In this document: piece by piece, positions 1 to 34,850 of the stretch | How the letters are laid out: every line of letters starts with the position of its first letter | How positions within the stretch are numbered: the stretch's first letter is position 1 | IMG/VR virus record: IMGVR_UViG_3300048852_000016 | Location: 1 to 34,850 of that record | Origin: a virus | Lineage: Duplodnaviria; Caudoviricetes | DNA: 34,850 nt | Reading direction: 5' to 3' (one strand) | Translations under genes and position numbers: made by a program | The notes under the pieces: model-generated | Told to the model about the DNA's origin: nothing | Database searches by the model: none | What the model saw: the letters and a program-made list of their open reading frames with translations, nothing else

Positions 1-155
1 GCCCCGTAGGTATGGCCGCACTTCACGCCATCGAGGATTGACTGGCACTCTAGAACCCAGATCCTCTGATAGTAATCATTGCCCGGGAAGTCTGTCTTTT
101 CGAGCAAACGCTGATCATTGCGGTTGAAATCACCAACCTTCGACATTGACGACAT
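1..155 (-). CDS. Partial small Cys-containing (zinc-ribbon-like) hypothetical protein, runs off the left edge
   Basis: My translation (not in ORF track): MSSMSKVGDFNRNDQRLLEKTDFPGNDYYQRIWVLEC...KCGHTYGA; ATG at 155 or 146; open to window edge. Confidence 0.6.
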   Translation of the reverse strand, partial: MSSMSKVGDFNRNDQRLLEKTDFPGNDYYQRIWVLECQSILDGVKCGHTYG

Positions 156-197
156 TCTATTGACCCCCGAGCGTCTTGACCGGACTTTGACACAGCT

Positions 198-662
198 ATG
201 GCTAAAGCAAAACTAACGGATGAGGTCAAAACCTACATCGTGCAGGCCCTGGCATGCTTCGACAGCCCTTCCGTCGTAGCCGCGGCAGTCAAGAAGGAGT
301 TCAGCGTCGAGGCTAGCCGGCAACTGGTTGAGAGCCATGACCCGAACAAGAAGGCTGCATCTGGTTTGGCCCCGAAGTGGAGAGTGCTCTTCGAGGAAAC
401 CCGCAAGACCTTCCTCGAAGACACTGCATCCATTGCCATAAGTCACCGGGCGGTGAGATTGCGCGCGCTCCAGCGGATGGCGGACAAGGCAGAGACGCAG
501 GGTAACATGGTGCTGGCATCGTCGCTGCTGAAGCAGGCGGCAGAGGAAGTGGGTGGAAGCTACACCAACCGGCGCGAACTGACAGGGAAGGACGGAAAGG
601 ACTTGCCGGTACCAGTCTCGCCGGTGACGATCTTCCAGTTGCCCGACAATGGCAGGAGCTGA
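198..662 (+). CDS. Terminase small subunit (DUF2280-like)
   Basis: IVQALACFDSPSVV...RLRALQRM...AAEEVGGSYTNRRELTGKDG resembles DUF2280; directly upstream of and overlapping terL. Confidence 0.8.
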   Translation: MAKAKLTDEVKTYIVQALACFDSPSVVAAAVKKEFSVEASRQLVESHDPNKKAASGLAPKWRVLFEETRKTFLEDTASIAISHRAVRLRALQRMADKAETQGNMVLASSLLKQAAEEVGGSYTNRRELTGKDGKDLPVPVSPVTIFQLPDNGRS

Positions 663-1201
663 GCAGGGCGCGGCAGCCCAAACGATCATCCGGCCGCAAC
701 CGGGCCCACAGACGACGTTCCTTGCCTCGCAGGCTGATATCGCGATCTACGGCGGGTCGGCAGGCGGCGGAAAAACCTGGGCGCTCCTCATGGAGCCGCT
801 ACGCCACATCGCCAACCCGCAATTTGGCGCTGTGTTCTTCCGACGCTCGACTGTGCAGGTCCGAAACGAGGGTGGCCTGTGGGACGAGAGCGAGAAGCTC
901 TACCCCGCAATCGGCGCGGCTCCGAAAGAGCATGTGCTGCAGTGGAGCTTTCCTTCCGGCGCGTCGGTGTCGTTTGCTCACCTGGAGCAAGATCACACGC
1001 TTCAGCGGCTTTTCCGCCCAGGCAGAGGCTGGCAACGTATTCGTGATCCGCGGCCGCTGGAATGAAGACTGGTTCACTGCCCTGGAGAGCTTTCCTGAGG
1101 CAGCGCACGATGACGATGCCGACAGTACGAGCAGAGCCTTCAACGCGCTGATCTCGTCACCGCCGGTCACCACCACGACAACGGTGCAGGGGTTGTACTA
1201 G
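649..1201 (+). pseudogene. terL: Terminase large subunit, internally deleted and frameshifted
   Basis: Frame 649: PQPGPQ..FL and Walker A GGSAGGGKT up to FAHLE (about 988). The next frame from about 989 gives the TerL C-terminus KITRF...GRWNEDW..LESFPEAAHDDDADS. Walker B and most of the nuclease domain are absent. Confidence 0.85.
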
Positions 1202-1548
1202 CGTAAGGCGCCCGCCGGCGGTTTTGTCAACAGCGGCACGACGACAGAGACCATGCCGAACAGCAAGTGAGGCCACATGATCCGGCTCGAGAAATCAAAG
1301 AGCCAAGGCGAGGTGAGCAGGACCGCGCCGAGGGTCTGGTCCAAAATCAGATGAACACGAAGCGGCAGGACTTTGAGGAAGCCGAGCTCGTAGTTCGTCA
1401 GAAGGCTGTACAGGACGGCAACGACTCCGAGCGAGATCGGCACCCACTGCGCGGCCGTCCCGTCGGCGAACCCGAGCAGGAACGGGGCAAGAATGAGTAT
1501 CGCCCCGACCACATAGTCGAGCACGCCGTGAACTTGGGTCGGGATCAT
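1198..1548 (-). CDS. SPW-repeat membrane protein (moron)
   Basis: MIPTQVHGVLDYVVG...APFLLGF...YSLLTNYELG...H..LD...SPWLFDF; GGAGG RBS upstream of ATG 1548; antisense to phage genes. Confidence 0.8.
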   Translation of the reverse strand: MIPTQVHGVLDYVVGAILILAPFLLGFADGTAAQWVPISLGVVAVLYSLLTNYELGFLKVLPLRVHLILDQTLGAVLLTSPWLFDFSSRIMWPHLLFGMVSVVVPLLTKPPAGALR

Positions 1549-1622
1549 GCGGCCTCCAATCTGAAACGTCCGTTTCGCACCTAAATGGGCCGGCGGCAAT
1601 ATGTTCCCCCGAGGAATAGACA

Positions 1623-2999
1623 ATGACTGAAGCCGTCGAGACGAAACACCCCGCCTACCTCGCTCGGGCTGACGAATGGTCGCTGATGCGCGACACGGCG
1701 GGCGGAGAGAAGGAGGTCAAAGCCGCCTCCACCGCATACCTCCCGAAGCCGTCTGGATTCTCCGCCCAAGCCGACGGTGGTCGCGCTCTGTATGAGGCAT
1801 ACCAGACGCGGGCTCAGTTCCCGGAGATCGTGCACCCAACAGTTCATGGGATGGTCGGAGTAATCCACCGGACCGAAGCGCAGATCGAAATGCCGTCCGC
1901 CATGCAGGCGCTGTGGGAGAAGGCGACGAAGGATGGGCTGCCGCTGGAGGCGCTTCACCGGCGGATAACTGCGGAGCTGCTCACCACCGGCCGCTATGCC
2001 TTGCTTGCCGATGCCTCGACGGAAGGTTCAGAGCTGCCGTGGCTTGCCGGCTACTCGGCAGAGGCTCTCATCAACTGGGCTGACGATCGAACCTTGTTCG
2101 TCCTCGACGAGAGCGGCCTAAGGCGTGAGGGCTTCCGCTGGGAGCGAGAGCAGCGGTTTCGGGTGCTTGAGATGCGGGACGGCAGCTACACCGTCCAGAC
2201 CTACACTGGAGCAGAGAGAACGCCCGGAGACGAGGTCACCCCCTCGGGACGCGGCAACACCAAGCTGACTGAGATCCCGTTCGTGGTCATGGGCGCGCGG
2301 GATCTGTCGGTGTCTCCTGAGCTGCCGCCGCTGCTCGGTGTGGCTCGATCGGCCATTGCTCTCTACCAGCTCTCGGCTGACTACCGCTGGCAGCTGTTCA
2401 TGACCGGGCAGGAGACGCTCGTCGTCATCAATGGCGATCCCCCATCGGCCGTTGGGGCAGGGGCGGTCATCGCGATCAAGCAGGGTGACCAAGCCGGCAC
2501 GCCTGACGTAAAGTATGTGGGGCCGGCCGGCACCGGCATCGCCGCCCATCGAACCGCGATCCTCGACGAGCGCCAGAACGCGGCCCAGTCCGGCGCCAGG
2601 CTGTTCAACAGCAGCGAGAGCAAAACAGCGGAGAGCGGTGACGCCTTGCGCATTAGGTTTGCGGCGGAGACGGCCACGCTCACCTCTATCGCACTGTCGA
2701 GCGCCCAGGGACTGGAGAAGGCGCTTCGGCACATCGCGGTCATGATCGGGCAAAGTCCCGAGGCGGTGACAGTGAAGCCGAACCTGTCGTTCGTTGACGC
2801 GACGCTGACACCTGAACAGGCGGCTTCGCTCGTCTCGCTCTGGCAAAACGGCGCCATTGCCTACGAGACGCTGTACGAGAACCTGCAGCGGGGTGAGATC
2901 GCAAGCGCCGAGCGGGATCACGAGGCGGAGTTGAAGCTCATCGATGAGCAGCGGTTCGGGAGCGAGGAGGAAAGACGGGCGGCGCTGGGAGCCAGTTAG
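1623..2999 (+). CDS. Portal protein (DUF4055-like)
   Basis: 458 aa after terL; HPAY..W, YLPKP, IPFV, LYQLSADYR, AESGDALRIR motifs. Confidence 0.85.
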   Translation: MTEAVETKHPAYLARADEWSLMRDTAGGEKEVKAASTAYLPKPSGFSAQADGGRALYEAYQTRAQFPEIVHPTVHGMVGVIHRTEAQIEMPSAMQALWEKATKDGLPLEALHRRITAELLTTGRYALLADASTEGSELPWLAGYSAEALINWADDRTLFVLDESGLRREGFRWEREQRFRVLEMRDGSYTVQTYTGAERTPGDEVTPSGRGNTKLTEIPFVVMGARDLSVSPELPPLLGVARSAIALYQLSADYRWQLFMTGQETLVVINGDPPSAVGAGAVIAIKQGDQAGTPDVKYVGPAGTGIAAHRTAILDERQNAAQSGARLFNSSESKTAESGDALRIRFAAETATLTSIALSSAQGLEKALRHIAVMIGQSPEAVTVKPNLSFVDATLTPEQAASLVSLWQNGAIAYETLYENLQRGEIASAERDHEAELKLIDEQRFGSEEERRAALGAS

Positions 3000-3045
3000 G
3001 TTGTTGCGCGTTGGTGGTCCAACCTAATCGCAAGAGGAACGACCA

Positions 3046-3603
3046 GTGCAAGTCACCCAGCGTAAAGAGAGCCCCACAACGCAACCGGCGGAGGCTCTCA
3101 GCCCCGCTTTGGCCAGGAACATCGAGTCAATAGTCGAGCGCAGAAAACGCGAGGCACGGGCGGCTCCTCTCGAAGCGAAAGTCGCCGCGGCTATCAGCAA
3201 GTTCGCTGGCAGTATGACGTTCGTTTACATCCACCTCGCAATCTTCGGTGGCTGGATTGCGATCAACACCGGGATCATCCCTTTTGTGCCAGCATGGGAC
3301 GAGTCGCTGGTAATACTGGCGATGATCGCGTCCGTGGAAGCCATCTTCCTCTCGACCTTCGTCTTGATCAATCAGAACCGTATGGCGGACGAAGACAATG
3401 ATCGAGCTGACCTCGGCCTGCAGATCACGCTCCTAAACGAGCATGAGACAACTCGGTTGATCGCTATGGTGGAGGCGATCGCGGCCCGACTCAATGTCGA
3501 GACCGACGCCGATGACGAGATCCACGAACTTAAGCGCGATGTCGCCCCTGAAGCAGTCCTCGAAGAGATCAAATCTTCTGAGGGCGAGAATCTTGGGACC
3601 TAG
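3046..3603 (+). CDS. DUF1003 family membrane protein (moron)
   Basis: FAGSMTFVYIH...W..IN...ASVEAIFLSTFVLINQNRM..D..RADL.LQI.LLNEHE typical of DUF1003. Confidence 0.85.
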   Translation: MQVTQRKESPTTQPAEALSPALARNIESIVERRKREARAAPLEAKVAAAISKFAGSMTFVYIHLAIFGGWIAINTGIIPFVPAWDESLVILAMIASVEAIFLSTFVLINQNRMADEDNDRADLGLQITLLNEHETTRLIAMVEAIAARLNVETDADDEIHELKRDVAPEAVLEEIKSSEGENLGT

Positions 3604-3657
3604 ATGATCCGCGTCTGCATGCCACGCTGAAAACCATCATCTTGCAATGCCCACCCC

Positions 3658-3680
3658 GGCCGCCAGTGAGCGGCCTTTTT
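3658..3680 (+). terminator. Intrinsic terminator after DUF1003 moron
   Basis: GGCCGC-cagtga-GCGGCC followed by TTTTT. Confidence 0.6.
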
Positions 3681-3699
3681 CATTGGAAGGAAGAAGCCA

Positions 3700-4488
3700 G
3701 TGGCTTTGAAAGCAATCATTGACAGCCTCGACAGTGTCGAGGAGCAGTACCGCTCGCTCTACGAGGAGAAGGACGGCAAGTTCGTTCTCGCAGTAGAGGG
3801 CATTGAAGCCCACCCGGGCGCAGCAGCGCTCAAGTCAGCTCTCGATCGTGTCCGCGGCGAGAAGCGCACTCTCAGCGAAAAGCTTACCACCGCCGAAAGC
3901 CGGCTGGAAGGTCTGCCCGACGATTTCGACGCCGACGCCTACGAGACCCTCCGCACCCAGGCAGAAGGCAAAGAGCCGCCGAAGGCTGATGAGCGCCTCG
4001 AGCGCCAGAAGACCGAGCTCGAAAAGAAGCACGGTATCGAGAAGACGAAGCTGGAGCAGCGCAACGCCAAGCTGGACGCCACGCTGCGCAAGACGCTGAT
4101 CGACGACGGCCTGACAAAGGCGCTGATCGAAGCCGGTGTCTCCAAGGACTTCCTGCCGGCGGCTAAAGCACTGCTCAAGGAGCGCGGCGCGGTGAAGCTG
4201 GTCGAGGAAGACGATGAATTCCACGTCTTTGCTGACGATGGCGTGGACGAACGCACCCCGCTGAAGAAGTTCGTCGCCGATTGGTCCTCTGACGAGGGCA
4301 AACACTTCGTCGCCAAAGCCACCGGTGGCGATGCCAAGGGCGGCGACGGCCGGACATTCACCGACAACCCTTGGGACAGCAGCAACGGCAAAAAGCCGAA
4401 CCTGACCAAGCAACAGCAGCTCATCCAGGAGAACGCGGCAAAGGCCCGCCAGATGGCGCAGGCGGCCGGCGTCACTCCTACCTGGTAA
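3700..4488 (+). CDS. Capsid scaffolding protein
   Basis: MALKAIIDSLDSVEEQYRSLYEEKDGKFVLAVEG start, charged coiled coil, GGDAKGG..NPW..NLTKQ end; between portal and capsid. Confidence 0.75.
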   Translation: MALKAIIDSLDSVEEQYRSLYEEKDGKFVLAVEGIEAHPGAAALKSALDRVRGEKRTLSEKLTTAESRLEGLPDDFDADAYETLRTQAEGKEPPKADERLERQKTELEKKHGIEKTKLEQRNAKLDATLRKTLIDDGLTKALIEAGVSKDFLPAAKALLKERGAVKLVEEDDEFHVFADDGVDERTPLKKFVADWSSDEGKHFVAKATGGDAKGGDGRTFTDNPWDSSNGKKPNLTKQQQLIQENAAKARQMAQAAGVTPTW

Positions 4489-4584
4489 CATCCGGCGTCA
4501 GTGGCGCCACCATCGACGAGGTCATGCCCAGTGGGGTGACCGAGACCAATCATCCCACATCCTCCAAATGACAGGAGTCTCGAC

Positions 4585-5589
4585 ATGGCCACCACTCGCC
4601 TGAGCGACGTCATCTATGGCCCGCTCTTCCTCCCCACGACGATTCAGCGCATTGCGCAGCTGTCGCGCATCCGCAATTCGCCGATCGTCTCCACCGACGC
4701 TGAACTCCAGCGTTTCGCCAATGGTCCGGGTGATCTCGTCCAGATGCCATTCTGGAACGACCTGACCGGCAACTCCAACGTCTCGACGGATGACCCGGCT
4801 CAGACCGCCACGCCTAACAAGCTGACGCAGGGCCAGGACATGGCCCGGAAGATCCGCCGCAACAACGGCTGGCAGTCGGCCAACCTCGTCGCCTCCATGC
4901 TTGCGGAAGACCCGCTCGATGCCGTGGCCCAGCTCATTGCAGAGTATTGGGTCCGGGAAGAGCAGCGGATCATGGGCGAGCAGATGCGCGGCGTGTTTGC
5001 TTCGGCAGGCATGGCCGGCAATGTTCTCGATGTCGCTTCGGAAGACGGCGCCGTGTCGCCTGTCAACCTGGACGCCGAGATCGCGGCGAATGCCTATGCT
5101 CTGCTGGGCGAGTACGGCACCACGCTGTCGGCGGTCCTCATGCACTCGCGGATCTTCTACAATCTGCGTGCTGCTCGGGCGATCGAGAAGTTCAAGGATC
5201 CGGCAACGGGCCTCGACTTTAACATGTGGGATGACAAGATCGTCTACGTGTCCGACCAGTGCCCACGCGAGGCAGGCGACACCTCCGGCTTCAAGTACAC
5301 CTCCTACCTCTTCGGCAGTGGTGCGATCGGCTATGCCGAAGCCACGGGTGAGGGTGGACCGAAGAAGCCGGTCGAGATCGACAGCGTTGCTGCTGCCGGT
5401 AACGGCGAAGGGGTCGAGACGGTCTGGTACCGCCGGCACTGGGTCATGCATCCCCGCGGCGTCTCCTTCAGCGGTACGCCAGCTTCGGCATCCGGTGTGA
5501 CCGATACCGAGCTCGCCACCGGCGGGAACTGGACCCGGGTTTACGACCCGAAGCTGGTTCGCATGGTCGCCGTCGTCACAAACGGCTGA
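4585..5589 (+). CDS. Major capsid protein
   Basis: 334 aa; MATTRLSDVI, MPFWNDL, YLFGSGAIG, RRHWVMHPRG, NWTRVYDPK coat-protein motifs. Confidence 0.85.
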   Translation: MATTRLSDVIYGPLFLPTTIQRIAQLSRIRNSPIVSTDAELQRFANGPGDLVQMPFWNDLTGNSNVSTDDPAQTATPNKLTQGQDMARKIRRNNGWQSANLVASMLAEDPLDAVAQLIAEYWVREEQRIMGEQMRGVFASAGMAGNVLDVASEDGAVSPVNLDAEIAANAYALLGEYGTTLSAVLMHSRIFYNLRAARAIEKFKDPATGLDFNMWDDKIVYVSDQCPREAGDTSGFKYTSYLFGSGAIGYAEATGEGGPKKPVEIDSVAAAGNGEGVETVWYRRHWVMHPRGVSFSGTPASASGVTDTELATGGNWTRVYDPKLVRMVAVVTNG

Positions 5590-5594
5590 GGGCA

Positions 5595-5610
5595 GGGGCT
5601 TCGGCCCCTC
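5595..5610 (+). terminator. Stem-loop after capsid gene (terminator or mRNA stabiliser)
   Basis: AGGGGC-TTCG-GCCCCT UUCG tetraloop hairpin; no clear U tract. Confidence 0.5.
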
Positions 5611-5638
5611 TCCATCTCACCCCCTCATCATCAGGAGA

Positions 5639-6244
5639 ATGACAATGAACGATCATCAGAATGATCCGCTTCTGGCGGAGGCCATCGCCCGTCGCGACGA
5701 AAGCCGTGCGCAGATCCTGCGCTCCCGCGCCAACCGCCTCGGCGGCTCTACTGCCGTCGACCGGCTCGCCAATGCCTTTGATAAGATGGCAGAGCAGGCG
5801 GAGAAGGCTTCTCGGGAATCCTCGACTGCTCTCTCGAGCATTGAGCCCGTGAAGCCGGATCCGGAAGGCACCAGCCGTCAGCTGGCTGACAGCGAGGGCA
5901 ACTTCGCAGCCAATGCCGACGTGGCTGCCGTAGGTGGCATCGGTATCAAAGCCAGTAACACGGATGTCTCTACCGGCAAGCCGGCGCAGACGATCGAACA
6001 GGCCGGCCAGGCTGTCATGCCCGGGGCTCAGAAGATCGTGGGCGATCAGACTGTGGGCGGAGCGGCGACCACTCGCACAGCAGAGACGGACGAGACCCGC
6101 GCCACAGTGTCCATTCCGGACAACTGGCGGGAGCTCACTTGGCAGGAGCGCCGGTCGCTGGCGTCGAAGCTCAGCAACGATCCGATCAGCAATGGCGAGG
6201 AAGCCAACGCTGCGATCGAAGCTGAGCTGAAGCGCCGGGGCTAA
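5639..6244 (+). CDS. Hypothetical phage head-associated protein
   Basis: 201 aa ORF with AGGAG RBS directly after capsid gene. Confidence 0.65.
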   Translation: MTMNDHQNDPLLAEAIARRDESRAQILRSRANRLGGSTAVDRLANAFDKMAEQAEKASRESSTALSSIEPVKPDPEGTSRQLADSEGNFAANADVAAVGGIGIKASNTDVSTGKPAQTIEQAGQAVMPGAQKIVGDQTVGGAATTRTAETDETRATVSIPDNWRELTWQERRSLASKLSNDPISNGEEANAAIEAELKRRG

Positions 6245-6432
6245 GCAGAGCCCTTCTGAGGGAGGTCAATGGCTTCTTTGACCTCCTTCTTTATCTTGTG
6301 CTGGCCATCGCCGTCGGTGTTCTCGCTGATACTATTAACGTCCTCGCCCGTCTCAGGGACGTCGGCAAAATCATTGGGCATGACAGCGCCGCCGGGGCCC
6401 TGCGTAGCGGTTGGCTTCTTCGGATCATTCAT
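6241..6432 (-). CDS. Small acidic hypothetical protein (moron)
   Basis: MNDPKKPTATQGPGGAVMPNDFAD..., strong AAGGAG RBS, antisense within head module. Confidence 0.55.
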   Translation of the reverse strand: MNDPKKPTATQGPGGAVMPNDFADVPETGEDVNSISENTDGDGQHKIKKEVKEAIDLPQKGSA

Positions 6433-6497
6433 TGTCGTTCTCCTTCCGCAGGTCAAACAATCTGCAGCGCAATTAGGTCCCGCCGACGGAGCTCCGC

Positions 6498-6707
6498 ATG
6501 ACCGTGATCGATGCCATCAATCGAAGTCAGCGATTGGCCGTCACAGACGACGGTCAGGTCTGCCAGATTACCAACCTTTTTGATTGTGACGGGGACGAAA
6601 CCGACAAAGCCGAAGCGGCTGTAGTTGCCGTCGTGAAGCTGGCTGACGACGAATGGCTTACGGTCGATCTGACAGCCTTCGGAACTGCTAAGGGAACTGA
6701 TGAGTAA
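6498..6707 (+). CDS. Hypothetical phage protein
   Basis: 69 aa, GGAG RBS, ITNLFDCDGDET..AVVAV..W motif. Confidence 0.6.
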   Translation: MTVIDAINRSQRLAVTDDGQVCQITNLFDCDGDETDKAEAAVVAVVKLADDEWLTVDLTAFGTAKGTDE

Positions 6708-6918
6708 CGTCGAGAAGTTTCTTCCGGTGGAAGTTGGCGAGAACTATCGTATTGATCCGGATGAGCTGCTGGAAGCAGCCAAGGGCCAAGGCTTCACCAA
6801 TCTGGTGATCTTGGCAGAGCAGCCCGACGGAGAGCTGTGGGTCAGCGGCATGGCGAACGCCGGCGAGACCATGATCCTGCTGGAGCGGGCGAAACATCAC
6901 ATCGTCTTCGGAGAGTAA
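6700..6918 (+). CDS. Hypothetical phage protein
   Basis: 72 aa overlapping previous stop; DPDELLEAAKG...LLERAK. Confidence 0.6.
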   Translation: MSNVEKFLPVEVGENYRIDPDELLEAAKGQGFTNLVILAEQPDGELWVSGMANAGETMILLERAKHHIVFGE

Positions 6919-6921
6919 CCC

Positions 6922-7410
6922 ATGCCAGACCACTACGGGGCGCTTCCTGCTGCGCTCGCTTATCACGAGGCAAGAGGCAATGCGGCATGGACCGGGGCAG
7001 GCGTTGACGATGCCAAGCGCACTGCTGCGCTGATGCGTGCTTCGCAGGCTCTTGATGCCCTCTATGGCGCGCGCTATCCGGGCGTGATCGCTTCAGCCGG
7101 CTAGGATCTGCTCTGGCCGCGTGCGGATGTGGTCTGGCGCGGCGAAGATCTGGCTGCGGATGTCGTGCCGGCGCCGGTCGAGAAAGCCGCCTATGAGCTC
7201 GCCCTTCGGGAATTAACAAAGCCCGGCTCACTCGCGCCCGATGTTGCCGCCGGCCCGCAGAAGGTGCTGACAGAGGTCAAGGGCGTGAAGTGGAGCATCG
7301 TCGATGGCGCGTCCGCCAGGGCGACTTTGCCCATTGTCGACGGTATCCTCGCGGAAATACTCACGCACACCCCGACCGGCACGAGTGTCACCACGCTGGC
7401 GAGGTTCTGA
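6922..7410 (+). pseudogene. Head-tail adaptor (DnaT-like phage family) with internal amber stop
   Basis: ORFs 6922-7104 and 7129-7410 are in frame; TAG at 7102-7104 sits where the family Q-x-L-x-WPR motif expects Gln (G*DLLWPR); continues VPAPVEKAAYELALREL. Confidence 0.75.
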
Positions 7411-7417
7411 CCACAGC

Positions 7418-7455
7418 AAAACGCCCCCGCCGTCTCAAGGGCTAGCGAGGGCGTT
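7418..7455 (-). terminator. Probable terminator of minus-strand moron
   Basis: AAAACGCCC...GGGCGTT inverted repeat, A run gives U tract on minus strand. Confidence 0.45.
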
Positions 7456-7489
7456 CCACAGTCAAGGGGCGAATGAAGACGGAAGCTCT

Positions 7490-7882
7490 CTAGCGGCGGA
7501 TGACCGGGCAGCCGCGGTCGTTACCAAACACGATGCGGTCACGGCCGTGGCGGTCCCGCCCGACGACGGTGACGGTGCGCCGGTCGACATCAACGACGCG
7601 GGCACGACGCAGGCCCATGTCACGCGCCTTTGCCTCCGCCAGTCCCGGGTCGCAGCGGCCGCCGCGATCACGGCGCGGACGCTCCCAGCGGTCGCCCCGG
7701 TCATGGCGCGGGCCGTCCCAGCGGTCGCCGCCGCGATGGTCGTTGCCGCCGCGGCCGTCCCAGCCCTGCTGCACAAAGATCCGGAATTCCGGTCCGGATG
7801 CGGCAGCCGTCGACGCCGAGGCGGAGAGGCCGGTTAGGGCAATCAGAGCGGCAACTCCGGTTTTAATGAGAATGTTCGTCAT
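7490..7882 (-). CDS. Secreted Arg/Gly/Asp-rich hypothetical protein (moron)
   Basis: Signal peptide MTNILIKTGVAALIALTGLSASASTAAA; C-terminal C..A..KAR.MGLRRARV...GCP domain; GGAGAG RBS. Confidence 0.7.
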   Translation of the reverse strand: MTNILIKTGVAALIALTGLSASASTAAASGPEFRIFVQQGWDGRGGNDHRGGDRWDGPRHDRGDRWERPRRDRGGRCDPGLAEAKARDMGLRRARVVDVDRRTVTVVGRDRHGRDRIVFGNDRGCPVIRR

Positions 7883-8080
7883 GGATGTCTCTCCAGAGGG
7901 CCAGAAACTGGCGCCGATGAACTCTCCCGTCTTTCGGGATTGATCAGACCTTAGCGAGCGGCTGCTGAACAAAATCCTACGCGGGCATTCACGAGCTGTT
8001 CATCCGTTGAGCGCTGCGCCGCTTTGGCGGAGCCGCTAGCGGCCGCATCCTAATCTCGTCCGGCAACACAAGGACCGACA

Positions 8081-8482
8081 ATGGAAGACTGGACCTCGAT
8101 TGCCGCGGAGGTGGCTGACGCCATCCGTTCGGTCTCCGAGGTATCCCAGCCCAACGGCTACCCGGTGACGCTGCGAATCCCCGGCACGCTGACCGGCCCA
8201 GACTGGAACCCAACCATCGGCCCGCCGACATACAAGACGATGTATGCCGTCGAGGGCTTTCAGGAGATCCGAGACGCCTCGGGCACGCTGATAGGCCAGA
8301 CGCGCCACACGCTGACCGTGACGGCTGATCCTGAGGCTGTGCCGATGAAGAGCTATAGCGTGGCGCTGGGTGTTGCTGCTGAGGACGTGGCCGACGACAC
8401 GCCGTTCGTGGAAATTCTAGAGGTTCGGCCGCTGGCGCCCGCTGGCATCCCCGTGCTCTATGACATCGATCTAACCGCTTAA
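8081..8482 (+). CDS. Head closure / head-tail joining protein
   Basis: 133 aa; VTLR...EILEVRPLAPAGIPVLY; synteny. Confidence 0.65.
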   Translation: MEDWTSIAAEVADAIRSVSEVSQPNGYPVTLRIPGTLTGPDWNPTIGPPTYKTMYAVEGFQEIRDASGTLIGQTRHTLTVTADPEAVPMKSYSVALGVAAEDVADDTPFVEILEVRPLAPAGIPVLYDIDLTA

Positions 8483-8499
8483 CCCGAAGGATAGCCACC

Positions 8500-8664
8500 A
8501 TGGTCAAGGTTCTGCTCGAAAAGACTTACAAGGCCCGCAAGCCCGGCGTGACGCTGGACATCCCGCAGACTGAGGCGGAAGCCGTCGAACGGCTCGGGCT
8601 CGGCAAGATCGTCGGCGGCAAGACAGCTGCCAAGAAGGCCGAGAAGAGCGCCACGGCTGAATAA
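8500..8664 (+). CDS. Small hypothetical phage protein (54 aa)
   Basis: My translation MVKVLLEKTYKARKPGVTLDIPQTEAEAVERLGLGKIV...; AAGGA RBS; TAATG overlap with next gene. Confidence 0.65.
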   Translation: MVKVLLEKTYKARKPGVTLDIPQTEAEAVERLGLGKIVGGKTAAKKAEKSATAE

Positions 8665-9716
8665 TGGCGACCCTTCGGCAGCAACTGCTTGAGCTTATCG
8701 ACAAGCTTGCTCCTGAGGTGGCGAGGGCGTTTCTCGAAGCGATCGATGACATCCAGTCGGAGATCGTGCTTCGCGAGGTCATCGAGGCGCTGGAGCGGCG
8801 TGACGTGGAAAGCGCTGTCCATGCGCTCAACATCGAGCCATCGGCATTCCGTCCCCTCTCTGAGGCGCTGAGGCAGGCATTCAATGAGGGCGGGCTGCTC
8901 ACGGTCGGGCGGCTGCCGCGCATCACCGACCTCATGGGTGGCCGCGTCGTGGTGCGCTGGGATGCCAGCAACCAGAGAGCGGAAGCGATCATCCGGGAGC
9001 GGTCATCGACCCTCATCACCGAGATCTCGGAGCAGACGAAGCAAGCCGCGCGCGAGGCGATCGTCGCCCGATACGCCGAAGGGCAGGGGCCACGGTCCAT
9101 CGCTCTCGATCTGGTAGGCCGGCAGAACCGGGTAACCGGAAAGCGTGAAGGTGGGCTGATCGGGCTCAACCGGCCTCAGTCGGAATTGATGGAGCGGACC
9201 CGGATCAACCTCCTATCGGGCGATCCTGACTTGATGCGGAAGTATTTGACGCTCAAGACCCGCGACAAGCGCCACGACGCTGCCGTGAGGCGCGCAATCG
9301 ACGCCCGCAAGCCTCTGGACGCCGCCACGCTCGATAAAGTGCTGATGAAGCTCCGGAGCCGGAACCTTAAGCTTCGGGGCGAGACCATCGCCCGCACGGA
9401 AACGCTGACATCGGTCATGGCTGCGAAGCATGAGGCCTATCAGCAGGGGCTCGACCGATCTGGCAGGGATGCAAGCCTCGTGACCCGCAAGTGGAGATCT
9501 GCGGGAGATGGCCGGGTTCGTCATAGCCACATGGCCCTGAACGCGCAGGAGGTGACCGGGATGGATGCTCCGTTCATGTCGCCTCTCGGCAATATGATGC
9601 GCTTCCCAGGCGACACATCAATGGGCGCTGGCGCTGAGGATATCATCGCCTGCCGCTGCGACGTGGAATACAACTTCGACTTCGCAGCAGCCTACGCCCG
9701 CTCAAGAGGCCGCTGA
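8664..9716 (+). CDS. Minor head / head morphogenesis protein (Mu gpF / SPP1 gp7-like)
   Basis: IARTE...KWRSAGDGRVRHSH...FPGD...IIACRC motifs. Confidence 0.85.
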   Translation: MATLRQQLLELIDKLAPEVARAFLEAIDDIQSEIVLREVIEALERRDVESAVHALNIEPSAFRPLSEALRQAFNEGGLLTVGRLPRITDLMGGRVVVRWDASNQRAEAIIRERSSTLITEISEQTKQAAREAIVARYAEGQGPRSIALDLVGRQNRVTGKREGGLIGLNRPQSELMERTRINLLSGDPDLMRKYLTLKTRDKRHDAAVRRAIDARKPLDAATLDKVLMKLRSRNLKLRGETIARTETLTSVMAAKHEAYQQGLDRSGRDASLVTRKWRSAGDGRVRHSHMALNAQEVTGMDAPFMSPLGNMMRFPGDTSMGAGAEDIIACRCDVEYNFDFAAAYARSRGR

Positions 9717-10174
9717 TGAGCTTCGCGGCCACAATAGGGGATTGGGCACGGGAGGAGCTAGAACGCTCTGAAGCGGTCTTCCAGATGGCTGCGCAGACCG
9801 TTGCGAACGAGGTTAGGACTTCAGTGGCCGAAGGCGGGCGCATGCCGATCGATACCGGCAACTTGAGGCGGTCCCTGATGGCCTCGACGGCAGAGATGCC
9901 ATCGGTGAAGCCGGAGCAGACCGACTTCGCAGACGGCGGCGTTGAGATGGTGATCGGTGGTGCCGAGTTGGGCTCGACCGTCTATCTCGGCTTCCAGGCT
10001 GCCTATGCGCTCCGGATGGAATATGGCTTCGTCGGGACAGACAGTCTCGGCAGGGTCTACAATCAGACCGGCTTCGGCTTCGTTGAGGCGGTAGCGCAGC
10101 GGTGGCAGCAGATCGTCAACGAGGCGGAGATGAACGTTCGCGGTCGCTTTGAGGGCGGTTCTCCGCAAGCATGA
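9716..10174 (+). CDS. HK97 gp10-like tail completion protein
   Basis: MPIDTGNLRRS and YALRMEYG motifs. Confidence 0.75.
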   Translation: MSFAATIGDWAREELERSEAVFQMAAQTVANEVRTSVAEGGRMPIDTGNLRRSLMASTAEMPSVKPEQTDFADGGVEMVIGGAELGSTVYLGFQAAYALRMEYGFVGTDSLGRVYNQTGFGFVEAVAQRWQQIVNEAEMNVRGRFEGGSPQA

Positions 10175-10325
10175 TCAGCATGGCGCGCTGGATCATGTCC
10201 GTGTTGCGCAGGAATAGATCGATCACAGCCTGACCGCCTTCCGTCGAGCCTTTCTGGCTGACGAAGAGCGCGATTGCTCGCTCCAGCAGTTGGTAAATCT
10301 CTCGGTCGCTGATCGGTTCGGCCAT
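10116..10325 (-). CDS. Small hypothetical protein, antisense
   Basis: MAEPISDREIYQLLERAIALF... fills the gap between gp10-like and tail terminator genes. Confidence 0.45.
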   Translation of the reverse strand: MAEPISDREIYQLLERAIALFVSQKGSTEGGQAVIDLFLRNTDMIQRAMLIMLAENRPQSDRERSSPPR

Positions 10326-10345
10326 GGAATGAGGACGTAGCACGA

Positions 10346-10789
10346 ATGGCGGCCACGGTTGAACAGGATATTTTCCGGGGGCTGTCATCTCACTTCGGCA
10401 CGTGGCCTCTGCCGTCCGGCTGGACGAAGGCGGCGAACATTGCCTCACCTGGCTACAATTACGCTCCGGTCGCGAACAAGCCGTTCGTGAGCCTGGAGGT
10501 CCACTTCAATCGCTCGATCGAGACTGATCTGTCTCTTGAGCTAGACCCGATCAGGCAGGGCTTCATGCGGACGAACGTCATGTGGCCCGTGGGTGCGACC
10601 CATGACCTGCCGCTGGCCGTCGCCGCAAGCCTCCGGGCGCACTTCAAGCGGGGCACCAAGATCGTCTTCGACGGCACGGTGATCCGCATAGACGAAGATC
10701 CAGAGATCGGCGTGTTCGTCACCGGCACGTCGCACGTCACGCTTCCTGTGACCACCAGGTGGCGTTGCTACCCGCAAGTTCCGGCCTGA
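10346..10789 (+). CDS. Tail terminator protein (DUF4128-like)
   Basis: G..R.NVMWP.G...A..L.AHFKRGT...PVT.RW; synteny. Confidence 0.65.
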   Translation: MAATVEQDIFRGLSSHFGTWPLPSGWTKAANIASPGYNYAPVANKPFVSLEVHFNRSIETDLSLELDPIRQGFMRTNVMWPVGATHDLPLAVAASLRAHFKRGTKIVFDGTVIRIDEDPEIGVFVTGTSHVTLPVTTRWRCYPQVPA

Positions 10790-10848
10790 TTGGCCTGCCG
10801 TTCACCCGCGCCTTCGGCAAGCGCAATCAGACATGAAGGAAAGCTGAA

Positions 10849-11352
10849 ATGGCCCAACTCTATCCGGTGGCTGGCGCCACCTTCTGGATTGGCGGCACTG
10901 CCGTTACCAACGTTCCCGATGATGCTGATCTAGACGCCACCGACTTCACCGGGGTTGTCTGGACTGAGGTCAAAGGCTGGCAGACGATGGGTTCCATCGG
11001 AGACAGCGCCACGCTGATCACCGAATCCATCATCTCCAATGCCCGCGACATCAAGGCGAAGGGAACCCGCAACGCCGGCTCGATGCAGAACAACTTCATC
11101 ATCATGCCGGAAGACCCAGGCCAGATCGCGCTCATCGCGGCCGAGAACAGCCCGTTCAACTTCCCGTTCAAGATCGAGTTCGATGACGCGCCTCCGACTG
11201 GCACGGCTCCCACGCCGACCACGAAGCTCTTCTACGGCATCGTCATGTCCTCGTCCGAGCAGGGCGGCGGCGCAAACACCGCTCGTCTCCTGGCCGGCAC
11301 TGTCGAGATCAATTCGGCAGTGATCACTGTTCCTGCTGATACGGGTGCTTGA
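10849..11352 (+). CDS. Major tail tube protein
   Basis: WTEVKGW..MGSIGD...KAKGTRNAGSM...DPGQIAL; siphovirus tube motifs; strong RBS. Confidence 0.8.
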   Translation: MAQLYPVAGATFWIGGTAVTNVPDDADLDATDFTGVVWTEVKGWQTMGSIGDSATLITESIISNARDIKAKGTRNAGSMQNNFIIMPEDPGQIALIAAENSPFNFPFKIEFDDAPPTGTAPTPTTKLFYGIVMSSSEQGGGANTARLLAGTVEINSAVITVPADTGA

Positions 11353-11801
11353 TGAGCGAAGAAGTCACCACCTCAACCGTCGACCTCTCCCGCTTCGAAG
11401 CCCTCGTCCAGTCCCAGGAGGAGGGTATCGAGTTCGATCTTGTTGACGAGATGGGGAAACCCATCGGCCTCAAGATCGGGCTTGTCGGCCCTGACAGCAA
11501 GCGAACCCGAAAGGCAATGAAGGAAGTCGCAGCCGAGTTCTCGAAGCTGGCAGAGGATCGGGCTCTTGCCGGCGCTGCCACTCCGGAAGACGAAGACGAT
11601 CAGCGCCAGGCGGCTTTCCTCTCGAAGGTCACCACGCATTGGTCGCCTGATCCGTCGATCGGTGGCCAGTCGGTTCCCTTCACCGAAGAGAACGCCCGCA
11701 CCTTCTTCACTCGTTTCCGCATCTTCGCGGAGCAGGTGGAGGCAAGGGCGGTGCGCCGCGGCCCTTTCGCCAAAAGCTCATCCTCCGGCTCTGCCAGCTA
11801 A
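11352..11801 (+). CDS. Tail assembly chaperone (gpG-like)
   Basis: Between tube and tape measure; GLKI..VGPDS motif; ends just after slippery site. Confidence 0.75.
   Translation: MSEEVTTSTVDLSRFEALVQSQEEGIEFDLVDEMGKPIGLKIGLVGPDSKRTRKAMKEVAAEFSKLAEDRALAGAATPEDEDDQRQAAFLSKVTTHWSPDPSIGGQSVPFTEENARTFFTRFRIFAEQVEARAVRRGPFAKSSSSGSAS
11762..11768 (+). other. Programmed -1 frameshift slippery heptamer C CCT TTC
   Basis: X XXY YYZ in the gpG frame (GGC CCT TTC); -1 frame stays open to 12124. Confidence 0.7.
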
Positions 11802-12124
11802 TCGAGCATCAGCACAACGGGAAGAAGATCAAGGTTCCACCCGCAGGCGAAGAGCTCTGGGGGTGGTTCCGTGAACTCGACTGCCAGCGGCAGGGCAACG
11901 GCTTCGGGATGAACGCCCTGGGCTTCCGCGAGATCAAGGCGTGGTCGGACCTCCGGCACGTTGATCTTGAGCCCTGGCAGCTGGACGGGATCATCGCCCT
12001 CGACCTGAAGCGCCGGTCGGTGGCCGCTGAGAAATCCGCTCCGGAGAAGAAGACAGATGAGGTGTCGATCCGGCCTCTGACGTCTCGCCTGTTCGACGCT
12101 CTATTCCCCGCAAAGAAAGCCTGA
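11768..12124 (+). CDS. Tail assembly chaperone gpT part (frameshift extension)
   Basis: -1 frame reads RQKLILRLCQLIE...VPPAGEELWGWFRELDCQR..NGFGMNALGFREIKAW...LEPWQLDGIIALD. Confidence 0.7.
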   Translation, partial: RQKLILRLCQLIEHQHNGKKIKVPPAGEELWGWFRELDCQRQGNGFGMNALGFREIKAWSDLRHVDLEPWQLDGIIALDLKRRSVAAEKSAPEKKTDEVSIRPLTSRLFDALFPAKKA

Positions 12125-12127
12125 CGA

Positions 12128-14887
12128 ATGACCGTTGCCAATCTCGGCTTCAAGATCGACTCCTCGCCGGCATCATCGGCCGCCCTGGATCTCGACAAGC
12201 TGACAGCTGCCGCCAGTCGTACACAGATGGCCGCTGACAAGCTCGAGGCTGAAGTGGCAAGCCTTGGCGCATCCTTGGGCAAGTCGGGGCAGGGCGCGCG
12301 CGGTGCGCAGGCCCCGGTCGATGCCCTCGGTCGATCCTTCGGCACGCAAGACGATCACGTTCGGTCGTTCCGGATGGAGATTGAGCGGCTTACGTTGAAG
12401 TATCAGCCTCTTGCTCAGGCAACGCGGGCCTACGAGACATCAGTGGGCGAGATCAACCGGGCTCATCAGCTCGGCGTGATCAATGCCCAGCAGATGCAGC
12501 GGGCTCTGGAAGGAGAGCGTCAGGCTTTCGAGCGGCTTCGCTCCTCCGCAAATGGAGCAAGCCAAGCCGTCACAGCCGCGAACCAGAACAGGGGAGGTGC
12601 GCAGGGCTTCAATGCTGCCAATGCAGGTTATCAGTTTCAGGACATCGCTGTAACGGCAGCGATGGGTATGAACCCGCTCATGATCGGCCTACAGCAGGGA
12701 ACGCAGCTTGCCTCCGTCGTCTCCTCGATGGAAAAGCCCGTGGCTGGTCTCGCAACCGCGTTTGCGTCTCTGTTAAGCCCTGTATCGCTGATAACTATCG
12801 GCCTCACCGCCGGCACCGCTGCACTGGTCCAGTACTTCATGTCTGGCAGCGAAGGATCGGACGGAATGAGCGACGATTTGCGGGAGCAGATCGACCTCAT
12901 TGCCAAGGTCGCGGAACGCTGGGGAGACGCGACCCCTCGGCTCAAAGAGTACGCTGATGAAGCAGTCCGCATGGCTGAGGCGAACGAACGTCTTGCTGCT
13001 GGCAATGCTCTTGCCGCTTCCGAGTTTGAGAAGGTCGAAGACGTCCTTGGCACGATCAATGCAGAATACACGGCGGCAATCCGGTCCCTTCGAGGCTATG
13101 GCGAGGATGCCGCGCCGATCATCCGGGGCCTGACGACTAGCTTCACCGAGCTTCAGACGAAGATCCTTGAAGGCAAGGCCACTACAGATGACCTGACAGC
13201 GGTGCAGAACGCGATGGCGGCTGCACTTGAGGGAGGAGCCACCCCTGCCGTCCAGAAGCTGCTGGAGGTCTTTACGGACCTTGTGCCGAAGATCCAGGCA
13301 GCAACCGATGCCGCCGCTGAGTTCCGTAAGGAAGGCTCCGGTTCGATATGGCCCGAATTAGGCACCCTTCCGGGGTTGTTCTCCGATGGCGGGCGGATGT
13401 TCTCGCCCAACGACTTCATCCCTCGCAATGCGCCTGTTCCCAGCCGACGCCCCCTGATCGAGTTGGAGGGAGATGGTTCACGCCCCGGCGCCCCTACCAT
13501 TATCAACTCCGATGGACGGCTGACGGCAGTTCCGGTGCCAGGTCAGCGTCCCAACTATTTCGAGCGCGAATCCGATCTCGACTTCGGCTCATCCAAAGCC
13601 AACAAGAACACCTACTGGGGCCGCGACGTTCTGCAGGAGGAAATGCGCCGGCTGGAGATGGGGACGCTCTTCAAGGGCTTCTTCACCGACTTCGGCCAAT
13701 CGCTGCGCGACAACAGCGGAAATCTTGGCAAAGCCCTGATGGAGGGATTGAGCAACTCGGTAATGAATGCGGCCTCGGCGGCATGGGAGAAGGTCGCCAA
13801 CATGGCGGCAAACTACATGCTGAATGCTCTCATGGGGCCGCCCAGCGCCGGTCTGATGAACAAAAGCATCGGCTTCACCGGGGCCAACACCACGCTCGGC
13901 GCGGTTCTCGGTGCAGGTGCGGGTGTCCCGGCCAACAACAACGTGGCCGGCGGGTTCTCCGGCCTCAGCGTCGGCTCTGTCACGCGCGCGCCACTTGGCG
14001 ATATCTCGTCCTATGCCGAGGCCATCAAGTCTATCGAGAGCCGTGGCAGTGGCGGGTATTCAGCCCTCGGGCCAGTCACCCGCAACGGTGACCGTGCCTA
14101 TGGTGCCTACCAGGTCATGGGCAACAACATCGGCCCATGGTCGAAAGAGGCGCTCGGGCAGAGCATATCGGCTCAAGAGTTCCTCAAGAACCCAGGCCTC
14201 CAGGATAAGATCTTCGAGAGCAAGTTCGGCGGCTATGTGGACAAGTATGGTCCGTCAGGTGCCGCGCAGGCATGGTTCGGCGGTCCTGGCTCGGTCGGCA
14301 AAGGTGGCGGCGCCTCGGATATGCTCGGCACGACCGGATCGGCCTATGTCGACAAGTTCAACGATGCCCTCGGGAGTGCCACAGACAACCTCGGAGGCTT
14401 CGGCTCGGGTCTTGGCAAGGTAGCCGAGACTTTTTCCACCAGCGCGTTCCCGGCGGCCCCTGCGGCGGTTGGTGGCGGCGGTGGAGGCGGCGGAATCTTC
14501 AGTTGGCTGGGTGGTCTGTTTGGGGGCGGTGGTGGCAAGCCATCCCTCGCAAAGTATCTCCCCCTCACGGGCCTCTTTGCCGATGGCACCAACTACGCTC
14601 CCGGCGGGATGGCTGTCGTAGGCGAGCGCGGGCCCGAACTGGTCAACCTCCCTGGTGGCTCTCAGGTCTTCGACACGAACCGCAGCGCCCGGATGGTGGG
14701 CGTCAATGAAGGTCGCGGAAATCAGCGGCCACAGCTCAATGTCGTCGTTCAAGGCGGGAGCGGAGACGATCACGTTCGGGAACTGGCACGGCAGGGCGCT
14801 CAAGAGGCGATCTTCCAATACAACCAGAACCAGACCCGCGGTGGCGTTCTCGATACACAGCAAAAAGCAACTGCAAGGAAAGGCTGA
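12128..14887 (+). CDS. Tape measure protein with lysozyme-like domain
   Basis: 919 aa; YQFQDIAV...NPLMIGLQQGTQ lambda-type N-terminal motif; IKSIES..AYGAYQVM domain; FADG..VVGERGPELV C-terminus. Confidence 0.9.
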   Translation: MTVANLGFKIDSSPASSAALDLDKLTAAASRTQMAADKLEAEVASLGASLGKSGQGARGAQAPVDALGRSFGTQDDHVRSFRMEIERLTLKYQPLAQATRAYETSVGEINRAHQLGVINAQQMQRALEGERQAFERLRSSANGASQAVTAANQNRGGAQGFNAANAGYQFQDIAVTAAMGMNPLMIGLQQGTQLASVVSSMEKPVAGLATAFASLLSPVSLITIGLTAGTAALVQYFMSGSEGSDGMSDDLREQIDLIAKVAERWGDATPRLKEYADEAVRMAEANERLAAGNALAASEFEKVEDVLGTINAEYTAAIRSLRGYGEDAAPIIRGLTTSFTELQTKILEGKATTDDLTAVQNAMAAALEGGATPAVQKLLEVFTDLVPKIQAATDAAAEFRKEGSGSIWPELGTLPGLFSDGGRMFSPNDFIPRNAPVPSRRPLIELEGDGSRPGAPTIINSDGRLTAVPVPGQRPNYFERESDLDFGSSKANKNTYWGRDVLQEEMRRLEMGTLFKGFFTDFGQSLRDNSGNLGKALMEGLSNSVMNAASAAWEKVANMAANYMLNALMGPPSAGLMNKSIGFTGANTTLGAVLGAGAGVPANNNVAGGFSGLSVGSVTRAPLGDISSYAEAIKSIESRGSGGYSALGPVTRNGDRAYGAYQVMGNNIGPWSKEALGQSISAQEFLKNPGLQDKIFESKFGGYVDKYGPSGAAQAWFGGPGSVGKGGGASDMLGTTGSAYVDKFNDALGSATDNLGGFGSGLGKVAETFSTSAFPAAPAAVGGGGGGGGIFSWLGGLFGGGGGKPSLAKYLPLTGLFADGTNYAPGGMAVVGERGPELVNLPGGSQVFDTNRSARMVGVNEGRGNQRPQLNVVVQGGSGDDHVRELARQGAQEAIFQYNQNQTRGGVLDTQQKATARKG

Positions 14888-14890
14888 TCG

Positions 14891-15580
14891 ATGGCGGTCT
14901 ACATCAATCAGCCGATGTTCCCGGTTGATACCTTGCGGCCTACTCGGGCTCGTTTCGATAACATCGGGAGCGCCATCGAGGGCGGGGCCAACGGGATGGG
15001 AGAAGCCCTAAGCGTTGAAACCTCTGGGGGCGGTACTGTCACGGCCTCCTATGAAGGCCTTATGCTGGAGGGGCCGGACGAACGATACGAGATCCTCAAC
15101 TGGCTTGGGGCTCGCCTCAATGGTGGGTTCCGGTTCATTAATGTGCCCATCGTCAACGACAAGATCGGGCCTTGGAACATCCCGCTTTTCGGGAGTAACG
15201 GCGCGATGCTCGCAGGGGCGGCCGATCCGGCAACCAGCGTCTACGGCCAGATGACCGCTTCTGCGGCACTGAACGCAGGGGTGATTTCGCTTCAGGTCGT
15301 GGGACCGGCAAGGGATCTCCGATGGTCCGACTGGTTCTCTATCAACCATCCGACGAAAGGGTGGCGGGCCTATCGATACTGGGACGTGGTGAGCAAAAGC
15401 GGCAGCAATTACAGCCTCGCCATATCGCCACCGCTCCGGGAGGCCGTACCCGCCGGCACTCGGGTGGAACTGGTTCGTCCGAGATGCGTGATGAAGCTGC
15501 AGCGGGGATCAACGGTGCCGTTTGAGTATGAGGGTTGGTACTCATCCAGGCCCTCGATCAACTTTGTCGAGGCGTTCTGA
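14891..15580 (+). CDS. Distal tail / tail tip protein
   Basis: Follows TMP; ISPPLREAVPAGT..P.C.M.L...FVEAF. Confidence 0.65.
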   Translation: MAVYINQPMFPVDTLRPTRARFDNIGSAIEGGANGMGEALSVETSGGGTVTASYEGLMLEGPDERYEILNWLGARLNGGFRFINVPIVNDKIGPWNIPLFGSNGAMLAGAADPATSVYGQMTASAALNAGVISLQVVGPARDLRWSDWFSINHPTKGWRAYRYWDVVSKSGSNYSLAISPPLREAVPAGTRVELVRPRCVMKLQRGSTVPFEYEGWYSSRPSINFVEAF

Positions 15581-15583
15581 CCC

Positions 15584-16183
15584 ATGGGATATGTGCCAGA
15601 CAATATCATCGCAGAGATGCGCGGGAGCCATCAGCTCGGCCTTTTCCTGCGCATCGATACCGACCCGGCCCTTCACTTGTGGTTCGGGGTCAATGATGTC
15701 CCTGTCGGCTTCGACGGGATAGACCCGAGCGGGACCGTTTATCTCGGCGGTGGCCGGTTACTCGGCATCCCCTCCCTGGAGGTGTTGGTCAACGGCACAT
15801 CTGACGCCGTTGACTTCACCATGTCAGGGGTGGACCCAGCCACAGGGGCAAAGATGCTGGAAAGCCTCCCTCTGCTGCGCGGCAAGCTCGTGCAGATGGG
15901 GCTGACAACGCTGGACCAGTATTTCCAGCCGATGAGCAGCATCATCCCGATTTGGACCGGCTTGGCTTCCCACCCGAAGGAAGGACGCGCTGCCATTCGT
16001 GAGGGCGAAACCCCGACGCTGACCCTCAGCCTGGCTGTAGTGGCCGGTGAAAATACACGTTCGCGCCCGTCGCGGTCGCTGTGGTCGGACGCCATGCAGA
16101 AGGCCATCTCGCCCACCGACGACTTCTGCAAGCAGACCGCGAGGCTTGCGCGTGGCAATCAGCCCGTGTGGCCGAACTATTAA
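15584..16183 (+). CDS. Tail tip / hub protein
   Basis: LWFG...YLGGG.L...FTMSGVD...Q..ISPTDDFC; synteny. Confidence 0.6.
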   Translation: MGYVPDNIIAEMRGSHQLGLFLRIDTDPALHLWFGVNDVPVGFDGIDPSGTVYLGGGRLLGIPSLEVLVNGTSDAVDFTMSGVDPATGAKMLESLPLLRGKLVQMGLTTLDQYFQPMSSIIPIWTGLASHPKEGRAAIREGETPTLTLSLAVVAGENTRSRPSRSLWSDAMQKAISPTDDFCKQTARLARGNQPVWPNY

Positions 16184-16192
16184 GGGCAGATC

Positions 16193-16609
16193 ATGGACAT
16201 CCACGGGTTTCTTCAGCTTCCGCACCGGTTCCGGTGGGGCGGCGTAGGGGGCGAGGACTGCATGACGTTTTCCGCTTCTTGGGTGCTCCACGCTCAGGGC
16301 TTCGATCCTGTCGAGGACCTCCGCGGTACCTATCGCACAAAGGAAGAGGCACATTCTCTCGTGGCAGTCCATGGAGGCTTTGTCGGCATGGCTGAGGCCC
16401 ATCTGCTGCCGCACGGCTTCCAGCGCGTCAGCGAAGCTCTGGACGGCGACGTGGGCATAGTCCGCATGATGGCCGGCGAAACCTACGAGAATGCAGCTAT
16501 GACGGAAGTTGGAGCCATTCGCTTCGGCCCGCTCTGGGCATCCATAGGCCCAGGGGGAGTGCGCGCAACGAAGGCTGAAATGATCGCCGCCTGGAGAATG
16601 CCGACGTGA
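16193..16609 (+). CDS. NlpC/P60-like tail tip protein (DUF6950-like)
   Basis: FRWGG...DCMTF...G.DP...RGTY...GDVG...AWR. Confidence 0.7.
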   Translation: MDIHGFLQLPHRFRWGGVGGEDCMTFSASWVLHAQGFDPVEDLRGTYRTKEEAHSLVAVHGGFVGMAEAHLLPHGFQRVSEALDGDVGIVRMMAGETYENAAMTEVGAIRFGPLWASIGPGGVRATKAEMIAAWRMPT

Positions 16610-18807
16610 GGAATGAGCGGTTCTATCAGACCAGGTTCGATGATCCGAGAGACCGTGCCATCTGGGGCAATATGCTTCGGAAGACGACGTCACATTATCC
16701 CGTGGCTCGTCGTGACCCGATCTTCACGCCGATCTTCACGTCCTTCTTTGCTACGCTGGGATTTTCCGCATCGACTGCAGCCTTTCTCGGTGCGGCTACG
16801 ACGGCGATTGCGACCACGGCGCTTTCTATCGGTATCCAGGCGCTCATGGCCCCGAAGCCTCCGAAGCCGGAAGACGGCAAGGTTCCGAAGGTTCAGTCCA
16901 TGCCATACCGCCAATGGTGTGTCGGAACGAACAGGCTCGCCGGCGCCTATATGCTTTGGGAGGCCAAGGGCAACGAGCTCTTCGCTGTTCAGGCCATCGC
17001 TGGGCACCGGCTTTTCCGGGTCAACCGGTACTGGCTTCATGATGACGAGGTCGAGATTGGCTCAAACGGCGAGACAGTAGAAGGCGATCGCTACGGCGAT
17101 AACGTCTGGATCGCTCACCGCCTTGGTCTACCGGTCGAGACTGCCTACGACCGGGTTGTGGCACGTCTCGCAGGCGAGGGGATCTGGACCAACAATCACA
17201 GGGGCGACGGCCAGGCATCGATCGCAATGATTGCTAAGGGCGTTGCCGCCAAGAACCAGAACGAACGGTTCCCCTATGGTGCGCCGTCTCTGTCTGTTGA
17301 AGCCGATTGCGCCTACGTGTTCGACTACCGCATTAGCGCGGATCCAAACAATTCTTCGGCGTGGGTTTTCTCGAAGAACTCAGCGCTGATCATGTGCTGG
17401 CATCAGTGCTTCAATGAGTTCGGCCATCGGCGTGACTTCTCGCGGGCGATCCTTCCTGTTCTGGATATGTGGATCGAGGAAGCGAACATCTGCGAGGAGG
17501 ATGTGGCTCTTCATGGAGGTGGGACTGAGAACCGCTACGAGTGCAACGGCTTCGACACAACTGAGAACGATCCAAAGGCTGGGACGAACGCCATTCTAGC
17601 CACGTGCGATGGCTGGATCTGCGAGCGCGGCGACGGAGCTCTGCTCTTTACGGTCGGCAAGTTCCGTGAGACCCGCGTCGAGACGCTTTCTGACGCGGAC
17701 CTCGTTGGACACCAAGTTCAATATGACGTTCTCTTCGAAGATGAGATCAACCGGCTCATCCCGAAGTTCACCTATCCGGCCGTCAACTATGCGACGTCCG
17801 ATACCGACTTTTTCGAGGACACGGCAGCGCAGCTGGAATCCGGCCGCGTGCTTGCGCGAGATGCCGATTACCGATGGGTGCATCAGTGGAGACAGGCCCG
17901 CAGGCTTGGAAAGCGTGACTGGCTGCGCATCCAGGAGAAGGTCTCAGGGTCGCTCGATGTTCGCCTGTCAGGCATCAACGCCATCTACAGCCGCTGGGTG
18001 AGGCTGGAGACGCCGATCACCCTCCCGAGGCTCAATGGTAAACTAGTCGAGAACCGCAAGTCGACGCTGGCTCTGCTCAATGGCGGTTTCAACATGGAAA
18101 TTATGCAGCATCCGGAAAACATCGACGTCTGGACGCCATCGATTGACGAGGGCGCTCAGCCTCCCGTTCCCCCAAGGCCAAATGCCGAAGATCTCGTCAC
18201 TCCTGTCATCAACCTGATCCAATCGGTTGCGAACGGAGGGGCAGTTTACATCCGCGTCGTAGTCATCGACCCAGCGGACAGCAGCCTGACTGCCGTGGTG
18301 AGGTATCGAGTATCGAACAATGGTTCGGGCAACCCCGGCGCATGGGTGGAGCAATTATTCCCAGATGCGGCTCCATCGGGCGGCTTTCTCGATCTCAACA
18401 CGCAGACGGTGCCTGCAGATCAGCTGTTGGACGTTCAAGTCGCCTTCCAAGGTACCAATGGGAAGTACAGCGACTGGTCCACCATGGAGCAGGTGACATC
18501 GACTGCCGATCCTACACCTCCAGCCGCCGTGACGGGCGTATCCGTCACAAGTGGGGAAGGGCAGGCGACATTCAGCTGGACCGGCGGAAATAGCGCCAAC
18601 TACGCTGGAGCCAAGATCTACTACAACACTGTCAATGACTTCGGAACGGCCTCCTATGCCGCGCCCGTGGAGTTCGGCGGCGCGGCTACGGCTGACGCTG
18701 CTGCACGTGATCTTGATGCCGCCGACTACTTCGGATGGGTCGTTTCGGTGAACCGCTCTGGGGTCGAAGGAGCACCTGTGGCGACCGGCAGCTTTGTCGT
18801 CTCCTAA
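16606..18807 (+). CDS. Central tail tip / host specificity protein with C-terminal fibronectin III-like domains
   Basis: 733 aa; NSAL, RYECNG, QARRLGK motifs; DPTPPAAVTGVSVT..W Fn3-like end. Confidence 0.75.
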   Translation: MRNERFYQTRFDDPRDRAIWGNMLRKTTSHYPVARRDPIFTPIFTSFFATLGFSASTAAFLGAATTAIATTALSIGIQALMAPKPPKPEDGKVPKVQSMPYRQWCVGTNRLAGAYMLWEAKGNELFAVQAIAGHRLFRVNRYWLHDDEVEIGSNGETVEGDRYGDNVWIAHRLGLPVETAYDRVVARLAGEGIWTNNHRGDGQASIAMIAKGVAAKNQNERFPYGAPSLSVEADCAYVFDYRISADPNNSSAWVFSKNSALIMCWHQCFNEFGHRRDFSRAILPVLDMWIEEANICEEDVALHGGGTENRYECNGFDTTENDPKAGTNAILATCDGWICERGDGALLFTVGKFRETRVETLSDADLVGHQVQYDVLFEDEINRLIPKFTYPAVNYATSDTDFFEDTAAQLESGRVLARDADYRWVHQWRQARRLGKRDWLRIQEKVSGSLDVRLSGINAIYSRWVRLETPITLPRLNGKLVENRKSTLALLNGGFNMEIMQHPENIDVWTPSIDEGAQPPVPPRPNAEDLVTPVINLIQSVANGGAVYIRVVVIDPADSSLTAVVRYRVSNNGSGNPGAWVEQLFPDAAPSGGFLDLNTQTVPADQLLDVQVAFQGTNGKYSDWSTMEQVTSTADPTPPAAVTGVSVTSGEGQATFSWTGGNSANYAGAKIYYNTVNDFGTASYAAPVEFGGAATADAAARDLDAADYFGWVVSVNRSGVEGAPVATGSFVVS

Positions 18808-18842
18808 TACAACAGACATCTTTCTTTGGAATGGAGAGTTGA

Positions 18843-21251
18843 ATGGCAATCACGCCAGTCACCATCAATGACCCGCTGGCCATAGCCAAGGTCAATGCGG
18901 CGATTACTGAGGCCAACAAGGTGGCTGGCAAGGCTGAGCAGACTGCGCTCGCTGCTGAAACCATGGCTCGGGGCGCGGCTATCTCGGCTGAGGCAACCGC
19001 GCGCGATGCGGCTGTGTCTGGGGAAGCGAGCGCTCGCGCAACCGCCATTGCGGGAGAAGCAACCGCCCGCGCAGCGGCCATCTCGGCCGAGGCGGCGGCG
19101 CGAGTATCTGGAGACGCTCTCCGGATCACCTATGCCGAAGCTGCTATGGGCCCGGTTCGTCCTGGTGAAGCTATCAAGCTATTTACCTCAGACGTTGATG
19201 GTGATCCATCGGCCGTCACGCCACTCACGGACGGCAATAGAGCTGTCGGGGCTCACGGTGCTGTCGGCGCCATCAACGGCGCTGGAGCCGTCGCTCCGAT
19301 CGCTGTGTGGCGACTTGAGCCCGGGCGGCAGTATCGCGCCCGGTTTGTGGTGCAACGAGCCGTCGACACGGCAGACCCTTCGAACGACGCCATCCGGCTC
19401 GGCCTCCGGTGGCTCAAGAGGGACAAGAGCGGCCTTTCCTCCACCACTCTGGCCGATCTGCTTGATGTGACGGTGGCGGATGGGCGCCTCGAGTATTCCT
19501 ACAATTTCGCATTGACAGCGGCCGACAACATCGACGTGAAGGCGGCGCTGACCAGCGTCTATGTCCGGCCCTTCGTCCGAACCTTTGGTTCCGGCGTGAC
19601 GCACGTCGAGTTGATCGACGTCGCCGACCTGACGGACACCATTGAGTGGTCTCCTGACGTTTCGGAGTACCGGAATGAAGTGGCCGGGATCACTCAGCGG
19701 GTCGATGTCATCGAGGACCGGCTTGATATGCTGCCGGCGCTTCCGATAGGCGATGGCAACGCCACGAACGGCGGTGCTGCTGCGATTATCCGGGGTGAGG
19801 GGGATTACTTCTCCATCACGCCTACGGATCTGATGGGGAGTTTCAACAGCCTCAAGGAGTTTGCGTTCGATGCCGGCGGCGATGCGATCTGGACAGCTGA
19901 AGGCGGGTTCCGCACGACTGGTAACCTCATCGTCACCGATGATGGCTCTTTCGGCGGCAATCTGGCCGTCGTGGGAGATGCTGCGGTTGAGGGCAACGCC
20001 ACCATTGGCGGAACCATCGATGTAACCGGCGAGGCAGCGTTCCAGGACGATGTAAGGGTCGCGGGTCACGTCGACATCACATTGACGCTGGACGTGCAGG
20101 GGAATGGCATCCTGCAGTCGGATGCCGATGTCGGGGAGAACCTGACGGTCGGCGGAACCTCGACATTCACGGGCGCCGGATCGTTCCTGTCTACGCTGGC
20201 TGCGGCTGGCGCTGTGACCTTCGGCTCCACGCTTGATGTGACCGGGGCGGCAACCTTTGCCGATGACCTATCCGTCGGGGGCAACACCGATCTGACCGGG
20301 ACACTGGCGGTCGGCGGCAACACGACCCTGCAGGCAAACCTTGATGTGATCGGCAACACCACAATTGGCGGCACGATCGCGGTTACGGGGGATGCGTCTT
20401 TTCTCGCGGAATCCACCTTTGCTGGGACTGTCGGCATTGCCGGCGCAACGACGATTGATGACACGCTCGGGGTAACCGGAGCCGCTTCATTCGGCTCCAC
20501 AATGGCCGTCACCGGTGCCGGTACCTTCTCCAGCACCTTATCCGTCACCGGTAATGTCGATCTGGCGGCAAACCTTGATGTTGATGGTGACACCGTTCTC
20601 GCCGGGATGCTCGGCGTTACCGGAGCTGTCGGGCTTCTCGGCACTCTTGATGTCGGTGGCGATGCCTCGTTCGATGCCAATGTCACGATCGGCGGCACGC
20701 TTGCAGCTTCAGGCGACGTCCTCATGTCGGCTGATCTCGACGTCACGGGAGACACCACGGTCGGCGGGGCACTTGCAGTCACGGGCCCTTCAACCCTCGC
20801 AAGCCTCACTGTCACAGGCGCGGCTATCATCGGGGATGCTGCCGGGGATGCCGTCACGATCCAAGGGACGGAGGTCAAGGCTTATTCCTCTGGTCTCCTC
20901 GACAATGCAGACGCTCTCGCCTGGCGCGCGTCTTTGAACGTCTACGACAAGGGCGAAGTTGACACGGCTATTCAATCGTCCGTCGATGCACTGGAAGACG
21001 CTGATGCCGCGCTGGCGACAGCCATTTCCGATGAGGCCACGGCGCGAGCAGATGCCGATACGGCGCTTCAAACGGGTGTCGACACGAAGGCCCCGATTGA
21101 TGATCCAACATTCACAGGAACCGTCACGTTGCCCTCGGAGGTGATCGGCGCCTTCCCTGTCTTTGCTGATGACGCTGCCGCCGGAACAGGCGGGCTCACG
21201 ACTGGCCGAGTTTATGCAACCGCCACCGGTGAACTCCGGATCAAGCTCTAA
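18843..21251 (+). CDS. Tail fibre with 11-aa coiled-coil repeats and long hexapeptide beta-repeat shaft
   Basis: AAISAEATAR repeats; about 300 aa of G-x-hydrophobic-x-V-x repeats; API..PTFTGTVT and C-terminal DDAAAGTGGL..G.VY. Confidence 0.75.
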   Translation: MAITPVTINDPLAIAKVNAAITEANKVAGKAEQTALAAETMARGAAISAEATARDAAVSGEASARATAIAGEATARAAAISAEAAARVSGDALRITYAEAAMGPVRPGEAIKLFTSDVDGDPSAVTPLTDGNRAVGAHGAVGAINGAGAVAPIAVWRLEPGRQYRARFVVQRAVDTADPSNDAIRLGLRWLKRDKSGLSSTTLADLLDVTVADGRLEYSYNFALTAADNIDVKAALTSVYVRPFVRTFGSGVTHVELIDVADLTDTIEWSPDVSEYRNEVAGITQRVDVIEDRLDMLPALPIGDGNATNGGAAAIIRGEGDYFSITPTDLMGSFNSLKEFAFDAGGDAIWTAEGGFRTTGNLIVTDDGSFGGNLAVVGDAAVEGNATIGGTIDVTGEAAFQDDVRVAGHVDITLTLDVQGNGILQSDADVGENLTVGGTSTFTGAGSFLSTLAAAGAVTFGSTLDVTGAATFADDLSVGGNTDLTGTLAVGGNTTLQANLDVIGNTTIGGTIAVTGDASFLAESTFAGTVGIAGATTIDDTLGVTGAASFGSTMAVTGAGTFSSTLSVTGNVDLAANLDVDGDTVLAGMLGVTGAVGLLGTLDVGGDASFDANVTIGGTLAASGDVLMSADLDVTGDTTVGGALAVTGPSTLASLTVTGAAIIGDAAGDAVTIQGTEVKAYSSGLLDNADALAWRASLNVYDKGEVDTAIQSSVDALEDADAALATAISDEATARADADTALQTGVDTKAPIDDPTFTGTVTLPSEVIGAFPVFADDAAAGTGGLTTGRVYATATGELRIKL

Positions 21252-21272
21252 CCACCCTCAAAGGACATTATC

Positions 21273-21620
21273 ATGGCGACTTTCACGGTCGCCGCCGGCA
21301 CGGACTGGATCCAGACCTTTCGGTTCGGGTCCGTCAATGATCGCTGGCGGCTGGACGACTATCACATCTGGCTTCACGTGAAGAAGGCAGGAGACCCATC
21401 AGTCCTGCTCGATCTCAATACGCAAGCGGGCGGCCTGACTATCACCGATCCCGTGTCCCGCGTGGTGGAAGCCAATGCAGGCTGGGACGCTATCGAGGTG
21501 ATCGAGCCCGGCCCCTTCGAGTTCGACATCCTCTTCGAAAATAAGACAACAGAGGTCCGCTCTCGCAGCGGCCCCCACACCCTCACAATCACTCGCGGCA
21601 TCACTTTCCCGGAGGCCTAA
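21273..21620 (+). CDS. Baseplate-upper / fibre adaptor-like protein
   Basis: G.DW...F...L..Y...L.VK...G.FEFDI; between two receptor-binding genes. Confidence 0.5.
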   Translation: MATFTVAAGTDWIQTFRFGSVNDRWRLDDYHIWLHVKKAGDPSVLLDLNTQAGGLTITDPVSRVVEANAGWDAIEVIEPGPFEFDILFENKTTEVRSRSGPHTLTITRGITFPEA

Positions 21621-21623
21621 ACT

Positions 21624-23816
21624 ATGGCTCGCAATCCTTCCAATACCGTTGTTCTTGCTACCCCGGAGCGGGGTGTCGACGGCCGTACCGTGTTCACGCT
21701 CGCTCGTCAGCCAACAATGGCGGATGGGAGGATCGGTGACTTCTGCATCGATACGGTGACAAAGAAGCTCTATGGGCCGAAGAACGCCGCCGGCTGGCCT
21801 GATCAAGGTCTCATCAAGGGCGATGAAGGCTGGACACCGGTCCTGGGTGTCGTGGCCGATGGCTCGCGTCGAGTGCAGCGGGTAGTCGATTGGTTTGGCG
21901 GTGCCGGGGCAAAGCCTGACACGGGCGCTTATATCGGCCCGACAGGTTATGTCACAGACATTGCGGAAGCGACCGACTATCGCGGCGCTGAAGGCCCGCA
22001 GGCTTTGATCGATGCGCTCGACGCTGCTTCAGTTGAAGTTGAGGATTCCAGCTTGATTGCGACGGCAGAAGCTGGATCCGACAACGAGAAAAGGACGGTT
22101 GCGGAGATATTCGATGTGGGAGCTGTGCTTGATCGGCGCAGCATCGACCATGCGAAAGTGTCCGTCGTCAGGAAGCAGGTCGATAGAATCCGTACTGTCA
22201 CTGACGCAGCCTTCAACGTGTTTGGCACCTATCGCCGCACGGCACAGGAGCCATCCCACACGGCAAAATTCCGAAGTGCTGACCGTTGGACCGCTGCCGG
22301 AAACTCCGATAGCGCGAATGGTGGCTGGTGGGAGTTGGCCGACAGGGAGGTTGTTCCGGAGCACTTCTTTCTCGCAATCGACGCCGATTGGACGAATGCG
22401 ATCAACAGGGCCTTGAACTTTGGAGCTGACCGTGTGCGGCTTCGCAACGGTCGGACCTATGACATCAGCGGTCGCGTTGCAGTCCCGCCAAAGGTGTCTT
22501 TCGTTGGTGGCGAGAAAACCTGGCTGCGTTGCACGTCCCCTTCCGCTGGTGTCGACTTCCTATATCCGGGTGTCGATATCTATGGAACCCGGTATGGGGT
22601 GCATGAGCACATCCACATCGACGGCAATGGAATTGCAAATCTCGGCCTTTACATCGGCTTGTCCGTCTATGCGGAATTCCGACAGTTCGAGGTAAAGGGA
22701 TGCGTGGTGGGGTGGATCCTCGACGGTGCGCAAAATAACGTCTTCCAAGGCTTTGATATTCATAGCAACCGCCAGGCCCATAAGCAGTTAAATGGTGCCG
22801 GAAATAATCTTTATCTTCGTTGCGAGTTTTCCGATTGTGGCCTTCCGATTGCTGCGGGCGAGGCGACCCACCTTAGTATTGAAACGGACCCTGCTTTTCC
22901 GGGCTACGATGTAAATATCTACCTTCGTCGTTGCACCAACAACACCTTCCTCCGGTGCATCTTTGAACGGACGACGTCGGGTCTGACGAGCGAGCCCCTT
23001 CGCGTCCGGCTGAAGAATTCTCGTCAGATTGCCTTCCGGGACTGCGACTTCGGTTCAATGCTTTCACTGGGGATGCAGATCGACTCGACGGCCATTCTGA
23101 CCCTTATTGACGGCTGCTATCTCGAAGGAAACCCGGCCGATTCCACCAGCTATGCCATCCTCAATGCGGGTTTTAAGACTGAAATCCGGGGCGGGCATAT
23201 TCAGAGGTTCGGCTCTAGCGACGTCATTAGGACTTCAAGCGTTCTGCTCTTCGATGGAATTGCGTTTGAAAATGCGACTGATTATATCAGAAACACTGCC
23301 GGGAGCAGCCGGTCAAACCTGCGAAAGGGTAATGCCGCCGACCACATGGGAACCGGGACGACCATGCTTGCCGCTGGCCTTATGTATCCCGGCGTTTTCT
23401 ACTTCAACGACGCGAACCAGGTTTTCATGCGTGGTAACGCTGCCACCTTGCGGGTCGTGACTGCCGATATGGTCGAGGCTTCGGTAGATCATTCCGCTGG
23501 CGCAGCCGGGGACAGGCTTCTGACGGCTCAACTTACGTCTGGCATCTGGGAGGTTTACGCCAGCGTGACCAACCTGGACAACAACCACTCACGGTCCGCG
23601 AAATTCCTGGTTCATCTCAATACCGCTGGATCGACCAAGCTTGCCAACGTGCAAAAGGTAGGCTCGGATGCCGCGCATGGAACGGTTTATACCGCCATTT
23701 CGGCGTCGATCGATTCGACCGGAGCGGTCACGCTAGCGGTGACCACATCCAGCACAAGCGCTCAAGCAGGCATGCGGCTGAAGGCTGTTCGAATGGGTGG
23801 TTTCTTAAGTCCTTAA
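21624..23816 (+). CDS. Tailspike with pectate-lyase-like beta-helix (putative depolymerase)
   Basis: GRIGDFCID..LYGPK anchor; GGWWEL..V.PE.F...DWTNAINRAL; IHIDGNG, NNTFLRCIFE beta-helix pattern. Confidence 0.75.
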   Translation: MARNPSNTVVLATPERGVDGRTVFTLARQPTMADGRIGDFCIDTVTKKLYGPKNAAGWPDQGLIKGDEGWTPVLGVVADGSRRVQRVVDWFGGAGAKPDTGAYIGPTGYVTDIAEATDYRGAEGPQALIDALDAASVEVEDSSLIATAEAGSDNEKRTVAEIFDVGAVLDRRSIDHAKVSVVRKQVDRIRTVTDAAFNVFGTYRRTAQEPSHTAKFRSADRWTAAGNSDSANGGWWELADREVVPEHFFLAIDADWTNAINRALNFGADRVRLRNGRTYDISGRVAVPPKVSFVGGEKTWLRCTSPSAGVDFLYPGVDIYGTRYGVHEHIHIDGNGIANLGLYIGLSVYAEFRQFEVKGCVVGWILDGAQNNVFQGFDIHSNRQAHKQLNGAGNNLYLRCEFSDCGLPIAAGEATHLSIETDPAFPGYDVNIYLRRCTNNTFLRCIFERTTSGLTSEPLRVRLKNSRQIAFRDCDFGSMLSLGMQIDSTAILTLIDGCYLEGNPADSTSYAILNAGFKTEIRGGHIQRFGSSDVIRTSSVLLFDGIAFENATDYIRNTAGSSRSNLRKGNAADHMGTGTTMLAAGLMYPGVFYFNDANQVFMRGNAATLRVVTADMVEASVDHSAGAAGDRLLTAQLTSGIWEVYASVTNLDNNHSRSAKFLVHLNTAGSTKLANVQKVGSDAAHGTVYTAISASIDSTGAVTLAVTTSSTSAQAGMRLKAVRMGGFLSP

Positions 23817-23909
23817 GCCAGTGTTGGCTTGCGGCGTAAGCAATAGTTGATTTCCCGGGAGAATCCTGTGCTCATTTGGTTCTTCATCTCCGAGCGCAAG
23901 GTTTCTCGT

Positions 23910-24662
23910 ATGGAAGGGCATTGGTCAGATCGTCATCGGCGTCTCCGATTTGGGCTCATCCTGCTTTCTTTTGTGCTTGTGCTCGTAACCCACTATGGAG
24001 CCAAGGACATCACATTCTTGGGTATATTAGGCAGGGATGCGCAGATCCCACAAGAGCATCTCGTTGCGGGAATATTTCTCGTTCTACTGTATTTGGTCGC
24101 CGAGTTTTTGGTCTCAACTTATAACGAGAAGGCTGTCGTTCATCGGGTGGTACAGCAATTGAAGTCAATCCGAGAGCAACTGGATGGCGCGGAAGAGTAT
24201 GCCTATAGCCATCTTACATCTGAACGATTGTATGAGGTGGTGAACCGTATTGAGGAGCAGGCTACACGTATTCGAGATGTTCACGGTTCTTTTTTCAACG
24301 ATGCAACTCGTTACAGCGCCCCTGATATCGAACGAGCCTTTGCCCAGGACGTCGAGAAGCTTCGGGAGGTAGTCGAACATCTCGTCCGCGACCTGAGGGA
24401 GGGGTGGTCAGAAGCGCTTCATCAGCTGAATATAAGAGCGGTAGCTGAACGGCACTCCCTGAGATATCCCCTTCGCAGGATCTCCCGGTTTAAGCTCGGT
24501 TATCTAATACAGCAGTGGGGGGTTGAGGTTTCGATCCCGCTTGGAGTGGCTTTCACTGCTCTCTTCATATCGTTACCTGCCTTCTGGTTTTCGGCCGGCC
24601 GAGCATATTTAGATCTTTCATCCGCGCTGCGAAGAAGTTTGGTGTTCTTGGGCTTGGGATAG
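23910..24662 (+). CDS. Hypothetical membrane protein (moron; start uncertain, TTG 23847 alternative)
   Basis: Two N-terminal and one C-terminal hydrophobic segments around a coiled region; visibly AT-richer than phage core. Confidence 0.6.
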   Translation: MEGHWSDRHRRLRFGLILLSFVLVLVTHYGAKDITFLGILGRDAQIPQEHLVAGIFLVLLYLVAEFLVSTYNEKAVVHRVVQQLKSIREQLDGAEEYAYSHLTSERLYEVVNRIEEQATRIRDVHGSFFNDATRYSAPDIERAFAQDVEKLREVVEHLVRDLREGWSEALHQLNIRAVAERHSLRYPLRRISRFKLGYLIQQWGVEVSIPLGVAFTALFISLPAFWFSAGRAYLDLSSALRRSLVFLGLG

Positions 24663-24695
24663 ACCTGATCGAACACCGGAAGGAAAGCCTCAGAC

Positions 24696-24723
24696 AAAGA
24701 AAAACCCGAGGGGTTGCCTCGGG
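24696..24723 (-). terminator. Intrinsic terminator of the XRE-GNAT operon
   Basis: CCCGAGG-ggttg-CCTCGGG preceded by AAAGAAAAA (U tract on minus strand). Confidence 0.7.
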
Positions 24724-24754
24724 CTCTGTGAACGGTTGATGGGCAGCAGTATGC

Positions 24755-24949
24755 CTATCGAGCGAACTCGGGTTCGCCGTGATTTTCTTCGCCTCTGTAA
24801 GTTAGAGCCCGCTTCTTCTGCTCGGGTGTGAGAGCCGCGAAGAAACCTACAGCCGGACGCGGCTTTGCATACGCCGGCTCTGGCTCGGGCAGCTTGCGTT
24901 CAGTGCGGATAGCCTTTCTGAAGGCTGGGTTTAGTTTCTGTGCGAACAT
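24755..24949 (-). CDS. Small basic hypothetical protein
   Basis: 64 aa, starts 2 nt after upstream stop; GFFAALTPEQKKRALTYRG. Confidence 0.6.
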   Translation of the reverse strand: MFAQKLNPAFRKAIRTERKLPEPEPAYAKPRPAVGFFAALTPEQKKRALTYRGEENHGEPEFAR

Positions 24950-24951
24950 TT

Positions 24952-25458
24952 CTATATCCCTTTGGTGCAGTAGGGAGGTCCCTTTGAGGGGCGGACGACT
25001 TCGAAGCCGTATGCAGTCTCGTATAACAAAATGAGCTTTTCGTTAAGAGGTTCCAGAGTCAAGACATGTTTACCTCGTCTCTGACCGTAATTGGCTGCAG
25101 CTTCGAGAGCAATCAAGACCCGGCGCCCCTTTAATGGGCAATTTGGATCGGGGCTGCCTTCTATAAACCTCAGCTTGACGTTCTTATCACCTGTCGTCGC
25201 GATGGCAAGCCCGCAAAGGATGTCGTCAACCCAGATCGCGAACTTGAAAGCGTCGATGCCGCGATAGTTGGAATTAACAGCGTCCCAATCAAATTGGGAA
25301 GATCCCCACTGCTGCTGGACTGCATCAAGTGCCTTCATGCTAATCGTAGATATCGTGAAGTTAACGCCTACCGGACCACGAAGGGCCGCGCCTGCGGATA
25401 GGCAAGCGTCAAGTTTATCTTGCTCATAGCGAGCTTTAGCTTTGGTGAAATAATTCAA
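24952..25458 (-). CDS. Divergent GNAT-fold (N-acetyltransferase-like) protein
   Basis: Likely TTG start at 25458 with GAGG RBS; FAIW..LCGLA...LRFIEGSP..PLKG....ALEAAANY...L.LEPLN..LI..YE..YGF follows GNAT topology. Confidence 0.55.
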   Translation of the reverse strand: MNYFTKAKARYEQDKLDACLSAGAALRGPVGVNFTISTISMKALDAVQQQWGSSQFDWDAVNSNYRGIDAFKFAIWVDDILCGLAIATTGDKNVKLRFIEGSPDPNCPLKGRRVLIALEAAANYGQRRGKHVLTLEPLNEKLILLYETAYGFEVVRPSKGPPYCTKGI

Positions 25459-25471
25459 TGAAACCTCGAAC

Positions 25472-25738
25472 TCATTCGTCGGAGCTATCCGTCGAGGTTG
25501 CGAACCGCACACCATCGCCAGCGGTGCTCGTCTCTCCAGCAGCCACAAAGACAACCCCGGCTTGTTCAATAACCCGAATGAGCGAGGAGATGCTCTGGTA
25601 ATTTCCTGAAAGCGGCCCCGAGCCGCCTTCGTATCGCTTGAGCGTTTGAACCGGCACGTCAGCAGCTTCCGCGAGCGCTCTCTGTTCCATCTTCAGAAGC
25701 GCCCGTGCGGCTCGTAATTGTTCGGCTGTGATGGTCAT
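25472..25738 (-). CDS. XRE family HTH transcriptional regulator
   Basis: ITAEQLRAARALL.MEQ..LAEAA.V...TLKRYE...IEQAGVVF...GVR. Confidence 0.85.
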   Translation of the reverse strand: MTITAEQLRAARALLKMEQRALAEAADVPVQTLKRYEGGSGPLSGNYQSISSLIRVIEQAGVVFVAAGETSTAGDGVRFATSTDSSDE

Positions 25739-25835
25739 AAATGAGCCCTAAGTATCTTTTATGAGATTTAGGTATTGAACTTATAGTCCAGCAGTGCTAC
25801 CTAGGTATCACCACCGATACAAAGGAGCAACCGAA
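25739..25835. promoter_or_regulatory. Divergent promoter/operator region
   Basis: AT-rich; YTARGTAT at 25748, 25768, 25801; palindrome TACCTAGGTA 25798-25807; TTGAAC -35-like at 25775; AAGGAG RBS. Confidence 0.55.
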
Positions 25836-26144
25836 ATGTTCGACACTGCAAAGATCATGAAGGACGCATGGAGCATCTACCGCCGCAACTGGTGCGGTGC
25901 TCGCCCTGCTACTGAGGCACTTCGCCTCAAGGAATTCGGCAAGGCTCTCCGCAATGCCTGGGTATGGGCAAAGCAGGAAGTGACCGAAGTCGCAAAGACC
26001 GCAGCCGAGAAGTTTGGTGAGCAGATCGCCGCTCTCAAGGTTGAGCTGGACCGGATCGACGCTCGCCCGTTCGGGATGCGCATCGAGGCTGACCGCGCTG
26101 TTGTGGTTGCTCGTATCGCTACTATCTCTCGGAGGGCAGCATAA
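25836..26144 (+). CDS. Hypothetical phage protein
   Basis: MFDTAKIMKDAW...FGKALRNAW..AK; strong RBS. Confidence 0.75.
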   Translation: MFDTAKIMKDAWSIYRRNWCGARPATEALRLKEFGKALRNAWVWAKQEVTEVAKTAAEKFGEQIAALKVELDRIDARPFGMRIEADRAVVVARIATISRRAA

Positions 26145-26329
26145 TGGATAACGTTCTTCTCTCTCAGATCGCTCGCAGCCCCGTTGTGGCGGCCTTCTTC
26201 GCCCGTGGTGAGCGTGACAATGGTGGTGCGTTTGCCGTTCCGTCTCCTCGTGATCCCAACTTAATCGGTAGCGCAGGCGCATCGCTTCGGTGGCGCGTCC
26301 AGCTCGAGGCTGCGAGGGCAGACGCATGA
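26144..26329 (+). CDS. Small hypothetical protein
   Basis: TAATG coupling upstream and ATGA coupling downstream. Confidence 0.5.
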   Translation: MDNVLLSQIARSPVVAAFFARGERDNGGAFAVPSPRDPNLIGSAGASLRWRVQLEAARADA

Positions 26330-26622
26330 ACGCTCTCGTTCGCATTGAGAAATTTCGCCGTGTAGCGTTGGAAGAGTACATCGAGCGGCTTATCGCTTTG
26401 CTCGACAACTTGGACGGGGACCAAGACCTAGAAGATGGCTCTGATGCCGAGCCTGAGGAAACTGACCAAGATGGTGATGAGCAAGACTGCTCACATTCGG
26501 AAGAGGAGTGGTCGCCTCACTCGAATGGCGCACTGCGCTGGGATGGCCTGGGCGTCAATATCGCAAATGATCTGCTTGGTGGGCTGCCAGATGCCGCGCG
26601 CCGGCGGGAGCCGGCACTATGA
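26326..26622 (+). CDS. Acidic hypothetical phage protein
   Basis: IERLIALLDNLDGDQDLED motif; ATGA overlaps both sides. Confidence 0.65.
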   Translation: MNALVRIEKFRRVALEEYIERLIALLDNLDGDQDLEDGSDAEPEETDQDGDEQDCSHSEEEWSPHSNGALRWDGLGVNIANDLLGGLPDAARRREPAL

Positions 26623-26999
26623 ACCGGCGCACCATCTTGAAAGCGGGCGCAGCATTGGCAGCTAGCTCCAACAGCTCGATTTCGACCGCGGCCGCAACAG
26701 CGGATGAGAACCCATACGAGCGCATCCGCCGATTGAGTAATGAGCTTTCGGAAGCGTTGGTGGATGTGCCTCAGTACGAGTACGTCATGGTGAGGCCCGA
26801 TAAGGACGAATATCCTGTACTTATCGCCTATCGAGGTCCGTCCAGCGCAGAAGCTATGGCGAAGGTACACTTCTCGGAGTATCGCCGCGCCATGCAGATG
26901 ATCGACCCCAGCATTAAAGGCTGGTCCGTTTATCATCCGATAGACGACGACGATTGCCGGGTGATGATCACGGCGAGTTCGAAGCCGATCAAGAAATAA
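26619..26999 (+). CDS. Hypothetical protein with twin-arginine-like N-terminus
   Basis: MNRRTILKAGAALAAS; ATGA-coupled. Confidence 0.6.
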   Translation: MNRRTILKAGAALAASSNSSISTAAATADENPYERIRRLSNELSEALVDVPQYEYVMVRPDKDEYPVLIAYRGPSSAEAMAKVHFSEYRRAMQMIDPSIKGWSVYHPIDDDDCRVMITASSKPIKK

Positions 27000-27122
27000 C
27001 TGAAATTCCCCGCTGCCATGGGGATGTAACGCGAACGACGAGCTTCATAGGCTCCGGCGTTCGTGAAAGCGAACCCCTGTGCGTTACCGGGCTTGGCAGG
27101 CCGGACGCCTATGGAGACTGAA

Positions 27123-27782
27123 ATGGCTACTGCAAAACAAGACGTAGGGATCGAACTGCCGCCGCTTGCAATCCAGTTGATGGAAGTGACTGTAGTTGGA
27201 GATAGCCCCCTGATCGTCCACGCATGGTCTGAGAAGGCTAAGAAGGAAATGCTCGGCAAGCAGATGAAGACCGCCAAGCAGGCAAAGGAAGCGAAAGATC
27301 CACGGGCAGACTTTGAAAGCTCGCTGTACCGCCTTGGGGATGGCTACGGCTTCCCCTCCATCGGCTTCAAGGCTGCAGCCGTCACGGCCTGCACATCGGT
27401 CGCCGGGATCACAAAGGTTGCGGCTCGACAGGCGTTCCACATCCTGGGCGAAGACATTGACATCAAAGGCGCGTTCGAAGGCACAAAGGCGCGCGTCAAC
27501 CTCGTTCGGATCAACGGCGGGGCACCTTCTATGCGCGAGGATATGGTGCGGGTTGGCATGGGAACAGCTGACCTTCGGTATCGCGGCGAATTCGCAGACT
27601 GGCACGCAAAACTGTTGGTCCGCTACAACGCCAATGTCCTGAGCGAAAGTCAGATCCTGAACATCATCAACGTGGCCGGGTTCGCCGTTGGGGTTGGGGA
27701 ATGGCGACCTGAGAAGGATGGCATGAGCGGAATGTTCCACGTGGCTACCGAGCGCGACATGGCGAAGCTGGAGGCGGCATGA
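27123..27782 (+). CDS. Stand-alone Cas7/RAMP-like protein
   Basis: 219 aa; N-terminal strand VTVVGDSPLIVH, FPSIGFKAA helix, VRVG..DLRYR.EF..W hairpin, C-terminal Gly-rich loop AGFAVGVGEWRPEKDGMSGMFHV; GGAG RBS. Confidence 0.75.
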   Translation: MATAKQDVGIELPPLAIQLMEVTVVGDSPLIVHAWSEKAKKEMLGKQMKTAKQAKEAKDPRADFESSLYRLGDGYGFPSIGFKAAAVTACTSVAGITKVAARQAFHILGEDIDIKGAFEGTKARVNLVRINGGAPSMREDMVRVGMGTADLRYRGEFADWHAKLLVRYNANVLSESQILNIINVAGFAVGVGEWRPEKDGMSGMFHVATERDMAKLEAA

Positions 27783-28300
27783 TGCGAATCGCGGGCTTTG
27801 AATTCTCAGAAGGCGCCCGCTTCCAGTCGGGAGCACATCCGGACGCTAACGTGGTTGGGCGTCACATCGAAATGCTACGGGAGAAGTTTAAGGGGGAAAT
27901 CACGCCTCAGGACATTCTCGAGGATGCTAGGCACGATAACTCCCCGCTCCACTCGTTCTTCGAGTGGGACGACAGCGCTGCCGCCGAACACTATAGGCTG
28001 CAGCAGGCCAGAGGGCTTATTCGAGCGGTTGTTGCTGTCTATGTTCGCGACGACAAGCCTGCAGTGCGGACGAGGGCATACGTCCATGTTCCGGAACCAT
28101 CGGCTCCTCACTACCGAGAAGCTACTCACGCTATGTCTCAGGCAAAGACCAGAAAGATGGTCCTCGACCGCGCCATGAACGAGCTGCGAGCTTGGAAAGC
28201 AAAGTACCGAGACCTTGAAGAGTTCGCGGCACTGGTCAAGATCATCGACACGGTCGAAGAAGACTTCCCCCGGTCACTAGAGAAGATCGGCAGGAACTAA
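27779..28300 (+). CDS. Hypothetical phage protein, partner of Cas7-like gene
   Basis: ATGA-coupled; ITPQDILEDAR..NSPLHSFFEWDD..AA..YRLQQAR.LI motif. Confidence 0.75.
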   Translation: MMRIAGFEFSEGARFQSGAHPDANVVGRHIEMLREKFKGEITPQDILEDARHDNSPLHSFFEWDDSAAAEHYRLQQARGLIRAVVAVYVRDDKPAVRTRAYVHVPEPSAPHYREATHAMSQAKTRKMVLDRAMNELRAWKAKYRDLEEFAALVKIIDTVEEDFPRSLEKIGRN

Positions 28301-28306
28301 AGGCGG

Positions 28307-28477
28307 AACCGGATGCCCGTCCGGTTGGCAAGGATCATGGTAGGGCAGGCAAGTTCAGGTTGGGTAAGGCTAGGTTCGGTGGGTTGCGGTTTGGCTGGCA
28401 AGGCCAGCTTAGGTGGGGCGCGTATGGGCATGGCAGGGCACGTTCTGGTACGTGCCGCCGACCATCTGGTGGCGGGC
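28307..28477 (+). ncRNA. Putative guide-like ncRNA: 5' hairpin, GGY-NN pentamer array, 3' hairpin
   Basis: Hairpin AACCGGAT-gccc-GTCCGGTT (28307-28326); 21 pentamer units 28348-28451 all starting with G, 16 with GGY; hairpin CCGCC..ACC-atct-GGT-GGCGG (28455-28475). Confidence 0.7.
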
Positions 28478-29130
28478 TATATCCGGAGCATGTCCGAACG
28501 CCAAAGCGCTATGCGGTCAGACGGCACGGCTGGCTCGAAGGCGTTGATGATATCATGATGTACGGAGGCGAGTTCAGCGACTGACTGAAGGTTCAAGCTG
28601 TACCCAACATGCTCTCCATTGATAAAAAACAGGAATTTGTCTCCCATTCTCACGCGCCCTCCCATCATGGTAGTGCCTGGGCCTCCGATAGATACAGTTC
28701 CCAAGTGTAGCCCACCGGTCAGTTGGTTCTTAGCTTGCGCTTGAGGATCCTTGTAAAGTTCTCCGTCGTGGGCAATGGCGTGCCGGAGATCCTGCCATTT
28801 TGGAAAGGCTTTGTTGAAGCGTTTACCGGCTTGACGCCTTTTTTTATGATCGACTAGATCTCTAACAGTGGGAATGCCATTCAGATTTGTCACGAGGTTT
28901 TCGAGCGTGCATCCAAAGTGGTAAATGGTCATTGCCGCGTCTCGCGCAGGGATCCAGGTCCAGTCTCTGATCCCCGCCGCAGCTTCTGCCCAATCCCTGC
29001 AGAAACAGTAGAGCGAAAGCGCGTTACGGAAGTCTTTCTGATAGCTCTTGAGCCTAGAAAGGTGAAAGTCGAGCAGCTTCGCTGACTCACTTTCATCCCT
29101 TGTGGAGTTATAGAAATCATAGAAGTGCAT
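28477..29130 (-). CDS. Hypothetical protein (AT-richer moron)
   Basis: 217 aa ORF; IPARDAAMTIYHF...F...FP....LRHAIAH (RxxxxH, HEPN-like). Confidence 0.65.
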   Translation of the reverse strand: MHFYDFYNSTRDESESAKLLDFHLSRLKSYQKDFRNALSLYCFCRDWAEAAAGIRDWTWIPARDAAMTIYHFGCTLENLVTNLNGIPTVRDLVDHKKRRQAGKRFNKAFPKWQDLRHAIAHDGELYKDPQAQAKNQLTGGLHLGTVSIGGPGTTMMGGRVRMGDKFLFFINGEHVGYSLNLQSVAELASVHHDIINAFEPAVPSDRIALWRSDMLRI

Positions 29131-29203
29131 TAGTACCCGCCAGCCCTATCCGTTGACTTCAAGCTGAGGCAGATTGCTTGAAAGGACTAGGGGAGGGAAG
29201 CCC

Positions 29204-29398
29204 CTATTCCACCTTCTTGTCCCTAACCGCCAACACCGACTTCAGCATCCGCGACATGTCCGGCTTCTCACCATCCCCGTTGCAGAGAATGCAAGGCATG
29301 CCGGCCGCACCGCAGCCGCATGCCTTCGGGCCGTTCCACGGTCTGTTGCAGTGGGCTTCACATACCCAGCCCGTGTTGTCGCAGGTCTCGCAATCCAT
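29204..29398 (-). CDS. Small Cys-rich zinc-binding hypothetical protein
   Basis: MDCETCDNTGWVCEAH..RPW....CGCGAAGMPCILCN. Confidence 0.6.
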   Translation of the reverse strand: MDCETCDNTGWVCEAHCNRPWNGPKACGCGAAGMPCILCNGDGEKPDMSRMLKSVLAVRDKKVE

Positions 29399-29446
29399 CG
29401 GCTGAGCATAGCCGAAGACTGACCATCCGAAAATCAGGAGATTGAC

Positions 29447-30652
29447 ATGAACCGAGCCGCGTTCTTCGCGAGCCTGCGATCCCGCATGTCTGGAGTCTTC
29501 GGCACATCGCTGAAGAAGACCCAGGTGCAAGGCATCGAGGCAATCATTGATGAAGCTGAGCGTCGAGGCACCCCGCTGAAGGATCTCTCCTACATCCTCG
29601 CGACGGTCTATCATGAGACAGGGGACAAGATGCAGCCGGTGGAGGAGAACCTTCGCTACTCGGCAAAGCGTCTGACCCAGGTGTGGCCGTCTCGCTTCCC
29701 GACTCTTGGCAGCGCCAAGCCCTATGCCAACAACCCGAAGGCGCTCGCCAACAAGGTCTATGGTGGCCGACTGGGCAACCACCTCCCGAATGATGGGTGG
29801 GACATGCGCGGGCGCGGCCTTCCGCAGATCACTGGCCGGGAGAACTATGAAAAGTTCGGCATCGCCGGAAATCCTGATGAGGCGCTGAAGATGGATGTGG
29901 CTGTCCGCATCACCTTTGACGGCATGACCAAGGGTCTCTTCACCGGCAAGAAGCTCTCCGACTACTCGAGCTATGGCCCGATGCGGGCGATCGTCAACGC
30001 TGACGGCAAGACCAACGGCGCGAAGATTGCCAAGCAAGCGCAGGCATTCGAAGCGGCGCTCGTCGCGGGTGGATACGCCGCCACGGTGACGGAACGCGCT
30101 CCTGCGCCTCCTGTGGCGGAAACTGAGGCACCGAAGGGAAGGACCGACGCTGTCACCATCCGCGTGGTTCAGGAACGGCTCAAGGAGCTTGGCTATTCCG
30201 AGGTGGGCACCCCAGACAGCAAGATGGGCAAGTTCACCCGCACGGCCATCCTCGCCTTCAAGAACGAGAACGACATCGCTCCCATCAACGACGTGATCGA
30301 CCAGGCCTTTCTCGATGCTCTCGACACGGCCAAGCCTCGCAACCTTCCGCGTGAGGATGCCACCGCTGAGACCGTCCGGAAGAACGCTACGGAGGTCCGG
30401 ACGAACTGGCTGATCAAGATCGGAGCGCTGGCGGCCGGCATCCCCGCGGCGATCGGTGGTCTGCTCGATGGAGTGGTCGGCAACCTTGGCTTTGCTCGTG
30501 AGACTATCAAGCCGCTGAAGGACATGTTCTCCGACATCCCGTCGGAGGTTTGGCTGATCGCCGTGGCTGTCATTGCCGGTGGAACATACCTGGTGGCCCG
30601 CAAGGGCGAGCAGAAAGGCGTTGATGCATTCAGGGCAGGGGAGCGGCGCTGA
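29447..30652 (+). CDS. Endolysin: GH19-like catalytic domain, peptidoglycan-binding domain, C-terminal TM segments
   Basis: YILAT.YHET, ENLRYSA.RL..VWPSRF, RGRG.PQITGRENY; VQERLKELGY..G..D..MG..TR.AI.AF; two hydrophobic C-terminal helices. Confidence 0.85.
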   Translation: MNRAAFFASLRSRMSGVFGTSLKKTQVQGIEAIIDEAERRGTPLKDLSYILATVYHETGDKMQPVEENLRYSAKRLTQVWPSRFPTLGSAKPYANNPKALANKVYGGRLGNHLPNDGWDMRGRGLPQITGRENYEKFGIAGNPDEALKMDVAVRITFDGMTKGLFTGKKLSDYSSYGPMRAIVNADGKTNGAKIAKQAQAFEAALVAGGYAATVTERAPAPPVAETEAPKGRTDAVTIRVVQERLKELGYSEVGTPDSKMGKFTRTAILAFKNENDIAPINDVIDQAFLDALDTAKPRNLPREDATAETVRKNATEVRTNWLIKIGALAAGIPAAIGGLLDGVVGNLGFARETIKPLKDMFSDIPSEVWLIAVAVIAGGTYLVARKGEQKGVDAFRAGERR

Positions 30653-30894
30653 TGTTCTCCTCTCCTCGCATCATCGGCTTTGCCGCCATCCTCATCACCC
30701 TCGCGCTCCTTGCCGGCTGGATCTGGAACAAGGCCGGCGACGACGCTCTCAACAAGATCGAAAGGCAGAACAATGAAGCCGCTCAACGTGCTGATGAAGG
30801 CGCTCTTGATTATGACGCCTGCCGCGATGCTGGTCGGGTGTGGAGTTTCGGGACCGGGAAATGTGGCGGGCCTTCGGTCGGTGGTCGGGACTGA
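30652..30894 (+). CDS. Putative i-spanin (Rz-like)
   Basis: N-terminal TM, short coiled periplasmic part with two Cys; follows endolysin. Confidence 0.6.
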   Translation: MFSSPRIIGFAAILITLALLAGWIWNKAGDDALNKIERQNNEAAQRADEGALDYDACRDAGRVWSFGTGKCGGPSVGGRD

Positions 30895-31018
30895 CCTCCT
30901 CGGCGCTCGTGGCGCGACTGACGCTGACCAGCGGAAGATCGATCGAACCGTCGTCCGTCTCTGCTCTGGGGCGGTCTACACGCGCAAGGACTGCGCACGA
31001 CATGATGAAGCCAGTTGA
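30794..31018 (+). CDS. Putative o-spanin lipoprotein (Rz1-like), overlapping
   Basis: MKALLIMTPAAMLVG-C lipobox in +1 frame overlapping the 3' part of the i-spanin candidate. Confidence 0.6.
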   Translation: MKALLIMTPAAMLVGCGVSGPGNVAGLRSVVGTDLLGARGATDADQRKIDRTVVRLCSGAVYTRKDCARHDEAS

Positions 31019-31030
31019 GGGCAGGGACTG

Positions 31031-31351
31031 ATGCAGGAAGACACCACGGCCCGGCGCCTCGACGGTATCGAGCGAAACGCAAGCGACCTCGCCCGAACCG
31101 CCACTGTCATGATGGAAGAGATGACGCTTCTCAAGGGCCGGGTACGGGAGCTCGAAGAGCATCATCAGGATTACCGCGTGAGAACCGCGGCTGAAGCAGA
31201 GCGGGACAAGGCATTGCAGTCAGACATCTCCAACATCAAAGACGACATCAAATCCATCAAGAGCCTCGGGAAATCCTTCCTCACAACGTTCATCAGCGCG
31301 ATCATCCTCGCGTTCGTCGCGTTCCTCATCAAGGGCGGGTTATCGCCATGA
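31031..31351 (+). CDS. Holin-like protein (coiled coil plus C-terminal TM)
   Basis: Coiled coil then FISAIILAFVAFLIKGGL; in lysis cassette. Confidence 0.5.
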   Translation: MQEDTTARRLDGIERNASDLARTATVMMEEMTLLKGRVRELEEHHQDYRVRTAAEAERDKALQSDISNIKDDIKSIKSLGKSFLTTFISAIILAFVAFLIKGGLSP

Positions 31352-31773
31352 GCAAGCACCTGGCATTCCTCGGGCTCTACCTCTCGTCCGTCATGGTGGC
31401 GATGATGGGGTTCTTCACCATCGGCCCGGAGCTGGAGACGAGGCTCTGGCCGGCCTATGGAAAGTTCCGGCTCGTGTCCGTTGAAGCTAGCGGCGACGGT
31501 CTTTCGCGGGCCGTGTTTGATTTTGAGAAGAAGCGTGAATGCACGCCCGCCGGGTTCGCTTGGTTCAATGGCGAGCTCGGCAGTAGCTACCAGATCGTTG
31601 ACTACGAGGTCGAGGGGCCGGGAGGCAACGGGGTTCGGCGTCCTGTTGGGTTCCACCGCTCCAGCCCATACCTGATCGAGGCAACGCCCGACGATGTACG
31701 GACGCGCCTGCTGGGGGAGATCTACTCGAGGTGTCATCCGTTCTGGGTCACTCGCTCCGAGGTATACCCATAG
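31348..31773 (+). CDS. Hypothetical membrane-anchored phage protein
   Basis: N-terminal TM; FEKKREC...CHPFW; ATGA-coupled. Confidence 0.6.
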   Translation: MSKHLAFLGLYLSSVMVAMMGFFTIGPELETRLWPAYGKFRLVSVEASGDGLSRAVFDFEKKRECTPAGFAWFNGELGSSYQIVDYEVEGPGGNGVRRPVGFHRSSPYLIEATPDDVRTRLLGEIYSRCHPFWVTRSEVYP

Positions 31774-32010
31774 CGGCCAGCTGAGCGTCCCACGCCTCCT
31801 CGACCACCTTGGCGGCTTCGGCTGCTGTCAGCTCCCATCCTGCGTTGGGCTGCCGGGCCCTGCCGCCTTTGCAATATCGTCTACAGCGGACTTTGGTCGC
31901 ATGTCGTCACTGCCGTTGGTCCTACTGCGATTGGCATTGGGCCCCAGTCCCTAGGAAATTACCTCCTCGCGACCAAGATGCGTAACATCAATGGAAAAAG
32001 GAGGAATTCA

Positions 32011-32550
32011 ATGAAACGGACGTCACACGGGTTGATTCTAGTTTCCGCAGTCGCTGCCCTTACGTTTGCAATCCCCGTAGCTGGAGAGTTCAGCTTCTCC
32101 AGTGCCGCGCTTGCTAAGGATGGAGGCGGGAACGGAGGCGGGAACGGAGGCGGGAACAGTGGAGGGAACGGAGGCGGCAACGGTGGAGGGAACGGAAACT
32201 CTGCATCTGAGAACGGCCGATCGTCTTCATCGAAAGACGCCCGAGATAGTCGTGGGAGAGGTGAGGCACGCGGGTCATCTGCGAAAGCAGACACTGCCCG
32301 GGCCAACGATCTTGGCGCGCTTAATGCCGCTCACGCTTCTCCGAGAGCGCGAGAACGCGCTGCACCAGATTCGGCTGTGGGAAAGATCGCTTCCTATGAG
32401 CGGGAGAGGAACGAGGCGCTCAGAATTTCCGACCCAGTCTTACGCGAAGAGGCCCTCGCGGACGCCGTATCAGAGCTTGAAGACGCGTTCGGCCGTGATC
32501 TGACCGCTCGCGAAATCCGTGAGATAGATGCGCTTCTGGCGCAAAGATAG
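32011..32550 (+). CDS. Secreted Gly/Asn-rich hypothetical protein
   Basis: GAGGA RBS, signal peptide ending AALA-K, (GGGN)n, LGALNAAHAS...SAVGKIASY. Confidence 0.7.
   Translation: MKRTSHGLILVSAVAALTFAIPVAGEFSFSSAALAKDGGGNGGGNGGGNSGGNGGGNGGGNGNSASENGRSSSSKDARDSRGRGEARGSSAKADTARANDLGALNAAHASPRARERAAPDSAVGKIASYERERNEALRISDPVLREEALADAVSELEDAFGRDLTAREIREIDALLAQR
32122..32193 (+). repeat. 12-bp tandem repeat GGAGGCGGGAAC (coding GGGN)
   Basis: Three exact plus three degenerate copies. Confidence 0.8.
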
Positions 32551-32751
32551 CTCCGTCTCCGCAGTTCCATGTTGCTTTGATTGCTCCAACAACAGCCCGG
32601 CTCAAGGATGTGCCAGGCTGTTGGTGTTAGCACGACCGACGCTCGGGACGAGCCTAGTGGGCGGAGGCTATTCAGTTTATCGGCTGTGAACGAGATCGAG
32701 CACAGCGGCCGGTCAGCGCATTGCTTCGCCGCTGCTGTCCAGCGGCTCCAA

Positions 32752-33036
32752 CTACTCAACCGCGCCAACTTGCGTCTTCTCTTTGACGAGCGCCTCCTGA
32801 ATTTCCTGCTGCCCATTAAGCACAGGCAGAAGAACGTCCATCGTCAGTGTCTCCAGCCGAGCTTCATACAGCGTGATCGGTGCTAACACCTCGTGATCTT
32901 CACCATCCAAAGCTTGGCCGCGTATCAACTCGCGACGATGTTCCGTAGCCTCGATAACTGCTTGCTCCAAAGTTAAGCAAAACGCGAGCAGGTTGTCGAA
33001 CCCCGGAGCTATCTGGAAGGCGAAAAGTGTGGTCAT
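32752..33036 (-). CDS. Hypothetical protein
   Basis: 94 aa ORF with globular-looking composition. Confidence 0.5.
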   Translation of the reverse strand: MTTLFAFQIAPGFDNLLAFCLTLEQAVIEATEHRRELIRGQALDGEDHEVLAPITLYEARLETLTMDVLLPVLNGQQEIQEALVKEKTQVGAVE

Positions 33037-33276
33037 CTACGAGTCCATGTTGAGCCGAACCAATTCTACCAATTCACGAGCGGCAGAGTAACTAGCAAAA
33101 CTGGTAGATGCCGCGGTTAAGGAGACCAGTTGGGGATCGCGGGCTAGTCCGGGAATGCACAGGCGGGGCCTGCGCCCTCGCGATCAGCCGATAATTGCAG
33201 ACTGCCAGGTTATTTCTTCCCGCGTCGTCCGTTGGACTCCCCCAATCCCGCTCTACTTAAATGGAAATGGAGCCGC

Positions 33277-33468
33277 ATGACCGACGCTGAATCTACACCT
33301 CGGAAACCATCCCTGCTCGAGAAAAGAGCGATCACTGATGCAGTCGCCCAAGCCATCATCGATCAAGAGGTTTTAGAGCGGGAAAAGAAGACCGAGCGCT
33401 TGCGGGCGCTGCGCCTAGCGCAGGAAGCTACCACTCCCGTGAAGGCACCAAGGCGGAAGCGCAAGTAG
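33277..33468 (+). CDS. Small basic hypothetical protein
   Basis: GGAG RBS; AIIDQE...REKKTERLRALRLAQEA motif typical of small Rhizobiales proteins. Confidence 0.65.
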   Translation: MTDAESTPRKPSLLEKRAITDAVAQAIIDQEVLEREKKTERLRALRLAQEATTPVKAPRRKRK

Positions 33469-33696
33469 GCTTGGCGAAGCCACTGTGCTGCGCTGGCTTC
33501 TCCCGCGGTAAGCATGAAAAAGCCCGTCAGGGGGAACGGGCTTTTTCGGTTGATATGATCGGACTGGAGATCCTGCTCTAGAAACCCTGGACGGCAGCAT
33601 AGGTTCCGCAATGACAACTCCGAGCAGGCCCGTTACGTACTCAGCCCTGTTTGCAGCCCGCACTAGTTCCGACACTAAATCGGCTACGGCGCTCAT
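33415..33696 (-). pseudogene. Truncated third paralog of the ELxRAA family
   Basis: MSAVADLVSELVRAAN start with AAGGAGG RBS, then similarity is lost and the frame runs through the terminator. Confidence 0.45.
33517..33546. terminator. Bidirectional intrinsic terminator
   Basis: AAAAAGCCCGT-loop-ACGGGCTTTTT between convergent genes. Confidence 0.8.
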
Positions 33697-34009
33697 TGTG
33701 TCCTCCTTCCGTCAAGCTCGCATCCCTCGCGTCCAGCACGATCTTGATGATGCGGAGCATGTGAGCGGCATCCAGCAGGAGCCCTCTGATGTAGTCGTCG
33801 GTGAGCTGGTTGATCATCTCGGAGCCGGCGAAAAGATCGATAGCCGTGTCACTTCGAGACTTCGACGGGTGGAAGCCCACCTCTTCTCGACCATTGAGGA
33901 TTGCGGAGTAGGCGCGGAGGAGAAGGCTTCGCTTGTAGTCGTTCGAAAAGCGCTGAACCTCATCCGCTGCGCGGATCAGTTCGGCAATCATCTCGGAGAT
34001 CGCGGTCAA
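33641..34009 (-). CDS. Hypothetical protein (ELxRAA paralog 2)
   Basis: MTAISEMIAELIRAADEV...LLDAAHMLR. Confidence 0.65.
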   Translation of the reverse strand: MTAISEMIAELIRAADEVQRFSNDYKRSLLLRAYSAILNGREEVGFHPSKSRSDTAIDLFAGSEMINQLTDDYIRGLLLDAAHMLRIIKIVLDARDASLTEGGHNERRSRFSVGTSAGCKQG

Positions 34010-34326
34010 TTCGTCGCCCCTCCGCCAGTTTGGATCTCCGCCCCCGTACTAAGCTCGGTGTGCGAATTCCCGATCATACCAGCCGCGTCTAGCAGTGCGG
34101 CTTTAACCTGGTCGCGAGCCTCTTCACCACGCATGACTCGTCCTTGAACTGCCTGAAGGTAGGCCACCGCCTCTAACGACCTCTTTCTCCGCCCTCGGGG
34201 TCCACGCATGTCGCGGATTGTCGTCATCGCCTCATCGAGCAGGCGGGCCATCTCGTAAGAGTCAAGTGTCTCAACGTCGTCTGCGGCTCGCACGAGCTCC
34301 GCAATAAGGTCAGTCGTGCTGCTCAC
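34006..34326 (-). CDS. Hypothetical protein (ELxRAA paralog 1)
   Basis: MSSTTDLIAELVRAADDV...LLDAAGMI. Confidence 0.65.
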   Translation of the reverse strand: MSSTTDLIAELVRAADDVETLDSYEMARLLDEAMTTIRDMRGPRGRRKRSLEAVAYLQAVQGRVMRGEEARDQVKAALLDAAGMIGNSHTELSTGAEIQTGGGATN

Positions 34327-34534
34327 TATCTACCCCCGGTACCGCACTCGCCGTCTGATTAAGCCGAACGAGATATTGTATCGCACGTTTCTCAGTGATC
34401 CCGTACATGATGCGGGCTTCGTTACCTTGCATCGGCATCGTGTCAAACACGGTCCAAGTACCGTCTGCTTCTTCGCGCATTTGATAGCGTGGCACTGACA
34501 TTGCAGCCATGAGCGTTCCTTCGATCCTCGACAT
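34310..34534 (-). CDS. Small hypothetical protein (start uncertain)
   Basis: RYQMREEADGTWTVFD...L..LN motif. Confidence 0.55.
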   Translation of the reverse strand: MSRIEGTLMAAMSVPRYQMREEADGTWTVFDTMPMQGNEARIMYGITEKRAIQYLVRLNQTASAVPGVDSEQHD

Positions 34535-34723
34535 GTTGAAACAGGGCCGGGCGGCCTGTCCAGCAGTATTTCTCGGTCTAGGTCATGGGCTGCAGATTCC
34601 GTGGATCGCCCCGCTGATCAAGCGGGTCCGGAACCTCTCATGAACAAGTTTTGCAAAACGCGAAGGAAAGACTGCAAAACATCCTCTTGCATTTCGCCCG
34701 TAAGCCGTTGAGAAAGCTTGAAC

Positions 34724-34808
34724 GCGGACGTGGCGAAACTGGTAGACGCAAGGGACTTAAAATCCCTCGGCTTCGGTCATGCGGGTTCGAGCCCCGCCGT
34801 CCGCACCA
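34724..34808 (+). tRNA. tRNA-Leu (anticodon TAA)
   Basis: Acceptor GCGGACG/CGTCCGC, D arm TGGCGAAACTGGTAGACGCA, anticodon arm AGGGA-CTTAAAA-TCCCT, long variable arm, GGTTCGA, encoded CCA. Confidence 0.97.
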
Positions 34809-34850
34809 GTACCACGACCGCACGCTCGCAGCCGCGCTACTGGCGCCAGA

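What the first reader, a model, noticed from the sequence alone, without database searches (positions are those of the whole stretch)
28323..28451. Strict 5-nt GGY-NN array split into units by a GGY-W-GGC-AA-G phase-shift motif
Seen directly. Unit A 28348-28396: GGC AA, GTT CA, GGT TG, GGT AA, GGC TA, GGT TC, GGT GG, GTT GC, GGT TT, GGC T. Unit B 28397-28451: GGC AA, GGC CA, GCT TA, GGT GG, GGC GC, GTA TG, GGC AT, GGC AG, GGC AC, GTT CT, GGT AC. All 21 units start with G and 16 are GGY, while the dinucleotides vary, unlike a slippage microsatellite. A 4-nt step resets the phase at the same motif three times: GGTTGGCAAG 28323, GGCAGGCAAG 28344, GGCTGGCAAG 28393. Inference: the motif marks guide boundaries or processing sites, giving two guides of about 50 nt plus a short degenerate unit.
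Basis: seen in the sequence. Interest (0 to 1): 0.93.

Follow-up and report, generated by a model that had tools for sequence, protein, structure and literature searches.

The report
Staggered VIPR guide array in phage
This five-letter repeat is the guide-RNA array of an already described phage system (VIPR), with two back-to-back guides that likely steer a Cas7-like protein to silence rival phages, behind a conserved folded RNA leader whose role is untested.

Summary
The repeat is real: 8 of 10 pentamers are GGY in phase, against at most 5 in 40 simulations. It is the vrRNA array of a known VIPR system. Upstream lie a Vipr gene (only PDB sequence hit: SUSP1 Vipr, E 6.5e-10) and a conserved partner gene. 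The 4-nt phase step fits the published 'staggered' array.

Twenty loci of the clade (this one included) share the layout, with a fixed scaffold and near-random NN. With the published 1-nt skip code, 15 of 82 clade guides match related phages at 90% or better (0 with skip 0 or 2; 1 of 246 shuffles). Neighbouring units hit separate sites, and two relatives' guides match this phage's own tail genes perfectly. No target was found for this window's two guides.

A second, pseudoknotted leader type occurs in relatives. Neither matches Rfam or appears in the VIPR texts searched. The scan reported this clade before on other DNA. Verdict: new member of a known kind.

The parts
27114..27782 (+). vipr gene, 222 aa from the ATG at 27114, RAMP/Cas7-like guide-binding protein
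   Evidence: Only PDB sequence hit is SUSP1 Vipr 36pp_D (E 1.4e-4 single sequence; E 6.5e-10 profile). Model pLDDT 84.7; top Foldseek hits are type III CRISPR Csm/Cmr chains, TM 0.37-0.49. R157, W197, R198 are invariant and E196 nearly so; they align with SUSP1 R138, W178, R179 and D177, the GGY-binding residues named in 10.64898/2026.04.26.720927.
27779..28300 (+). vap-like accessory gene, 173 aa, overlapping the vipr stop
   Evidence: A homologue lies downstream of vipr in all 26 loci. No Pfam hit; PHROG 15946, unknown function. Model pLDDT 88.6; weak winged-helix-type matches for residues about 3-117 (MecI Z 5.6, rmsd 3.1, 71 aligned; no Z of 8 or more), so the fold is inconclusive.
28301..28347 (+). 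conserved structured 5' leader (type A): hairpin arms 28307-28313 and 28320-28326; loop GCCC (28315-18) complementary to GGGC (28343-46); ends in the GGCA step
   Evidence: 18 of 18 viral matches precede a GGY-NN array in a vipr locus. In 15 distinct sequences the stem has 3 of 7 pairs with compensatory change; the 4 pseudoknot pairs show no covariation. No Rfam match. Single-sequence folding energy is not unusual (z +0.52).
28348..28396 (+). vrRNA unit A: nine GGY-NN repeats plus terminal GGCT step
   Evidence: Sequence; same layout in relatives. No target found.
28397..28451 (+). vrRNA unit B: eleven repeats, the last array unit
   Evidence: Sequence. No target found.
11053..11078 (+). site in this phage's major tail protein gene matched 18/18 by a relative's guide (L001, unit at 4312), skipped base at the wobble position
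   Evidence: gene 10849-11352 is PHROG 158, major tail protein.
14588..14610 (+). site in this phage's tape-measure gene matched 16/16 by a relative's guide (L014, unit at 4325), skipped base at the wobble position
   Evidence: gene 12128-14887 is a tape measure protein.

Best explanation
The repeat is a staggered VIPR guide array lying directly behind a Vipr gene and its partner gene; it is likely co-transcribed with them, and each roughly 50-nt unit is predicted to act as a separate guide that directs Vipr to silence a rival phage's DNA. Shown here: the repeat, the Vipr homology, the conserved layout, and that clade guides match related phages only under the 1-nt skip code, mostly with the skip on the wobble base. 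Taken from the VIPR preprints: one Vipr protomer binds each pentamer and hides GGY, the NN pairs read DNA as NN-x-NN-x, and binding represses transcription. Inferred: the 4-nt GGC-W step breaks the filament register, so the junction is exposed and cut by a host RNase or by Vipr, releasing single guides. Also inferred: the structured leader ending in the same GGCA step sets and protects the 5' end of the first guide. Guides A and B most likely aim at alphaproteobacterial phages not held in the collections searched.
For: Vipr hit and conserved GGY-binding residues; Cas7-like fold. 56 unique units from 20 loci: entropy 0.32, 1.09, 1.25 bits at scaffold positions and 1.93, 1.88 bits at NN; step GGCA 60 and GGCT 8 of 71. 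Target test on 88 loci (1.84 Mb, both strands): 9 of 82 guides perfect and 15 of 82 at 90% or better with skip 1; 0 of 82 with skip 0 or 2; 1 of 246 shuffled. Against the window alone, 2 of 54 relatives' guides are perfect with skip 1, none with skips 0, 2 or 3, and 0 of 1080 shuffled. 14 of those 15 best sites are stop-free in the NN-x codon register, 13 on the sense strand and 1 antisense. Consecutive units of L006 and of L023 hit separate sites. Staggered arrays with 1-nt overlap are described in fig. S18 of 10.64898/2026.04.26.720920.
Against: No target above chance for either of the window's own guides: best 14/18 and 17/22 in related loci; genome hits equal to reversed-pattern controls, 4 vs 6 and 2 vs 1. 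67 of 82 clade guides have no match at 90% or better. The array has only two units and no U-tailed terminator was called after it, unlike several relatives. The preprint text lists sRNA-seq support for ribozyme and single-guide loci, not for staggered arrays. The invariant 3' tail described for the characterised systems is not evident on these units.
Confidence: 0.92

Rival explanations
1. Same VIPR system, but the array is not cut: one long RNA carries several Vipr filaments, and the 4-nt step only insulates neighbouring guides by resetting the register.
For: The target data show independent guides, not separate molecules. No nuclease gene is evident in the operon. The paper text claims no sRNA-seq for staggered arrays.
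Against: The fig. S18 legend speaks of individual processed vrRNAs, and the characterised arrays give discrete RNAs. The leader ends in the same GGCA step as internal junctions in 15 of 15 type-A and 13 of 13 type-B sequences, as expected of a shared cut signal.
Confidence: 0.25
2. A genuine but decaying VIPR array whose two guides no longer match anything, left after replacement of the 3' end by the convergent 217-aa gene.
For: No targets found. Only two units, no called terminator, and an unrelated gene ending at 28477.
Against: vipr and vap are intact and close to relatives (96% and 87% best identity). The scaffold is as clean as in relatives, 16 of 21 GGY. The leader keeps all stem pairs. 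Most relatives' guides also lack hits in this small sample.
Confidence: 0.12
3. A microsatellite, or a by-product of the 81-aa Gly-rich ORF at 28313-28558.
For: An open frame does span the repeat.
Against: The period is 5, not 3. NN are near maximal entropy and unit counts vary between relatives; no relative shares more than 3 NN in register with unit A or B. No Pfam hit. Clade units decode to real phage genes.
Confidence: 0.01

Closest known systems
VIPR systems with staggered vrRNA arrays (bioRxiv 10.64898/2026.04.26.720920, fig. S18; whole text and legends read, figures not visible)
   Same: vipr plus one accessory gene in a phage; GGY/NN units of 9-13 repeats; the end of one unit overlaps the start of the next by 1 nt; 1-nt skip code with wobble skip; targets in competing phages.
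   Different: Nothing shown to differ. The text names no type, host or leader for staggered arrays, so I cannot tell whether this clade is the one pictured. The two structured 5' leaders are not in the text.
Type II VIPR of Escherichia phage SUSP1 and the Pseudomonas fulva prophage (same preprint; structures in 10.64898/2026.04.26.720927, part 1 of 6 and passages read)
   Same: Vipr homology with the GGY-contacting thumb Arg and G-loop acidic-Trp-Arg; same code; inter-phage targets.
   Different: SUSP1 vrRNAs are about 100 nt, each with an invariant 3' tail (a pseudoknot). Here units are about 50 nt, abut directly, carry no individual tail, and the structured element lies 5' of the array.
Class 1 CRISPR Cas7/Csm3 backbone
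   Same: RAMP fold with thumb and G-loop.
   Different: No repeat-spacer array and no cas gene among the 26 ORFs scanned; gapped rather than contiguous pairing.

Membership tests
VIPR | Stand-alone RAMP homologue (Vipr) with thumb and G-loop | tested here: met
   (SUSP1 Vipr the only hit)
VIPR | Minimal locus: vipr plus an accessory gene, no CRISPR array or cas genes, phage-borne | tested here: met
   the record is a virus
VIPR | Tandem pentamers, conserved GGY and hypervariable NN, 9-16 repeats | tested here: met
VIPR | NN decode to DNA targets by a 1-nt skip (clade level) | tested here: met
VIPR | NN decode to a natural target for this window's own guides | tested here: inconclusive
   No hit above chance
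VIPR | No self-targeting | tested here: met
   Best self match 13/18 and 15/22; 0 of 15 strong clade hits fell in the guide's own fetched segments (own genomes only partly held)
VIPR | vrRNA expressed, bound by Vipr, represses transcription | not testable with these tools
   Needs sRNA-seq, pull-down and a reporter assay
Staggered VIPR array (fig. S18) | Consecutive guides overlapping by 1 nt, that is a 4-nt step | tested here: met
   71 steps in the loci parsed, 68 of them GGC-W; separate targets for consecutive units
Type II VIPR (SUSP1/P. fulva) | Invariant structured 3' tail on each vrRNA | tested here: not met
   Units abut without a tail, and 3' flanks differ between loci
VIPR type I-VII assignment | Placement in the published Vipr tree and vap class | not testable with these tools
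   Data S4 and figures not visible; vap fold inconclusive
Ribozyme-interspersed VIPR array / known Rfam ribozymes | Hammerhead or other curated ribozyme next to the guides | tested here: inconclusive
   No Rfam match at gathering score in 9 related loci, and none over the leader at E up to 5; uncurated ribozyme variants are not excluded

The most novel reading that the evidence does not exclude
The two unrelated, interchangeable 5' leaders (type A here; type B, a covarying pseudoknot, in relatives) are self-cleaving RNAs of an undescribed class. They would release the guide array from the vipr-vap message at the GGCA step, doing the job hammerheads do in other VIPR arrays.
Probability: 0.08. 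Interest if true: 0.75.

Novelty: new member of a known kind. Interest (0 to 1): 0.3.

Why it matters
The system and the staggered layout are in print, so the locus is not a surprise. It is useful as a very small test case (two genes, a 47-nt leader, two guides) for a layout whose processing the preprint text does not report as tested. The clade data give sequence evidence that the 4-nt step separates independent guides and that these tail-less 50-nt guides follow the 1-nt skip code against kin phages. If multiplex release from such arrays is confirmed, it is a compact format for several guides on one transcript. The leaders are the only part that may be undescribed.

Tried and rejected
Targets for unit A:
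- 1 exact viral hit, out of codon register in its ORF.
- 18 exact metagenome hits with no recurring phage-like in-frame site; I judged them chance from the flanking translations.
- 91 seed hits, of which 14 reach 17/18 or more; only one of these is stop-free in register, in a 35% GC contig.
- 2 of 401 genomes of the family of G002, against 1 control hit; 0 of 45 related virus records at up to 3 mismatches.

Targets for unit B:
- One 4-contig viral cluster at 18/22 with a stop in register.
- 4 of 401 genomes against 6 control hits; 0 of 3 genomes; 2 near-identical records of 45 at 15/18; 0 metagenome hits.

Other attempts:
- No RNA holder was listed, so no reads were laid.
- Rfam gave nothing for the leader.
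- Tandem Repeats Finder misses the array.
- Single-strand folding of the leader, the units and the 3' hairpin is no better than shuffles.
- ESM Atlas gave only unnamed viral clusters for vap.
- The fold search for vap gave no Z of 8 or more.
- An HDV-like reading of either leader was considered and dropped on recalled topology, not on a call: type A has no P3/L3 and type B has the wrong helix order.
- No relative's guide matches this window's VIPR locus above 14/18.

Rows dropped: L012, L017 and L018 (duplicates), L004, L024 and L025 (distant, different layout) and L019 (no downstream DNA) were left out of the unit statistics. Units outside 8-13 repeats, including three mis-parsed or fused ones, were not used as guides.

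Full report
Observation. The signal is unique in the 34,850-base record. All 20 ten-pentamer windows with five or more in-phase GGY start at 28323-28417 (best 8 of 10). The minus strand peaks at 4, and 40 Markov simulations peak at 4-5. GG autocorrelation is 0.38-0.45 at lags 5, 10, 15 and 20, against about 0.08-0.10 overall.

Setting. The record is a virus with terminase, capsid, major tail, tape measure and endolysin genes. Named close relatives of the upstream protein come from Sinorhizobium, Phyllobacterium, Rhizobium and Agrobacterium, and genome loci from Mesorhizobium, Phyllobacterium and Martelella. A Rhizobiales host is therefore inferred, not shown. The array begins 48 bases after the stop of a two-gene operon, 27114-27782 and 27779-28300.

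The proteins. The first protein has one sequence relative in the PDB, SUSP1 Vipr (E 1.4e-4; E 6.5e-10 with a 30-sequence profile). Its model matches type III CRISPR Csm/Cmr chains at TM about 0.4-0.5. R157, E196, W197 and R198 are conserved and align with SUSP1 R138, D177, W178 and R179, which contact GGY in the cryo-EM structures (10.64898/2026.04.26.720927). The second protein follows vipr in all 26 related loci. It has no Pfam hit and only weak winged-helix-type fold matches (Z up to 5.6), so I call it vap-like on synteny.

What is published. VIPR was described in 10.64898/2026.04.26.720920 (whole text read; supplement passages and part 5 of 5; figures and data files not visible). It has guides of alternating GGY and NN that are read against DNA with one skipped base, usually the wobble base, and it represses competing phages. 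The paper lists 'staggered arrays' whose guides overlap by 1 nt (fig. S18), which equals a 4-nt step. Its text reports sRNA-seq for ribozyme-interspersed and single-guide loci, not for staggered ones. I also saw part 1 of 8 and passages of 10.64898/2026.10.15.759431, part 1 of 6 and passages of the structure paper, and passages of 10.64898/2026.10.21.760802.

Comparative test. In 20 loci including the window, 56 unique units of 8-13 repeats give entropies of 0.32, 1.09 and 1.25 bits at scaffold positions and 1.93 and 1.88 at NN (dropped rows are listed under Tried and rejected). Of 71 four-base steps, 60 are GGCA and 8 GGCT. What follows varies (GGCAA 19 of 71), so the junction is GGC-W|GGC and the 'AA' is guide content. 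No relative shares more than 3 NN in register with unit A or B.

Code test. Two of 54 relatives' guides match this window perfectly with a 1-nt skip: 18/18 at 11053 in the major tail gene and 16/16 at 14588 in the tape measure gene, both with the skip on the wobble base. Skips 0, 2 and 3 gave none, and 0 of 1080 shuffles reached 90%. Against 88 fetched loci (1.84 Mb over both strands, partly redundant), 9 of 82 guides are perfect and 15 reach 90% or more with skip 1. None do with skip 0 or 2, and 1 of 246 shuffles does. Fourteen of the 15 sites are stop-free in the NN-x register; the exception is a 7-NN unit that is probably chance. Consecutive units of L006 and of L023 hit separate sites. In 0 of 12 strong guides ending in a step does the target continue with the overlap dinucleotide. 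So each unit is an independent guide and the terminal GGC-W is not read. One guide (L006 at 4234, 17/18) matches the vap gene of relatives, an anti-VIPR aim.

Against the reading. The window's own guides have no target above chance. This holds for IMG/VR, JGI metagenomes, 401 genomes of a Rhizobiales family sample (4 vs 6 and 2 vs 1 control hits) and 45 related virus records. Sixty-seven of 82 clade guides lack a strong match too, so sparse sampling is a sufficient reason, but decay is not excluded. The array is short, no terminator was called behind it, and a convergent 217-aa gene ends at 28477.

The leader. A pattern for it finds 18 viral loci, all 18 directly before a GGY-NN array in a vipr locus. 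In 15 distinct copies its 7-bp stem is 98% paired with three compensatory pairs. The loop GCCC is complementary to the GGGC just before unit A but shows no covariation, so that pseudoknot is only possible. The pattern presupposed some of these bases, which inflates their apparent conservation. Other relatives use an unrelated leader (type B, 13 copies) with covariation in both a stem and a pseudoknot helix (6 of 12 pairs compensatory). I derived both structures from these alignments, so the controls lean in their favour. Both leaders end in GGCA before the first guide, and type B also occurs inside arrays (L006, L007, L026). Neither matches Rfam. No 5' leader is mentioned in the text of the discovery paper, and 'leader' does not occur in that sense in the structure and competition papers. 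Two library searches listed no other VIPR paper, but figs. S17-S18 may show these elements.

Mechanism. Shown: anatomy, homology and the code at clade level. From the preprints: filament assembly, gapped pairing and repression. Inferred: co-transcription, cutting at the out-of-register step, a 5'-end role for the leader, and rival alphaproteobacterial phages as the targets of units A and B.

Verdict. New member of a known kind, interest 0.3. The scan had already reported VIPR loci of this clade in other genomes. I reached the VIPR reading before that look-up and do not count those notes as support.

Noticed in passing
L006:4234-4282 against L005:3966 and L019:3957: A guide matches the vap gene of related VIPR phages at 17/18 (window vap only 14/18), a likely anti-VIPR guide.
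   Followed up: partly
L001:4191-4252 and 12 further copies (alignment A5): Second leader type with a covarying stem and pseudoknot, interchangeable with type A and sometimes inside arrays; no Rfam match.
   Followed up: partly
L001:4312 and L094:1546: Two phages carry different guides that decode to overlapping stretches, apparently the same major-tail-gene site offset by two codons (judged from the shared NN order), suggesting convergence on a conserved spot.
   Followed up: no
L004, L024, L025: Distant Vipr relatives (41-55% identity) place GGY-NN arrays before vipr and/or between vipr and vap; L004 shows GGCA steps too.
   Followed up: no
L084/L091: The type A leader and array sit beside a distant Vipr (31% identity) with no detectable vap homologue, suggesting the leader-array cassette moves between VIPR lineages.
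   Followed up: no
window 25472-25738 (-) and 25794-26999 (+): A small HTH_3 regulator is divergent from a run of small genes leading into vipr-vap, so the VIPR operon may be under its control.
   Followed up: no
window 28477-29130 (-): A 217-aa gene with no Pfam or PHROG hit converges on the array end, where relatives usually have a U-tailed terminator.
   Followed up: partly
L051-L069 tail-protein loci: Many related major tail genes carry an insert of about 220-240 nt relative to the window's gene, and L014's first guide targets that region on the opposite strand.
   Followed up: no
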